Assembly: GCA_963932905.1 (NCBI GenBank)
Contig: CAWVRN010000018.1
Span: forward strand, 1-64,000
Length of the DNA: 64,000 nucleotides
Direction: 5' to 3'
Origin: an uncultured Bdellovibrio sp.
GTDB lineage: Bacteria > Bdellovibrionota > Bdellovibrionia > Bdellovibrionales > Bdellovibrionaceae
Shown one piece after another: positions 1-64,000 of this stretch. Numbering within the stretch: position 1 is the stretch's first letter; each line of letters opens with the position of its first letter. The position numbers and the translations under genes are program-made. The notes under the pieces are model-generated. The model worked only from the letters and a program-made list of their open reading frames with translations. It did not search any database and was not told the DNA's origin.

Positions 1-65
1 TTCAATGGAAGTCCCCGCTCGAACCCCTAAACGAAGCTTAAGAAGAAAGAAGGATTATCAATTAC

Positions 66-88
66 AAAAAACGGGGGTTTTTCCCCCA
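66..88 (-). terminator. Probable intrinsic terminator of the cheA-cheR-cheB operon
   Basis: Minus strand reads GGGGG-AAAAA-CCCCC then GTTTTTT, directly after the cheB stop at 93. Confidence 0.55.
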
Positions 89-92
89 ATCT

Positions 93-1148
93 CTACGCAG
101 CAGAAGACTTTTTAATCTGATTTAAAATTTCACCAGCCATACGATCCAAAGGCAAAATTTTATCAATAGCGCCAGCGCTCACCGCAGCGCCAGGCATTCC
201 GTAAACCACACAGCTCTTTTCATCCTGAGCAAAATTGTAACTGCCAGCTTTTTTCATTTCCAATAGGCCTTCCGCTCCATCTTTACCCATTCCAGTAAGA
301 ACGACACCCACAGCGTTTGCACCCACATACTGAGCCACTGAGCGTAGCAAATAATCCGCGGCCGGACGCACGTTATGAAGTTGCACTTGTTGATGAAGCG
401 TCACCGTATACTTTGCACCCTGACGACGAATTTCCATATGAAAGTTTCCGGGAGCAATCAAAACACGTCCAGGATGAACCACGTCGCCTTCTTGCGCCTC
501 TTTAACTTCAAATGGGAATAACGTATTTAAATGATCAGCGAAAGACTTCGTAAAACCCGGTGGCATATGTTGAACCACTACGGTTCCCGGGATATCCGCC
601 GGCATATTTTTAAATAAAACTTTCAGCGCTTCTGTTCCACCCGTCGACGAAGCAATTGCAAGAACTTGATTCGTAGTTTTAGCCAAAGCCTGATTTGCCT
701 TTTTATCTTTCGAGTATTTTGCTTCATAAGTTAGTCTTTGAAGCATTTTCGAATCGTGAACATCTTTCACAACTTGCACGATACTTTTAGCGATGTTTTC
801 TAAATTCTTGGCCACGTCGATAGATGGTTTTTCTACCACCTCGACAGCGCCAGCTTCGATAGCTCTTAAATACGTTTGCGATCCATGCGCCGCAACTGAA
901 CTAAAGACTACCGTCTTAATTGGGAAATGTTTCATCACTTTTTCTAAAAATGTGATGCCATCCATTTTAGGCATTTCTACATCCAACATCATGACGTCGG
1001 GTTTTAATTCAAAAATCTTTTCACGTGCTTGATAGGGATCACCCACGCTGCCAATAACTTCGATTTGCGAGTCAGTAGCAAAAATCTTTTCAAGCATCTT
1101 ACGGATTACCATTGAATCATCTACAATAAGTACTTTGATTTTACTCAT
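93..1148 (-). CDS. cheB: Chemotaxis response regulator protein-glutamate methylesterase
   Basis: N-terminal receiver (VLIVDDS, LDVEMP); methylesterase motifs ASSTGG, VQHMP, LTGMGKDGA. Confidence 0.97.
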   Translation of the reverse strand: MSKIKVLIVDDSMVIRKMLEKIFATDSQIEVIGSVGDPYQAREKIFELKPDVMMLDVEMPKMDGITFLEKVMKHFPIKTVVFSSVAAHGSQTYLRAIEAGAVEVVEKPSIDVAKNLENIAKSIVQVVKDVHDSKMLQRLTYEAKYSKDKKANQALAKTTNQVLAIASSTGGTEALKVLFKNMPADIPGTVVVQHMPPGFTKSFADHLNTLFPFEVKEAQEGDVVHPGRVLIAPGNFHMEIRRQGAKYTVTLHQQVQLHNVRPAADYLLRSVAQYVGANAVGVVLTGMGKDGAEGLLEMKKAGSYNFAQDEKSCVVYGMPGAAVSAGAIDKILPLDRMAGEILNQIKKSSAA

Positions 1149-2005
1149 TTGGCTTTCCTTTGATAGATCGCCTTTGACAAAGGTGTGATTAATTCATTTT
1201 TGATATTTCCAGATTCAGAATGACCTAGCAAAAGATGTCCTTTAGGGTTTAAAGAAAGTGCCAAGTTTTCCACAACTTTTTGCACCGTCTTTTCATCGAA
1301 ATAAATTAAAACGTTTCTGCAAAAAATGAAATCAAAAGGTCTTTTGAACTCATATTTTTGATCGATCAAATTGAATTGTGAAAAATGCACCATTTCCCGG
1401 ATAAAATCTTTAACACGATAGATGGTTTCACCATCATGAGTTGATCTATCGAAATATTTAAACATGATGTCCTTGGTGACGCCGCTCATTTCACTTTCTT
1501 TGTAATAACCAAGCGCGCCTTTTTTCAAAACATCGGTGTCGATGTCCGAGGCCAAAATTCTAACTGCTGCTCGTTGTTTTTCTGGGAGGTTTTCACACAC
1601 AGTGATTGCAATTGTGTAGGGTTCTTGGCCCGTGCTTGCGGCCGCACACCAGATACGCATTGAATATAGGGTTTCAAAATGAGCTTTAACAGCTTTACCA
1701 AACCAAGTAAAATGGGCCGCTTCGCGAAAGAAGGACGTCATATTAGTCGTTAACGCCGAAATAAATTCCTGTGTCTCTGCGGGCCCTGCCCCTTTTAAAA
1801 AAGTCCAATATTGCTCAAATGATGTTTTATTATAGGCACGAAGAATCTTAGCTAATCTATTTTTAACCAAGGCTTCATTTTTAGGATTAAAGGGCAAATT
1901 AACACCAGCCAACTCATATATATAGTTGGCAAATTTCATATAAGTTTCCTGGCTTAAATTAAATTCTTCGTGATTGAGCGAATTTAAATTCTTTGCCGCG
2001 CTCAC
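1145..2005 (-). CDS. cheR: Chemotaxis protein methyltransferase
   Basis: LTTNMTSFFRE, IWCAAASTGQEPYT, IFCRNVLIYF, LLGHSE; 4-bp overlaps with cheA and cheB. Confidence 0.97.
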   Translation of the reverse strand: MSAAKNLNSLNHEEFNLSQETYMKFANYIYELAGVNLPFNPKNEALVKNRLAKILRAYNKTSFEQYWTFLKGAGPAETQEFISALTTNMTSFFREAAHFTWFGKAVKAHFETLYSMRIWCAAASTGQEPYTIAITVCENLPEKQRAAVRILASDIDTDVLKKGALGYYKESEMSGVTKDIMFKYFDRSTHDGETIYRVKDFIREMVHFSQFNLIDQKYEFKRPFDFIFCRNVLIYFDEKTVQKVVENLALSLNPKGHLLLGHSESGNIKNELITPLSKAIYQRKAK

Positions 2006-3927
2006 GCAGCCGCCTGCGGAGTTGCGCTACGTATGATTTGGCCTGGATCCAAGATCAATACCGTTTTTCCGTCTCCTAAAATCGCAGCACCAGACACCTC
2101 TGGGATTTCTGTTCCCATCGCAAGACTCTTAACGACTACCTGTGCTTGCCCTAGGACATCATCCACTGGCAATGCCGATGTTAAATGACCTGACTCAATG
2201 ATCACAAGCATAATTTCATCGTTGCGGTTGCCACGATCCATAGTCACAAATGTATTTTTAGTTTGCCGTTTTTTAGCTAGTTCATTTAACAAGGGATCTA
2301 AATCAAGAACATTGTATAGACTTTCTCTGACTTTAGCGACCACACCTTTGCCAGGAAGCTGGGTAAACATGTTTTTCTTCACACGAATAATTTCTTTGAT
2401 AGTATAGATAGGTAAAATATAGCGTTCATTTTTAATTTGAACGACGATACCGTCTGTAATGGCCGTACTTAAAGGAATCGTCAGACGGAAAACAGAACCC
2501 TGTCCTTCTTTTGACTCAATGTTAATCTTACCATTTACACGCTCGATATTTGATTTAACAACGTCTAAACCCACTCCGCGACCAGATAAATCGCTGATTT
2601 TATCTGCTGTTGAAAAACCCGCCGCAAAAATGAACTTGAAAACTTCTTCGTTTGTTAATTTATCTGGATTCACGTTCTCAGGAACGATATTTTTCTCGAT
2701 AGCTTTATGTAGTACTTTTTCACGGTTAATACCTCCGCCATCATCTGAAATTTCAATGATAACGTTACCACCCATTTGTTTTGCAGCTACGGTAACTTTC
2801 GCTACTTCTGGCTTATTATTTTTCTTACGAGTTTCTCTTTTTTCCACTCCGTGATCCATTGCATTTCTTACTAAGTGAACTAAAGGATCACCTAATAATT
2901 CAAATACGGTGCGCTCGACTTCGGTTTCCTCACCTTTAAGTTCAAGATTGACGGGTTTATCTAAATCTAATGATACGTCACGTACAATACGTTGAATTTT
3001 TAAGAACAACGATTTTAGCGGCGTCATGCGGATACTTAGGGTTTTGTCATATAACTCACGTACGGCTTTATCAATTTGATCGACAATGGCAGCCAGCTCC
3101 GTATTGTTACCGTCTCTTACGATTTCATTTTGTACGATCTGATTTTTTAAAACAACTAACTCGCCGACCGCATTCAAAACGTTATCTACGCGAGTAGTAT
3201 CTACCTTTATAATTTGATTCGCATTAGCTTTAGCTGCTGCTTTGTTACCAGTCGTTTCTTTTTTTGTCTCGGTCGCTGGGGCTGATTTAACCGGTGCGGA
3301 ATCACCAACAACTTTTAATTCTGGAACTGATGTCACGCCACCTTGTACACCCGCTTTTTCATATTCGGCCAATACTTCCGGTGGAAGCTCTGCCATTAAT
3401 TCATTCAGCAAGTCGTAATTTGTATTATCTACTTCTTCCACCTTAGAAACGGCAACCGCCGCGGGAGCAGATTGAGTTGGTGCCACAGTAGGAGCAGGTG
3501 CTTGGTGAGCCAAACTGCCAACGCCTGTACCTAAACCCGCTAATATTTGACTGATCTTGCTTTCAAGACCCGATACGTCCCAAGGTGACTTGTCATTTTC
3601 GCGCAACATTTGAACGCGATTCTTAAATTCATCACCTGATTTCAAAAGAACTGAAATCGCTTCCGAGGTAACGAGTTCTGGTGAATTTCTAAGAACACTC
3701 AATAAGTCTTCAACATGATGGGCGAAATGTGAAAAATCTTGAAAACCTACGGCCGCAGCGCCGCCCTTAATAGAATGGGCTACCCTGAATATTTGCGTCA
3801 GATGTTCCTTTTTGTCTTCATCATTTTCTAAACCCAACATATGTTCTTCATATGTTTCTAATAGAAATGAAATTTCATTCAAAAAGTCGGTCTGTAGCTC
3901 TTCAAAAAACGAATTATCGTCAGACAT
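2002..3927 (-). CDS. cheA: Chemotaxis histidine kinase
   Basis: Hpt FRVAHSIKG, HLVRNAMDHG, DDGGG, GFSTA, SGRGVGLDVV, C-terminal CheW-like domain. Confidence 0.97.
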   Translation of the reverse strand: MSDDNSFFEELQTDFLNEISFLLETYEEHMLGLENDEDKKEHLTQIFRVAHSIKGGAAAVGFQDFSHFAHHVEDLLSVLRNSPELVTSEAISVLLKSGDEFKNRVQMLRENDKSPWDVSGLESKISQILAGLGTGVGSLAHQAPAPTVAPTQSAPAAVAVSKVEEVDNTNYDLLNELMAELPPEVLAEYEKAGVQGGVTSVPELKVVGDSAPVKSAPATETKKETTGNKAAAKANANQIIKVDTTRVDNVLNAVGELVVLKNQIVQNEIVRDGNNTELAAIVDQIDKAVRELYDKTLSIRMTPLKSLFLKIQRIVRDVSLDLDKPVNLELKGEETEVERTVFELLGDPLVHLVRNAMDHGVEKRETRKKNNKPEVAKVTVAAKQMGGNVIIEISDDGGGINREKVLHKAIEKNIVPENVNPDKLTNEEVFKFIFAAGFSTADKISDLSGRGVGLDVVKSNIERVNGKINIESKEGQGSVFRLTIPLSTAITDGIVVQIKNERYILPIYTIKEIIRVKKNMFTQLPGKGVVAKVRESLYNVLDLDPLLNELAKKRQTKNTFVTMDRGNRNDEIMLVIIESGHLTSALPVDDVLGQAQVVVKSLAMGTEIPEVSGAAILGDGKTVLILDPGQIIRSATPQAAA

Positions 3928-4114
3928 AAATCCTCACTCGATCGATGTATTTTCTTCGGATTACTGACGACTTAATCCTAGTACTGAAAAGAAATATTGA
4001 TATTTTCTAGACCTTCTACAAAAGTCGCCACGATTCATTGTGAGACATCGAAAACAACGTCAAAGAATCTTGAGTCGATTTAGGAGCTAAATTGCATCCA
4101 GCCGAAATTTTAAC

Positions 4115-4141
4115 TTAAGTTTTGCATGCAAATTACGACTA
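4115..4141 (+). promoter_or_regulatory. Candidate sigma-28 (FliA) promoter for cheW
   Basis: TTAAGTTT-N11-TACGACTA versus consensus TAAAGTTT-N11-GCCGATAA, 25 bp before the cheW start; good -35, partial -10. Confidence 0.35.
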
Positions 4142-4166
4142 GTTATTTGTATAGAAGGAGTGCCTT

Positions 4167-4655
4167 ATGAGCGTGTCTTTAGCGAAGCCTGGCCAATACT
4201 TAACATTCAAATTGAAAACTGAATTCTATGGCGTGGCCATTGAAAACGTTCGTGAAATCAATCGTGTAGGCGAAATTACGCCCGTTCCAAAGACTCCACA
4301 CTTTATCAAAGGCGTAACGAACTTACGCGGCAAAATCATTCCGGTAGTTAACTTACGAGAACGATTTGGCTTAACAGCTGAGGCCTACACACGTGATACG
4401 TGTGTCATCGTCATTGATACCCCACTGAATCAAATAGGTTTAATCGTCGACTCAGTAAAAGAAGTTGTAACTTTAGAAGCTAAACACATTGAAGCAGCAC
4501 CGACTTTAGGCGAATCTAAAGCGACAGACTTTATTACAGGGATGGGGAAGTACGACGAGAAAGTTATCATCCTCGTCGATATTGTATCTGTATTCACCGA
4601 CCAACAAATGGTTAATCTAGAAAAATTATCACAATCTAAAGCAGAAGCTGCTTAG
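4167..4655 (+). CDS. cheW: Chemotaxis coupling protein
   Basis: YLTFKL, ITPVPKTPHFIKGVTNLRGKIIPV, GLIVDSV; RBS GAAGGAG. Confidence 0.96.
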   Translation: MSVSLAKPGQYLTFKLKTEFYGVAIENVREINRVGEITPVPKTPHFIKGVTNLRGKIIPVVNLRERFGLTAEAYTRDTCVIVIDTPLNQIGLIVDSVKEVVTLEAKHIEAAPTLGESKATDFITGMGKYDEKVIILVDIVSVFTDQQMVNLEKLSQSKAEAA

Positions 4656-6645
4656 CTGCTTTTGCTATATGATCTGCGCTTAGACCGTGCTTTTGATATA
4701 ACTCTTCAGCGGTGTAAGCGCTTTGTCCAAATTTTCCATCCACAGCTAAATGAATCGTGCGATTTTCAATTCGATTTTCGTTTAAGAACGCTTGGAGAGC
4801 TTGTCCTAAACCGCCAATTTTCTGGTGATCTTCAACGACAACCATATGACCATTTGATTTTTTCAACGTCGCCACGTAGAAATCTTTCTGGAACGAGTTT
4901 AATTGCGATTGATTAATAACCACCGCACCAATTCCATCTTTTTCTAATTTTGCTGCCGCGTTCACTGCGGACTGCACTGTTGAGCCAGACGCCACGATGG
5001 TTACAGTTTTGCTGCCTTTCAAGTTTTCAGACACTGTCTGTGGCTGACCTAGTTTGAAGCCCGTAGCACCGTAATTTTTAGGGAAGTTTTCACGACCCAA
5101 GAAGAAAATCTTAGATCTTGGAGTTATACCCTTTTTACAATCGGCTGGAAATGATTCAATAGCTTGCTTCACAAGCTCATGCGCTTCTTCGCTGCAAGAT
5201 AGATTGTAAATATCTACGTATGGAATTGACGACAACATCGCCACGTAACTTAAAGCCTGGTGAGACGCCCCATCTGCGGCATCTTGAAAACCTGTATGTG
5301 AAAAAACTCCGATGACAGGCGCTTCCGATAATGACGCCATGGTTAAAGGCAATGCCCCTTTCGTCACACCAAACTGAGCAAATGTATCTACTACGGGGAT
5401 GTAACCCAATTTAGATAAACCAGCCGCTGCCGACACCATGTTGCTTTCCGCGACACCCACATCAAAAGACGCTTCTGGAAATTCTTTGCGGAAATCAGCC
5501 ACGCCTGTCGATCCAGGCAGATCCGAAGTCACTGACAAAACAGGAAGCCCAGCTTTTCGAGCTTGGATCATTGCGCTCGCTACACCTTTTTGAATTTTCT
5601 CGCCGGAATCTTTTTTACCGCTAGCGATGATTTGATTTTCTAATTGAATTAATTCTTCAATCCAAACATCGAATTCTTTTGGATATGGTTTGCCATCATA
5701 AATTTCAGCGACGAACGCTGTTAATTCTTTTGGGCTCTTCAGTGGAAAACCGTGTCCACCCGAGCTGCTTTCTGCAGTTTTTTTAGTTCCGATACCTTTT
5801 ACTGTCTTTGCATGAATCGCTACAGGGACTTTTGGATTTTTCTGAGCTTTATCTAACGCTGTTTGAATCGCATCGTAACAGGCCTTCAGATCGTTACCTT
5901 TTTCTAGTGTGATTACATCCCAACCCAATGTCTTCAAAGATTCAAATGTTGGTGTCATCGAGAAACTGTCTTTATCTATACGACCACTTAATTTTGTATT
6001 ATTATCACTGATGATTAATACATACGGAGCCAGTAACCCTTTCGCTGCTAAACCAGGAACGCTGGCCATCGCTTCACGAGCTTCACCTTCCATACAGGCA
6101 CCATCAGAAATCGCACAAACCGTTGTACGCATTGTTGCTGATAATTTCTCGCCCATTGCAAGACCTAAAGTTTGTGGGAACGCAGATCCTAAAGGGCCGT
6201 TACTCAAAAACACGCCTTCACCGAATAAGTGAACTTCTCCGTGACCGGTAAGAGGCGATGTGATCGATCGGAATTGTTTTAAACTATTAACTTGCAAACC
6301 AGCCAATTCGTAATTCGCTTTCAATGCGTACAAACCGTTTTCACAGTGACCGGCATCGTTGACGAAGTGAAACTGTTCCGTCCAACTTTTTCCCGCTTTC
6401 ACAGATCTGTTAAACATCAAACCGTGAAGCGCACTCATTAACTCGGCAAACGCTGCGGGACCACCATAATGTGAAGCAGCTCCACCGAGCACAGCATTCA
6501 TATCCATCAGCGAAACGAGTGCACGAGTGGCACGTGGATCCGCTAACTCAACTTGAGTTCCATCGGCGGCCGTTATCTTTTCACTGTATTTAAGATTTTG
6601 TTTGGGATTGTTGAATAATTTATTACTAATTTTTATGGGTTCCAT
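4636..6645 (-). CDS. tkt: Transketolase-family thiamine-diphosphate enzyme (single chain)
   Basis: SHYGG, DAGH, GPLG, TPP motif SDGACMEG...DNN, DVGVAESNM, DGASHQ, VVVEDH. Confidence 0.85.
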   Translation of the reverse strand: MEPIKISNKLFNNPKQNLKYSEKITAADGTQVELADPRATRALVSLMDMNAVLGGAASHYGGPAAFAELMSALHGLMFNRSVKAGKSWTEQFHFVNDAGHCENGLYALKANYELAGLQVNSLKQFRSITSPLTGHGEVHLFGEGVFLSNGPLGSAFPQTLGLAMGEKLSATMRTTVCAISDGACMEGEAREAMASVPGLAAKGLLAPYVLIISDNNTKLSGRIDKDSFSMTPTFESLKTLGWDVITLEKGNDLKACYDAIQTALDKAQKNPKVPVAIHAKTVKGIGTKKTAESSSGGHGFPLKSPKELTAFVAEIYDGKPYPKEFDVWIEELIQLENQIIASGKKDSGEKIQKGVASAMIQARKAGLPVLSVTSDLPGSTGVADFRKEFPEASFDVGVAESNMVSAAAGLSKLGYIPVVDTFAQFGVTKGALPLTMASLSEAPVIGVFSHTGFQDAADGASHQALSYVAMLSSIPYVDIYNLSCSEEAHELVKQAIESFPADCKKGITPRSKIFFLGRENFPKNYGATGFKLGQPQTVSENLKGSKTVTIVASGSTVQSAVNAAAKLEKDGIGAVVINQSQLNSFQKDFYVATLKKSNGHMVVVEDHQKIGGLGQALQAFLNENRIENRTIHLAVDGKFGQSAYTAEELYQKHGLSADHIAKAAKQLLL

Positions 6646-6665
6646 AATCGAAATCCTTTGAATGC

Positions 6666-6679
6666 TAGACCATGGTCTA
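6666..6679. promoter_or_regulatory. Perfect 14-bp palindrome, candidate operator in the tkt / S8 protease divergent region
   Basis: TAGACCATGGTCTA is self-complementary, about 20 bp upstream of the tkt start. Confidence 0.3.
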
Positions 6680-6845
6680 TAGATGACCTAAAAAAAATGA
6701 ATTCTCAAGGATTTTGTTCTTAGCCATAGCTTGCAAACTAACACTTTTATAATAACCTTATTCCACGACTTTGGGTCAGGGAGGGTGAGGGATCTCACAG
6801 ACTTTAGGTTAGATAAAAAACCAAACCACTATGGAAGGGGTTCAC

Positions 6846-8234
6846 ATGAAAAAGTTATTATTAGCACTAGTCGCGGGTCTAGGACTGCAAGCCAATGCAG
6901 CCCAATTTGATCCAGTACTACAACCGTTCTTGAATCGTTCTCAAGATACACGCATCATCCGCGTTATCTTAACATTCAAAGATCAAAACCCGGCAGTACG
7001 CTCTGTGGCGGCGCCAATTCGTTCAGCACAAGCTCGTGCTCAAGTTCAGAACATGTTGATGCAAAACTCTAAAGCGAGCCAAGCACAGTTTGCTCAGACT
7101 TTAAATCGATGGAGTCGTTCTGGTGTAACGAATCAGTATTACTCGTTATGGATTATCAACGGTATGATCCTAGATCTCCCGGTAAAAGATCTTAGCCGTT
7201 TAGCGACTGAGCCATCAATTAATTACGTTCATGCAAATACGAACTTACAATTAATTGCTCCTGTAGGTGGACGCGCTCTAGCTCCAACTCAAATGCGCGA
7301 AGAGCCGCAATTGACGTACGGACTACAAAAAATCAACATCCCACAATTAAGAGCCGCAAAACCAGACCTAACTGGTAAAGCCGTTCGCGTTGGCGTGGTT
7401 GACACAGGTATCGACGGAACTCATCCCGATTTAGCGAACAAAGTGATCGCTTTCGGTGACTTCGTTAATAAAAAGACAACAGCTTATGATGATCAAGGTC
7501 ACGGAACACACGTTTCTGGAACTATCGGTGGCGGCGCTACTTCTGGAACTGGTATTGGTGTAGCTCCTGAAGTGCGCTTCATCGGCGCTAAATTCCTAGA
7601 TAAAAATGGCAGCGGTACATTTGCAAATGCGGTTTTAGCAATGCAATGGGTGGTTGATCCAGATGGCAAGCCAGAAACTGATGACGGTGCTATGATCGTA
7701 AGTAATTCTTGGGGTGGTGGCGCTCCTTCAGCAAGCGAAGATCCAGCGAACAATGCTCTTTGCCAAGCTATTAACTCATGGGTGAAATTAGGTGTGGCTC
7801 CTATCTTTGCAGCTGGTAACTCTGGCCCAAGTGCTAAAACTGTTGGACTTCCAGGCGGATGCCCGGCCGCTCTAACTGTTGGCGCAAGTGATGCTAACGA
7901 CCAAATCGCAAGCTTCAGCTCACGTGGTCCGGCTATTTGGAAAACTGGCAGTTTCGTAAAACCAGAAATCGTTGCTCCGGGTGTAAAAATTAAATCCAGC
8001 TTTCCTGGTAACAAGTACGCAGAACTTTCTGGTACTTCAATGGCGACTCCGCACGTAGCGGGTGTTGTAGCGTTGCTCTACCAACTACAACCTAAAATTT
8101 CAGCTGAACAATTGGTTAACGTAATCAAATCATCAGCTACTAAAATTGGCCAAGATCCTAATACATACGGTGCTGGCCGCATTGATGCTTTAAAAGCAGC
8201 TCAATCATTAGGTCTATCAACTCGTCGTTTCTAG
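6846..8234 (+). CDS. Secreted subtilisin-like serine protease (S8) with propeptide
   Basis: Signal peptide MKKLLLALVAGLGLQANA; triad VVDTG, HGTHVSG, SGTSMATPH; oxyanion AAGN. Start moved from 6831 to the MKK Met. Confidence 0.95.
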   Translation: MKKLLLALVAGLGLQANAAQFDPVLQPFLNRSQDTRIIRVILTFKDQNPAVRSVAAPIRSAQARAQVQNMLMQNSKASQAQFAQTLNRWSRSGVTNQYYSLWIINGMILDLPVKDLSRLATEPSINYVHANTNLQLIAPVGGRALAPTQMREEPQLTYGLQKINIPQLRAAKPDLTGKAVRVGVVDTGIDGTHPDLANKVIAFGDFVNKKTTAYDDQGHGTHVSGTIGGGATSGTGIGVAPEVRFIGAKFLDKNGSGTFANAVLAMQWVVDPDGKPETDDGAMIVSNSWGGGAPSASEDPANNALCQAINSWVKLGVAPIFAAGNSGPSAKTVGLPGGCPAALTVGASDANDQIASFSSRGPAIWKTGSFVKPEIVAPGVKIKSSFPGNKYAELSGTSMATPHVAGVVALLYQLQPKISAEQLVNVIKSSATKIGQDPNTYGAGRIDALKAAQSLGLSTRRF

Positions 8235-8257
8235 TATTTTAAATACTGATTACGCAC

Positions 8258-8289
8258 AAGGCGACTCATTGCGAGTCGCCTTTTTTTTT
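8258..8289 (+). terminator. Intrinsic terminator after the S8 protease
   Basis: AAGGCGACTC-ATTGC-GAGTCGCCTT followed by a T-run. Confidence 0.9.
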
Positions 8290-8303
8290 ACTACACTCCG
8301 TCC

Positions 8304-9314
8304 ATGACTCAGCTGTTTTCTGCAAAGCCTATCCCAAAAGTTGAACTTCACCGACATCTTGATTGTTCTTGGCGCTACTCAACACTTGTTGAGCTAGCCA
8401 AGAAATTTAAACTGATCGATTCTACTGATTATGCGGAGGTGGAAAGGAAGCTCTTAGTCACATCACCGATGACCGATCTTGAATCGGTGCTAAAAAAATT
8501 CACACGCGCGCAGAAACTTTTGTGCAGCGAAGAGATTCTAACTCGGCTGACATTTGAAACATTAGAAGATGCTTACAACGATGGAATTCGCATTCTAGAA
8601 CTTCGCTATTCTCTGAACTTTATTCAAGGCGGTTGCGGACTATCTTACGATAAAATCCACGAGGCCCTACTAAAAGGCATCGAGCAAGCACAAAAGAAAT
8701 ATCCTATTGCGACTGGTTTGATATCTATTTTCCAGCGCGATCAATCTAAAGAACATTTACAAAAAATTCTAGATTTCACTCTGCAAAACAAAAGTACGTT
8801 TATTGCTGCGGATCTTGCGGATAACGAAGCCGCTGCCGATCCGAATAGCTTTAAATGGCTATTTGATAAAATCTATGAAGCCGGCATGCCCATCACGATT
8901 CATTCCGGGGAAACACCCGACACAAAGGCACCTCAACGAGTTAAAGACGCCGTTGAAATTCTTCATGCCACCAGAATCGGACATGGTATTCAGATTTTTC
9001 AAGACCAGACAGTCATTGATTTTGTGAAAGCAAAAAAAGTTCACTTAGAAATCTGCCCGATCAGCAATGCTCTGACTCAAGCATTTATCAACCGTAAAAA
9101 TCATCCCTTTTTAGATTTGTACAGAGCCGGTGTTTCCGTTTCTATTAATTCGGACGATCCTGGTATTTTCAATACGTATCTAAGCGATGACTATGGCTAC
9201 CTGACTCATCATTTTGGATTAACACACGAAGATTTTTCAAAAATAAATAAGCTGGCTTATGACGCTTCTTTCATCTCGACTGCCGAGAAAAATAGAGTCA
9301 TGCCAAATATCTAA
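8304..9314 (+). CDS. add: Adenosine deaminase
   Basis: ELHRHLD, HSGE, RIGHG, EICPISN, NSDDP metal-binding motifs. Confidence 0.9.
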   Translation: MTQLFSAKPIPKVELHRHLDCSWRYSTLVELAKKFKLIDSTDYAEVERKLLVTSPMTDLESVLKKFTRAQKLLCSEEILTRLTFETLEDAYNDGIRILELRYSLNFIQGGCGLSYDKIHEALLKGIEQAQKKYPIATGLISIFQRDQSKEHLQKILDFTLQNKSTFIAADLADNEAAADPNSFKWLFDKIYEAGMPITIHSGETPDTKAPQRVKDAVEILHATRIGHGIQIFQDQTVIDFVKAKKVHLEICPISNALTQAFINRKNHPFLDLYRAGVSVSINSDDPGIFNTYLSDDYGYLTHHFGLTHEDFSKINKLAYDASFISTAEKNRVMPNI

Positions 9315-9324
9315 CGGAGAAGTT

Positions 9325-10272
9325 ATGAACGAATTATTTCCAGAAATTAAGCCCTTCAATTCAGGATTTATAAAAGTTTCCGATCTGCACACCGTGTACT
9401 TTGAAGAATGCGGAAACCCTAACGGAACACCGATCGTATTTTTGCATGGTGGCCCAGGCGGCGGTATTTCCGAAGACCACAGACGTTTCTATGACCCCAA
9501 AACATATCGCATTGTTTTGTTCGATCAACGTGGTTGTGGCAAAAGCACGCCATTTGCGGAACTTAAAGAAAACTCAACATGGGAACTAGTTTCAGATATC
9601 GAAAAAATCAGAACGCATTTGAAAATTGATAAATGGATTGTATTCGGCGGCAGCTGGGGATCTACGCTGGCTTTGGCGTATGGTATTCGTCATCCGCAAA
9701 AATGCTTGGGTTTTATCTTGCGCGGAATTTTCTTATGCCGCCCCTGGGAGATCGACTGGTTTTATCAACGTGGTACTTCGCTACTATTCCCTGATTTGTT
9801 TGAAGAATATGAAAAGCAAATTCCCGAAAACCAACGTGGCACGATGGTTAAGAGCTACTATCAGCAATTAACCGGAACAGATAAAGAAAAGCAATTACAA
9901 GCCGCCAAACGCTGGAGTATCTGGGAAGCTTCTACATCTAAATTAAAAATGGATAAAGGCTTTATCGACGAATACGAAGAAGCCGAGAAAGCTCTGCCAT
10001 TCGCGCGCATTGAATGCCATTACTTCATGAACAACGCCTTCTTTGATACAGAGAACTACCTATTAGAAAATGTAAAAAATATTACGCATTTACCATGTAT
10101 TATCGTTCAAGGTCGTTATGATGTCGTTTGCCCTGCCAAAAGCGCTTGGGAATTACACAAAAGCTGGCCGGGTTCTAAACTGACTATCGTTCCAGATGCG
10201 GGCCATTCAGTCAGTGAGCCAGGCATTCGTCACGAATTGATAAGTGCAACAGAAGCCTTTAAAAAACTGTAA
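9325..10272 (+). CDS. pip: Proline iminopeptidase (S33)
   Basis: LHGGPGGG, FDQRGCG, GGSWGS, GRYDVVCP, AGHS; start moved to ATG 9325 after GGAGA RBS. Confidence 0.95.
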   Translation: MNELFPEIKPFNSGFIKVSDLHTVYFEECGNPNGTPIVFLHGGPGGGISEDHRRFYDPKTYRIVLFDQRGCGKSTPFAELKENSTWELVSDIEKIRTHLKIDKWIVFGGSWGSTLALAYGIRHPQKCLGFILRGIFLCRPWEIDWFYQRGTSLLFPDLFEEYEKQIPENQRGTMVKSYYQQLTGTDKEKQLQAAKRWSIWEASTSKLKMDKGFIDEYEEAEKALPFARIECHYFMNNAFFDTENYLLENVKNITHLPCIIVQGRYDVVCPAKSAWELHKSWPGSKLTIVPDAGHSVSEPGIRHELISATEAFKKL

Positions 10273-10310
10273 CTCATAAAATTATTTCGTCCCTGGCGGG
10301 TGAGCGCCAA

Positions 10311-10346
10311 TTCAACGTCCATAAATATTTCTTATGCGACGTTGAA
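10311..10346. other. Intergenic inverted repeat (hairpin or operator) between pip and the S1 protease
   Basis: TTCAACGTC-CATAA...TTATG-C-GACGTTGAA; no clear U-tract. Confidence 0.45.
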
Positions 10347-10431
10347 AATTAATCGTCTTGTCGATGTGTCCTGTTTCTCTGTAGAAGCTTCACCAAGGGT
10401 TTCTAGCAAGATGCTGGAAAAAAAGGGGAAA

Positions 10432-11301
10432 ATGATTATGAGGGGAAAGTCTATCCTTTTAGGGATAGCAGCAGTAATTATGGTTGCGTGTGCACCGGCG
10501 CCCAAGGGTGATGCCTCAGCGCTAGAATCCGCAGACACAGCAGACGCAGGTATCATTGGCGGCAAAGAAGTTGCCGCCAATGAATCTCCTGCCCAAACTA
10601 CCGTTATCCTTTACGATACGATTGCTAAAGGTGTCTGCACAGGATCCCTTTTGGGCAATAATATCGTACTAACGGCCGCGCACTGCTTAGGCTTTGATCC
10701 TAGTAAAATATTAATTGTTTTTGCTACTAACTTACAAAAAACAAATATGGAAATGGCTCGCCCAATAGTCGGCGCCATCGTTCACAGCTGGTGGAAAACA
10801 AATCGTCAAAAAGGCAAAGACACCGGCGATATCGCACTCGTAAAATACCAAGGCAGGACTCCACCCGGATACAAAGCCGCAACGATCCTACCCAATGTTT
10901 CACCTTTAAAAAACAATGCTCAAATCGTGCTGGCCGGTTATGGATTTTCAGATGGTGTGAAAAAAAAGGGCTCAGGTGTTTTAAGACAAACGGTAACCAC
11001 GATTGTTAACAACCAATTCTCGTCGACTGAAATCTTAATTGAACAACGCCAAGGCCGAGGTGCATGCCATGGCGATTCGGGTGGGCCCGCCTACATAGTG
11101 GCCAACGGTGTTTATTATCTGTGGGGAATCTCCTCGCGCGGAAATCAAGAGGTAAAAGATCAGTGTAATGCGTTTAGTGTTTATACAAACATGCTGGTCT
11201 ATATGAAATGGCTACAAGACACCGCACGGTCTCTGGTGGCAAAAAATCAATTCGATTTCTTGCAAGAAGACAGGTCATTCGGACGTGGCGAAAGATTCTA
11301 A
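10432..11301 (+). CDS. Trypsin-like (S1) serine protease, probable lipoprotein
   Basis: Lipobox-like IMVAC, IIGG mature N-terminus, TAAHC, DIAL, GDSGGP; start moved to 10432 after AAGGGG. Confidence 0.92.
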   Translation: MIMRGKSILLGIAAVIMVACAPAPKGDASALESADTADAGIIGGKEVAANESPAQTTVILYDTIAKGVCTGSLLGNNIVLTAAHCLGFDPSKILIVFATNLQKTNMEMARPIVGAIVHSWWKTNRQKGKDTGDIALVKYQGRTPPGYKAATILPNVSPLKNNAQIVLAGYGFSDGVKKKGSGVLRQTVTTIVNNQFSSTEILIEQRQGRGACHGDSGGPAYIVANGVYYLWGISSRGNQEVKDQCNAFSVYTNMLVYMKWLQDTARSLVAKNQFDFLQEDRSFGRGERF

Positions 11302-11305
11302 TAAA

Positions 11306-12067
11306 TTATTTTTTCTTTAAGACGCTAGAACTAATGGCACGAGCTAATTCTAGAGGATTATCAAATAAAACGCGATGACCAGAATCAGGAATGATTTTAA
11401 TACCTAAATCTGGAATTTCTTTTAACAAAGCTCGTGTCATTTCCAAAAATTTCTTATCACGGTCCCCTACAACCATGGTTACATTTTTAGCATAACGTCG
11501 TATGACACCGCGTTTGTTATTTTGTTTTGCCAGCGACCAATTCACCAATGCTTTAGCCAGCAGATCACGTCGATAATTTTCACTTTCACGTTCTGGTTCA
11601 TTGACGCTGTCGCGGAAAACTTCTTGTTCATTCCACTTTTTAACAACTGCATTCCAGTCGCCATTCAAAAACAATTCAGACCAAAACTGATCTTTTGAAT
11701 CACGCTCCATGATCTCTTCTATGTCTGAGGCCCTAATACCAGGGTTCGTTGATACACAAACAATACGTTCGAACAACCCAGGCTTCTTTTCAAGAATATG
11801 CAACGCCAGTCGACCACCGAGTGAATAACCAATCAAAACCTTACGCGGACTTACAGATCTAGCGGAAATCACATTGATAAATTCGTCAGTCACTTTTTCT
11901 AAAGAATTCTTAGGACTTAAATTAGGCTGGTTAAAATAATCAAGCGCATGAAAAGTGGGCGCAATGTCACTCTCACTGAAATCATGTTTCAAGCTATCGA
12001 TAACCGAATTCCAATCAGACGGTAGTCCGAGGAATCCATGCAGTAAAAAGATATCAACTTTTGACAT
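11306..12067 (-). CDS. menH: SHCHC synthase (alpha/beta hydrolase)
   Basis: LHGFLG, GYSLGGR, GDRDKKF, GH; directly downstream of menD. Start taken at the second Met. Confidence 0.85.
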   Translation of the reverse strand: MSKVDIFLLHGFLGLPSDWNSVIDSLKHDFSESDIAPTFHALDYFNQPNLSPKNSLEKVTDEFINVISARSVSPRKVLIGYSLGGRLALHILEKKPGLFERIVCVSTNPGIRASDIEEIMERDSKDQFWSELFLNGDWNAVVKKWNEQEVFRDSVNEPERESENYRRDLLAKALVNWSLAKQNNKRGVIRRYAKNVTMVVGDRDKKFLEMTRALLKEIPDLGIKIIPDSGHRVLFDNPLELARAISSSVLKKK

Positions 12068-13625
12068 ACCGATCCCATTCATTCCAGAAAAGGTCAGTTT
12101 GTTCTTCTTCAGGGTTCACTTCGATGATTCGTTGAGTTCCTGTTTCAACAGCAGCGGGGATCTCGGTCCAATTTTCATATTTCCATCCCCACATATCTGC
12201 CCATGATTTGAATTTAATTTCATGGCGATTAAGGAAAATATTTTTACCGAAGATTCGTTTAAATATCATACCGCCCTTGTTATTAATTACGACGATATTG
12301 ATATCTTGAGCATTCAATTGATTTGTAATCCACAACGATGGCAAATCATACATAGCCGTTAGATCACCAACGATCGCCCAATTACTTTCGTTTTCTTGAG
12401 ACCAGCCCAAGAATGTTGACAGCTGGCCATCGATACCATTTGCGCCTCGATTACCCACTATATTTTTTGGAATTAGATTTTCATCCGCCGCCAAATCCCA
12501 CATGCGAACGGGTAAACTGTTCCCCAAATACACACGTTTATCTTTCATTAACTTTGAAAGCGCATGTATCATACTTGGTTCTGACTTTGGATATTTTTGA
12601 AATAAGCGAAGTAATTCACCACGATTTTTTTGATCACGATTTCTATATTCGCCTGGGTCAATATTGATTGGGTCAACATACACGCGACTTAAATCGTCGA
12701 TGTCCGTGAAATGAGTGATTTCGCGACTAATACCCGTGAAATGATTAAAGCCAATCGATAACACCGGCAGGTCTTTACGTTTGTCTTCTAGATCGCGCCA
12801 TGTGCGACAGGTAGGAACTCCGCCGATTCTAAGAACCGCAGTGCAAATTTTATTATCCAGAAGATAGTTCACCATCATCTCGCCCGATACGATCATCAGA
12901 TCTTTTAATTCAGGATGATTCTTAATTCCTGAAATACCTTCCGCATAAATTGGCGCTTTTAATAATTTTAAAAATGTAACGACAGACTGTTTTGATTTTT
13001 CTGGCAAAGTGCTAAGAATAACGATGGGCCGTTGCTCACTACAAAATTTCTGAATCTCGTCCACCATGTTCAGCGGAAAAGTTTCTGGAAACTTCACTCG
13101 CTCTTCCATCAAAGGCGCGTGTAACTCGATGGCTTCTTGATCAATCAATGGTTCAGTAAAACAAATATTTACGTGAATCGGTTTTCGCCAGCTCAAACCC
13201 TTCAATGAAAAATGGGTGTTTTCTTCGTCCAAATCAAAACAGGCTTCGATATAGTATGAAAACAGTCCGACTTGTTCGATTGTTTGCGGTGATCCCGTGC
13301 CACGATACGATTTTGGGCGATCGGCAGAAATTATAATTAAAGGCAAACTAGAATAGGTCGCTTCAACCGCAGCCGGTAGAATTTCGGCCACAGCAGTTCC
13401 GCTAGTAGTAACGACTGCCACCGGACGACGAGTCGATGCAATTCTACCTAAGGCAAAAAATGCAGCACTACGCTCTTCAAAGAAATGATAAATTTTTATA
13501 AAAGGATTTTTATAAAATGTTTCGATCAGCGGCGAATTTCTTGCGCCGGCACAGATGCAAAACTCTTTGACCCCAGTCTTCAACAAGAGGTGAATGACTT
13601 CAGCGGACAGTTTCATGTTGGTCAT
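12054..13625 (-). CDS. menD: SEPHCHC synthase
   Basis: GARNSPL, EERSAAFFALG, TTSGTAVA, NRGANGIDG, GDL...NNKGG. Confidence 0.95.
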   Translation of the reverse strand: MTNMKLSAEVIHLLLKTGVKEFCICAGARNSPLIETFYKNPFIKIYHFFEERSAAFFALGRIASTRRPVAVVTTSGTAVAEILPAAVEATYSSLPLIIISADRPKSYRGTGSPQTIEQVGLFSYYIEACFDLDEENTHFSLKGLSWRKPIHVNICFTEPLIDQEAIELHAPLMEERVKFPETFPLNMVDEIQKFCSEQRPIVILSTLPEKSKQSVVTFLKLLKAPIYAEGISGIKNHPELKDLMIVSGEMMVNYLLDNKICTAVLRIGGVPTCRTWRDLEDKRKDLPVLSIGFNHFTGISREITHFTDIDDLSRVYVDPINIDPGEYRNRDQKNRGELLRLFQKYPKSEPSMIHALSKLMKDKRVYLGNSLPVRMWDLAADENLIPKNIVGNRGANGIDGQLSTFLGWSQENESNWAIVGDLTAMYDLPSLWITNQLNAQDINIVVINNKGGMIFKRIFGKNIFLNRHEIKFKSWADMWGWKYENWTEIPAAVETGTQRIIEVNPEEEQTDLFWNEWDRYVKS

Positions 13626-13628
13626 TTA

Positions 13629-14699
13629 TTAATCCTGAAAAAATATTCTTTTCACAGAATCGATCTTTTTAAGGATTTCTGCAAATTCTTTTTCTAATAC
13701 GCTCTCTGGAACGACTCCACAACCAGCAAATATCTGCACATCGCGTTCGTTCCAATCCCACTTGCGAATAGCGACAAGCAACAAAGCATAATCTTTCGTT
13801 TCAATACCCCAAGGCGCGCCAAAAAACCCTCGTTCGCTTTGCAGTGGATACTGGCGAAATTTCTCAAAGTATGCATTGCGTGGATAGATACCGAGTGCTG
13901 GAGTTGGGTGCATTGTGCGTATCAAATCATCCGTAGTTACTGGCTGCTTAAGGTCGACACTGAGACGAGTTTCTAGATGATTTAAAGCAGGAAACTCTAC
14001 CACCTTAGTTTTTTGAACATGCACTTCGCCTAGTGGGCGTAATAACTCTGTGATGTCGTCAACGACAAACTGATGTTCTTTTCTCTCCTTTGGGTCGTCC
14101 AAAAAATCAACTGGGTTGATATCTTTGCCTGACGTTCCCGCCAGTGCCATTGTGAATAGACTTTGATGATTTTTTTCAAATAGCACCTCGGGGGTTGCTC
14201 CCATAAAACCAACGCCTGAAGCCCATTCCCCGTAGGCATACAAATGCTCAGGCGTTGTTGCTAAGTTCTGCAATAACGAAATTTTTTGATTTAAAGTGAG
14301 GGTCTGTTCTAAGTATCCTTTTTGAACCGTAAAGGGGACGACTTTCTTTACTTCGCTGGCTTTAAAGGCGGCTTGGGCTTTTTCAAAAGATTGCACAAAT
14401 GAAACCTTATCGACATTCTGCCACTTGATGATAATTTTTTCTCGATGGGCTTTAAGGTCCGCCTGTGCTTGACACAAAAGATGTTTAAACTCGGCTGAGC
14501 TCATATCCCATTGATTTTTATAGTATTTCCGCGATACCTGCTTGCTTAGGTAGTCGGTCGTGATGGTTCCAATAGCACCTAAATTCGCATCCAGAACAGG
14601 CTCGGAAATTAGCGTCCAAATTCCTTGTTTGCGAACAAAAGCGCCGTTTTTTAAAAAGTTTGTAAATCGAATTATTTCTATGCTAGATTGCCTTTTCAC
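13629..14699 (-). CDS. menF: Isochorismate synthase
   Basis: GATPEVL, MALAGT, KERKEHQFVV, HPTPALG, AGCGVV; precedes menD; GTG start. Confidence 0.88.
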   Translation of the reverse strand: MKRQSSIEIIRFTNFLKNGAFVRKQGIWTLISEPVLDANLGAIGTITTDYLSKQVSRKYYKNQWDMSSAEFKHLLCQAQADLKAHREKIIIKWQNVDKVSFVQSFEKAQAAFKASEVKKVVPFTVQKGYLEQTLTLNQKISLLQNLATTPEHLYAYGEWASGVGFMGATPEVLFEKNHQSLFTMALAGTSGKDINPVDFLDDPKERKEHQFVVDDITELLRPLGEVHVQKTKVVEFPALNHLETRLSVDLKQPVTTDDLIRTMHPTPALGIYPRNAYFEKFRQYPLQSERGFFGAPWGIETKDYALLLVAIRKWDWNERDVQIFAGCGVVPESVLEKEFAEILKKIDSVKRIFFQD

Positions 14700-14755
14700 A
14701 AGATTTTAACTTAATACAGTCGTCTCAAATGGGATGATGCTAAACTCAAAGAATT

Positions 14756-15568
14756 ATGTCACCAGAAAAACATGTTATAGAAATTCAATCGGGTTCTAAG
14801 AAAATCAAAGTCGGCGATGGCTCGTTCACAGTAATGGCTGGCCCATGCTCAATTGAAAGCTATCAACAATTTTTCAGCACTGCCAAGATGGTGGCCGAAC
14901 ATGGCGCGACTCTTCTGCGCGGTGGCGTTTGGAAATTAAGAACATCTTCAAAATCTTTTCAAGGCTTAGGTAACGAAGCATTAGATATCGCACAAAAAGT
15001 AACTAAAGAACTAAATATGGGTATCACGATCGAAATCACTGACCCACGTCAAATCGAAGAATTATATTCGATGGTTTCTATGTTCCAAGTGGGCTCTCGC
15101 AACATGCACAATTACGCATTGTTGAAAGAATTAGCGAAACAAGACAAACCGGTGCTCTTAAAACGCGGTTTCGCAGCTCTGGTTAGCGAATGGATCAATG
15201 CCGCCGAATACGTAAATCAGGGCGGCGGTAAACCTAAAGTTATCCTTTGTGAACGTGGCATCCGTACATTTGAAACTTCGACTCGTAATACTCTAGATTT
15301 AAACTCGGCGATTTATGCGAAGAAAAATACTCCATATCCCGTGATTATCGATCCTTCACATGGTGTAGGCATCAGTACCCTGGTTCCTGATTTGGCCTTA
15401 GCATCGACGGCGCTTGGTATCGATGGTTTGATCATGGAAGTTCACCCTAATCCAAAAGAAGCTCTTTCTGATGGTATGCAAGCGCTGACGTTTGAAAATT
15501 TCGAAAACCTAATGACTAAAACGACTAAAGTTCTTTCGGCTTTAGATCGCTCACTTCAGAGAATGTAA
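14756..15568 (+). CDS. aroF: DAHP synthase, class I-beta, catalytic domain only
   Basis: AGPCSIES, KLRTS..FQG, GSRNMHN, LKRG, CERGIR, DPSH, EVHP. Confidence 0.9.
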   Translation: MSPEKHVIEIQSGSKKIKVGDGSFTVMAGPCSIESYQQFFSTAKMVAEHGATLLRGGVWKLRTSSKSFQGLGNEALDIAQKVTKELNMGITIEITDPRQIEELYSMVSMFQVGSRNMHNYALLKELAKQDKPVLLKRGFAALVSEWINAAEYVNQGGGKPKVILCERGIRTFETSTRNTLDLNSAIYAKKNTPYPVIIDPSHGVGISTLVPDLALASTALGIDGLIMEVHPNPKEALSDGMQALTFENFENLMTKTTKVLSALDRSLQRM

Positions 15569-16296
15569 TGACAACTACTACGACAAATGTTGATCCTCAA
15601 AAAATCAAATCCATGTTTTCTAAAGTCGCTTCTGGTTACGACAAAGCAAATGACATTTTGTCTGCGGGCATTCATCATCTTTGGAGAAAAAAATTAGTTA
15701 AAATGAGCGGTGCTAAATCAGGCGATTCGGTTTTAGACTGCGCGACCGGCACCGGGGATCTAGCCATCGAATTCAAAAAAGCGGTTGGAAATGGCGGCCA
15801 AGTAACTGGCACTGATTTCTGTAAGGAAATGCTAGACTTTGCGCCGGCTAAAGCAGCTAAATTAGATTTGCCGATTACTTTTGAACTAGCAGATGTGACG
15901 TCCCTGTCATACGCCGACCATTTTTTCGATATCACAAGTATTTCTTTCGGTATTCGAAATGTAGCCGACCCAGTCAAAGGTATTTCTGAACTAGCCCGCG
16001 TGACCAAACCAGGCGGCAAAGTTTGTGTCTTGGAATTTGGCCAAATCGCCAATCCTGCTCTGAACAAGGCTTACATGTTTTACTCGACAAAAATTCTTCC
16101 AAAAATTGGCGGCACAATAACTGGTCAAACAGATGCCTACGAGTATTTACAAAATTCATCTGCACAATTCCCATGCCGTCAAGATTTCGTAAGGTTGATG
16201 AACCAAGCGGCTCAATTTTCGTCGGTGGAGTGTGTTCCAGTCAGTTTTGGTATTGCTTACATCTATATTGGTACGAAAAGTACAACCGCTCTTTAG
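15568..16296 (+). CDS. menG: Demethylmenaquinone methyltransferase (UbiE/MenG)
   Basis: MFSKVASGYD, LDCATGTGD, FGIRNV, YEYLQNS; 1-bp overlap with the DAHP synthase stop. Confidence 0.93.
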   Translation: MTTTTTNVDPQKIKSMFSKVASGYDKANDILSAGIHHLWRKKLVKMSGAKSGDSVLDCATGTGDLAIEFKKAVGNGGQVTGTDFCKEMLDFAPAKAAKLDLPITFELADVTSLSYADHFFDITSISFGIRNVADPVKGISELARVTKPGGKVCVLEFGQIANPALNKAYMFYSTKILPKIGGTITGQTDAYEYLQNSSAQFPCRQDFVRLMNQAAQFSSVECVPVSFGIAYIYIGTKSTTAL

Positions 16297-16386
16297 TCTT
16301 GAAGACGGCCCGGTAAAACAAAATTCACTTAATATAACTTGGCGATTCCTTGTAAAATTTAACTATATAATTTTATAAGGAAATCC

Positions 16387-17235
16387 ATGAAACAAAGAAC
16401 CATCCATTTTTTAGTTCTCGTTACGTTTATTTTTTCTCAAATGACATTGGCTCAAACGGAAAAAAAAGCGCCCGTGCAAGAGCCTGTTAAAAAAGAAGTT
16501 CTAAAACCTGAGGTCAGCAAAAAAGCAGAAACTTTGGATTTGGATCCCGAGCATGTGGAAACTCAGTTTCTGAATTCTTTGGATTACCCAGAATTACAGG
16601 TTGTACCACGCGCCAGCGAACGCATTCAAATGGACGGTGCTACCGAATCTAACAACGGATATATGATGTTCTGGCCATTCCTAGCCTCGTCGGGAACAAC
16701 GATGATTGTAGCATTAATGAGTAAAAATAAATTCAAAGCTGGCAAAGAGGAAGACGAAAATTTCCGTCGTGATGCCGACTTTAAAGTCAACGCAGCAGCG
16801 GGACTTTCTGCCGCTTGGTTTGGTTTAACTTATTTTGTATCCGCCTCAGAGCCCTATAACAGTGCCCTTCAAAAAATTAACTCGATTAAAGGTCGCGATA
16901 AAAAATCACTTCTACTACGGGAACGTTTAGCAGAAGAGGCGATGCAAAAACCAGCTGAGCTAATCAGGATGCTTGCTTACGCTTCTACTATTACGAACGT
17001 GGTAGCTGCCGCAGGATTAATGGATGTCGTCAGCAGTGACTACAATATGTATGCTAGCGTTGCGATCCTAACAGCTTTTCTGCCTTTAATTTTCAAAAAT
17101 AAGTACGTGGAAAATTACGAGAAACAGCTTGAATATAAACGAAAAATTTATGCCCCGGTAGTTTATACAGACATGTATAAAGCTAACTCTTATGCGTCTT
17201 GGTCGCCACGCTTAGTTTTGCAATGGAACTACTAG
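16387..17235 (+). CDS. Hypothetical exported/membrane protein
   Basis: Signal peptide, several hydrophobic segments, C-terminus RLVLQWNY; RBS TAAGGA. Confidence 0.75.
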   Translation: MKQRTIHFLVLVTFIFSQMTLAQTEKKAPVQEPVKKEVLKPEVSKKAETLDLDPEHVETQFLNSLDYPELQVVPRASERIQMDGATESNNGYMMFWPFLASSGTTMIVALMSKNKFKAGKEEDENFRRDADFKVNAAAGLSAAWFGLTYFVSASEPYNSALQKINSIKGRDKKSLLLRERLAEEAMQKPAELIRMLAYASTITNVVAAAGLMDVVSSDYNMYASVAILTAFLPLIFKNKYVENYEKQLEYKRKIYAPVVYTDMYKANSYASWSPRLVLQWNY

Positions 17236-17236
17236 C

Positions 17237-18127
17237 ATGAAAAAACTGATCAGCGTCGTTTTTCTTTTAGTCATTTGCGCCAGTTCTTCGTGGGCTGCTC
17301 CCGACGATGGCCAGCTGTACGACAAACTTACAGATCCTCGACTTTGCGATACGGCCGATGAATTCAAGAACACCTATCAATTCCTGGTGAAGCAAGATGA
17401 TTTGGGTTTCACAGAACCACAGGCGATTAAGGCTGCGCTTAATGTAGCGAAACATTGCTCAGGTGCCTATGAGCGGTTCTCGCAAGTGTTTCGTGTTTTA
17501 CAAAAATCCGGTGTCGATATGAAGAAGACTTTCGAAGTCGCACTTGAATACTCGTCGTTTGAAACCGAAAGGGCAAAAAACTTTTATGTGTTATTCCAAA
17601 AACTATTTTTGGAAAATTACCTGGATATCGATTTCGGCACGGCCTATCGTATCTCGCACGAACTATCTAAAGATTACAAAGGCGATCCCGCTAAACTTCG
17701 GGACGATTTTGTTAAAATCGTAAATTTCTGTACAGACGAAAAACAATTTAGTCTTAGCAAAGGCCTGTGTCTGGATTTAGCGTTGCGACTGACTAAATAC
17801 ACCGAGCTGTATCCCAATGGTGTCTACGATGAATTTAGAAAATTTTTAACATACGTTCAAACCGACAAGCACTTAGGTTTTAATTTAAAAGAAGCATTGA
17901 ACCTTTGTGTCCGTGTTCTAGCTAAGGGACCTAAAGCACCTAGGAATTTCAAACAGACTATCGAGTTCGCTTTAAGTAAGGGCGAGAAACTAAATCTACC
18001 AGAACTACAGGCATTCCAGTTAGCTTTGATTATTTCAGACTATTCATTTGATCCTACGAAGAAAAAACCAGAAGAAACTGCTAAAGCGGAAGATATAAAT
18101 AAAAAAAATGAAAAGAAACTTAAGTAA
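17237..18127 (+). CDS. Hypothetical secreted helical-repeat protein
   Basis: Signal peptide MKKLISVVFLLVICASSSWA; about six imperfect 35-42 aa repeats. Confidence 0.75.
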   Translation: MKKLISVVFLLVICASSSWAAPDDGQLYDKLTDPRLCDTADEFKNTYQFLVKQDDLGFTEPQAIKAALNVAKHCSGAYERFSQVFRVLQKSGVDMKKTFEVALEYSSFETERAKNFYVLFQKLFLENYLDIDFGTAYRISHELSKDYKGDPAKLRDDFVKIVNFCTDEKQFSLSKGLCLDLALRLTKYTELYPNGVYDEFRKFLTYVQTDKHLGFNLKEALNLCVRVLAKGPKAPRNFKQTIEFALSKGEKLNLPELQAFQLALIISDYSFDPTKKKPEETAKAEDINKKNEKKLK

Positions 18128-19034
18128 TTTTCTTTTCCTGATAGTAGTGCTTGCTCTTACACCTTCGTGGGGGCAACCATCTAAAGGATCTGATCTTAAG
18201 AAATTAAAGCTATCTTCGGTAGAGCTACAATGGGAAGACTCACCGGGTGCATTCATGTACGAAGTTGAAGTTTACAATTCAAAAAATAAACTTTTAAAAA
18301 AGTTCGTATCAAAAACTAGTCTTTTTAAATTCAAATCCACATCGGGAAAAATTAAAATTCGCGGGCGCGTTCTAGACGCCTACGGCAAGAAAGGCTTGTG
18401 GAGCGATATGATTGAAACCGAGGTTCCTCCCGACGACATCAGTTTTCCAGCGGACAACACGTCAGTCATATCAGCCAAGGCAAACAACAAGACTCTAAAA
18501 GCAAAAGTAAATTTGAGCTGGCCCGAAGGGATTCAGGCCAAAAGGTACTTAGTTAAAATCTACGACAAAGATGGCAAAGTCGTACAAGAAAAAATAGTGT
18601 TCAAAACTTCAGAATCGTTCGAATTTGATGTTGGTAGTTACCACTATTCTATTACTCCGATTGGTAACGATCAAATCGCTGGAAAAGAAATCAAATCACC
18701 GCGGCCCATACAAATCGAAACAGCCCAGCTACCTAGCGAGCGTTTTGATGTATTAAAGGGCTCTCACGGCGAACTACAAATAAAAATGCCCGTTAAACCG
18801 GGCATGCAGGTATTTGGCGAACTAGAATATGCCCATCATCTGGCAGAAGATTGGACTCCGGTTTTAAAATATTCGCCGGTCACTGAAGCTATTTGGTCAC
18901 CCGATGCGAAATTAAAACCAGGTCGATACCGCGTCGGTTTCTGGGTGACCCGTGCCGGTTGGACTGATTCAGCTAAATTCAAACACGAATTTGTGATCAA
19001 GCCAACCGAAGCCGATATTATCGGGCAGCCGTGA
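18108..19034 (+). CDS. Hypothetical secreted protein with fibronectin-III-like modules
   Basis: Signal peptide; ELQWEDSPGAFMYEVEV, NLSWPEGIQAKRYLVKI, G-x-Y-x-(Y/V) strands. Confidence 0.7.
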   Translation: MKRNLSNFLFLIVVLALTPSWGQPSKGSDLKKLKLSSVELQWEDSPGAFMYEVEVYNSKNKLLKKFVSKTSLFKFKSTSGKIKIRGRVLDAYGKKGLWSDMIETEVPPDDISFPADNTSVISAKANNKTLKAKVNLSWPEGIQAKRYLVKIYDKDGKVVQEKIVFKTSESFEFDVGSYHYSITPIGNDQIAGKEIKSPRPIQIETAQLPSERFDVLKGSHGELQIKMPVKPGMQVFGELEYAHHLAEDWTPVLKYSPVTEAIWSPDAKLKPGRYRVGFWVTRAGWTDSAKFKHEFVIKPTEADIIGQP

Positions 19035-20922
19035 TCATCAACGAACCTTCATTATCGATCGTGATGCTTACATTCTTAAGCTCGGTGCCTTTAAATTTAT
19101 TTTGCTGCAATAACGTAGGTAAATGAACGACCTGACCAGAAAGATTTTTTACTTTCACGACGCCAGACAGTTTCAATCCAGGCATAAGAACGCCAGCACC
19201 TTCGATTGATAGTTCATCTAACTCAAGAATCTTTGATCCTTTGAATGCTTTCAATACATTCGCTGCTTCTTTGTAGAAATCATCAGCCAAAGTTACTTTC
19301 GGGATAGCACCTGGGCGCTGATCCACGATTTTAAATGCATGCCCATCTACCACAAAACGATCTGAATAAAACTGCATAAAGAAATCAAATCCCGATTTGA
19401 TTGGCGCAAAATATTCCGTACGGTGGTCTTTGCCGATATTTAAAAAGTGTACTAATGGTTGGCCGTTGAACGTTTCACGATACAAACGATCCAGCTTCAA
19501 TACGACAGAACCCATAGCGCCTTCTAGCTGAACGAATGCCTTCTCGACGCCATCGGCGCCTTTTTGTTTTTTCGTGTTCGTGATCAAATCTGGCGCGATT
19601 AATTCTAGCAAGCGCTCGTTACCACCAACAGCCTTTGCCAACATCGCCAATTTTGGCTGAAGAGCATTATAGTTAACTAGAACCATGTTCGTATTGAACA
19701 TCGCTTTACTATCATTAGGACGCAGACCCAACGCCGCAAATAACTCCATTTGCTCCGTGTGGCCTTTCTTTACGGCTGTTTCTGCTTGAGCTTTTTCAAC
19801 GATGGTTACGTACTCTTGGCCTTTAGAGTTAAACCCGATAGCAATTTGACCGCCTTGTTTATCTAACGCTGTCTTTTCGGTCGTTACCATCACTAACGGT
19901 AACTGGTCTTTAGCCATCCAGCCTACAATGTCAGAACTTGGTGTGCTCATTAAGTCTTCACCGTTACCGATAACACCGATTAACGATTCACCTTTTTTTG
20001 TTTTAGGAAGTTTGTTGTTCAAGGTCGCGTATACTGCCTCGATTGCAAACAAACCGTGCCCGGCAGGTGCTAATCTTTCTTTAGTTAAAGATCCTGATTC
20101 ACCAATCGTTGGAATGTGGAATTGTACCGTTGGACCAGAACGAACTTCACCTTTCTCCGCCGCTACATCAGAAAGAGTTTTTCCGTCAAGTAGGGAACTG
20201 CGTTTAGACCAAGTCGTTTCGATACTGGCTTGTGTTTCATTACTGACAACATCGTGGAAGATCACTTGTTTGTATTTATCGGATTGAGCTAGCAACTGCA
20301 AAATTTGAAGTTCCGCAATATTTAAAATGTGAACTTGCCCATCGATTTCAACTTCGGCATGTAAATCCGTACCTTTTGAACCGATTTTTACAGAACCAGT
20401 TTTCCCAAGCTTTTGATAAATTTCTTTTAAGAATTCAACACGCACGATACCAGATCCAGTACCGGCCATTAGTTTTTTCACCCAGAATTTAACTTCCGGA
20501 GTCGCAGCCTCATAGTCCGCTTTCTTTGCCGCGATACTTGCATAGTCAGTGACAGGAACTGATTTCATTAACGACTTACTTGCGATTGCGGTTGGAACTA
20601 CCATGGTGGTCTTGCCAACCGCCTGTTCTAGATTTCCATGATCAGCAATAACAATCGTTGAATCATTTTTAACCGAACGCTTCGATTCACCATAAGCACC
20701 CATCAACACTTGCAGGTATTTAAAATTAATGTCGTCTAATCCCAATGACTTTTGAATCTTCGATAAAGTTTCAGGGCCGACCGCACCAGCCGGCTGCGAT
20801 AAAATTTGAGTTGTGACTCTTAGATCACCGTTCCCGTATACGTAAAGGCATTCTAATTTGCTAGCTAAGGCTGTTTGGAAAGCAAATACTGAAATAACGG
20901 CTATGCTGGAAATTCGAAACAT
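19018..20922 (-). CDS. UTP--glucose-1-phosphate uridylyltransferase family (eukaryote-type UDPGP) with N-terminal signal peptide
   Basis: KLMAGTGS, PAGHG, KTALDKQGG, EKAQ, FNTN, QLEGAMG, FAPIK, C-terminal beta-helix-like LELDELSIEG; N-terminus MFRISSIAVISVFAFQTALA. Confidence 0.85.
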   Translation of the reverse strand: MFRISSIAVISVFAFQTALASKLECLYVYGNGDLRVTTQILSQPAGAVGPETLSKIQKSLGLDDINFKYLQVLMGAYGESKRSVKNDSTIVIADHGNLEQAVGKTTMVVPTAIASKSLMKSVPVTDYASIAAKKADYEAATPEVKFWVKKLMAGTGSGIVRVEFLKEIYQKLGKTGSVKIGSKGTDLHAEVEIDGQVHILNIAELQILQLLAQSDKYKQVIFHDVVSNETQASIETTWSKRSSLLDGKTLSDVAAEKGEVRSGPTVQFHIPTIGESGSLTKERLAPAGHGLFAIEAVYATLNNKLPKTKKGESLIGVIGNGEDLMSTPSSDIVGWMAKDQLPLVMVTTEKTALDKQGGQIAIGFNSKGQEYVTIVEKAQAETAVKKGHTEQMELFAALGLRPNDSKAMFNTNMVLVNYNALQPKLAMLAKAVGGNERLLELIAPDLITNTKKQKGADGVEKAFVQLEGAMGSVVLKLDRLYRETFNGQPLVHFLNIGKDHRTEYFAPIKSGFDFFMQFYSDRFVVDGHAFKIVDQRPGAIPKVTLADDFYKEAANVLKAFKGSKILELDELSIEGAGVLMPGLKLSGVVKVKNLSGQVVHLPTLLQQNKFKGTELKNVSITIDNEGSLMITAAR

Positions 20923-20973
20923 CTTTTACCTCTCTATGGAGGTTAAGATAATGTAAAATTGTAATTTTTCACC

Positions 20974-20990
20974 TGTACTAATTTTTGACA
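20974..20990. promoter_or_regulatory. TGTC-N9-GACA-type palindromic site upstream of the UDPGP gene
   Basis: TGTACTAATTTTTGACA, within ACCTGT-N11-ACAGGT; related sites at 30351 and 42272. Confidence 0.45.
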
Positions 20991-21030
20991 GGTAAAATTG
21001 ACAATGCTGGTAAGCTGGAAATTACCGGTA

Positions 21031-22548
21031 CTACAGACTGAATTCTTCGTCCTGCTCGATTTGGCTCAGTACCCAGTCGAATTGACCAAGGGTCACTTTT
21101 GTTCCGCAAAACTCACAAACGCCGCTCATTTCGATTTTAAGCTGGGCTCCACATGATGGGCAGCACTCAAAATCCTGAGTTTTAGCCGTTTTCTGGTTGG
21201 CGTTGATGCCTTTAATAAAGGTCCAATATTCAGAAAATTCCACCGGACGGCGTTTGTTTCCGCGGATCAGGTTACCCTCTTTATCCACAGTGTAATCTAT
21301 CATCTTGGCAAAGATTCTAAATGTAAAGCTGGCATAGAACTTATCTTTATACATAGAAATAGGCTCTAGGTAGTCGACTTTTGGGTTCAGAATATAGTTA
21401 GTCTGGTTGTTGCGTTTAAAGTCTTCAATCCAAAACATGTGCGAGTGAAACAAAGTATCCGTTTCATACGGGCGAGCTAAGTTCCAATTTTTTTCCGACC
21501 ACGCTTTTTGTAACTCCAGAAATATTTTCTCTGCACGAGTTTGTAAATGCTGATACTCATTTTTCAGAACGATATCGGTTGAAATCAAGGAATCGATACT
21601 TCGGTCTTTAATCGTAGGCAGCTGAACGCCGTAATCCACTAGATTTGCAACGCCCATGCTACCTTCAATTGATGAAGTTTCTTTCAACACTTCTTTCGTC
21701 GACATGATACCAAAAACAAACCAAACGAATCGGCCATTTTTATTGGATTGATTACAGCTTTTGCAAACGCCTGAAATAGTCTCTGTGATGGGTGCACCAC
21801 AATTAGGGCACATAGATGCCGACATATGCTCGGGCGCTTTGGAAAGAACCTTCGTCGATTTTTTTAGTTTCCAAGTTTCTGCTAATTTATAACGAGTGCT
21901 TTGGTTCTTGGTATCCACTTCTGTGTAATTCGCAGAAAAACCAACTTCGATCGTCATTTCATCATTTTGCGCGTTGACCGTTCCTTTAGAAATCGTGCAG
22001 TTACCGATGACAACGCCATCGACACTTTTAATTTTGGAATCCTTCACTAGATACTTAGGATCAAAAAACGCAGATAGGTTTTCTAGTTTATTAGCACCAC
22101 GGTTTTCGTGATAAGAATGATACAACGAAAAAATAAAGTCTTTGAAAATAGGAAACGAAAAATTGGGATCATATTCCTGAATCTTTTCCACATAATCACG
22201 AGTCTTATTCACTACAACCGGACGATACTCTTCGGTTCCATATGAAGAATAATAGTCTTCGTATCTATTGTTTTTGCGATAGTATAAGTACACTGTCACC
22301 ATGAAAATCAAAAGTATTGGAACGCCCACTTTGGGGTAGCGGATGATCATGCGAATAATGATTGCTAAAATATCAAATAGGAACCCGGCATCACCACCGC
22401 CGCTTCCACTAGATCGATAGCCGCCGCCAGAACTACGGGAACCACCGCCATAGGAATCACCACCGCCAACGCGTGCTTCGGCTTCTAAGAAAACCGATGT
22501 GATAAGGCCGGCAACAATAGCCAATTGGTAGTAGGAAAATTTTCTCAT
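21031..22548 (-). CDS. Tim44-like domain membrane protein with two zinc ribbons
   Basis: Gly-rich N-terminus, TM segments, DPNFS...ETWKL and LQKAW...EYWTF halves each followed by CPxCG...CxxC, ends WVLSQIEQ. Confidence 0.75.
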   Translation of the reverse strand: MRKFSYYQLAIVAGLITSVFLEAEARVGGGDSYGGGSRSSGGGYRSSGSGGGDAGFLFDILAIIIRMIIRYPKVGVPILLIFMVTVYLYYRKNNRYEDYYSSYGTEEYRPVVVNKTRDYVEKIQEYDPNFSFPIFKDFIFSLYHSYHENRGANKLENLSAFFDPKYLVKDSKIKSVDGVVIGNCTISKGTVNAQNDEMTIEVGFSANYTEVDTKNQSTRYKLAETWKLKKSTKVLSKAPEHMSASMCPNCGAPITETISGVCKSCNQSNKNGRFVWFVFGIMSTKEVLKETSSIEGSMGVANLVDYGVQLPTIKDRSIDSLISTDIVLKNEYQHLQTRAEKIFLELQKAWSEKNWNLARPYETDTLFHSHMFWIEDFKRNNQTNYILNPKVDYLEPISMYKDKFYASFTFRIFAKMIDYTVDKEGNLIRGNKRRPVEFSEYWTFIKGINANQKTAKTQDFECCPSCGAQLKIEMSGVCEFCGTKVTLGQFDWVLSQIEQDEEFSL

Positions 22549-23156
22549 TCCTCTTCTCCGCTGTACGAATGAACGATTTCGTTTTCATCGTCTTCATTTG
22601 GCCATTTAGTATGCCAGTATACACCAAAGCTGCGTATCATTGACCCGACGGATTCACCTAGGTTTTTTTCAGTAAACGCCCACTTAAAGTCGTTAGTAAA
22701 TGCTTCCAATTCTTTATCGCTCAGACGGTCTCTTACGCCTTTATCACACAACAACAAGCATTCATTTTCCCAGCGCGAGTATATAATCAACAAACCTGAT
22801 CTTTGTTTAGTATTATGAATGCCCATGTTGTGAAATTCTCTAGCTGCAAAATTCTTCAAATTTCTAATCTTATGTTTTTTAGGAATTAGAAACTTAATCA
22901 ATTCAAATTTCATCAAAACTAGATAACTCAGCGCTATCAGAAAAAACGATTCCGCTGAAATCATTTCAAATGAAAACGAATCGTTCCACAAAACGGTCGC
23001 CACCCAAAATATCTGCACAAACAGCAAAGTATAAAACCAAAAGTAACTATAGTAAGACTGACAATGTTTGCGAATCAATACCACCAATTCAACTTGAGTT
23101 TTAGATTCAAACTCTTCTACACAACGAGTAAGTATTTGCTTAGAATTCATGCTCAT
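22545..23156 (-). CDS. TPM-domain membrane protein
   Basis: EFESKTQVELVV, two TM segments, EFHNMGIHNTKQRSGLLI, DKG; ATGA overlap with the aroC stop gives start 23156. Confidence 0.75.
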   Translation of the reverse strand: MSMNSKQILTRCVEEFESKTQVELVVLIRKHCQSYYSYFWFYTLLFVQIFWVATVLWNDSFSFEMISAESFFLIALSYLVLMKFELIKFLIPKKHKIRNLKNFAAREFHNMGIHNTKQRSGLLIIYSRWENECLLLCDKGVRDRLSDKELEAFTNDFKWAFTEKNLGESVGSMIRSFGVYWHTKWPNEDDENEIVHSYSGEEE

Positions 23157-24181
23157 ATTTCTAATTTGTCCGTTTTCGACCACAACCAATGATCAAATAA
23201 AATAAACGCCGTCATAGCCTCAAGCACAGGAACTGCGCGAGGAACAATGCACGGATCGTGTCGACCCTTTTTAGCCACATCCAAAATCGACGATGTCGGC
23301 TTAAAATAAACTCTAAATCGAATAGTCTGTCCGGTTGAAATACCACCCTGAATGCCGCCATATTGATTCGTGGTGGTGGTTGTATGAAATTCCGTACCCG
23401 GTTTCTCTATACTTTCAAAACCTTCTGCGAAATCTACACCTAACGTTGCGCCAAGACTCATAGCTGCGGCGGCAATATCAGATTTCAATTTATGAAATAC
23501 GGGTTGTCCCAATGATTCCAAAGGATTCTTCACAACAATTTCAGCGATGCCGCCGTATGATTCGCCTTTGGCTTTGGCTGATTCTAACTTTTTAGTAATA
23601 AACTTGTCGTCCTTGTAAGGAAAACGGCCGGGCATTTTATCAATTTTCGCACGGTTTGATTTGGCAGCAATTTCTTCATCGCACGACCATTCGCCCACTT
23701 TGCTAACCCAGCCAATGATTTCCGTTTTAGGAGCAATTTTCTTTAAAGCTTGTTCACATAAGGCGCCCGCGATCACTCGCGAAAGTGTTTCACGACCAGA
23801 AGACCTACCACCACCGCGATGATCGATATATCCAAATTTATTCTTCCAGACTGTTTCCGCATGACCGTGGCGAGGCTCTTCTTTAATTTTTTCGTAATCT
23901 TCACTACGAGCATTCTGATTGTGTACAAGCCCGCAGATCGGGGTACCCAAAGTTTTGCCTTCAAAGATACCGCTGACAATTTCAAGTTTATCGGTTTCTT
24001 TACGCGCGGAAACCCATGCGGACGTTCCCGGCTTTCTTCGATCTAAATAATTTTGAAGCTCGGCCACATCCACTGTCAAGCCAGCAGGAAATCCATCGAT
24101 AAGGGTACCCATCGCACGACCGTGGCTTTCACCAAAGGTATGCATCTTTATGCGATTTCCAAAACTATTTGCGCTCATCAA
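23153..24181 (-). CDS. aroC: Chorismate synthase
   Basis: TFGESHG, RGGGRSSGRET, GGIQGGISTG, FKPTSSI, GRHDPCIVPRA. Confidence 0.97.
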   Translation of the reverse strand: MMSANSFGNRIKMHTFGESHGRAMGTLIDGFPAGLTVDVAELQNYLDRRKPGTSAWVSARKETDKLEIVSGIFEGKTLGTPICGLVHNQNARSEDYEKIKEEPRHGHAETVWKNKFGYIDHRGGGRSSGRETLSRVIAGALCEQALKKIAPKTEIIGWVSKVGEWSCDEEIAAKSNRAKIDKMPGRFPYKDDKFITKKLESAKAKGESYGGIAEIVVKNPLESLGQPVFHKLKSDIAAAAMSLGATLGVDFAEGFESIEKPGTEFHTTTTTNQYGGIQGGISTGQTIRFRVYFKPTSSILDVAKKGRHDPCIVPRAVPVLEAMTAFILFDHWLWSKTDKLEI

Positions 24182-26018
24182 ACTGACTCCAAAATAATTG
24201 CTGACCGCGGCCTTGCTCTTTGAACATTTCTAATCCCGAAAAATACGGAATGTTATGTTGCTTAGCTAGCTCAAGTCCCATCGAATTACCACCATAGCTT
24301 AAATCGAAAATGGATCTAATAGTACAGTTTTTTGGAACTTGAGTCAGAAGACTGCGCGGAGCCGCCCAGATTAATATATCGATGTCTTTCATTCCTTTTG
24401 GCAACTTGCCATCACGCGAAGCAACTAAATGAACATGAGGCACTTCGCTCTTAATGGCGGGAACGACGCCGCCGCCTCCCCACAATACGACGTTCAATTT
24501 CGGCAGGCCCTTTTTAAAAATTTCGCTCGAAATTTGAGTCAAAGTTTTTAATAAGCCCATAGTATCTGTGTTCGCAATGTGAGCCTTTCCAATATTTTCA
24601 AGGTACAGAGTGTTTACCGATTTAATTTTAATTTCTGAACTCGATCGCGGTTGATAGCGACGATAAGCCGCTTCCTTAAACGGTGCCGTAATAGACGCTG
24701 CCTTTAGACCAATTTCTTCTAAGAAACCCAAAGCATCGTCAAATTCCTTTTCTTCGATTTTTATTCGATAGTACGGCATATTCCTTTTCTTCATATATTC
24801 ATAATGCAGAACAGGAGAATAGCTGTGATGAATAGGATTACCAATAACCGCCGCGAAATGAGTAAAGCTATCGTTGTGTAAAAATGTATCTAGTAAAGTC
24901 GGTTGATCAGGCACCGTCGAAAAACCATCATTTACAAAATTTAAAACTTGCTTTGATAACATGAAATGGCGAAACCATTGCCAGTCGCTGTTCTTGCTAG
25001 ATTCATCACTGCGAGGAAAAATCAACCGGCCCGAAGGATTCATCATGTGCCAATCGTAAAGTCTTTTCAGCTCAACAAAAGACCGAATAACGGGGGAACA
25101 TTTCACAATGGCTTTTGATTTGACCTTAACCAAGCCTTCTAATGTTTTTATGTTCTCGTCCACGTCGCGACGATGGCAGGAAATGATTAATTTTTTTCGA
25201 ATCGCTGTCGAAGTCTTTGCGTTCATCTGATCCAACACAGAGACCAACTCAGAATCAACATCGATCGCATAAAACGACGGTAAAATATCTAGTAGTTCAT
25301 CCAGATCATGAACGTTATCTTTCCTAAAGGAGAGAATCATTTTCGATTTCTTACCAAAAATTTCCACCAGACGAATAATATCTTTCGCCGAGAAAAAGTC
25401 GGTACGAAGCTCAACCGTTTCAAATGATATTCGTGTGTTCACGTTATACGGATTCAAAGTCAAAATACCTTTTCTTTTTTTCGCAGTTTGGAACAAAAAT
25501 TCTTTAAAAAGGCTTTTTTCTTGAATCAATATACCCTTTTTAGGCAAAGTTTTAGTATCTAAAAGAGAAATCCCTTCCGGCATATCATAAATGAAATCTG
25601 CTTTTTCAAAATATTTACGATTTCTTTTTTCAAATCGGGATAGATAGTCATCTAGGGGGCTTAGTTTAGGATCTAGTGCCGGGCGGTTCAAAAAAATACG
25701 CCCATCTGCATCTGTCGGTCGACGTACCCAAACGCAAATCACGTCCTCTGGTAGATTTTCTAAATTAAATCCAGCGCCTAAGGATACGACGACATCTTTC
25801 TTATTTAGGATCAGGCGAGCCTGTTCAACCTCTTTGGAACGAAAATACTCCTCACCAAATGTTTCAAAAATTTTGTAGACAGGGTTGGCTAATTTTTCCG
25901 CAATAACCGAATCTAAATCAAAATACTGAAACTGTGGAAAGTACGATTTCAATCGTTCAAGCAACTCCGATTTGCCTACACCACGGTGGCCAATCAGAAC
26001 TATTTTAATCCCCGTCAT
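24165..26018 (-). CDS. Trifunctional shikimate kinase / type I dehydroquinase / shikimate dehydrogenase (AroK-AroD-AroE fusion)
   Basis: GHRGVGKS, DLD, GEEYFR (AroK); ELRTD, ISCH, IVK (AroD); GNPIHHSYSP, TAPFK, SVNT, NTD, GLEMFKEQ (AroE). Confidence 0.85.
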   Translation of the reverse strand: MTGIKIVLIGHRGVGKSELLERLKSYFPQFQYFDLDSVIAEKLANPVYKIFETFGEEYFRSKEVEQARLILNKKDVVVSLGAGFNLENLPEDVICVWVRRPTDADGRIFLNRPALDPKLSPLDDYLSRFEKRNRKYFEKADFIYDMPEGISLLDTKTLPKKGILIQEKSLFKEFLFQTAKKRKGILTLNPYNVNTRISFETVELRTDFFSAKDIIRLVEIFGKKSKMILSFRKDNVHDLDELLDILPSFYAIDVDSELVSVLDQMNAKTSTAIRKKLIISCHRRDVDENIKTLEGLVKVKSKAIVKCSPVIRSFVELKRLYDWHMMNPSGRLIFPRSDESSKNSDWQWFRHFMLSKQVLNFVNDGFSTVPDQPTLLDTFLHNDSFTHFAAVIGNPIHHSYSPVLHYEYMKKRNMPYYRIKIEEKEFDDALGFLEEIGLKAASITAPFKEAAYRRYQPRSSSEIKIKSVNTLYLENIGKAHIANTDTMGLLKTLTQISSEIFKKGLPKLNVVLWGGGGVVPAIKSEVPHVHLVASRDGKLPKGMKDIDILIWAAPRSLLTQVPKNCTIRSIFDLSYGGNSMGLELAKQHNIPYFSGLEMFKEQGRGQQLFWSQFDERK

Positions 26019-27225
26019 TTTCTAATCCTAAAATATTCCAAAATTGCGGGAAACTTTTATTAACCACGTGGCGATGAGCCAAGTCGACTTCAAATCCAGC
26101 AAAACCAAATAAAGCAGCAGCGAAAGCCATGCGATGATCATTGTCTGGGTCAAACGCAAATTTCTTTGGCTCAATTCGCTCGTTGCCTTCGATAATCATT
26201 CCATCAGCTAATGGACTGGCTTGGACACCAGCTAATGTAAGAAGCTCATAAGTTTTCGCAATACGATTTGATTCTTTGTTAACTAAATGAGGTGCGCCAT
26301 ATAGTTTATGCATCCCAGGACAAAAGCTTAGAAAAGCCGCCAGAACAGGAAACAAATCAGGACAATTCTTCAAATTCACTTCTGCAAATTTTGGTAGGTC
26401 CTGCTTTGAAATGCTAAAACCCTTGGAATCCAATTTATAGTTGATACCCCAATCCTTGAAAAAATTCAAAAATTGAAAATCAGGCTGACCAAATTTATTT
26501 GTACATGGTTTTACCTTCAATTCGCCAAACAGCAAAGCAAAACAGGTTAACGTAAATAATGAACTGGCGTCTACTTCTGCATCTAGCTTCTTCACTTTCA
26601 CGCGCTGATGGGCCGGTATCTTTAACTGGGTGCCTTGTGTATTGATCTTCATGCCCAATCGTTGGCAAACATTCTGAGTTAAATCTAAAAATGATTTAGA
26701 AGCGACTTCTTTGCCCAAATCAATTGTAAAATCGTGATCTAAATTCCAACAATTGGCTAAAATTGCAGAAGCAAACTGACTACTTAAATCGGACTTCACA
26801 TTAACTAAAGAAATATTCTTCCAACCTAACGAAGTCACACTCAATCCATTCGGAATCGAAGTCACTAGTGTTCCTATATGCTCAAGCGCGCGATACAAAT
26901 CTCTTTGCGGGCGCTCTAATAGTTTTGCATGAGCCCGTACGATATAGCGACCCGGTTGACGACTTAAACGTGCAAGAAAAAATCTGAACGTGGTTCCGCC
27001 AGAACCAAGATCAAATTCGTACAAACCTTGCTCTAAGTCCCTTAAGGCTTGCTGAAGATACAGGACATCTTCGGCTTGTGATGCAAAATTTAGTTTCAAA
27101 TTTTTATAGTGAGATTGAACAATAAGTAAACGATTGACGATCGATTTTGAGTCATCAATCTCGCCTTGATATTTAAACTGATCGGACCTAAACCGCAATA
27201 TGCTGGCGCTCACGGCGTGATCCAA
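26005..27225 (-). CDS. aroA: EPSP synthase
   Basis: SKSIVNR, GSGGTTFRF, SSQF, KESNR, DHRMAFA, KSFPQFW. Confidence 0.93.
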   Translation of the reverse strand: MDHAVSASILRFRSDQFKYQGEIDDSKSIVNRLLIVQSHYKNLKLNFASQAEDVLYLQQALRDLEQGLYEFDLGSGGTTFRFFLARLSRQPGRYIVRAHAKLLERPQRDLYRALEHIGTLVTSIPNGLSVTSLGWKNISLVNVKSDLSSQFASAILANCWNLDHDFTIDLGKEVASKSFLDLTQNVCQRLGMKINTQGTQLKIPAHQRVKVKKLDAEVDASSLFTLTCFALLFGELKVKPCTNKFGQPDFQFLNFFKDWGINYKLDSKGFSISKQDLPKFAEVNLKNCPDLFPVLAAFLSFCPGMHKLYGAPHLVNKESNRIAKTYELLTLAGVQASPLADGMIIEGNERIEPKKFAFDPDNDHRMAFAAALFGFAGFEVDLAHRHVVNKSFPQFWNILGLENDGD

Positions 27226-28282
27226 TCATTTTCTTTTGTCGTTGATATTCTTTTACGATTTGATCGACAGTCACCGATTCAATTTTTAGTTTTCCGACCC
27301 TATCTGGAAATACGTAACGAACGAATTGATTTTCTTTCTTTTTGTCCGCAGCCAAAGTTTTAGTCACCACATTCACAGATAGCGAAAACAATTCCTCTGT
27401 ATAAAACAATCCCAAAACACCGCGGACGACCTCGGAACTAAAAAATACTTCAAGATCTCTATCTACTTTGTAACCTCGAACTGAAGCCCAAAGAAAATCA
27501 AAATATATTCCCAACAGCACCGCAATACCATGGTGAATATTTAATTTGGCTTCCCAAACATGGGCTATCGTGTGTCCAAAATTTAAAAGGTAGCGGATAC
27601 CCTTAGTTTCAAACGGATCTTTTTTAACGATGCTGTACTTGGCATCGATAGCCGCTGGCAGGTATGAAAAAAGATCTAAACTTGATAAGCGTTCCTTTGC
27701 TACTTGATGAAAAAATTTTGGTGAATGAATATAAGCAATTTTAATTAGTTCACCAAAACCTTCTACAGTTCTATCTATTGGCTGCTGGTTTAATAACGCC
27801 TTCACCAAAATTACCTTTTGGGGTGAATAAATTGTGCCTAATTGATTCTTAATATCTTTGAAATTGATTCCATTCTTGCCGCCATGGGAACTATCCATCG
27901 CGGACAACCATGTCGAAGGGACTAAAATCAATGGCAGACCGCGCTTCAATATATGTGATAAAAATCCGCCGAAATCACCAAGTGTGCCGCCGCCAATAAC
28001 AACAATCTTGGTTCTCTTGTTTAGGTCGACTTTCTTATTTTTAAATACCAAGTCTAAAACATTTGATAATGTCGACATCGATTTAGTGGATTCGGCACCA
28101 TCCAAAAACACGACGAGTGATTTAGAGGCTTTAAAACCAGCAACTGATTTTTTCAATTTCTTATCAACAAGAATTATATTACTTTCAGCAAACAACGACC
28201 CTAGCGACTGGATAGAGTCTTCGAATATAACTTCAGTGCGCTGCTCAATATAACTAGAATAAGATTTATTTTTTTTCGTCAC
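27188..28282 (-). CDS. aroB: 3-dehydroquinate synthase
   Basis: GGGTLGDFGGF, PSTWLSAMDSSHGGKNG, ELIK, LNFGHT, HGIAV, DKK. Confidence 0.93.
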   Translation of the reverse strand: MTKKNKSYSSYIEQRTEVIFEDSIQSLGSLFAESNIILVDKKLKKSVAGFKASKSLVVFLDGAESTKSMSTLSNVLDLVFKNKKVDLNKRTKIVVIGGGTLGDFGGFLSHILKRGLPLILVPSTWLSAMDSSHGGKNGINFKDIKNQLGTIYSPQKVILVKALLNQQPIDRTVEGFGELIKIAYIHSPKFFHQVAKERLSSLDLFSYLPAAIDAKYSIVKKDPFETKGIRYLLNFGHTIAHVWEAKLNIHHGIAVLLGIYFDFLWASVRGYKVDRDLEVFFSSEVVRGVLGLFYTEELFSLSVNVVTKTLAADKKKENQFVRYVFPDRVGKLKIESVTVDQIVKEYQRQKKMIGSRRERQHIAV

Positions 28283-28703
28283 TTTTGAATTCTTGTTTAG
28301 CTTTCTGGAAAGATTCTTTTAATGTCGTCATGCTATTTTGGAATCCCAGTTTAACTTGATCCCAAGCTTTGCCAGTTGAATTTTGAAGATTCTTAAAATC
28401 GGCTTTTAATTCTGAACGTCGTTTTTCCAAAAATTCGATTTGATCATTGATCTGTTTTTTAGATTCATCACTGGCAGTTTCTTTGGCTTTTTTTGCTTTA
28501 GCCTGGATGTCTTTAATTTCTTGATCGATCGCCGCTAATTGTTCTTTAAATTCTTTTTGAATTTTTTCTTTTTGTTCTTTTGAAAAATCAGAAACATCAT
28601 CAACTGTTTTATCGACCTTCTTGCCAATTTTTTCACCAGTACCTTGGTTGGCGAAAACAAAAAATGAACCGAATGCTAGGGCTAAAAAAATTAGGGATTT
28701 CAT
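28266..28703 (-). CDS. Small secreted coiled-coil protein
   Basis: Signal peptide, Lys/Glu-rich helices, AWDQVKLGF; RBS AAGGAG; overlaps the aroB start. Confidence 0.75.
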   Translation of the reverse strand: MKSLIFLALAFGSFFVFANQGTGEKIGKKVDKTVDDVSDFSKEQKEKIQKEFKEQLAAIDQEIKDIQAKAKKAKETASDESKKQINDQIEFLEKRRSELKADFKNLQNSTGKAWDQVKLGFQNSMTTLKESFQKAKQEFKSDEKK

Positions 28704-28755
28704 ATGATTACTCCTTAATAGAAGTAATCATATGACAGTTTATAGTGGGCGTCTA

Positions 28756-30261
28756 TTATTGCTTCGAGCGGCGCAAACCGCCAAATTCCTTTTCTATCGC
28801 AGAAAAGTCGGTTTTTGTGCCACTAAACAACTCCCACGTAATGAACGATTGGGCTTTGTCTTCGTCCACGGTGGTCGAGGTAATTTTCGCGTTTAACTGC
28901 TTAACAAAATCAGTTGTGATAGCCTTGCTTGAAAAAGCGTCGCTAAAAAGCTGTTTATGCAGTTTAGAGATTTCTTTGTCTTTAGCATTAGCTTTAGTTA
29001 GGCCCGGATTGTGACCACCCTTTTTCGATAATAAGAAATATGATTTTTTCTGTGGCACTGATTTCCAATGGCTAAGGGCACCCTCAGCAATAGTGGCGCC
29101 GTCATGTGAACCCTGGAAATAATAGACCGTAGCATTGGTAGGATATTTACGTTCGTCATAGGTATTTTCCATTTCTAGCGTAATTCCTTGAGCCGCACAT
29201 TCGTCTGCCCAGGTCGTTTTATCCATTGCAAGTTCTTCTACAAATCCGCGTGTACGGTTGTAATTCATAGTGAATTTGTCTTTTGAAAACCCGCCCAGTT
29301 CCTTGCAATAAAATCGAGTCAGGACATTTTCATCCGTAGCACCAGGATGCTGAGCCGTATTGTATGGGTTCTGTTCTTTCATAATATTGCCATAAGCGCG
29401 ATCAAATTCGCTGGCATTTATACCGCCAGATTCTGGAAGCAATTTTTTAAAATAATTATCTTTAACGATCCTATATCCGCCATCTCGGAATCCTGCTGTT
29501 CCCAGTAAATACATCAAAACATATTTCTGTTTATTATTGTTACCGTAAACGACATCATCAAACGCATCTCTTTGTTTTTCGGAAAGGCTATTCAAGATTA
29601 AATTGTACTTCTCTACTCGATGCGAATAGCGCGATAAATTTTCAACTTTTCCCAAAACGCCTTCGATGACGATTGATTTTACGTTAGCTTCAAATTTATT
29701 AGCATAGATAGTTACAGGAACTGTTCCATAACTAACTCCATATAAAGATACTGTTTTTAGACCGTAGGCTTTGCGTACTTCATCGATATCATTGGCGGTT
29801 TTGATCGATGAATATAATTCTTGATCGATGTATTCTTCCCATGTGTCGGGTGCAGAACAGCCCACACCACGTTGATCAAAATGAATTTCATTGTAACCAG
29901 AACCTAAAATATCGGGATACGTGTGCGTATTTTGCCCAGGTCCACCATCTACAAAAATATAAGATGGCAAATTAGGGTCAAATTCCCGTTTTAAGAAAGT
30001 ATAGATTTTAATCGTGCGTGACGGATTTGCATAATCAAATGGAACATCAATCCACTTGCCAATTTCTTTAGTATCCGCATCGCCTGTGTTTGTGTATTTG
30101 TCACAAAATTTGCGACCATTCATATAGGTTTCCTTAGTTACTTTCTGCAGTATCGGAACGCCAACTGTGGCGGATTCGTCGATCGATTCGAATCCCTTTC
30201 CACACGAAGTCAGCAACGCAGTACTTATTGATAATGCAATCAACCCCTTAATGTAACCCAC
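28756..30261 (-). CDS. Alpha/beta-hydrolase lipoprotein (S33 peptidase-like)
   Basis: Lipobox LLTSC, DGGPG, DQRGVG, GVSYG nucleophile, GH; GTG start with GGAGG RBS. Confidence 0.85.
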   Translation of the reverse strand: MGYIKGLIALSISTALLTSCGKGFESIDESATVGVPILQKVTKETYMNGRKFCDKYTNTGDADTKEIGKWIDVPFDYANPSRTIKIYTFLKREFDPNLPSYIFVDGGPGQNTHTYPDILGSGYNEIHFDQRGVGCSAPDTWEEYIDQELYSSIKTANDIDEVRKAYGLKTVSLYGVSYGTVPVTIYANKFEANVKSIVIEGVLGKVENLSRYSHRVEKYNLILNSLSEKQRDAFDDVVYGNNNKQKYVLMYLLGTAGFRDGGYRIVKDNYFKKLLPESGGINASEFDRAYGNIMKEQNPYNTAQHPGATDENVLTRFYCKELGGFSKDKFTMNYNRTRGFVEELAMDKTTWADECAAQGITLEMENTYDERKYPTNATVYYFQGSHDGATIAEGALSHWKSVPQKKSYFLLSKKGGHNPGLTKANAKDKEISKLHKQLFSDAFSSKAITTDFVKQLNAKITSTTVDEDKAQSFITWELFSGTKTDFSAIEKEFGGLRRSKQ

Positions 30262-30292
30262 GAAACCTCCCCAGGCCCAAGTTCGCGTAAAT

Positions 30293-30319
30293 TAATCGAA
30301 GGTGACAAAACTCGCATTA
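30293..30319 (-). promoter_or_regulatory. Candidate sigma-28 promoter for the hydrolase lipoprotein
   Basis: Minus strand TAATGCGA-N11-TTCGATTA; partial match to the FliA consensus. Confidence 0.25.
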
Positions 30320-30350
30320 AAATAAAAGTTTCTAGTAATAATTCAAAGAC

Positions 30351-30367
30351 TGTCGCCATTTTTGACA
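30351..30367. promoter_or_regulatory. TGTC-N9-GACA palindromic site
   Basis: TGTCGCCATTTTTGACA, about 90 bp upstream of the hydrolase lipoprotein start. Confidence 0.45.
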
Positions 30368-30426
30368 CCGCAAAAACAGCTAAATGCTATGTAGATTGAT
30401 TTTAAAGGAAGGACAAAAAGTGAAGT

Positions 30427-31344
30427 CTATAAAATTGGCTGAGGTTTTAACAGTCCCACATTGCCCAGCTTAGATGGAAGTTCTTTGCCCATTTGGGCTT
30501 GTAGCCAAGGTGCAATTGACAAAATTTTCTTTAAATCGATACCTGTTTTTACACCCATATTTTGAAACATATATAGAACATCTTCGGTAGCTACGTTACC
30601 CGTTGCCGCCGGTGCGTAGGGACAACCACCAAGGCCACCGATGCTAGAATCGAAAACAGAAATGCCTTCGTTGTAAGCCGCAAGAATGTTGGCCAGAGCC
30701 TGTCCGCGCGTATCGTGAAAATGTCCCGCAATCGCTTTCGCCGGGATTTTCTTTTTCATTTTTCTGAACATAGATTGAACTTGTCCGACATGTGCTACGC
30801 CAATGGTATCACCTACCGAGATTTCAAACGCGCCCATTTTATAAAGTCTATGAGCCATATCGATAACTGTTTTTTCTGGAACATCGCCTTCGAACGGACA
30901 ACCAAAACATACACTTAAATACCCACGCACTTTGATTTTGTGTTTCTTCGCCATCGCGAATACAGGTTTGAATCGTTCGAAACTTTCTTCGATCGTGCAG
31001 TTGATATTTCGTTTTGAAAATGATTCGCTACAACCGGCAAACACAGCAACTTCGGCAGGTTTTAATTTCAACGCTTCTTCCATCCCACGTTCATTCGGCA
31101 CCAATACCGAATAATGAGGTTTCTTGTTCCATTTATATAAATTATCCAGAACTTGATCTGTGCCTTGCATTTGTGGAATTTTATCAAAACGTACAAACGC
31201 ACCGGCTTCGATACGATGAACACCAGCTTGTATGAGGCGTTTACCCAGTTCTACTTTTTGATCGACGCTGAGGATGACTTTTTCGTTTTGTAATCCATCA
31301 CGTAATCCCACTTCGACAATTTTAATATTTTTAGGTAATGCCAT
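30427..31344 (-). CDS. liuE: Hydroxymethylglutaryl-CoA lyase
   Basis: EVGLRDGLQNE, GDTIG, HFHDTRG, GLGGCPYAP, GNVATED. Confidence 0.95.
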   Translation of the reverse strand: MALPKNIKIVEVGLRDGLQNEKVILSVDQKVELGKRLIQAGVHRIEAGAFVRFDKIPQMQGTDQVLDNLYKWNKKPHYSVLVPNERGMEEALKLKPAEVAVFAGCSESFSKRNINCTIEESFERFKPVFAMAKKHKIKVRGYLSVCFGCPFEGDVPEKTVIDMAHRLYKMGAFEISVGDTIGVAHVGQVQSMFRKMKKKIPAKAIAGHFHDTRGQALANILAAYNEGISVFDSSIGGLGGCPYAPAATGNVATEDVLYMFQNMGVKTGIDLKKILSIAPWLQAQMGKELPSKLGNVGLLKPQPIL

Positions 31345-31353
31345 ATTGAACTC

Positions 31354-31740
31354 TTATGTTTCCTTAGTCGGTTCGATTTCCACGATCAACGCACCTAGCG
31401 CCACTTGATCTAGTTCTTTGAACGCCACTTTCTTGATTGTTCCGGCCATGTTTGATTTTAATGTGTATTCCATTTTCATGGCTTCCATCACCAGGACGCT
31501 TTCGCCAACAGCTACAGGATCACCCAACTTTTTGAACAGCTTAGTGATCTTACCTGGCATCGGTGCTAAAATTGTATTTGATTTAGCGTCTTTACCAGCC
31601 ACTTTGCCGCGACGACGGCCAGAAGTTTCCGCATCGAATACTAAAGTTTCGCCATTAAGGTGGATCCAGACTTTGTCGCCGACTTTTTCGGCCATGGCTT
31701 TGTAGACTTGACTGCCGATTTTCTTTTCAAATTTTTGCAT
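31354..31740 (-). CDS. Biotin carboxyl carrier subunit of methylcrotonyl-CoA carboxylase
   Basis: APMPGKI, EAMKME biotinylation motif; TAATG coupling to the upstream gene gives start 31740. Confidence 0.9.
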   Translation of the reverse strand: MQKFEKKIGSQVYKAMAEKVGDKVWIHLNGETLVFDAETSGRRRGKVAGKDAKSNTILAPMPGKITKLFKKLGDPVAVGESVLVMEAMKMEYTLKSNMAGTIKKVAFKELDQVALGALIVEIEPTKET

Positions 31741-33254
31741 TACCACATCCTCCACTGCTCAGACCATGGATTTTGGTACCCGCCATTTGTCGCCGTTGAT
31801 TTAACCGCCCACGCCGATTTACCCATTTGCTTTTTGATTTCATCCACAAAGGCATCGACTTCGGGTTCGCGACTTGGTGGCTTTAGCGGTTCAGAGAAAT
31901 ATTTACTAATAAACTGAGTTGTCATCGTCCCCGCGATAAATTCAGGATGCGACAAGATCGCTTTTAAATAAGGAATATTTGTGTGCACACCAAAAATGAC
32001 GGATTGATTTAAAACTTCGATCATTTTTTGAATCGCACGTGGACGTGATTCATCCCACACAATCACTTTAGCAATCATTGGATCGTAGAATGACGTGATG
32101 ACATCATCTTCTTCAAACCCATACTCAAAGCGGCGCCCAGGCCCTTCTGGAAAATGAACATGTCCTAATCTTCCTGTACTTGGCATTCCGCCTTCGTATG
32201 AATTTTCAGCATACACACGGCATTCGATACTGTGGCCTTGGAAAGATTTGTACTGATCTTCTGAAAATACGAAACTCTGACAGGCATTTAGGATTTGGGC
32301 TTTGACCAGATCAATTCCTAAAACCATTTCTGTTACCGGATGCTCGACTTGCAAACGTGTGTTCACTTCCAGCAAGAAAAATTCACCATCTTGAAATAAA
32401 AATTCAACTGTACCCGCACTACGATAGCCGGCTGTTTGCGCAATCAAAGTAGCGGCTTCGCCCATTTTTCGGCGTAGTTCAGGGGTCAATGACGGCGAGG
32501 TTGCTTCTTCGATAATTTTTTGATGGCGACGTTGAACAGAACATTCGCGTTCAAACAAATGTCTAACTTTTCCAATGGAATCACCGAACACTTGAAATTC
32601 AATATGTTTAGCACGATCCAGATACTTCTCTAAAAACACTTTGGAAGAACCAAACGCGGACAAGGATTCACGTTGCGCTGATTCGATACGTTCACGGGCT
32701 TCTGACGCTTGAGTGATTAGCTTCATTCCTCGACCGCCGCCGCCTGCTGCGGCTTTTACGATACAAGGATAACCAATACGAGCCGCTTCTTTAGATAACG
32801 TTTCTACCGTTTGATCATCGCCTTCGTAACCAGGAACTAACGGAATGCCGCATTTTTTTGCTAATTCTTTGCAATGAACTTTGTCGCCCAAACTGCGAAT
32901 GGCATTTTCAGAAGGGCCTACGAAGATCATTCCTGCATCGACGCAGGCTTTAGCGAAATCAGCATTTTCACTTAAGAAACCAAAACCAGGATGGATCGCA
33001 TCCGCGTTCTTAGCTTTAGCGCCTTGAATATTAGATTTAATATTTAAATAACTCTCTGCCGGAGTCGAACCACCAATACAGACTTTGTGATCAGCCATAC
33101 GGTAAGCTCTAGAATTTATATCGGCATCCGAGTGCAATAATACTGTTTCGATACCAAGCTCTTCACACGCTTTGATAATTCGAACGGCCACTTCGCCGCG
33201 ATTTGCGATCGCCAGGCGTTTAATAGCTAAATTGGATAGATCTGTCTTCTTCAA
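31740..33254 (-). CDS. Biotin carboxylase subunit of methylcrotonyl-CoA carboxylase
   Basis: ANRGEVA, HPGFGFLSEN, GGGGRGM, RECSVQRRHQK, NTRLQVEHPVTE, YDPMIAK; TTG start. Confidence 0.95.
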   Translation of the reverse strand: MKKTDLSNLAIKRLAIANRGEVAVRIIKACEELGIETVLLHSDADINSRAYRMADHKVCIGGSTPAESYLNIKSNIQGAKAKNADAIHPGFGFLSENADFAKACVDAGMIFVGPSENAIRSLGDKVHCKELAKKCGIPLVPGYEGDDQTVETLSKEAARIGYPCIVKAAAGGGGRGMKLITQASEARERIESAQRESLSAFGSSKVFLEKYLDRAKHIEFQVFGDSIGKVRHLFERECSVQRRHQKIIEEATSPSLTPELRRKMGEAATLIAQTAGYRSAGTVEFLFQDGEFFLLEVNTRLQVEHPVTEMVLGIDLVKAQILNACQSFVFSEDQYKSFQGHSIECRVYAENSYEGGMPSTGRLGHVHFPEGPGRRFEYGFEEDDVITSFYDPMIAKVIVWDESRPRAIQKMIEVLNQSVIFGVHTNIPYLKAILSHPEFIAGTMTTQFISKYFSEPLKPPSREPEVDAFVDEIKKQMGKSAWAVKSTATNGGYQNPWSEQWRMW

Positions 33255-33266
33255 AATCTGTCTCCC

Positions 33267-34040
33267 TTAGGCTTTCCAACTTGGTTTTCTATTTTCAAGA
33301 AAACCTTTGATACCCTCTTGCCCTTCGTTTGATACGCGAAGTTCAGAGATAAGTTTAGTCGTTACATCTTTATGTTGATTTGGATTTAGGTTGGCTAGTT
33401 CACGAAGTAGTTTTTTTGTGCGACGAACGGCCACGGGTCCGTTATCTTTGTACAAATGAAGGACACGTTGAAATTCTTTGGTGCCTTCCTCTTTGCTGGC
33501 AGCTAGATTTACTAAACCTAGTTGTTGCGCGTGAACGTCGGTGAACACTTCTGCTGATGTCATATAGTATTTAATGGCCGGGGTACATTTATCTAATACA
33601 AAGCTAGAAATAACCGCTGGCGCGATTCCTAGCTTCACTTCGCTGAAACAAAACTTAGTTCCCGTTTCCGCAACGACGTAATCACAACAGGCTACTAAAC
33701 CTAACGCGCCACCAAACACAGCACCATGAACATGAGCCACAATTGGTAAGTCCAAGTTCTTCATCGCCGCGAACATTTCGTATAATTTTTCAGAATCTTT
33801 CTTGTTTTCATCCAAAGAAAAATTCACCATCGATTTCATCCAGTTTAGATCGGCACCGGCGCAGAATGCTTTGCCTTCACCCGTTAAGCCCACTGCTTTC
33901 AAATCAGTACGTACTTGCAGTGCTAAAAATGTCTGCGTTAGTTCTTCGATCATTTCGCTATTGAACGCGTTTCTAACGTCAGGGCGATTTAATTTAATAA
34001 ATGCAATCTGATCTATTTCTGTGAATACAAGTGTCTTCAT
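33267..34040 (-). CDS. liuC: Enoyl-CoA hydratase family, probable methylglutaconyl-CoA hydratase
   Basis: LNRPDVRNAF, FCAGADLNWM, FSEVKLGIAPA; liu operon context. Confidence 0.88.
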   Translation of the reverse strand: MKTLVFTEIDQIAFIKLNRPDVRNAFNSEMIEELTQTFLALQVRTDLKAVGLTGEGKAFCAGADLNWMKSMVNFSLDENKKDSEKLYEMFAAMKNLDLPIVAHVHGAVFGGALGLVACCDYVVAETGTKFCFSEVKLGIAPAVISSFVLDKCTPAIKYYMTSAEVFTDVHAQQLGLVNLAASKEEGTKEFQRVLHLYKDNGPVAVRRTKKLLRELANLNPNQHKDVTTKLISELRVSNEGQEGIKGFLENRKPSWKA

Positions 34041-34046
34041 TTCATC

Positions 34047-35654
34047 CTACATTCTGAAAACGCCCTGCTTACGCTCGGGCCATTTCTTATTTAAACTTGC
34101 AGCAATACCTAAAGCCAACACACGACGTGTATCTTTAGGATCGATGATACCGTCATCCCAGATTCTAGACGTTGAAAAATACGCCGAACTTTCCGCTGCG
34201 TATTTATCTAGGATTGGTTTTTTGAAATCCGCTTGTTCTTGTTCCGACATCGTTACTTTTTTAAGAGCTAATTGATCTTTCTTCACTGTCAGCAACACAT
34301 TCGCAGCTTGTTCGCCGCCCATAACGGAAATGCGTGCGTTTGGCCACATCCACAATTGTCGTGGTTGATACGCGCGTCCGCACATCCCGTAATTACCCGC
34401 ACCATATGACCCGCCAATTACGACGGTGAATTTTGGAACGCTGGCATTACTTACTGCCATAACCATTTTCGCACCATGCTTGGCAATACCTTCATTTTCG
34501 TATTTTCTGCCAACCATAAAGCCAGTGATATTTTGCAAAAAGATCAGCGGAACTTGGCGCTGTTCACAGAGCTCGATAAAATGCGCTGCCTTCAACGCGC
34601 TTTCGCTGAACAACACGCCATTATTAGCGATAATACCGACGGGAAAACCCCAGATGTGTGCAAAACCAGTGACTAATGTTTTTCCATACAAAGGTTTAAA
34701 TTCGTGAAAATCAGATCCATCAACTAAACGCGCGATCACTTCACGAACATCGAAAGGGCGTTTTGAATCTTCAGGAATCAAACCATACAGTTCTTCCACT
34801 GGGTATTTTGGTTCTTGATAGGGCTGCTGATTAATTGGCATTTCACGACGTTTGTTTAAATGCTTAACGATTTCTTTTGTGATTTCCAAAGCGTCTTCAT
34901 CATTTTCTGCAAAATGATCTGTTACACCGCTAACTTCGCAGTGCACTTGTGCGCCGCCCAGATCCTGCGCGGAAACTTCTTCACCTGTGGCTGCTTTTAC
35001 TAACGGAGGTCCACCCAAGAAGATAGTTCCATTTTCTTTCACAATTACGTTTTCATCGCTCATGGAAGGCACGTAAGCGCCGCCGGCCGTGCACGAACCC
35101 ATAACCACTGAAATTTGCGAAATGTTTTCGGCAGACATCTGAGCTTGATTATAAAAAATACGACCAAAATGATCGCGATCAGGGAATACTTCAGACTGCA
35201 ATGGCAAGAAAGCGCCGCCGCTATCCACTAGGTAAATACATGGTAGACCATTTTCACGCGCAACTTCTTGCGCGCGAAGATGTTTTTTCACCGACAAAGG
35301 GAAATAGGTTCCACCTTTTACCGTCGCATCGTTCGCTACGATCATAACTTCCACACCAGAAACAACACCGATACCTGTCACAACACCGGCACCAGGTGCT
35401 TCGTTATCATAAACATCCCACGCTGCTAATGTTGAGAATTCTAGAAAACTGGTTCCTGGGTCGACCAAAAATTCAATACGTTCACGGGCTGATAATTTGC
35501 CGCGACTTTTGTGCTTCTTCAGTGCGTCCGCACCACCGCCCATTTTTACGGTATTAATACGGTTTTGCAGTTCTTCTACAAGACCCATCATAAATTTTTT
35601 GTTGGCCGCAAAATCACTGCCGGAAGAATCAATCTCTGTTTCAATAATAGCCAT
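34047..35654 (-). CDS. liuB: Methylcrotonyl-CoA carboxylase carboxyltransferase subunit
   Basis: [49 protein letters not shown] terminus. Confidence 0.95.
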
Positions 35655-35666
35655 AAAAAATCTCTT

Positions 35667-36350
35667 TTAGTTTTTCTCTTTCAATTGAAGTGCTGATTTT
35701 AATTTTGCCACGATCTTAACTTCAGAAACGATGGCGTCCTTATCATCAAAAATAAATAAATTCGTATCTACATTGGTTGTCGAGTTACTGCGCAATTCAG
35801 TCAGTGCTGATTCACGTGATTCCGCAGACAACTCAAACCGTACACGAAGAGATGCCGTTTCTTCTGTTTTACGTTTTTCATAAACGACTTTATCGATTTG
35901 AAAACTGAATTCCCCAATGGGGGCGTGTCGCAGCCACAAAATTTTAAAACTTTCAACGCTGGCTGTGATGATAGCTGAATCTAACCACTGACCTTCCTCG
36001 TCTAGGTTTCTAGGGCGCTTAGGAATTACAACTTCGATTTGAGTGTCATTTAATTTGGAAACCCGAAGCCCCATACCCAAGGTAGCTGGCCTGAAGAAGT
36101 CTAGGAAATAACTCAATGCTTCTCTAGAAGCTTGTGGGGTCCACTTTTCCACATAAGACATGAAATCCACGATGTGAGGACGGATGCCTTTAACTTCGAA
36201 AAATACTTTCAGATTCTGCCAAAGCTTGTCTTCAGCCATACCATCGACCGCTCCACCAATCAGTTCCTGTGCCTGATTCCAGTTTTCCAGCACCTTTTTT
36301 TCAAATTGCGCCCGCTTATTCAACAGTGAATTCATCCAGTCCATTTGCAT
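35667..36350 (-). CDS. Hypothetical protein, possibly hotdog/thioesterase fold
   Basis: FRPATLGMGLRVSKL...IEVVIP...RN pattern resembles hotdog-fold proteins; heads the liu operon; start moved to 36350. Confidence 0.55.
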   Translation of the reverse strand: MQMDWMNSLLNKRAQFEKKVLENWNQAQELIGGAVDGMAEDKLWQNLKVFFEVKGIRPHIVDFMSYVEKWTPQASREALSYFLDFFRPATLGMGLRVSKLNDTQIEVVIPKRPRNLDEEGQWLDSAIITASVESFKILWLRHAPIGEFSFQIDKVVYEKRKTEETASLRVRFELSAESRESALTELRSNSTTNVDTNLFIFDDKDAIVSEVKIVAKLKSALQLKEKN

Positions 36351-36485
36351 AACACCCTTTCGAATTTTCTTTCTGTAACGGTTATCGAATTCGTTTATCA
36401 AAAATATTGAAAAACTTTGAGTTTCATTTTGCCATTAATGACTTATCTGGCTATAGTGTCTAACATAAAATAGAGGTAATATTCT

Positions 36486-37055
36486 ATGATGAAAATTCTA
36501 AGTCTGATAGTTTTTGTGATCCTTTTGTCATGGACATGGCATGTTGTACACAGCAGTGCACCTATTGGTTTCGAGACGCACTCGGACATTCAGGCAAAAA
36601 TGAAAGAGTTGATCGAAACCACTATCAAATCTCGCAAGCCAGACACAAAAAGCGTAGAAATCGTGAAAATTTGGACACGTGATATCGGCGATCGCAAAAT
36701 TCAAGCGGATTTTACTTACCGTTTCATCGAAACGACAGCTCAAAATGAATCTACTGAGCGCGTGATTGATGGCGAAGCGGTTCTTTTCCGCGATATTTCC
36801 GATAATCCAAGCTTAGATCAATGGACGGTTCAATCGTTAGTAACCAAAGGCGATTCGATTTCGTTCAATGAAGGCTCAACTGTAAGTCCAAATAATCAGA
36901 CGGCAGATGAAAATCCATCGACCACGCAATCTCAAAATCCACCCTCAGAAAACCCGATGACTCCACCGCTTCCTACTGATGGGGGCAAAGCTCCTCAGCA
37001 CGCGCCAGGAGCAGCGCCAGAGCCTAAAAAAGAAGCGCCTAAAGCGGCGCACTAG
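36486..37055 (+). CDS. Hypothetical membrane-anchored protein with Pro/Ala-rich tail
   Basis: N-terminal hydrophobic segment, RBS GAGGT, low-complexity C-terminus. Confidence 0.75.
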   Translation: MMKILSLIVFVILLSWTWHVVHSSAPIGFETHSDIQAKMKELIETTIKSRKPDTKSVEIVKIWTRDIGDRKIQADFTYRFIETTAQNESTERVIDGEAVLFRDISDNPSLDQWTVQSLVTKGDSISFNEGSTVSPNNQTADENPSTTQSQNPPSENPMTPPLPTDGGKAPQHAPGAAPEPKKEAPKAAH

Positions 37056-37083
37056 TTTAGTTAACGTTAATTTTGCACTTAAA

Positions 37084-38217
37084 ATGAACAATTCAAATAT
37101 GTCCGACCGTTTCGCAGTAGTCGATGAAAACGGTTGGATTTTTTTCGATAATCGACAAATCGAGGATTCCGCGGCCGCCAAAGATTTCTTTGCGCAGCTC
37201 CACTTTTTACCGAACCGATCGTTTGGCTCACAGCTGTTGGGCGAAGCAGTCATTGTCGAAGCGTTCGACGCCCCCCTGGTTGTTCAAACTTTTGAATTCG
37301 ATCCTATCGCCCGACAGGTGAGGCTTCTTTTTAACTACGGATACAAATTGGAAATCGAAACTGACATTTTCACATCGCAAGTTTTACCTGGATTCTTTTT
37401 GGATTCCTGGGACCGTGTTTATGGTGAAACGAAACAAGGTATTCCCTTTAGTTTTACAAAAAAAGCCTTGGGAGAATTTTTCGACAGCCTTGATGAATTT
37501 GACGATGAATCTGTCGTTTTTAATGGCAAGCACGTAGAAATCAAACCCTTGTGGCAAGACGAACCCGAAATCCAGGGCGTCGACTGGTGGAATAAGGCCT
37601 ACACTGGCGAAGTCGAAACCGTCACTAGCCCCGAATTTCAGAAATCATCAAAGTCTTTCGCCGTCAATCCCGGTTGGAATATGGAAGCCCCAGCGACGAC
37701 TTTGAAAGATATGCTGCCAAGAATGAAGCTGCCCAAATCCCGTGTCCTAGTTTTAGGTTGCGGAGACAGTCACGATGCCGCTTTCTTTGCACAAAGTGGT
37801 CACATGGTTACGGCGGTGGATTTTTCAGAGCATGCGATCGAGCGTTCAAAAAAATTGTACGGACACATGACAAACATCACTTGGCTACAAGCCGACGTTT
37901 TCAAATTGCCTGACAGTTTCAACAACGCTTTTGATTTAGTTTATGAATACACCTGCTTCTGTGCGATCAATCCTGTTCAGCGCGCGCAATTAATTCAAGT
38001 ATGGTCACGCTGCCTACATGACCAAGGGCAATTGATGGCCACCCTATTCTGCATGCATAAACGCAGTGGGCCTCCGTTCGGTGGCACTGAATGGGAATAC
38101 CGCGAGCTTTTGAAAAAACGATTTCAAACATTGATTTGGTCACGCTGGAGAAAATCAGATCCACGCCGCCAAGGTCGCGAACTCTATATCTTAGCTCAAA
38201 AGCGGAAACTTCTATGA
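37084..38217 (+). CDS. Thiopurine/thiol-type class I SAM methyltransferase with an extra N-terminal domain
   Basis: PGWNM, VLVLGCGDSHD, VDFS, FDLVYEYTCFCAI, GPPFG; start probably 37084 or 37099. Confidence 0.8.
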   Translation: MNNSNMSDRFAVVDENGWIFFDNRQIEDSAAAKDFFAQLHFLPNRSFGSQLLGEAVIVEAFDAPLVVQTFEFDPIARQVRLLFNYGYKLEIETDIFTSQVLPGFFLDSWDRVYGETKQGIPFSFTKKALGEFFDSLDEFDDESVVFNGKHVEIKPLWQDEPEIQGVDWWNKAYTGEVETVTSPEFQKSSKSFAVNPGWNMEAPATTLKDMLPRMKLPKSRVLVLGCGDSHDAAFFAQSGHMVTAVDFSEHAIERSKKLYGHMTNITWLQADVFKLPDSFNNAFDLVYEYTCFCAINPVQRAQLIQVWSRCLHDQGQLMATLFCMHKRSGPPFGGTEWEYRELLKKRFQTLIWSRWRKSDPRRQGRELYILAQKRKLL

Positions 38218-38741
38218 ACCTAAAATTTTCATTCGCTCAGACATCGGAATCCAAAACGATAGCTGATCTAGTGAATTCAGCTTATCGAGGTGATTCATCT
38301 AAAGCCGGATGGACCACCGAGGCTCACTTATTAGATGGCCAAAGAACCGATGCCAATGAAATCAAAGAAAAAATCGAAGAAAAGAACACCTTCATCTTAA
38401 CCGCACGCGAGAACGGCGAGATCATAGGCAGTTGCGAACTAGTTTCTGATCCAGCAGCCAGTGAGTTGTATTTTGGAATGTTTACGATCAAACCGACGTC
38501 GCAAAACAAGGGACTGGGAAAAGAATTTTTGAAACACGTTGAACAATTGGCGGAAGAATGGAAACTGAAAACGATTAAAATGACTGTGATCACACTGCGC
38601 AGGGAATTGATTGAATATTATGTGCGCCGCGGATTTCGCGTCACAAACGAATTCATTCCATTTCCAACGGAAGAGCGTTTTGGTTTGCCCAAGGTTGAAA
38701 ATTTAGAGATGGTTTATCTCGTAAAGGATATCCATGAGTAA
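38214..38741 (+). CDS. GNAT family N-acetyltransferase
   Basis: VNSAYRG, GWTTE, QNKGLGK, YVRRGF; ATGA overlap gives start 38214. Confidence 0.9.
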   Translation: MNLKFSFAQTSESKTIADLVNSAYRGDSSKAGWTTEAHLLDGQRTDANEIKEKIEEKNTFILTARENGEIIGSCELVSDPAASELYFGMFTIKPTSQNKGLGKEFLKHVEQLAEEWKLKTIKMTVITLRRELIEYYVRRGFRVTNEFIPFPTEERFGLPKVENLEMVYLVKDIHE

Positions 38742-39711
38742 TGCTATTGAAGTTAAAAACCTAAATCGAGTTTATTATTCTTATGAAAAGTCAGTCGGAT
38801 TATTGTCGTCGATTCAAGGGTTGTGGAATCGTAGACACACTGAAAAATCGGCGTTGTCGGATATCAATCTGACGATTCCGGCAGGACAGGTCATTGGTTT
38901 GGTTGGATCTAACGGTGCTGGCAAAACGACATTGATTAAAACATTGTCCGGCTTGATTCCCGCTACCAGTGGCGATGTCAAGGTACTTGGCTTCAATCCG
39001 TTTGAACGGAAGAATGAATTCTTGCGTGATATTTCAGTTTTGCTGGGGCAAAAAAATCAACTTTGGTGGGATATTGCGCCAGTGGATAGCTACCAATTGC
39101 TGATGAACATTTATGATCTAGATGTAAATAAAACGCAGAAAAAAGTAAAAGAACTGGCCGACATTCTAAATTGTACGCATGTTCTAGAAACACAGCTTCG
39201 CCGATTAAGCTTAGGCGAACGCATGAAAATGGAAATCATCGGGTCACTTTTACATGATCCAAAAATTTTATTTTTGGACGAACCTACGATTGGTCTTGAT
39301 ATTGTGGCGCAGACTTCCATTCGTAATTTTTTATCGAATTATGTGAAGGAAAAAAAACCGACAATCATCCTGACCAGCCACTATATGGATGATATTTCTA
39401 AATTAGCCGATCGACTGGTAATTATCAGTAAAGGTAAAATTTTTTACGATGGCTCAATCGAAAAATTTACTCAGAAATCAGTTCAAAAAAAACGATTAAA
39501 AATTATATTTGAAACGCCAGTAAAAGAAAATATACAGATTGCTGTGGATATTAATTTGATCGCCGGTGCAAAAGCCTTGGACCTCGAAGTTGAACCGGCT
39601 AAAATCGCGGACACGATCACCCGCATTTCGCAAAAAGAATCGATACAGGACATTTATACAGAAGAAATTGATTTCGAAGAAACTATTCGCGAGTTTTTGA
39701 AAAAGGAATAA
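38734..39711 (+). CDS. ABC-2 type transporter ATP-binding protein
   Basis: GSNGAGKTT, LSLGERMK, FLDEPTIGLD, TSHYM. Confidence 0.93.
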   Translation: MSNAIEVKNLNRVYYSYEKSVGLLSSIQGLWNRRHTEKSALSDINLTIPAGQVIGLVGSNGAGKTTLIKTLSGLIPATSGDVKVLGFNPFERKNEFLRDISVLLGQKNQLWWDIAPVDSYQLLMNIYDLDVNKTQKKVKELADILNCTHVLETQLRRLSLGERMKMEIIGSLLHDPKILFLDEPTIGLDIVAQTSIRNFLSNYVKEKKPTIILTSHYMDDISKLADRLVIISKGKIFYDGSIEKFTQKSVQKKRLKIIFETPVKENIQIAVDINLIAGAKALDLEVEPAKIADTITRISQKESIQDIYTEEIDFEETIREFLKKE

Positions 39712-40517
39712 TGAGACAGTTCTTCAAGAGAAACTTAGCTTTTGCCAAACTGGGTATCCAAACAAACTTGGAATACCGATTCAACTTCTTAATCGATGCG
39801 GTTGTCCAACCAGCGATGACGGGATCTATAGAAATATTTCTATGGTTGGCACTGTTCGCTGCTGTTAAAACTGATACATTGAATGGTTTTTCAAAAGAAA
39901 GCTATCTAGCGTATGTGATTTGGTCGTCCTTCATTGGACGTGTAGCGATCAGCTGGATGTATGAACACCTAATGATGGAAGAAATTGAAACCGGCAGTAT
40001 AAATGCCATCATTTTGCGACCAATGACATTCTTTGAATACTATTTAAGCCAGCTATTAGGCTACAAATTTATAATTTATTTCTGTTCGATGCTTGTTCCC
40101 TTATGTGTGACGCTCTATTTTAATTTGCCTACGGACTTGAGTCGATTTCCACTTATTACACTCTTGGTTTTTTATTATTTGATTTTCGTTCACGCGATGA
40201 GTTTTTTAACTGCCTGCTTTGCTTTTTTTCTAAACCGCGTACGATCCTTTACAATTGTAAAAAACTTTACGATTTACATTATGTCGGGGGAATTGTTTCC
40301 GCTAGATTTGCTGCCTGAGTTTTGGAAAAACCTATTTTTAAAACTGCCATTTTCATCAGGCGTTTATATTCCGGTCGGTTACGTCACCGGACGGTTAGGC
40401 ACCGACATGGTTATGCAAGGATTCATCAATACGACTATTGGTTTAGTTGTTGTACTGTCCATTTCGTATTTTGTTTGGAGAAAAGGGTTAGGGAGCTACA
40501 GTGGCACAGGTGCTTAG
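39711..40517 (+). CDS. ABC-2 family permease
   Basis: EYRFNF, six hydrophobic segments, SGELFPLDLLP, LPF. Confidence 0.88.
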   Translation: MRQFFKRNLAFAKLGIQTNLEYRFNFLIDAVVQPAMTGSIEIFLWLALFAAVKTDTLNGFSKESYLAYVIWSSFIGRVAISWMYEHLMMEEIETGSINAIILRPMTFFEYYLSQLLGYKFIIYFCSMLVPLCVTLYFNLPTDLSRFPLITLLVFYYLIFVHAMSFLTACFAFFLNRVRSFTIVKNFTIYIMSGELFPLDLLPEFWKNLFLKLPFSSGVYIPVGYVTGRLGTDMVMQGFINTTIGLVVVLSISYFVWRKGLGSYSGTGA

Positions 40518-41298
40518 AAAGTACTTCCGATTGTTTTCGATTTTGTTGAAAACAAGTTTCATAGCCGATCTTGAATTCCGTGTGAATTTCACGCTGCGTA
40601 TTTTCACGGACATCATGTGGTACATGATGCAGGCCTTGTCGTTTGAGGTGTTATTTAACTACACACCTCACATTGGTGACTGGGATAGACTGCAAATGCG
40701 GGTGTTCCTGGGAGTTCTATTTGTTGTGGATTCACTGTATATGATCTTTGTTCAAGATAATGCTGATCGATTTGCCGACAAGGTCCGCAAAGGTGAACTT
40801 GATTTCATATTAGCTAAACCCGTTTCTTCGCAGTTCTTAGTTAGTTTCCAAAAGGTTGCAACAGCCAGTTTTGGAAATTTACTGATTGCCGTCGGATTTC
40901 TTGTGTATGCTTTAATGTCTATCGAAGATTTCAATTGGTACCGTCTGTTTTGGTTCTTCCTAATACTGCCTTCAAGTTTCATCGTCGTCTACACCTCACG
41001 CTTTTTCTTTACGTGCTTGAATTTGATCTTTGTAAAATCAGAATCGGTGCAGTTCTTATGGTACAACTGCTACAAATTAGGAATGCGTCCTGATTCTATT
41101 TATTTCCCATTTATGAAGTTAATTCTATTGACGGTGTTCCCAATGGCTTTTGTTGCCAGCGTCCCCGCGCGAATGCTGCTAGAACCACCGAATGCGCTTT
41201 TGATTGTATGGAGCTTAGTTATTGGACCACTATTTCTGTATATATCGAATAAGTTTTGGAACTATTGTCTGCGATATTATGCGAGTGCGAGTAGCTAG
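40501..41298 (+). CDS. ABC-2 family permease
   Basis: EFRVNF, GELDFILAKPVS, PDSIY, ends YASASS. Confidence 0.88.
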   Translation: MAQVLRKYFRLFSILLKTSFIADLEFRVNFTLRIFTDIMWYMMQALSFEVLFNYTPHIGDWDRLQMRVFLGVLFVVDSLYMIFVQDNADRFADKVRKGELDFILAKPVSSQFLVSFQKVATASFGNLLIAVGFLVYALMSIEDFNWYRLFWFFLILPSSFIVVYTSRFFFTCLNLIFVKSESVQFLWYNCYKLGMRPDSIYFPFMKLILLTVFPMAFVASVPARMLLEPPNALLIVWSLVIGPLFLYISNKFWNYCLRYYASASS

Positions 41299-41318
41299 AT
41301 TTCTCTAATAAAATTCAC

Positions 41319-41349
41319 AAAAAAAGCCGCATTTTCATGCGGCCTTTTT
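41319..41349. terminator. Bidirectional intrinsic terminator
   Basis: A-run, GCCGCAT-TTTC-ATGCGGC, then CTTTTT, between convergent genes. Confidence 0.85.
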
Positions 41350-41377
41350 CGTTGATTTGTAGTTGTCACCTATAGGA

Positions 41378-42076
41378 CTAGTAACGTTCCAATTCAAACA
41401 CGATGTTGTAGATGTAGGCTGCACCCGATACGCTGATACGTAAATCAGATGAATTATAACCTACATAGTAACCGTATGAACCTGGATACAAGTAAACATC
41501 AGATCCTGATGTGTATTTTGCATCTAACAACTGACCGTTAGCAATCAATGTCACTGTTGCTGCTGAATCACCAGATACATCCACGCGGATATTTTTCAAA
41601 CGGTAACCAGAGTATCTATAACCTAGTAAACTATTTACGTAGAAGTTCTCGTTGTATACCCAACGATTTACGTACGAAGTTTTGTATTGGGTGTAATTTG
41701 GATAGCCTGGAGTTGGATAACTTGGGTAACCCGGACTTGGATACACTGGGCCTGGATAAGGAACAGGAATTGGGATTGGTATCGGACGAGGTGTTGGACG
41801 CGGAGTCGGTCTTGGAATTGGGCGTGGATCTGGTTGCGGTCGCGGAGACGGAACTGGAGTTGGTGTCGGTCGCGGGATCGGTCGCGGAGTTGGCGTTGGA
41901 GTCGGTCTAACGGGCTGTGGATTCCCCGGACGTGGCACAACGGCCGTTGCTTTGTTTGAGTCACCGCCTGGCACCACATAACCATAGGCAGTTTGGACAT
42001 TTAGTAATGATACTGTCATGATAGCGACAGTCGATACTAATGTCAGTTTAGTTGTTACCGTTTTAGTGTTGAACAT
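41378..42076 (-). CDS. Secreted Pro-rich protein with a C-terminal beta-sandwich-like domain
   Basis: Signal peptide, long (P-x)n linker, Tyr-rich beta C-terminal domain (GYRLKNIRVDV, LRISVSGAAYI). Confidence 0.75.
   Translation of the reverse strand: MFNTKTVTTKLTLVSTVAIMTVSLLNVQTAYGYVVPGGDSNKATAVVPRPGNPQPVRPTPTPTPRPIPRPTPTPVPSPRPQPDPRPIPRPTPRPTPRPIPIPIPVPYPGPVYPSPGYPSYPTPGYPNYTQYKTSYVNRWVYNENFYVNSLLGYRYSGYRLKNIRVDVSGDSAATVTLIANGQLLDAKYTSGSDVYLYPGSYGYYVGYNSSDLRISVSGAAYIYNIVFELERY
41705..41935 (-). repeat. Low-complexity Pro-x coding repeat (PRPTPTPRPIP..., PGYP)
   Basis: GC-rich imperfect tandem repeats within the 41378-42076 CDS. Confidence 0.7.
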
Positions 42077-42143
42077 GATTCCCCCATTTTTGGTTCGTTT
42101 TTACTAAAAAATTTGTACTAAGAGCCATTCACAATACTTCAAA

Positions 42144-42159
42144 AGCAAACATCATACCG
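42144..42159 (-). promoter_or_regulatory. Candidate sigma-54 (-24/-12) promoter for the Pro-rich secreted protein
   Basis: Minus strand CGGTATGATGTTTGCT, GG-N10-GC with TTGC, about 70 bp before the start. Confidence 0.5.
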
Positions 42160-42271
42160 CATACTTAGAGTCATTTTGCCACCCAAAAACTGCGTGGCGA
42201 AAAACACAATTGGCCAAACTTTTTCCTAAAAAAACTGTGTCCAATTTCAAAAGAATTGTCACCTAATTACC

Positions 42272-42288
42272 TGTCAAAATGAGTGACA
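42272..42288. promoter_or_regulatory. TGTC-N9-GACA palindromic site, possible enhancer
   Basis: TGTCAAAATGAGTGACA; shares TTACCTGTCAAAA with the site upstream of the UDPGP gene. Confidence 0.45.
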
Positions 42289-42326
42289 TAGGCTTTTTCT
42301 AAAAAACCAATTAGTCTGCCGGGCTT

Positions 42327-43739
42327 ATGAAAAGATCTGCGTTGTTTTTGTTTTCGATTGTCATTTCTAGATCTTGGTCAATACTTGCTGAACCAACAAT
42401 CACCTGCCCAACAGATAAAAGTGGCAAATCATTAACCGATTGGCGTACCGCTGCAATTCAAAAGTTAGTAACTAGCAATGCTTCGTTTACTCCGTTCACT
42501 GAAGTTCAAAGTGATTTGAAAGAATGCTTTGGCGAAAAAGTTCCCAGTTGTATGAGCGATTTGAAATACTATGCTCATTATAAACCAAATCCAATTTCGT
42601 CGTATAACGTGGATGAAATCTATAATAAATCAATGGAACTGCAGTCCGAAAATTTCCTTCCAAAAGAACTCACCGTTTCAAATGTTGTTGGTGAAGTCAT
42701 AAAGGGGTACGTAAAAATCCCAGCAAATTTTCATGAACTTGCCAAAGAAAAAAACTGGCTAACAACATCCTACAAAACTCGCGAGCTAGGCGGCTTTGAT
42801 AGTTCGAACAATTTATTTATTATGGTTTTTCCATCTGAAAAACGCGACACCGTTTTACAATTAAGTGTGGCTAAAGATGCGAACCCGTTTGCTTCAGCTT
42901 TTGATCCAGTGATTCGTCCACATAACGGGAATATGACTCAAGGATTTGATATTTTAACGATGATCACGGTGGATAAAACAAAAAACCCTCCGGTCGCGCA
43001 ACTTAGAATTCTTCAAAAAGATCCCACTCAAGAAAACACATATTTTTGGAATCCTGCAACTACGAACACGTCAGGTGCCCGAGCGTGCATTAGCTGTCAT
43101 GCCTCTCCATTCCGCGCGATCAGCCCAGTGGGCTATAAATTTACGAATCATATCAAAACAGATTTTTTCAATGGCGAAGAAAAACCGATGGATGCCGAAC
43201 AAAAGGCTATGACTGATAAAATTAACGAAATTATGAATCGCCCCGGAGTTTCTTGGGGGTCCACTGAAAAAGATGGACGTGAAATTCGTTTCGGACAAGA
43301 CATCGATAGCCAACCATGGGGTTGGGCTCCACCCGACTCACCCACACGTAAAAAAGAATTCATCGAACAGTGCGCTTCGGAACGACAAGCCATCATAGGA
43401 TCATCTCGTGCTGGCGGTCACTATCGCGTGGAACTAAATCCAGATATTAATGCACCGATCAGCTGGGAAAAAATATCCAAAGCCATGAACTGCGTGTCCT
43501 GCCACAACGGCAAAAATCGTGGTGTGATCCATAATGAATTCTCGCCGAGTACAGTGGCATTCAAGATCGCCATCACTCGGGAAATGCCAGAATCTGACGA
43601 CCCAGAAAATCCACTTCCACCTGACTTAAATGCGGATGAACGAATGGCCCTTGTTTGGTGCTTGAAAAAAGAGCGCACCCAAGTCGCCCAAGCCTGGAAA
43701 GAAAGCGGCTGGTGGATGCAACGTAGCAAATGTAAGTAA
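42327..43739 (+). CDS. Secreted protein with two CxxCH motifs, putative diheme c-type cytochrome
   Basis: Signal peptide; CISCH and CVSCH; candidate distal ligand in REMP. Confidence 0.7.
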   Translation: MKRSALFLFSIVISRSWSILAEPTITCPTDKSGKSLTDWRTAAIQKLVTSNASFTPFTEVQSDLKECFGEKVPSCMSDLKYYAHYKPNPISSYNVDEIYNKSMELQSENFLPKELTVSNVVGEVIKGYVKIPANFHELAKEKNWLTTSYKTRELGGFDSSNNLFIMVFPSEKRDTVLQLSVAKDANPFASAFDPVIRPHNGNMTQGFDILTMITVDKTKNPPVAQLRILQKDPTQENTYFWNPATTNTSGARACISCHASPFRAISPVGYKFTNHIKTDFFNGEEKPMDAEQKAMTDKINEIMNRPGVSWGSTEKDGREIRFGQDIDSQPWGWAPPDSPTRKKEFIEQCASERQAIIGSSRAGGHYRVELNPDINAPISWEKISKAMNCVSCHNGKNRGVIHNEFSPSTVAFKIAITREMPESDDPENPLPPDLNADERMALVWCLKKERTQVAQAWKESGWWMQRSKCK

Positions 43740-43748
43740 AGGGAAGTT

Positions 43749-44102
43749 GGTTTTGCTATAAGCCGGATTCTGTCTTGGTTATAGGTCCCTTAAACCTACT
43801 TCCATGTATGACTATTTATCTGGGAGAAATGTCACCATTTCCCTCGAGCGATCTTACCCGGGAGCTCGTTAGAACCGAACTTAGCGCTCCCCTATTTGAT
43901 CTTGCTTCGTGCAGAGTTTAGCTGTTTTCACTCCAGCAGCTCCCTAAAAGACTCCCGTTCCCGTCAATTAGATCAAAGCTCTGGACATTCTCTCTGTTCC
44001 ACTGTTCCTCGCCTTACGACGGAAGGGCGTTACCCTTTGCACTGTTCAATGAAGTCCGGACTTTCCTCCCTGCCTCACGACAGAGCAATCATCCGCAAAA
44101 CC
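43749..44102 (-). ncRNA. rnpB: RNase P RNA
   Basis: Minus strand has GAGGAAAGTCCGG near the 5' end and ACAGAATCCGGCTTA at the 3' end; P1 GGTTTTGC/GCAAAACC. Confidence 0.96.
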
Positions 44103-44108
44103 TTGTTT

Positions 44109-44137
44109 TATCTACCATAAACCATTGGATTTTTCAA
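44109..44137 (-). promoter_or_regulatory. Sigma-70 promoter of rnpB
   Basis: TTGAAA-N17-TAGATA with TG extension, placing +1 near 44102. Confidence 0.55.
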
Positions 44138-44184
44138 ATTCCTTATGGGATAAGAAATTATTACTATTTTTCGGGGGATTTAAC

Positions 44185-44667
44185 ATGAAATTCAATTACG
44201 TAATCGCATTCGTTATCACTGCGACTCTATCTTTCTCAACTAGCTTTGCCAACGAAAACGCTCAAGCTAAGACATCCGCTCACGAAGCCGTTGCCGCTGC
44301 ACACGGTTCGGAAGAACACGCTGCGGGTAAATTGTTTCCTCAACCTAAACAAAACAAATCAAAGTCAACACCTCCAGGTAAAACTGAATTAATCGAACCA
44401 GCGTTCATGGCGCAAGTGGCCGGTTCTACCGTGACCCTAAAATGGAATGCAGTTGATACAGCAGAAAACTATCACTTACAAGTAGCTACAGATCCAAATT
44501 TCAAATGGTTAAAAGTGAACGAAAACTTTGTTAAACGTCCAAGCTACGATCTAAGCGGTCTTGAAGCCGGTCAAAAATACTACTGGAGAGTCGCAGCAGT
44601 TAAAAACTCGAACGATCCAATGTACATCAAAGGTCCTTTCGAAGTTTCTAGTTTTGAAACTAAGTAA
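44185..44667 (+). CDS. Secreted fibronectin type III domain protein
   Basis: Signal peptide; VTLKWNAV, YHLQVATDPNF, LEAGQKYYWRV; start moved to 44185. Confidence 0.85.
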   Translation: MKFNYVIAFVITATLSFSTSFANENAQAKTSAHEAVAAAHGSEEHAAGKLFPQPKQNKSKSTPPGKTELIEPAFMAQVAGSTVTLKWNAVDTAENYHLQVATDPNFKWLKVNENFVKRPSYDLSGLEAGQKYYWRVAAVKNSNDPMYIKGPFEVSSFETK

Positions 44668-44679
44668 TAGGAGTTTCCT

Positions 44680-45324
44680 TTGAATCACGATTACGTTCTA
44701 AAACAACTCTCTTGGCGCTATGCTGTTAAAAAATTTGATTCTTCAAAAAAGATCAGCGCCAAGGATTGGGAAATTTTAGAAGAATCGTTAAGACTCTCGC
44801 CCTCTTCCTACGGTCTGCAACCATGGAAATTTATCGTCGTTCAAAACCGCGATATTCTGAAACAACTGACCTCGTTATCTTGGGGTCAGTCACAAATCGA
44901 AGATTGCTCGCACTACGTTGTTATCACTTCCAAAATTAAATTAGATGAAGAGCTGATCACAAAACACGTAAATAAAACGGCTGAAGTTCGTGGCATGGAC
45001 CCCAAACTTCTAGAGGGTTATAAGCGAGTCATGGTCGGCGATTTAATCAATGGTCCTCGTGGTGAGACGATATATCACTGGGCTCAACGTCAAGCTTACA
45101 TCGCGATGGGTTTCATCATGGAAACCGCTGCTGTATTAGAAATCGATACTTGTCCATTAGAAGGCCTTGATCCTAAAGGGTATGATAAAGTACTGGGTCT
45201 TGAAAACACAGGCTATGGCACCGTTGCGGGCGTTGCTTGTGGGTATCGCCATGCAGATGATAAATACCAGCACATCAAGAAAGTACGTTTCGACAAAGCC
45301 GACGTTATTTCTTATATCAAATAA
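44680..45324 (+). CDS. NAD(P)H-dependent nitroreductase (NfsB-like)
   Basis: WRYAVKKFD, LSPSSYGLQPWKF, IDTCPLEG, KVRF; TTG start with AGGAG. Confidence 0.92.
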   Translation: MNHDYVLKQLSWRYAVKKFDSSKKISAKDWEILEESLRLSPSSYGLQPWKFIVVQNRDILKQLTSLSWGQSQIEDCSHYVVITSKIKLDEELITKHVNKTAEVRGMDPKLLEGYKRVMVGDLINGPRGETIYHWAQRQAYIAMGFIMETAAVLEIDTCPLEGLDPKGYDKVLGLENTGYGTVAGVACGYRHADDKYQHIKKVRFDKADVISYIK

Positions 45325-47616
45325 CTATTTCTGAATTTTCAATTTATAGAACGTTTCGATGATCTGATCGAAATTAAAACCTTGGATGGCTAACTGGTTC
45401 GCAGCCATTAAATCCATGCCTCGTTCGTGGCCCTCGCCTCTTCCTATGAATTGTGCCTGATCGGAACCAATGGCAGTGATTGAATCGGGGCATGACTTTA
45501 ATTTGAAATAGGTTCTTAATTTTTCACACGGCATGGGAATTTTCATTCCCGAAATTTCAAAAGTAAATTTATCGCCGGTTTTGGTTCCTGAAAATTCCTC
45601 GGACACGGGCCTGTTCAGATAGCCGAATAGTTTTTGAATACTGACTGGTTCAGTCCATTCATCAGTGCCACCTAAAGAAAACTCGAGCCACGTTTTTGCT
45701 CCCAAATGGGATGAACCAATTTCAAGAATCAAATCATCGACCGACTTTTTCTGTGCCGCTGTTACCTGTTCGTAATTTAAATTAAAAGTCTGGCAGATGG
45801 TCGTATCGCAAATGGGCTGTTTTTTTGCGTTCCAAAAAGCCAAGTTGTTTTTAAAAACTAGCAACATGGCTTTTTTTAATTCTTGCCGAAAGCTACCAAC
45901 TTCCGAGAAAAATACGCTTCTTAAATAATGCCACTCACTGGTGTTTAAAACGATTTCCGATCCCAGGCGAGCGCGCGCATTTTTCTCACTAGGAGCTTCA
46001 TCCAAAACCGCCATCGGTGAATTTTTTTGAAATGTTAAGTCACCGTAGAGCTTTCTCGGTACTTGATCCTTTGCATGAACATCAAATGGGGCACCGGCGC
46101 AAGCTAGGCGAGTCTTCATGCCGGGCATTTTTTGAAAATCCAAATTTTCGATATTTGAAATAGGAATCCCATTTCTTAAAACGAGTGTGGGACAAGTCAC
46201 CCTAATGGCGTTCATCGGGAATCGCGATAACACTTGGACTCTAGCACGCGAATCTGGGTGAATTACATATTTTTCGATTTTACTTTTTAATTCTGCGAGT
46301 AAATCCGACGGACGATGTCCGGCACGATACAAAATCGCTATCTTCGCCGCCAATTCGGTATTAAACACAGCAGCCAAAAAACCCTTTTCAATCGATAAAT
46401 CCAACTGAGTGGTTGTTCCCGATTTCAAAGAAACTCCATGCTGCACAAACCAGGATGCGTCTTTAGATTCTGACACCGTTCCCGCCACTGGAGTTTGCTT
46501 TAACACCGCAATCGTACTTGGTTTAGTTTCCAGAATGTAATCGAAAATTTTTGCTAGATCCAGCAAATCCAATTTAATTGTTGGCCACAAACCTATGGCA
46601 TCCGCCATATTCAACCATTCGGGTTGGTAAGACGAATTCGTCAGGGTATTTAAAGTTTGAGTATAATTGAGCATTTCATCTGGCTTTACTTTGCTATCTA
46701 AGAAAAATCCATTGCAGGAAAAATTAAGCGCCCGCTTGTAGTTCCATTTTGTCCGCACTGTCTTTCCACATTCCCATTCAATCGTTTTTCTTGGGCTCTT
46801 TTCCATGGCTAAATCTTTAAAAAACGAAACGGCCAGAGGCTTTAGGGTTGATCCTACTGTTTGCTTCTTCTGCCAATTACCTTCGCCAAAGATCACTTCA
46901 TTCGCTAAGCTATCAAAAACTAAAAATCCGTAATCATTTGTATCGCTAGTATTGACCTGATTTCCCTGAATTCGATTGATAAATTCCGCCGCCAGCGTCG
47001 ACTGTTTTTTTAGAAACACGGGATCTTGGCATTGTTTGAAGATATCGCTAAACCAATTTTTTAACTCAGACTCCTGATCCTTTTTTACCAGCTCGTTAAC
47101 CAGACGAGCTACAGAGATAGCCTTGCTATTATTAAATGGTGAACTCTGTTTTAGCTCGCGAAAGGCGTCAGCTTTAGCAAATAGTTGATTCTGTCCGTAT
47201 AGCAATCTCAAATAGTCATCGCTACGCCAATAAGCAAATAGTTCCTGAACAAATGAGTCCGTTAAAGCAGGGCAATAGCGATTAAAAAATACGTGCGCAA
47301 TTTCGTGCTTCAACGTTACTCCGATATCTTTCTGAACCGTGTAGACGTTAAAATTAATTCGATTTTGGCGTGTCTGCGCTATGTGGTCAGCTGAAATCAA
47401 AGAGAAATCGATTTCTAATTCGTGGTCCGCGGGAACCATTTTCCAATACTGTTCCTCTGTAAACCAGAAATCATTTGCGGTCTTTTCTAAAGACGATTTT
47501 AAGATCGCCTTGTCCGCCGCTATATCACTAGCAAAGCGGACTTTGAGTTCAGCGTTACTGTTTAGATTCCACAGTAAACATGTTAGAGCGAGTGTAAGAA
47601 GCCTTTGTTTCATCAT
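45325..47616 (-). CDS. YfaQ/MagE-like exported protein: HExxH domain + PBP-like domain + SpoIID/LytB domain
   Basis: Signal peptide from MMKQRLL; HEIAH; GSTLK, SCN, KSGT; YLRSVFFSE, CDTTICQ, GEGHERGM; follows the A2M gene. Confidence 0.78.
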   Translation of the reverse strand: MMKQRLLTLALTCLLWNLNSNAELKVRFASDIAADKAILKSSLEKTANDFWFTEEQYWKMVPADHELEIDFSLISADHIAQTRQNRINFNVYTVQKDIGVTLKHEIAHVFFNRYCPALTDSFVQELFAYWRSDDYLRLLYGQNQLFAKADAFRELKQSSPFNNSKAISVARLVNELVKKDQESELKNWFSDIFKQCQDPVFLKKQSTLAAEFINRIQGNQVNTSDTNDYGFLVFDSLANEVIFGEGNWQKKQTVGSTLKPLAVSFFKDLAMEKSPRKTIEWECGKTVRTKWNYKRALNFSCNGFFLDSKVKPDEMLNYTQTLNTLTNSSYQPEWLNMADAIGLWPTIKLDLLDLAKIFDYILETKPSTIAVLKQTPVAGTVSESKDASWFVQHGVSLKSGTTTQLDLSIEKGFLAAVFNTELAAKIAILYRAGHRPSDLLAELKSKIEKYVIHPDSRARVQVLSRFPMNAIRVTCPTLVLRNGIPISNIENLDFQKMPGMKTRLACAGAPFDVHAKDQVPRKLYGDLTFQKNSPMAVLDEAPSEKNARARLGSEIVLNTSEWHYLRSVFFSEVGSFRQELKKAMLLVFKNNLAFWNAKKQPICDTTICQTFNLNYEQVTAAQKKSVDDLILEIGSSHLGAKTWLEFSLGGTDEWTEPVSIQKLFGYLNRPVSEEFSGTKTGDKFTFEISGMKIPMPCEKLRTYFKLKSCPDSITAIGSDQAQFIGRGEGHERGMDLMAANQLAIQGFNFDQIIETFYKLKIQK

Positions 47617-50600
47617 AAAAATCTTCAATTTTTGCGATCCCCGCATTGAATTCACCTGGGTATTGTACGCGGTACATGATACCAACTTGAGTTCCGTTGT
47701 CCATCCACCCACGCGAGAAATCAAAGAACCAACGTGTTTGGTGATTTAAAATCTCTCTTGTTTTTGTCGACGTCATCAGCGGTAAATTATAAGGGGATCC
47801 GCGATACACTTGGTCTTCCTGAATCGTTTCAAAACCCGCCGGTACGTCATTTGTGACTACATAGTAACGTGACTGCCAGAAATTTCTATCAGTCATGCGG
47901 TTGAATTTGATTTCACAGTACACAAGGTCGCCAACTTGCAATTTTTCGCTGGATTGGATTTCTTTCTTCTCGCCTTTTTCGTTTACTTTATAGTATTTGC
48001 GATCGATGTTCCATCCAGCTGCTTTTGATTTCAGACTACCATTTGGGGACAATTTAGAAACTTTCGCACGCAAAATCTGATTTTCCATCACAGAATTAAC
48101 AGAAATCTTGGCTTGATCGGCTAATAATTTGTTATTTTTAAATACAACGTTGTAGCCGGTTAGATGATTGCTAACCGTCACTTCTGTGTTAGGCACCAAT
48201 TTGTCATTTATAGTGACTTCTAACGTTTTAAGAATTTCTTTCTTAGAAGCTGTCGATTCCATATCTTTATTAATAATATCTACTAATGATGTCAGAGTTA
48301 CACCGTTGTCGAATGTAGATCCAAAATAAAATCCGTTGTAGTTCGCCAAGATATTTTTCTTAATCAACTTATTGATAGAATCTGTTACGTAAGTCACTTT
48401 TACAGCCGAACTGTTTTTTGATTTCGCACGAGCCACTTCGTTAGTAAAATCAGCCGCCAGAACAAGAGAGCGGTATCCTAATGCCATAGAGGACACTGCT
48501 TTACCTGGATAGGCCGCCCAACCGTTCTGAGCCTGCGGAGCAAAGTTACCATATTGAATTGGACTGGTTGTGTCTTTCATTTGCTCAAGTGATTTTTTAA
48601 CGAGCTCAACATTCGCATTCACTTCATTCGTGAATTCCGTTTTTGCAAATGAATGATTAGCTAGTGTCATCAAAAACAGCGCTCGCTCAAACAGAGTCCC
48701 ATTTTTAGCAACGTAATCATTTTGAGTTCTTAGCACGGCTTTAAGATCATTCGGTTTTCTTTCTATAATGTATTTTCTAACTAAAACAGACTCGATATAA
48801 GAAAGAACGATACCTTGCGGACTACCTGGCAAGATATTTTTCGTCGTCAGCCAATCATAAGTGACTCGGAAGTCATACAAGCTGACGTAGGTTACTCGTT
48901 CAGATAGAGCCAAATTCAACATCACAAGTAACGTCATATTTAAATCAGGCTCGCCAGAATCAGCAAACCATCCGAAACCACCCGTCTTAGACTGGAATTG
49001 TGACAATCGCCTGAATCCAATTCCCGCATTATCTGTAGCTGCGCGAAGAATTTTACCTTGTGCTTCAGTAAGCTTGGCCCCTTTGCTTTTGTAAGACTGA
49101 AGGACATCGCTAATTACTTTATTTGACAACGTCGTGTTTAGAGTCTGTTCTACGCAGCCATATGGATAGTGAACCATCCATTCCATGTTGCTAAATAGAA
49201 TGCTCGTGAAATCGTTATATACACTAAGCTCCAATCCTTGCGCTTTTTCATCTTTTTCTAAAGCTAACTTGAAAGAACTTGTTTCTGGGAAATAGTAATC
49301 GTTAACCAAAGTCGCCTTTGGTAAAATTCGAATTGAATCTTTAAATTCTAATTTGGCCTTATTGAATTCAAGTGTGCCGTTAAACGAAGTTACCGCTCCT
49401 CGGCCAACATCAGCCACTGAGAAATTCAGATTTTCTGAAACCTGCTGTTTAGGTTTTAAAGAAACATTTAAGTCTGTTTTTCCTGTAAAGCTGATAATTT
49501 CGTTGTTTTCAGGTTGAGCCGAATACTTGACCGCAGTTTCTTGGGTAATCTCGTTTCCAGTTATGTTAACGCGTATTCTAGATTTATCGGTGCTTCTTAA
49601 GAACGGTGGATAGCCAACTAACAGAGTCACTGGCAGTTGCGATTTAAATTGCGTGGTCGATTCACCGAATCGACCTTCTTTATCCACAACAACTGCGGTG
49701 ACACGCCAAATTGTTTGATTTCCTGGCATATTGAATTTAACTTCGACTTCGCCCGCTTCGTTAGTCACTAAGTTTGCTTTCCAATAAGCAGTGTCTTTAA
49801 TATCCATCGGTTTGGATTGGTTTTTGTTAGCGGCTAATACGTGATTAGGTTTAAACAATTTTGCGATTTGTTCCCCATATCCGTAACCTTGAAAATGCGA
49901 AGAATAGAACGACATTAAATTTAAACGCGTCATCGGATAAAAGAAATCACCTAACTTCGGTCTGAATTCGGGCTGCAAATCTAACACAGCCTGATCAACA
50001 ACCGCTAAAGCCACTTCGGCTTTTACCGGTTTTCCAGCGGAATTTGAAATTTTAAATTTGATCTTTTGTTCTGAACCTGGAATCACGTTATCTATTTTAC
50101 TAACCCACTGAACTTTAAGTTTCTTATCTGGGTCCATAATTTTAAATGGAGCGCGCTTTTCAATCCATCCACGCTCGGGATGAGCATAACTGACAACAAA
50201 ATAGATTTGGTTCCCGTATTCGCTTAAAACTTTCTCGTTAATCCAGAATGATCTGCCATTCACAGGAATCACTTGAGTTTTAAATATTTTATTTCCCGCT
50301 AGCGTTAAAAATACTTGGCCATTGTTAGAACCCGCGGCACCCCATTTGTCTGGCATCGCTACGAAAATCTTAATTGTTTCATTTTGTCCTACTTCTGATT
50401 GATTGGTTAGTAGTCGGATCTCATCATTGTTAACCGCACTCACTCCCGGAGTTTTTCCCACTAACACGATATCGGCCGAGGTTTTGTCAGGATTTCTCTT
50501 CTTATCCCACAAAGTAACTTCTGCGCGCATTTCACCGACTAAATTCGGATCATCTGGCAAGTCGACCTTAGCGATTCCTTTCGCGTTCGTTTTTATTTTT

Positions 50601-52396
50601 TTAGATTGGATTGTTTTATCGCCAAGGATGTATTTCACTTCCCCATCGATATCCGGCATCGTTTTACCACTGACTGTCTTGGACATGACCGTCAACACGG
50701 CTTCTTTACCCGATTCAACGACAATTTTATTAAAACGGGCCAGTGTAGATACTTCGCTGGCTAAGTCAAAAAATGATTTGCTACCATAGATGACGTTGTC
50801 ATCCGCATCTTGTGAATAAACCTCAACTTTGTAGGAATAATTTAGATTTTTAGGGCCCGGCAAATTATCAGGAATTTTAACTTCGAAATCTGCGAATCCC
50901 TTTTCATCGAACTTGATCTCTTGATTCGCGACGATTGTTTCTGGCGCCATACTGCGGGCGCCTTTGTTGCCATCATCTCCGTATGTGACCGTCGATCCTG
51001 TTTCACCCATACCTGCATCTTCCACCCATTGTGATGATTCGACACGATTGCGATATACATTCACATACGACATGATAATTTTCGGTGCTCCGCCTGCATA
51101 ACGTTCCGCTTGCACACGAAATTTCAATTTATCGCCTTGTTTCGCCGTTTCTTGATCATTCATTAATTTCAAGAAATAGATCGGTTTGACGTATTCTTTT
51201 ACACGAATCTCGCTGGCATGTTCAATTTTGCTGAGTTTAGCTACGACTCGGTATACTCCTGGCGCATCCGGGCTGTTAATTTTCAAACTGCCATCGAACG
51301 TCCCAAAATCAGTGAACTTAACTGTCGTTGATGCCGACACTTTACTATCAGCGGTATTGTAAATTTCAACTTTGACGGCAGATTTGTCGGGACTCAAATT
51401 ACTTCGGCCATTAGCTAAATTTCTTAAGATACCTTTAAAAGAAACTGTATCGCCGTCGCGATATAGCGGGCGATCTGTAAAAAGAAATACATCAGGGAAT
51501 GAAACTTGAGTTGAAAAATACTCGGAATCAATGATCGCCGTGCCTTGAGGCGAGTTAATCACGGTTAATAAATCGTTTTCTTTTACATTATCAATACGAA
51601 CTTCGCCATTCGCATCCGTTTTAACTTCGTTCACCCAGCTACCTGCTAAATTGCGAACGGAAACTTGTGCATCAGCAATTGGTTTAGCCTGGCGATTAAA
51701 CACGCGATAAATCAACGTATTTGCCGACCGTTGCATATAACCAATAACATCGTTAACCGCCAAAACCACCTGACCTTCGTTATTTCCCTGAATAACTTGA
51801 ATCAAGTAGAAACCTGATGGCAACTTTGGCAAATCTACGACCTTAGTATTTAATCGCGACGAATCCATGTAACTGCCCCATTCTTCAAATCCCGGGACAT
51901 CGAAATCTTTTTTTGCATCTTGTTTTTCAGGATTTAAAACTACTTCCGTACGCAGTTTAAATCCTTTAGGAATTTGAATTAACTTTTCTGGTCCCGCTTT
52001 GCTGGGCGAAAGATAGGGAGAATCGTTAGCACCGCCTAGTTTTTCAACTAAGTCTTTTTTCACTCCGTAATTTAAATTAGTACGAATCCAATCAAAATTG
52101 CTACGGTCTTCGTTAAACCCCAATGTCATAAAATGCGCGGGATTATATTCATAGCCCGGCTTTTTCCAAGCTCTACGCAAATCAATTTGAGTCGCGATAA
52201 ACTGTTTCTTATCTTCCGGCTCTAATATTTTGATATAGATTGGAGCTTCAGAAGAATAGTTCACTTCCAGTTTTGGATTTTCACTTGGCGAAAAATCGCG
52301 GCGTATGGTTAAATAAAACGGCTTTGCAACAAGCACGTCCGCGAACGAAACAAGCATCAACAGCATCAATAGAAATTTATTCATATGAACCTTCAT
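47555..52396 (-). CDS. Bacterial alpha-2-macroglobulin (YfaS/MagD-like)
   Basis: FTDRPLYRDGD, EYVKP, ALAVVD, DTAYW, YPYGCVEQT thioester motif, GGFGWF, PAGFE. Confidence 0.93.
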   Translation of the reverse strand: MKVHMNKFLLMLLMLVSFADVLVAKPFYLTIRRDFSPSENPKLEVNYSSEAPIYIKILEPEDKKQFIATQIDLRRAWKKPGYEYNPAHFMTLGFNEDRSNFDWIRTNLNYGVKKDLVEKLGGANDSPYLSPSKAGPEKLIQIPKGFKLRTEVVLNPEKQDAKKDFDVPGFEEWGSYMDSSRLNTKVVDLPKLPSGFYLIQVIQGNNEGQVVLAVNDVIGYMQRSANTLIYRVFNRQAKPIADAQVSVRNLAGSWVNEVKTDANGEVRIDNVKENDLLTVINSPQGTAIIDSEYFSTQVSFPDVFLFTDRPLYRDGDTVSFKGILRNLANGRSNLSPDKSAVKVEIYNTADSKVSASTTVKFTDFGTFDGSLKINSPDAPGVYRVVAKLSKIEHASEIRVKEYVKPIYFLKLMNDQETAKQGDKLKFRVQAERYAGGAPKIIMSYVNVYRNRVESSQWVEDAGMGETGSTVTYGDDGNKGARSMAPETIVANQEIKFDEKGFADFEVKIPDNLPGPKNLNYSYKVEVYSQDADDNVIYGSKSFFDLASEVSTLARFNKIVVESGKEAVLTVMSKTVSGKTMPDIDGEVKYILGDKTIQSKKIKTNAKGIAKVDLPDDPNLVGEMRAEVTLWDKKRNPDKTSADIVLVGKTPGVSAVNNDEIRLLTNQSEVGQNETIKIFVAMPDKWGAAGSNNGQVFLTLAGNKIFKTQVIPVNGRSFWINEKVLSEYGNQIYFVVSYAHPERGWIEKRAPFKIMDPDKKLKVQWVSKIDNVIPGSEQKIKFKISNSAGKPVKAEVALAVVDQAVLDLQPEFRPKLGDFFYPMTRLNLMSFYSSHFQGYGYGEQIAKLFKPNHVLAANKNQSKPMDIKDTAYWKANLVTNEAGEVEVKFNMPGNQTIWRVTAVVVDKEGRFGESTTQFKSQLPVTLLVGYPPFLRSTDKSRIRVNITGNEITQETAVKYSAQPENNEIISFTGKTDLNVSLKPKQQVSENLNFSVADVGRGAVTSFNGTLEFNKAKLEFKDSIRILPKATLVNDYYFPETSSFKLALEKDEKAQGLELSVYNDFTSILFSNMEWMVHYPYGCVEQTLNTTLSNKVISDVLQSYKSKGAKLTEAQGKILRAATDNAGIGFRRLSQFQSKTGGFGWFADSGEPDLNMTLLVMLNLALSERVTYVSLYDFRVTYDWLTTKNILPGSPQGIVLSYIESVLVRKYIIERKPNDLKAVLRTQNDYVAKNGTLFERALFLMTLANHSFAKTEFTNEVNANVELVKKSLEQMKDTTSPIQYGNFAPQAQNGWAAYPGKAVSSMALGYRSLVLAADFTNEVARAKSKNSSAVKVTYVTDSINKLIKKNILANYNGFYFGSTFDNGVTLTSLVDIINKDMESTASKKEILKTLEVTINDKLVPNTEVTVSNHLTGYNVVFKNNKLLADQAKISVNSVMENQILRAKVSKLSPNGSLKSKAAGWNIDRKYYKVNEKGEKKEIQSSEKLQVGDLVYCEIKFNRMTDRNFWQSRYYVVTNDVPAGFETIQEDQVYRGSPYNLPLMTSTKTREILNHQTRWFFDFSRGWMDNGTQVGIMYRVQYPGEFNAGIAKIEDFYDETKASYTRSNMFTVESKQ

Positions 52397-53842
52397 CTAC
52401 TTTAAAATTAAATTTTGATCTTTAGCTGAACCTTTAACTAAGTACTTTGGCAGCTGGTCTAATAATTTCTGACTCTTCGTTAACTCTTCTGGCATCGTGG
52501 GAGGCAGCTTCGCTTGTTTAGCCTTCGACAAATAGCCTTGTTCGATTTTCGATGACATCCATTTCCCAACGTCGGCAAAGAAGCTCATCGAGTTTTCTTG
52601 TAACGCTAATTCAGACGCCTTTAGTTCACTTCGATCTAAGATCGAAGGCAATTTGCGATCACACACATTTTGGATCTTTTGCAGAACGTCTTTAGATCGA
52701 CTGACAACAAGGGACTTGCCGCAAACTGGACGAGTAAAGACTTCTCCAAATTTTGTTTCAAAAACCTTTCCAATACCATCTAACTGAGCTTGGTTAATCG
52801 CGCCCGTTTCAATGATTAACGCGTTCTCGGCCTCTAATTTGTCGCCCACTTTAACCGGGATTTGCAGCAACACTGCGGCCGCTTGCTTCTGGAAATCCTT
52901 TGCACGCTTGGTGGACGTTAAAAAGTTCTTAACGCTATTGACCGTCATGGCACCATTCCAAATTTTAATATTTCCAATCACAAAGAAATGACTATCTGAA
53001 GGTAGAATTTTTAATAACTCGTTCGCCACTTTTTTATTCACAAAAATATTATCTTTATTTAAGCCCATCGCGATAGGTGCCAGGTCAAAACGGTTTTCGC
53101 CATTATTCCATTGGAAAGGAACTTTCATCGATTCACTCAAGCCAATTACTTTTTCTCTAACCATCATCAGGCCAGGAAATACCATCGACAAATTGACGTC
53201 GACTTCTAAATCAGAATTTATTTTAACTGGCTTACAATCGCGTGACATTGCGAATACTACTTTTGGGTCTTTACCAATTGAAAAACACGAACCGTCTTTC
53301 TTAACGGCCCACTTCTGAGCTTTGATTTCAATAAGGCTGATTTTACCAGTCGTACCATCAGACAAATTAATATCTTTGTCGTCACCCATTTTAAATAACT
53401 TTATTAGCTGATCGATCGCCTTAGATTCCGGACCACTTAAACCACTGACCGAAATGCCCCACGGACTTGATAGTCTAGGTTGTTGATAATAGAAAACCTG
53501 AACCGGACGATTCTTTAAAGCCGATTCATATACGTAATCAATCAAACGCCCTGACCAAGTGGAATCTTTGCTAGCAGAAAATTCGTCTGGTAGCGAAAAC
53601 AGAGTTGGGTACAAGTCATATAACAATCCATAGTATAATGGCGATTGTCTAAAATCCAAAAACCATTTGTTTTTGGATATAACATTGTATACGTGCTGCG
53701 AGTTTTTTACGGAGGCTACTAGCGAGGGTTTAAATGGCCGCTCCTTTGGCGCCGCGGTTTCTTCAGCCGCGAAACCAATGGCACCTGTTAAAAATGCGAT
53801 AGTCAGTGATGCTATTAATGCTATTTTACCCATGCGTTCCAC
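52397..53842 (-). CDS. Exported protein of the A2M operon (positional YfaA/MagB equivalent)
   Basis: Signal peptide; lies between the DUF1175-like and A2M genes; sequence similarity not verified. Confidence 0.6.
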   Translation of the reverse strand: MERMGKIALIASLTIAFLTGAIGFAAEETAAPKERPFKPSLVASVKNSQHVYNVISKNKWFLDFRQSPLYYGLLYDLYPTLFSLPDEFSASKDSTWSGRLIDYVYESALKNRPVQVFYYQQPRLSSPWGISVSGLSGPESKAIDQLIKLFKMGDDKDINLSDGTTGKISLIEIKAQKWAVKKDGSCFSIGKDPKVVFAMSRDCKPVKINSDLEVDVNLSMVFPGLMMVREKVIGLSESMKVPFQWNNGENRFDLAPIAMGLNKDNIFVNKKVANELLKILPSDSHFFVIGNIKIWNGAMTVNSVKNFLTSTKRAKDFQKQAAAVLLQIPVKVGDKLEAENALIIETGAINQAQLDGIGKVFETKFGEVFTRPVCGKSLVVSRSKDVLQKIQNVCDRKLPSILDRSELKASELALQENSMSFFADVGKWMSSKIEQGYLSKAKQAKLPPTMPEELTKSQKLLDQLPKYLVKGSAKDQNLILK

Positions 53843-54411
53843 CTATATACCCCTACGAAATTTTTATTATCTTGAGTTGGTTTCCAATCTGATTGTTCGG
53901 TACTCATTAAATCGCTCATCCACAGTTTTTTAACGCCACCAGTTTCATCGCGAGCCCCGTTGTGGTATGTGACTAACCACTTGCTTTGCTCCCAAGGTGA
54001 TTCCATCACCATCATTAAATGCCATTGGTCTTCTTTCTTTTGGCCGTCCCGACGAAAAACTAGAATATCTCCGGTCTTCATCGAATCTCCGGGGACGGTT
54101 GAAATTTTCGAAAAATTCTTAGCAACTAAAAGTTCGGCATTGGCATATGGAATTCTCTCACCGTCATTCCAAGAATTCCAAAGAGGACCTTTGGGCTTGA
54201 TAGCACTCTTATATACAAATCGCACAAACCCTGCGCAATCACGTTGCTGTGGTTCCCAACTAGCCGACGGCTTCTCTGACTGTTCCAGAGCCACTCGAAT
54301 AAGATTCATTTTATAATAAGATTGATCTTCGACTTTTTCCGCGACAATAGATTTGGTTTGGCAACCCATTACGCCGAAGAAAAGAAAACCCATTAACAGT
54401 TGTTTCGGCAT
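53821..54411 (-). CDS. YfaT/DUF1175-like lipoprotein (NlpC/P60-like Cys-His)
   Basis: Lipobox VMGC; QRDCAGFVRF, GDILVF, HLM, YHNG, NFVGVYR. Confidence 0.85.
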   Translation of the reverse strand: MPKQLLMGFLFFGVMGCQTKSIVAEKVEDQSYYKMNLIRVALEQSEKPSASWEPQQRDCAGFVRFVYKSAIKPKGPLWNSWNDGERIPYANAELLVAKNFSKISTVPGDSMKTGDILVFRRDGQKKEDQWHLMMVMESPWEQSKWLVTYHNGARDETGGVKKLWMSDLMSTEQSDWKPTQDNKNFVGVYRWNAWVK

Positions 54412-54415
54412 ACTG

Positions 54416-55297
54416 CTATTCAGTTCCTTTTCTAGTCAGTGGCGACTCTAGAACCCAGTCTGGCCAATCACCTTTCTTAGGTTTTATATCAACAGAGGGA
54501 ACATAGACACTGACCGTGTTGCCTTTTTGAATTTTTACGTAGGCTAACGTTACCGTTTCACCCGGAGTCACCAAAGGAACTTGGACACGTTTTTTAATTT
54601 CATTCGACGTCCCACCAAATAAAGTTAGATTGAGTGTGGACAACGTGTGAGCTTTATCACCGCTGGGCCAATAATTCGCATCGACACGATAGATTCCTAG
54701 CGGTGGTGATGAATGAGTATATAGATAGGGACCGTACCCCGGCTGATCGAAACTGCCACCTTGCTCATTCAGATAAAATTTTCCACCCGACTCTGAACTT
54801 GTATCGGCCCAGTAGATATGAACTGTTGGTTTCGCCAACGGATCAGCTTCGCCCATTTTTGGTTCATAAATATGTAAGTCTGTATAAACATTATCTGTGT
54901 CACTAGTAAGAATCGCCAAGAAAGGTAGATTGGGAATTTTTGCGTAAACTGATTTTTTTTCAGTAAATGTTCCGGCTTTATTTGTCGCTGATACCTCGAT
55001 GTAGTTCTTACCTTGAGTCACTGGAAACTTTCTTTTGAATTCCCCTTTTATTGTGCGAATTAAATACTTGTCGCCATTAATATTGATAGTGATCGGATCA
55101 ACTGTGTCGTCACTGACTTTTCCAGCAATCTCTAGCATACGGTCTACCGTCCAACCGGCCCTAGGTTTGTTTAACGTAATTGAAATTGGTTTCGTTGATT
55201 TTGAAATTTGCTTCCCAGACTGTCGCTCTTCAACAGCGGCCAGAGTACAAAGTTGAAACAAAAAAATCCCCATGAAAAATGCTGACTTAGAATTCAT
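54416..55297 (-). CDS. YfaP/DUF2135-like exported protein
   Basis: Ig-like N-terminal region, then LTSDTDNVYTDLHIYEP, GYGP, GIYRVDANYW. Confidence 0.8.
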   Translation of the reverse strand: MNSKSAFFMGIFLFQLCTLAAVEERQSGKQISKSTKPISITLNKPRAGWTVDRMLEIAGKVSDDTVDPITININGDKYLIRTIKGEFKRKFPVTQGKNYIEVSATNKAGTFTEKKSVYAKIPNLPFLAILTSDTDNVYTDLHIYEPKMGEADPLAKPTVHIYWADTSSESGGKFYLNEQGGSFDQPGYGPYLYTHSSPPLGIYRVDANYWPSGDKAHTLSTLNLTLFGGTSNEIKKRVQVPLVTPGETVTLAYVKIQKGNTVSVYVPSVDIKPKKGDWPDWVLESPLTRKGTE

Positions 55298-55774
55298 AAA
55301 CGTCCTATTCTTGAAACTCCCTACATTTCAGAAAAAATAGTATCGAAGTGCAACGACATAAATGGTAGTCAGCCTTTGGTCGGCACGACCTAGGACCGTC
55401 AGACCTAAGTCTAAAGAAAAACGTCGACATTTAATACAATCAGAATAATTTTAAATTTCTGCTTTTTTATCTACCTCTAACTTCTATATAATTTTGAATT
55501 CCTCAAAATCTGATCGATTTTTAATCGATAAATTATTGACTACATTTTAACAAAATTCTACGAGTCAGAATTTCGCCTGATTTCAACTGGATACCAAGTT
55601 CTTGTCTCAGAATCATCCAGGCTGGCCATTTGCTTAGGCATTACCTTGGATTTAAACGAATTAAATCTTTTGAGTTAAGGATAGCTCGGCAATCGCAAAC
55701 TGTGAACGTACCACCTCTTCCGTAGTTTGTCTGAATCCTTCCTACACTCTCACAACCAAATATTAGGAGATCAG

Positions 55775-56545
55775 ATGACAAAAATTTTATTTTTGTTAGC
55801 TACGGTTACGTTTCTTTCAGCGTGTGGTTCGAACTCAATCTTACAGTCTATTACAGTGTCGTCAGTAGTAGATACCGAACAGAATCAGTGGGTTCATATG
55901 GATTCAAAAATTAAAATGGGATCATTGCAGTTTCCTGCCTTGACCATTCCGATATTGAATCCAAAAGATGCAACGGAACTTTTGGGAAAAGTTTCTTTAG
56001 CTCCGGGCGCCGATGGCACCAATTTGCTTTCGGTTCAAGCGAACTTGAATCAGCTGCATAACAACGCTTTGGTTCAAGACAGATTGTTACCAAACGGCGA
56101 TCAAATTCCAATATCAGGAATGGATGGAGTCGTATCGGTGAAAATTTCCGATCGCTCGAAAGTTTACGTCGGTGCAAACTCAACTCAGTTCCTGGTTGGT
56201 CTTGCTCTTGTGATCCCAGCGTTTGATTCTATCGGCAAATATTTGCCAGGCGCGGCTCTGTTTCTACCGCTTCCACAAGGTTCCAAAGTGGATGGTGCGG
56301 CCGGTGTTTTCACAGGGGCTTCAGGTCAAAATGGTATCGGGATCTTTATCCTGACTCCTAACACGATCCAATTGAATAAAAGTAATAGCTTAGCCAAAAT
56401 GGCGTCAGCTAACACTAACCGCAGCGTCGCTGTCGAAACCAAGGCAACAGCCGTTATTTCCGATGAAAATTCATCGAAAAATAGCAATTTGAAACGCTCC
56501 CTGTATTTTATGAGCTTAAAATCGCAAGTTCTAAGTATTAAGTAA
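55775..56545 (+). CDS. Hypothetical lipoprotein
   Basis: RBS AGGAG, lipobox FLSAC; start moved to 55775. Confidence 0.78.
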   Translation: MTKILFLLATVTFLSACGSNSILQSITVSSVVDTEQNQWVHMDSKIKMGSLQFPALTIPILNPKDATELLGKVSLAPGADGTNLLSVQANLNQLHNNALVQDRLLPNGDQIPISGMDGVVSVKISDRSKVYVGANSTQFLVGLALVIPAFDSIGKYLPGAALFLPLPQGSKVDGAAGVFTGASGQNGIGIFILTPNTIQLNKSNSLAKMASANTNRSVAVETKATAVISDENSSKNSNLKRSLYFMSLKSQVLSIK

Positions 56546-56633
56546 TTTCTTAAGCTAAATTTTGAAAAAAAATTTCCAAGCTTAATCATGAGTCTTTACC
56601 CAATCACCCAATTGCGGTAAAGACTCTGTTCTA

Positions 56634-57548
56634 ATGGACGCAATTCTAAATCGACTGATGAAAAACTATGATCGCATTTTCCCGTGGGCTAAACGTAATC
56701 ACGTCGAAGCGTTTCGTATTTATGATCGCGATATCCCGGAATACCCTTTTATTTTAGACTTATACAAAGACATCGGCATCATCTACGACAAATCAAACCC
56801 GCTGATCGAACGCGACAAGGTCCACTTCGAGGATTTCCAAGAAGCCGTTACGAAACTATGGCCAGAATGGAAGCATTGCTTTATCAAGCAGCGCCGGCGC
56901 CAAGAAGGCCAAGATCAATATGAACGTATTGGTGATAAAGAATTTAAAATCACAGTCACTGAAGGAAAAGCTCAGTTTCACGTCAATTTATCCGATTATT
57001 TGGATACAGGGCTTTTCTTAGATCACCGTAATTTGCGTTACAAAGTATTTAAAACGTCTAAAAATAAAACGCTTTTGAATCTTTTCTGCTACACGGGCGC
57101 ATTTAGTGTTCAAGCCGCTTTGGGCGGAGCAAAAACGACCAGTATCGATATGTCAAAAACCTACATCGAATGGGCTCAAGAAAATTTCAAACTCAATAAA
57201 ATCCCTCTAGATCAGCATATTTTTCATGCGGCTAACGTAATGGACGTTTTACCGACTTTGAAAGAAAAATTCGACGTGATCGTTTTAGATCCTCCCACAT
57301 TTTCAAATTCAAAAAAGATGGCCGAATCGTTCGAGGTTGAACGTGACCAAGTGGGATTAGTTGATTCTTGTATGAAATTGCTAAAAGACGACGGCATTCT
57401 GTATTTCTCCTGCAATAAAAGAACGTTTAGAATCGATAAAGAACTCTTAGAGAAATATGAAGTAAAAAATATTACAAAAGATACGATTCCCATCGATTTT
57501 CACGATCAAAAAATACACCACTGTTTTGAAATTTCTCATCGAAAATAA
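56634..57548 (+). CDS. Stand-alone RlmK-like rRNA methyltransferase (C-terminal half of RlmKL)
   Basis: YDRDIPEY, NLSDYLDTGLFLDHR, LNLFCYTG, DPPTFSNSK. Confidence 0.85.
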   Translation: MDAILNRLMKNYDRIFPWAKRNHVEAFRIYDRDIPEYPFILDLYKDIGIIYDKSNPLIERDKVHFEDFQEAVTKLWPEWKHCFIKQRRRQEGQDQYERIGDKEFKITVTEGKAQFHVNLSDYLDTGLFLDHRNLRYKVFKTSKNKTLLNLFCYTGAFSVQAALGGAKTTSIDMSKTYIEWAQENFKLNKIPLDQHIFHAANVMDVLPTLKEKFDVIVLDPPTFSNSKKMAESFEVERDQVGLVDSCMKLLKDDGILYFSCNKRTFRIDKELLEKYEVKNITKDTIPIDFHDQKIHHCFEISHRK

Positions 57549-57613
57549 GTCAGCGGTTAAAAAGTCTTAATTTCTTATTTACTTAGTCTCCAAAAGGCTT
57601 TACAAGGTCCCCT

Positions 57614-58897
57614 ATGAACGCATTAGGAAGACATATTTTAGTAGAGTTTACGGGTTGTAACGCTGACGTTTTAAACGACGTTTCAGCTATTGAAAAAAGC
57701 ATGATCGACGCAGCCAAAATTGCGGGCGCGACAGTCATCAGCTCCAACTTTCACCATTTTTCTCCGTGGGGAGTATCTGGAGTTGTTGTTATTCAGGAAA
57801 GTCATTTGGCTATTCATACATGGCCTGAATATCGTTACGCTTCTGTTGATTTATTCACTTGCGGTGAAACGGTAGATCCTTGGGTGTCTTTTGAGCATTT
57901 AAAACAAGCTCTAGAAGCGACGTATTCGGCGATCGAATTAAACCGCGGTGCTTTGAACATTATCAAAAAATCAGATTATAAACCTACAAACGTTCGTGAT
58001 TCATCTAATCCTATCGACACAAAAAATTTCAAAATCGCGCGTAACGTTTGGTTTACCGACAAAGACGACATGCAGGCGCTATCACTTCGTTACACTGGCG
58101 ATGTGTTATTCAACGAAACAACAGATTTCCAACAAGTTCGTGTATTCGATACTTTAGCTTACGGAAAAATGCTGGCGATCAATAACATGGTAATGTGCAC
58201 CGAACGTGACGAATTCCATTATCACGAAATGATCGTTCACCCGGTTTCTCAATTAAGCAAAAATTTGAAAAACGTTTTAGTTATCGGTGGTGGTGACGGC
58301 GGAACAATTCGCGAGTTATTTAAATATAGCTCGATCGAAAAAGTAACAATGGTTGAAATAGACGAAGCTGTTGTGAACGCCTCTAAAAAGCATTTACCTA
58401 CGTTAAGCACTGAATTCTCGAATCCAAAGTTAAATTTGATCATTGGTGATGGTATCGAACATGTTCGTAATGCCAAAGCAGGAACGTACGACCTAGTTAT
58501 CGTCGATGGATCCGATCCAGTGGGACCGGCAGAAGGTCTATTTACTAAGGCGTTCTATACTGACTGCGCGCGCGTATTAACGGACGACGGGATGCTAGTC
58601 ACTCAAGGTGAATCGCCAATGTTCCACACAAATACATTCGTTGAATTAAATCACTGCTTAAAAGACATTTTTGGAATACAGAAGGTTCACACGATGTTAT
58701 TCCACGCTACGACGTATCCGTCTGGCATGTGGTCATTGATGATGGCTTCTAAAAAAGCAATCAATCCTAAAACAGATATCGACGTGGCCAAGGCAGCGTC
58801 GTTCGTAAAACAAAAAAACTTAAAATACTATAACGAAGAACTTCATGCGGCCTCTTTCTGCCTGCCAAACTTCGTTAAAAACCTACTCGAAAAGTAG
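57614..58897 (+). CDS. S-adenosylmethionine decarboxylase - spermidine synthase fusion (SpeD-SpeE)
   Basis: N-terminal [19 protein letters not shown]-terminal [25 protein letters not shown]. Confidence 0.93.
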
Positions 58898-58903
58898 GCC
58901 AGA

Positions 58904-60496
58904 ATGAATCAAGCGTCGAATTCCATATTGCTATGTGCTCTGAATTCGACGTACCAACACGCAGCTTTCGGGCTGCGCTACTTACGCGCCAATCTGAAAG
59001 AACTTAAAGATCAAACTCAAATTGTCGAATTCACTATCTCGCAAAGTCCTCTAGAGATCGTGGAAAAAATTCTATCAATGAATCCCAAAATCGTAGGCTT
59101 TGGTGTTTATATTTGGAACACGGATGAAGTTCTAAAAGTCATCCGCTACCTTAAACAACTTCAACCCGAACTAACCATTGTTCTTGGCGGTCCAGAAATC
59201 AGCTATGAAACAGAAACGCAAGATCACGTGAATTACTGCGATTACATTATCAAGGGCGAAGCTGATTTTTCGTTCTATAACTTGTGCCATGACATTTTAA
59301 ATCAGCGTCCAATGGACGCGTGGAAGAAAATTTCTCAGCAACCATTACCGGATATAAAATCGATCGTGTTGCCTTATGATCTTTATACCGATGAAGATAT
59401 TCAAAATCGAGTTCTATATGTTGAAGCCTCACGAGGCTGCCCTTACAAATGTGAATATTGCCTTTCTTCTTTGGATGTATCAGTTCGTAATTTCGCCGTG
59501 GAGCCATTCCTTGAGCAAATGCAGAGACTGATCGATCGCGGTGCTAAACAGTTTAAATTTGTCGATCGCACGTTCAATCTAAGTCCGACTATTTCTGAAT
59601 CGATTTTAGTTTTCTTCCTAAAACAAATCGATAAAGGTTTGTTTCTTCATTTTGAAATGGTCCCAGACCGTCTGCCTGACAATTTAAAAGAACTCATCAA
59701 GCAATTCCCACAAGGAACTTTGCAGTTTGAAATTGGCATTCAAACGTTGAACGAAAATGTATCGGCACTCATTAGCCGCCGACAAAATCACGTAAAAATG
59801 AAGGAGAACTTCCTCTATCTTCGTGAGCATACAAAAGTGCACACGCATGCTGATTTGATCGTTGGTCTTCCGGCAGAAACAATCGAAAGCTTTAAAAAAG
59901 GTTTTGATCAGTTAATCGAATGGGATCCAGACGAAATTCAAGTCGGTATTTTAAAACGCTTAAAGGGCACACCAATTATTCGTCATCAGAGCAAATTTGA
60001 AATGGTGTATTCAGAAAACACGCCTTACCAAATTTTGAAAACTAAAGATCTAACGTTCCAAGAACTCCAGCAAATGAATCGTTTCTCGCGTTACTGGGAT
60101 ATGATCGCAAATTCTGGTCAGTTCAATTTAACGATGACTTTTTTAAAACAAAAAACGAAAATTGAAGGCCATTCATTTTTTGATTTATTTTTCAGCTTGT
60201 CTCAATATTTGTATGAACGTCACCGGGGCACTTTTGCGATCTCGTTGATGAATTTAACGGAATCGGTTTTTAAATATCTAGCCGATATTTTGAAAGTTCC
60301 GGCGAAAGAAGCCGCAGAATTAATCTATCGTGACTTTTGTACGCGTAAAAAACGCGATATTCCTGGTTACCTAAAGCCCTATTTGGATGCAGCCATCGTG
60401 AAATCAACACAGAATGCACACCACAAAGAATCGGTGCCGACAGATAGCTTACGCAAACGCCAAGCTAACCATGCGACTCAAGACGCCGTTGTTTGA
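58904..60496 (+). CDS. B12-binding radical SAM protein
   Basis: GFGVYIWN, VLGGPE, GEAD, SRGCPYKCEYC, DRTFN, DLIVGLP. Confidence 0.9.
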   Translation: MNQASNSILLCALNSTYQHAAFGLRYLRANLKELKDQTQIVEFTISQSPLEIVEKILSMNPKIVGFGVYIWNTDEVLKVIRYLKQLQPELTIVLGGPEISYETETQDHVNYCDYIIKGEADFSFYNLCHDILNQRPMDAWKKISQQPLPDIKSIVLPYDLYTDEDIQNRVLYVEASRGCPYKCEYCLSSLDVSVRNFAVEPFLEQMQRLIDRGAKQFKFVDRTFNLSPTISESILVFFLKQIDKGLFLHFEMVPDRLPDNLKELIKQFPQGTLQFEIGIQTLNENVSALISRRQNHVKMKENFLYLREHTKVHTHADLIVGLPAETIESFKKGFDQLIEWDPDEIQVGILKRLKGTPIIRHQSKFEMVYSENTPYQILKTKDLTFQELQQMNRFSRYWDMIANSGQFNLTMTFLKQKTKIEGHSFFDLFFSLSQYLYERHRGTFAISLMNLTESVFKYLADILKVPAKEAAELIYRDFCTRKKRDIPGYLKPYLDAAIVKSTQNAHHKESVPTDSLRKRQANHATQDAVV

Positions 60497-60906
60497 TCTA
60501 GTAGCCGTTGAATTTCACCTAAATCTTTAATTTCGTTTTTAGTTAAATCCGACGCCATGACTTTCTTTTCGGTTCGGCTTTTTGCGATCTTGTATACAGA
60601 TACCATGTAAATCGAAAGAATGATCAGGCCAAGCCAGCTTAAAAAGATCATCATCGTTCCAAAAATAAAAGCACTGCGGGTCGCCTTTTGGTAGTCGGCC
60701 TCTGATAACGATTTTGAATCAGTGCCTTCTATTTTGATCGGGGCACCTTGATCCATTGACCAATACCAACCCAATTTTCCCAAGTTTTCATTCAACGTCT
60801 TTATCTTCTGATCCGAAAATGATTTATGAACGATATACAGATTAAAATTTGCAATGAGAAAAGTTATGAATGCCCCGACGGCGCCGATGGCAGCTATTTC
60901 TGGCAT
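60478..60906 (-). CDS. Hypothetical membrane protein
   Basis: Two hydrophobic segments; RBS GAGGG. Confidence 0.7.
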   Translation of the reverse strand: MPEIAAIGAVGAFITFLIANFNLYIVHKSFSDQKIKTLNENLGKLGWYWSMDQGAPIKIEGTDSKSLSEADYQKATRSAFIFGTMMIFLSWLGLIILSIYMVSVYKIAKSRTEKKVMASDLTKNEIKDLGEIQRLLDQTTAS

Positions 60907-60916
60907 AAACCCTCAC

Positions 60917-61312
60917 TCACGTACTACATTCAAGTTCTAATAGATAACTGCTTTGATCGGCATGCACGAATGCATTCGTGCCTACAATATCCACTAGCAA
61001 TATCGAAAACAAACCACCATCAATTAGAATTCCTAAAAACGTGGCCGGATCTACAGATCTACGCACCACCTTTTCCCCTTCTAGGCAGTTGGCTTTCTTC
61101 CCTACAAAAGTTACCCGACCGCGTTTAGGAATAGTAACCTCAAGCGGCTGCTCTGGCCCGGCTATTCCTCGATAGACGTCGTTGATATAAATTTGGGTAT
61201 CCGTAACGGTAGATAAGATTTCGACTTGATCAGTAGAACCATGTAAAATCGTCGCACACGATATTAATTGAAACGATAAAACAAAAAACAGTACGATCCG
61301 ACATAGGCGCAT
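60917..61312 (-). CDS. Small lipoprotein (PEGA-like)
   Basis: Lipobox LISC, ATILHGSTDQV, IYIND, hydrophobic LLVDIVGT tail; upstream TTGATG-N17-TATAGC. Confidence 0.75.
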   Translation of the reverse strand: MRLCRIVLFFVLSFQLISCATILHGSTDQVEILSTVTDTQIYINDVYRGIAGPEQPLEVTIPKRGRVTFVGKKANCLEGEKVVRRSVDPATFLGILIDGGLFSILLVDIVGTNAFVHADQSSYLLELECST

Positions 61313-61379
61313 ATATCTTTAGCTATACAGTGTATGAATATTGACATCAATAAAATTAATTCATCTACTTGTCTTCAGC

Positions 61380-64000
61380 ATGTTTAAAATTCTTCTAACA
61401 GTTCTGATATCGGCTCATTGCGCATTTGCTTATTTAGTTTCAAATGATGACACGTATTACGTTTATCACACGCCCCACGTGTCTTACATATTAACAGAAT
61501 CTGATTTCAAATATTTGCCAAGACTAACGGCCCAACTTCAGCGAAGCCAGCGCCTTTTCGAAAAGGAATTTGCTTGGGCCTTAGATGAGCGAACTTCGTT
61601 GATTGTAACTTCGAATAAAAATCAAGTCGCCAACGCGTTTGCAACCATATCACCAAATAACATGGTCGTATTTTTAAAAGGGGGGGTTGATTTTCTTGAA
61701 TCATCGGCCACGCCTTCGTGGATTGATACTCTTTCCAGCCATGAGGTAGCTCACGTTTACCAGCTAAATGCTAAAAATCAATTGGGTTCGTTGCTTAAAA
61801 AAATATTCGGCAATCAAATCTACATTCCCATTCCTCTTTTGCCTTGGCCGATCTTTATCTCGCCGACCGCGATGTTGCCGACATTTATCGTCGAAGGAAA
61901 CGCGGTTCTCAATGAATCACGCTTGAATCAAGGCGGTCGTTTATTAAGTGGCGAGTCTCTGGTATTAGTGTCCGAGCTTATCCACAGTGATAAAGCCGAT
62001 ATGAAATACTTAATGAACGTCAATCTAGAATTTCCTTTTGGAACCGAAAAATACATTTTGGGCGGTTTTTTTCAATCTTACTTAGCCGATAGATATGACT
62101 TTGCGACTCTCAACCGATTTTTTATTCATCACGCAGAAAACAATATCAATCCATTTGATTTAAAGTCCTCGTTCGCCGCGACGTTCTTTGCCGACTACGA
62201 AAAACTATATCAAGAATTTCTGGATTCTGTCCGAGCTAGACAAAAAAATTACAACGCGTATCGCGGAAACAGCTTAACGACGTCGCTTGCAGCTGTGGAA
62301 TTCAAACGCATCGATGATACCATCTATTTTTTAAGTATTTCAGATGGCAAAACTCCTAATACTTTAAATCAATTCCATGTTTCCTCTAGAATTCTCATTA
62401 CGGAACGATCGTATTTGAAATCAGGACGAATTTACCGCGTCGACAATAAACTATATACGGCCACGAGTTACTCGCAAAACGAAAGAAATATTTTCTTCTC
62501 GTTAGTGGATGAAGACTATAATTTTAATCCACTTTTCAATAACAAATATGTGACCGATATCGAAGGCACGCATGTCAGCTATTTTGACATGAATCAATCG
62601 TTTGACCGCGGCGTCCTTTACCGCGACCAGGAAAAAATCGCTGAAACGGAATCCAAAGCGCTTCTAGATAAAGAAGGCAATATATACTACTTCAAACAAG
62701 AAGACGGATTGAAGGCTCTTTATAAAAATCACGACAAACTGACTTTCTTTGAATCCTACTACGCTTTACTTACCGACGTCATTAACAGCGACGAAATCTA
62801 TTTCATATCTAATTCACAGAATGGCGCTAGCCTGTTTTGCCATTGCAATGGCCAAACGACGCGTGTTCTGCCTTACGACAACGTGATGTCAGCAATGAAA
62901 GCTAATAACGGCTTTCTAGTTTCGTTTCTAAATGGCGATAGATATCATATCGCATTTATCGAAGACGCAACAACATCAGATCAAAGACCATTCAACATCA
63001 GAGCTCAGCTATCAAGCGAATATTTCAAGTCTCATGTCCCAATCGAGGAAACGCCGATTACGGAAAAACCAAAACCTTATTTAAGTTTTTCTGAATTACG
63101 CTTTTCCGAATATTCCATGAATTTTGTTTATTCAAAATCTCATACGACGATGTTAAACACATTGAACTGGATTGATCCTCTTTTCTATTCTAGCATCTCA
63201 GCGACATTTTCGTTATCAAACAAACTGGCTTATAATCAATTGGAATTTCAGTATTCGCCTTACGCCACTAAGTTCTATTTATCTGGAACAAATGAAACTG
63301 AATTCTATTTTGACGAAACTGAAAAAATAACTACGAATTCGTATCGATTCACGATGGAAAATACTTTGCTTGATAAACGTTACTCCACCTTAAAAGTCGG
63401 ACTAGATTTCCAAGGCGACTCTAACAAGTTTTTTAGAAACGACATCAGTACAGCGTACGCTACGTATCAATACTATGAATCCTACTTTTTAAACTATCGC
63501 CCTTATACTTATTTTTCTTTCACGCCGTCTCTTGAGAAGTCTGCTGGGAGCACATCCCAAAGCTATTCAATTCATGCTGGTAAAAAACTATTCTATGATT
63601 TGTATTTAAGCCTAGGATTATCTAAAAATAATTCCGAGTATTTTAAATTAGAAGCAGCACCCGAAACACACGGTTTCTTTAAACGCGGCTTAAAAACTCC
63701 GGTTTACTATTCAACACTATATACCAATGACATCAGTCAGGGCGATCTAGAACTTCTTTATGAAATTCCTTACTCTAAATACTACTATCGCTTTCCGATC
63801 TCTGTACGCAGGCTTGCTCCCTTTGCTGGATATCAAAAAAGCCACTCCAAAGAGTTTTTCTACCGGACCGAAATTGATGACATTTCATTCGCGACATTGG
63901 GTCTAGAAGCCGAGCTCCTGCTATTCCACACCAATCCGACACGCGTGCGACTACTCTCGACTGAAATCACCATCGAAGATAAAAGCGAAACACGTTTCGG
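61380..64000 (+). CDS. Partial (>870 aa) exported protein: HExxH zincin domain, propeller-like middle, probable outer-membrane beta-barrel; truncated by the window edge
   Basis: Manual translation is open from ATG 61380 to the end: signal peptide MFKILLTVLISAHCAFA, ANAFAT, HEVAH, VEGNAV, GGRL, later IDPLF and GLEAELL. Confidence 0.85.
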   Translation, partial: MFKILLTVLISAHCAFAYLVSNDDTYYVYHTPHVSYILTESDFKYLPRLTAQLQRSQRLFEKEFAWALDERTSLIVTSNKNQVANAFATISPNNMVVFLKGGVDFLESSATPSWIDTLSSHEVAHVYQLNAKNQLGSLLKKIFGNQIYIPIPLLPWPIFISPTAMLPTFIVEGNAVLNESRLNQGGRLLSGESLVLVSELIHSDKADMKYLMNVNLEFPFGTEKYILGGFFQSYLADRYDFATLNRFFIHHAENNINPFDLKSSFAATFFADYEKLYQEFLDSVRARQKNYNAYRGNSLTTSLAAVEFKRIDDTIYFLSISDGKTPNTLNQFHVSSRILITERSYLKSGRIYRVDNKLYTATSYSQNERNIFFSLVDEDYNFNPLFNNKYVTDIEGTHVSYFDMNQSFDRGVLYRDQEKIAETESKALLDKEGNIYYFKQEDGLKALYKNHDKLTFFESYYALLTDVINSDEIYFISNSQNGASLFCHCNGQTTRVLPYDNVMSAMKANNGFLVSFLNGDRYHIAFIEDATTSDQRPFNIRAQLSSEYFKSHVPIEETPITEKPKPYLSFSELRFSEYSMNFVYSKSHTTMLNTLNWIDPLFYSSISATFSLSNKLAYNQLEFQYSPYATKFYLSGTNETEFYFDETEKITTNSYRFTMENTLLDKRYSTLKVGLDFQGDSNKFFRNDISTAYATYQYYESYFLNYRPYTYFSFTPSLEKSAGSTSQSYSIHAGKKLFYDLYLSLGLSKNNSEYFKLEAAPETHGFFKRGLKTPVYYSTLYTNDISQGDLELLYEIPYSKYYYRFPISVRRLAPFAGYQKSHSKEFFYRTEIDDISFATLGLEAELLLFHTNPTRVRLLSTEITIEDKSETRF

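Follow-up and report, generated by a model that had tools for sequence, protein, structure and literature searches.

Gene organisation of the locus

The window analysed here, a stretch of 64,000 nucleotides from an uncultured Bdellovibrio sp. (contig CAWVRN010000018.1), carries on its reverse strand a gene for a 763-aa protein that adjoins an alpha-2-macroglobulin gene in an operon of the yfaA-T-S-Q-P / magA-F type, with yfaP coming first and not last (Table 1). The ORF translates without internal stops, and its first 62 nt also form the 3' end of the macroglobulin gene, which is read in a different frame. The 481-aa gene was assigned by position; it has no Pfam match, and no tblastn match was obtained with E. 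coli YfaA. Promoter and terminator scans at the locus gave matches no better than chance.

Table 1. Genes, domains and motifs at the locus (window coordinates; residue numbers are those of the encoded protein)
Feature	Position	Strand	Evidence
YfaQ/MagE-family gene, 763 aa: signal-like peptide, gluzincin, PBP-fold domain, SpoIID module	45325..47616	-	
Signal-peptide-like residues 1-22	47551..47616	-	judged by eye
Gluzincin (MA-clan zinc peptidase) domain, residues 23-222	46951..47550	-	model pLDDT 94.9, fold search
HEIAH zinc motif (H104, E105, H108)	47293..47307	-	109/109 homologues
E125, predicted third zinc ligand, next helix	47242..47244	-	109/109 homologues; helix in model
Compact PBP/penicilloyl-serine transferase domain, residues 223-455	46252..46950	-	structure search
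SxxK motif (S256, K259), helix start	46840..46851	-	model and alignment
SxN motif (SCN, 300-302), between two helices	46711..46719	-	model and alignment
K(S/T)G motif (398-400), on strand	46417..46425	-	model and alignment
SpoIID/LytB module, residues 456-763	45328..46251	-	Foldseek, profiles
E572, aligned with E101, the catalytic residue of C. difficile SpoIID	45901..45903	-	alignment; 109/109 homologues
CDTTIC (603-608), both Cys of SpoIID zinc site	45793..45810	-	alignment
Alpha-2-macroglobulin (YfaS/MagD position), 1613 aa	47555..52396	-	Pfam MG2, A2M_BRD, A2M, TED, bMG10
CVEQ thioester motif of macroglobulin (C1081)	49145..49156	-	
481-aa gene, YfaA/MagB position	52397..53842	-	position only
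YfaT/MagC	53821..54411	-	DUF1175 E 2.7e-33; NLPC_P60 E 0.002 (weak); E. coli YfaT E 7e-12
YfaP/MagA-F like gene	54416..55297	-	DUF2135; E. coli YfaP E 6e-8

A first-pass annotation of this DNA had invoked the pairing of yfhM-type macroglobulins with PBP1C, which does not fit the gene content. In type I operons (yfhM-pbpC) PBP1C stands beside the macroglobulin, whereas none is present in this operon, which is of the yfaS/mag type, and no TIGR02073 match above the cut-off was found for PBP1C in the genome. The macroglobulins of type II operons, as defined in PMC5764988, lack CxEQ, while the macroglobulin at this locus has CVEQ. The yfaP-T-A-S-Q order is conserved among related loci, with a macroglobulin match in 66 of the best 80, and the thioester Cys is found in all 64 related loci whose sequence extends over this position. 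Retention of the thioester was considered as a peculiarity of the present variant and rejected, since it is also kept in three of the four E. coli-order operons checked. Some loci without an upstream macroglobulin gene likewise encode the intact three-module protein, namely L021, L027 and L063 and eight metagenome loci (at least 6.5 kb of upstream sequence each, some of them near-duplicates), and the protein thus has a task of its own.

Domain architecture of the 763-aa protein

All of the motifs listed in the first-pass annotation are present in one polypeptide and in the claimed order: HEIAH (residues 104-108), FVQE (with E125), STLK (256-259), SCN (300-302) and KSGT (398-401), followed in the SpoIID part by YLRSVFFSE (564-572), CDTTICQ (603-609) and GEGH (727-730). 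The PBP triad pattern taken alone is weak evidence, because 258 of 5000 shuffled versions of the protein, and 39 of the 590 ORFs with lengths of 500-1100 aa from the same genome, also match it; HExxH combined with the ordered triad occurs in one shuffle and in two of these ORFs, respectively. A Pfam search with the 763-aa protein alone detected none of the three domains, and single-sequence phmmer against the PDB missed the zincin and PBP domains, for the detection of which profiles and AlphaFold2 models were required. The existence of the three modules is confirmed by conservation and fold, and not by the motif pattern. Structure prediction and fold search, as had been proposed for a check, matched gluzincin, PBP and SpoIID folds, and H104, E105, H108, E125, S256, K259, S300, K398, G400, E572, C603, C608 and H730 are invariant in all 109 homologues (length of at least 670 aa, gathered by similarity to the query), the matching 106-row alignment having a mean column identity of 22%.

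The protein is likely exported, judging from its signal-like N-terminus, recognised by eye, and its paired conserved cysteines. Two other options, a lipoprotein and a membrane anchor, were unsupported: C13 is not conserved, and the top hydropathy over 19 residues is 1.36.

The model of the zincin domain (residues about 22-222) aligned with tricorn factor F3 at Z 11.4 (rmsd 3.9, 191 residues aligned); nearly all top rows of a wide VIA structure search were gluzincins, and the first match in the Atlas search was Peptidase_MA_2 (0.93). Foldseek returned nothing at E<=0.001 for this model, its top rows still being gluzincins. As modelled, the domain has the characters of a gluzincin, HExxH and a downstream Glu in a thermolysin-like fold. 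It shares HExxH and a Glu on the following helix with the clan MA gluzincins (M1 aminopeptidases, M4 thermolysin, M9 collagenases and Peptidase_MA_2), matching them in whole-domain fold at Z 9-11, but identity is just 8-13%, with no family assignment, and the spacing of 16 residues between His and Glu is a further difference.

For the PBP domain (residues about 225-455), the AlphaFold2 model matched PBP transpeptidase domains at Z 21.4 (rmsd 2.5, 217 residues aligned), and class D beta-lactamases and BlaR1/MecR1 sensors at Z 17-19. The three motifs are in register with those of true PBPs (3un7 and 7rd0, M. tuberculosis PBPA and C. difficile PBP3), and from this register and the fold SxxK, SxN and K(T/S)G are predicted to meet in space. 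The domain resembles class B PBPs (E. faecium PBP5, B. subtilis PBP3, and C. difficile PBP2, PBP3 and SpoVD) in fold (Z 21), in motif order and in motif placement on helix, loop and strand; however, it is about 90 residues shorter, has neither the pedestal domain nor the membrane anchor, and is fused to SpoIID, whereas class B PBPs are paired with a polymerase. The SxN Asn is retained in 81 of the 109 homologues, motif 2 is SDT-like in 28 of the 109, and the Cys of SCN (C301) co-occurs with C283. SCN with an upstream Cys recalls the zinc/redox class B PBPs described in PMC9334274, two of whose four metal-site ligands are present here. The succession of an N-terminal HExxH protease and a compact PBP-fold domain is also that of BlaR1/MecR1, as an analogy only; unlike them, the 763-aa protein is soluble and carries, in addition, a SpoIID module. 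The BlaR1 protease is membrane-embedded and lies on the opposite membrane side.

Whole-model VIA searches were dominated by the PBP domain, and the SpoIID module was supported instead by Foldseek (5i1t, E 8.6e-6) and by profile comparison (4rwr, E 1.4e-10). It falls short of the family cut-offs, with no Pfam SpoIID match and a TIGR02669 score of 23.4 bits against a cut-off of 83.3; the Pfam SpoIID cut-off was reached by 5 of 30 homologues. The module has the fold, the catalytic Glu in register and the GH.G motif of SpoIID/LytB proteins (C. difficile 5i1t, B. anthracis 4rwr), from which it differs at several conserved positions: compared with SpoIID proper, KAQ..AART has lost its Gln and Arg and GMSQ has lost its Gln, all of them regarded as important in SpoIID. 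A full H-C-H-C zinc site of the C. difficile type is found in 85 of the 109 homologues, and both His are lost in 23. The query's clade, on a FastTree phylogeny in which many long branches converge, keeps only the Cys pair of this site and neither His ligand. In C. difficile SpoIID, H145A abolishes activity in vitro. This type of zinc site is not universal among SpoIID/LytB proteins.

Relation to E. coli YfaQ and P. aeruginosa MagE

Like E. coli YfaQ (b2226, "tandem DUF2300") and MagE (PA4488, COG5445), the gene is located directly after the macroglobulin. Its domain profiles matched E. coli YfaQ at E 9e-9 for the PBP-like domain and E 1e-5 for the SpoIID domain (hhalign 92.9% and 68.6%, respectively), with the catalytic Glu of the latter aligned. 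Pfam detected no DUF2300 (PF10062) in the query, its genome or 30 homologues, and the protein is therefore a YfaQ relative and not a DUF2300 member. MagE was linked to YfaQ through operon position and Pseudomonas DUF2300 proteins, and not through the MagE sequence.

The first-pass annotation had regarded the zincin as an addition to the YfaQ layout. This was found to be incorrect, as the C-terminus of E. coli YfaQ bears HEYLH...E and HExxH...E is present in 93 of 93 sequences of the E. coli/Pseudomonas type. Since E. coli YfaQ thus has all three modules, they are the family norm, and the variant is distinguished by its zincin-first order, full-size zincin and intact triad; the caveat that the architecture might merely be that of YfaQ proteins in general holds for module content, but not for the sequence of the modules or the intactness of the active sites. 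The zincin is N-terminal and about 200 aa long here, but C-terminal and about 110 aa long in YfaQ, and the whole proteins have 763 and 549 aa, respectively. The triad is canonical here (SCN, K[ST]G), whereas the PBP site of the E. coli/Pseudomonas type is degenerate (SCG and KTW, the latter being KT(W/F/Y) in every E. coli-type protein examined). The SpoIID module of the query also retains its GH.GM motif and its two Cys, in contrast to YfaQ, and HExxH...E is the sole site intact in both domain orders. The gene is thus a reordered, better-preserved YfaQ/MagE relative.

Comparison of the N-terminal with the E. coli-type C-terminal zincin by hhalign gave E 2.7e-5 (74%) in one direction and 1e-3 (22%) in the other. 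With the E. coli-type zincin profile, the 763-aa protein ranked third in its own genome at a weak E of 3.1, and an Atlas search with the E. coli-type module returned one row (0.75), which is a lead only. With the N-terminal zincin profile, a stand-alone 227-aa zincin gave a better score (E 4e-5). These comparisons did not establish a circular permutation; the module may have moved within the protein or may have been recruited twice.

The YfaQ/MagE family, two of the three domains and an envelope role are already in print. The preprint bioRxiv 10.1101/2025.02.11.637708 describes the transpeptidase-like and SpoIID-like halves of YfaQ and calls it a likely wall enzyme, while MagE was earlier called a chaperone or signal-peptide factor (PMC5764988). 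No report of a zinc-peptidase module in YfaQ/MagE, or of the zincin-first order, was found in the open literature and the main text of the preprint.

Distribution

The 109 full-length homologues belong mostly to myxobacteria and Bdellovibrionota, both groups rich in predators. Cultured myxobacteria with the gene include species of Archangium, Corallococcus and Myxococcus. Within its own phylum the full-length gene was found in 4 of 201 genomes; it is present in 7 of 10 genomes of its own genus and in none of the 15 other genera of the family searched. Relatives also occur in records named Methylocucumis and Syntrophobacteraceae.

Proposed function

The analyses establish three folds, invariant catalytic residues, a conserved operon, and homology of the PBP and SpoIID domains to E. 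coli YfaQ. We consider the chances about even that this YfaQ/MagE-family protein, predicted to be periplasmic, repairs the cell's own peptidoglycan beside a macroglobulin trap. A peptidoglycan role for the macroglobulin's partner, as had been suggested, accords with what has been published about yfaQ in E. coli and about the mag operon of Pseudomonas. Deletion of yfaQ makes E. coli cells wider and clusters with mepK, mepS and nlpI deletions (bioRxiv 10.1101/2025.02.11.637708), and magD of P. aeruginosa protects against the wall-targeting T6SS effectors VgrG3 and Tae1 (PMC12663445). The PBP domain would acylate D-Ala-D-Ala stems via S256 and trim or re-link them, and the gluzincin may cleave a peptide, in wall stems or in a protein partner, while the macroglobulin, with its thioester kept, would trap the intruding enzyme. 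The SpoIID module, through E572, would cut glycan strands without peptides, as SpoIID does (PMC6221140 and PMC6934232), and so remove the damaged wall that amidases or attacking effectors leave behind. The need of SpoIID for peptide-free glycan offers a reason for its fusion to peptidases. To our knowledge, however, no gluzincin or DD-peptidase removes whole stems, and the SpoIID substrate would thus come from elsewhere, perhaps from YfaT/MagC.

The invariance of residues at such low identity, the conserved operon and the yfaQ and magD phenotypes speak for wall repair. Against it, the MagE of P. aeruginosa fractionated with the cytoplasm and was absent from the purified Mag complex (PMC3735191), and protection from T6SS effectors was observed for magD, not magE; the altered SpoIID positions, the loss of zinc His in the clade and the incomplete conservation of the SxN Asn also weigh against it. 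A bolder version, which we regard as possible but doubtful, is that YfaQ/MagE proteins excise and repair wall as three-enzyme machines, one of the enzymes being a zinc protease overlooked in the papers surveyed, the present lineage being fully armed with a thioester macroglobulin, three active sites and a gluzincin that also matures the macroglobulin. If so, the 763-aa protein would fill the place of PBP1C in type I operons, and the blunting of wall-targeting T6SS attack by mag operons would be explained.

Among other explanations, one could propose that the zincin processes the macroglobulin or the Mag complex, while the PBP and SpoIID domains mainly sense wall fragments or anchor the protein to the wall, as a soluble parallel of BlaR1/MecR1. 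We consider this unlikely, even though deletion of magE strongly alters the amount of MagD and yields unprocessed forms of higher mass (PMC5764988), HExxH...E is the one site intact in both domain orders while the PBP site has decayed in E. coli/Pseudomonas types, and the MecR1 and BlaR1 sensor domains match at Z 17.7 and 17.2. All three sites are kept in copies with no adjacent macroglobulin, MagE and MagD did not co-purify (PMC3735191), class B PBPs are better fold matches than BlaR1, and membrane helices are absent from the zincin of this protein; moreover, in PMC5764988 text and legend disagree on which mutants lose the 100-kDa form. It is rather improbable that the protein is a peptidoglycan-binding partner with some sites active, for instance with a non-cutting SpoIID groove or with a PBP site shut by C283-C301 until reduction. 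Such a role would suit the alteration of substrate-side SpoIID positions, the homologues lacking both zinc His, the SDT-like motif 2, the KT(W/F/Y) of E. coli-type proteins, and the example of C. difficile PBPs and B. subtilis SpoVD, whose SCN Cys binds zinc or acts as a redox site (PMC9334274), but the presence of E572, H730, S256, K259, S300, K398 and G400 in every homologue is hard to explain without catalysis.

Action on the prey wall, also raised in the first-pass annotation, is poorly supported, and a secreted predatory enzyme that opens prey walls appears quite improbable to us. Although 70 of the best 80 genome loci (52 named myxobacteria and 18 Bdellovibrionota) come from predator-rich groups and each chain has three lytic-type folds, the gene lies within an envelope-defence operon, is sparse in its phylum, incomplete in its genus and absent from the other family genera searched, has the Methylocucumis and Syntrophobacteraceae relatives, and exists in reordered form in E. 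coli. Hardly credible, finally, is the idea that the serine domain traps beta-lactams, or degrades them as a class D-like beta-lactamase would, and so shields the wall from neighbours' antibiotics. In its favour one could cite the class D size of the domain (about 230 aa), class D matches at Z 17-19, and weak profile matches to BlaR1 and oxacillinases. Against it, the match to class B transpeptidases is stronger (Z 21), SCN stands at motif 2 where class D enzymes have SxV/I, and fusion to SpoIID favours a wall substrate.

For the study of bacterial macroglobulin partners, the variant offers canonical sites, E105, S256 and E572, so that each putative activity can be separately assayed and removed. 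It would be uncommon for a wall enzyme to combine PBP, lytic transglycosylase and zinc-peptidase activities in one polypeptide, and the invariant HExxH...E of the E. coli and Pseudomonas YfaQ types offers an immediate candidate explanation of how magE affects the processing of MagD.

Domain Composition and Predicted Folds

All motifs listed in the first-pass annotation, namely an HExxH zincin, a penicillin-binding protein (PBP) set and SpoIID, were found in that order in the translated ORF of the three-module protein. As bare patterns these motifs are uneven evidence: the PBP triad matched 258 of 5000 shuffled sequences and 39 of the 590 genome ORFs of 500–1100 aa, and HExxH plus the triad matched one shuffle and two such ORFs. 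A Pfam search of the protein found no domain, and NCBIfam gave a weak SpoIID/LytB match (23.4 bits, cut-off 83.3).

Structure prediction and fold search, the check proposed with that annotation, supported the three assignments at the level of models, the parts being matched to a gluzincin, a PBP transpeptidase and SpoIID (full-length pLDDT 83.7). Residues 22–222, modelled separately (pLDDT 94.9), matched the gluzincin tricorn factor F3 over the whole domain (Z 11.4), and aminopeptidases, collagenases and thermolysin with Z of 9–11. The model of residues 225–455 matched class B PBP transpeptidase domains (Z 21.4, rmsd 2.5, 217 aligned), as well as class D beta-lactamases and BlaR1/MecR1 sensors (Z 17–19). 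S256 lies at a helix start, SCN between two helices and KSG on a strand, which in the model is the predicted arrangement of a PBP; the family profile puts the three motifs in line with their counterparts in M. tuberculosis PBPA and C. difficile PBP3. For the C-terminal part, SpoIID matches came from a Foldseek search (5i1t, E 8.6e-6) and from profile comparison (4rwr, E 1.4e-10), the latter with E572 aligned on E101 of C. difficile SpoIID and C603/C608 on C140/C146, described there as zinc ligands (PMC6221140).

A search of 50%-identity representatives with the three-module protein gave 167 matches, 150 of them listed, and all listed proteins of at least 670 aa (representatives and closest relatives; one query copy and shorter fragments excluded) were aligned (n = 109). 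H104, E105, H108, E125, S256, K259, S300, K398, G400, E572, C603, C608 and H730 were invariant in 109/109 proteins, a set which, since it was gathered by similarity to the query, is blind to relatives that have lost these features and drifted; mean column identity in the matching 106-row alignment was 22%. The SxN Asn is retained in 81 of the 109, and one well-separated subfamily carries SDT-like motifs at this position. Both zinc-site His of SpoIID are present in 85 homologues and neither in 23, including the three-module protein, with one discordant; the His label switches seven times across a FastTree tree, a pattern that we read as interchange of zinc site and disulfide.

Comparison with YfaQ-Type Proteins

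The view that the zincin was added to the YfaQ layout was rejected, because E. coli YfaQ itself carries SLWK, SCG, KTW, the SpoIID Glu and then a C-terminal HEYLH with a downstream Glu. S60, K63, S108, K195, W197, E334 and the HExxH residues H520, E521 and H524 are conserved in 93/93 full-length E. coli/Pseudomonas-type proteins (the E. coli protein and 92 of 120 listed, lengths outside 520–560 aa being dropped), and the downstream Glu in 24/24 rows of a wider alignment. Since the PBP and SpoIID parts are also homologous to those of YfaQ (profile E 9e-9 and 1e-5), having three modules is typical of the family. The architecture is thus the YfaQ norm in module content but not in order, zincin size or triad: the zincin is first rather than C-terminal, it has about 200 aa versus 110 aa, and the PBP site is a canonical SCN/K[ST]G in the zincin-first form versus SCG/KT[WFY]. 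The protein fails the DUF2300 test.

In profile–profile comparison of the two zincins, HExxH and Glu align, with E 2.7e-5 (74%) one way and 1e-3 (22%) the other. The E. coli-type zincin profile ranked the three-module protein third in its own genome (E 3.1), and a better fit to the N-terminal zincin profile came from a 227-aa stand-alone zincin encoded on a different contig (E 4e-5). Either permutation or independent zincin recruitment may have given rise to the domain order. The three-module protein shares descent and mode of working with YfaQ/MagE. A literature search, with subscription journals outside its coverage, found no paper on the zincin-first order or the YfaQ/MagE zincin.

The 227-aa product is an HExxH...NEG-like peptidase, and similar short matches occur in other Bdellovibrionota genomes. 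Five numbered loci (L132–L136) contain stand-alone ORFs of 134–237 aa (stop to stop) with only the E. coli-type C-terminal HExxH module and signal-like N-termini, on sequence grounds a putative family of free mini-zincins.

Operon and Macroglobulin

Upstream on the same strand lie genes for a 1613-aa alpha-2-macroglobulin, a 481-aa protein, DUF1175 (YfaT/MagC) and a YfaP-like protein. This gene complement is that of E. coli yfaA-T-S-Q-P and P. aeruginosa magA-F, except that yfaP leads here; the 481-aa gene is matched to YfaA purely by its place in the operon. Operon G+C (0.407) equals that of the genome, and the closest relatives (50–78% identity) are records named Bdellovibrionaceae, Pseudobdellovibrionaceae or Bdellovibrio sp. 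The three-module gene starts 62 nt within the macroglobulin gene, and these shared nucleotides encode nearly all of the signal-like peptide. The macroglobulin stop lies 197–254 nt ahead of HExxH in 14 of 15 Bdellovibrionota loci and about 270–370 nt ahead in most others, where the genes abut. Overlap and spacing suggest tight translational coupling between the two genes.

CVEQ, the thioester motif, is retained in the operon's macroglobulin and in 64/64 related loci covering the site. Macroglobulins of type II (six-gene operons) have been described as lacking a thioester (PMC5764988, PMC3735191), and E. coli YfaS has no such motif. Among four control operons of E. coli order (L147–L150), CxEQ is kept in three and absent from the fourth, which rules out retention as special to the zincin-first variant; the published type I/II rule does not hold generally. 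The own genome encodes a second, 1978-aa macroglobulin with CxEQ kept at the thioester position (YPYSCSEQ), beside which neither PBP1C nor yfa genes were found.

Distribution

By name, the best 80 of 181 genome loci comprise 52 myxobacteria, 18 Bdellovibrionota and 10 other or vague records, including Methylocucumis and Syntrophobacteraceae. Within the own phylum, 4 of 201 genomes gave a full-length match; the own genus gave 7/10 and the family's other genera 0/15. For the phylum to which a Myxococcus record belongs, the count of matches at E ≤ 1e-60 was 28 of 121, with 21 of the 28 full-length. A macroglobulin match accompanies 66 of the best 80 loci; the other 14 comprise eight cut by contig ends, three with the SpoIID part only and three full-length loci with no macroglobulin within 5.7–9.7 kb upstream. 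In the SDT subfamily, 20 metagenome loci extend at least 1.5 kb upstream; a macroglobulin is present in 10 of them and absent from the other 10. Given these patchy counts and macroglobulin-free loci, the three-module protein is an accessory gene usually, not always, tied to macroglobulin.

In the myxobacterial-type loci L069, L073 and L081, only the SpoIID module remains, and its neighbour is not a macroglobulin but a gene that looks DnaC/IstB-like by eye. In place of the zincin-first form, one Bdellovibrionota genome (L082/L147, G173:C23) carries a YfaQ operon in the E. coli order, with the macroglobulin split into two ORFs.

Possible Function

With about even confidence, our preferred reading is that the protein repairs its own cell's wall from the periplasm, because deletion of E. 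coli yfaQ, predicted to encode transpeptidase-like and SpoIID-like halves, yields wider cells resembling mepK/mepS/nlpI deletions (10.1101/2025.02.11.637708), magD protects P. aeruginosa from the wall-targeting effectors VgrG3 and Tae1 (PMC12663445), and SpoIID is reported to accept only peptide-free glycan (PMC6221140, PMC6934232). The macroglobulin would trap an intruder, while the zincin would cut a peptide, the PBP domain trim or re-link stems, and the SpoIID module clear stripped glycan strands. Against such repair count the reported location of MagE in the cytoplasm, outside the Mag complex (PMC3735191), and some changed SpoIID positions in the profile alignment.

Since magE deletion alters the amount and size of MagD (PMC5764988), the zincin could be a protease processing the macroglobulin; this main alternative appears unlikely, and the copies with no macroglobulin gene nearby argue against it as the sole role. 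A binder that is partly inactive or gated by redox state, in line with the zinc or redox role of the SCN Cys in related PBPs (PMC9334274), is less probable still, a weapon against prey walls seems improbable, and a PBP-fold domain serving as a beta-lactam trap would be the most surprising outcome.

Other Features

Further genes of the window are included in the table.

Coordinates of the features described (window positions unless a genome:contig prefix is given; G000, own genome)
Feature	Position	Strand	Description or basis
Three-module protein ORF	45325–47616	minus	763 aa, by translation
Overlap with macroglobulin gene	47555–47616		62 nt
CVEQ thioester motif, operon macroglobulin	49145–49156	minus	sequence
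Stand-alone zincin	G000:C29:10263–10943		227 aa
Second macroglobulin	G000:C10:20705–26638		1978 aa
Secreted-looking protein	41378–42076		232 aa; long Pro/Arg/Thr-rich repeat, then Tyr-rich beta domain; Pfam gave no convincing family
Secreted-looking protein	42327–43739		470 aa; two CxxCH haem-binding motifs; cytochrome matches only sub-threshold (Pfam)
Leucine/methylcrotonyl-CoA catabolic cluster	30427–35654		carboxyltransferase, hydratase, biotin carboxylase, biotin carrier, HMG-CoA lyase; assigned by eye on the translations
S-adenosylmethionine decarboxylase–spermidine synthase fusion	57614–58897		427 aa
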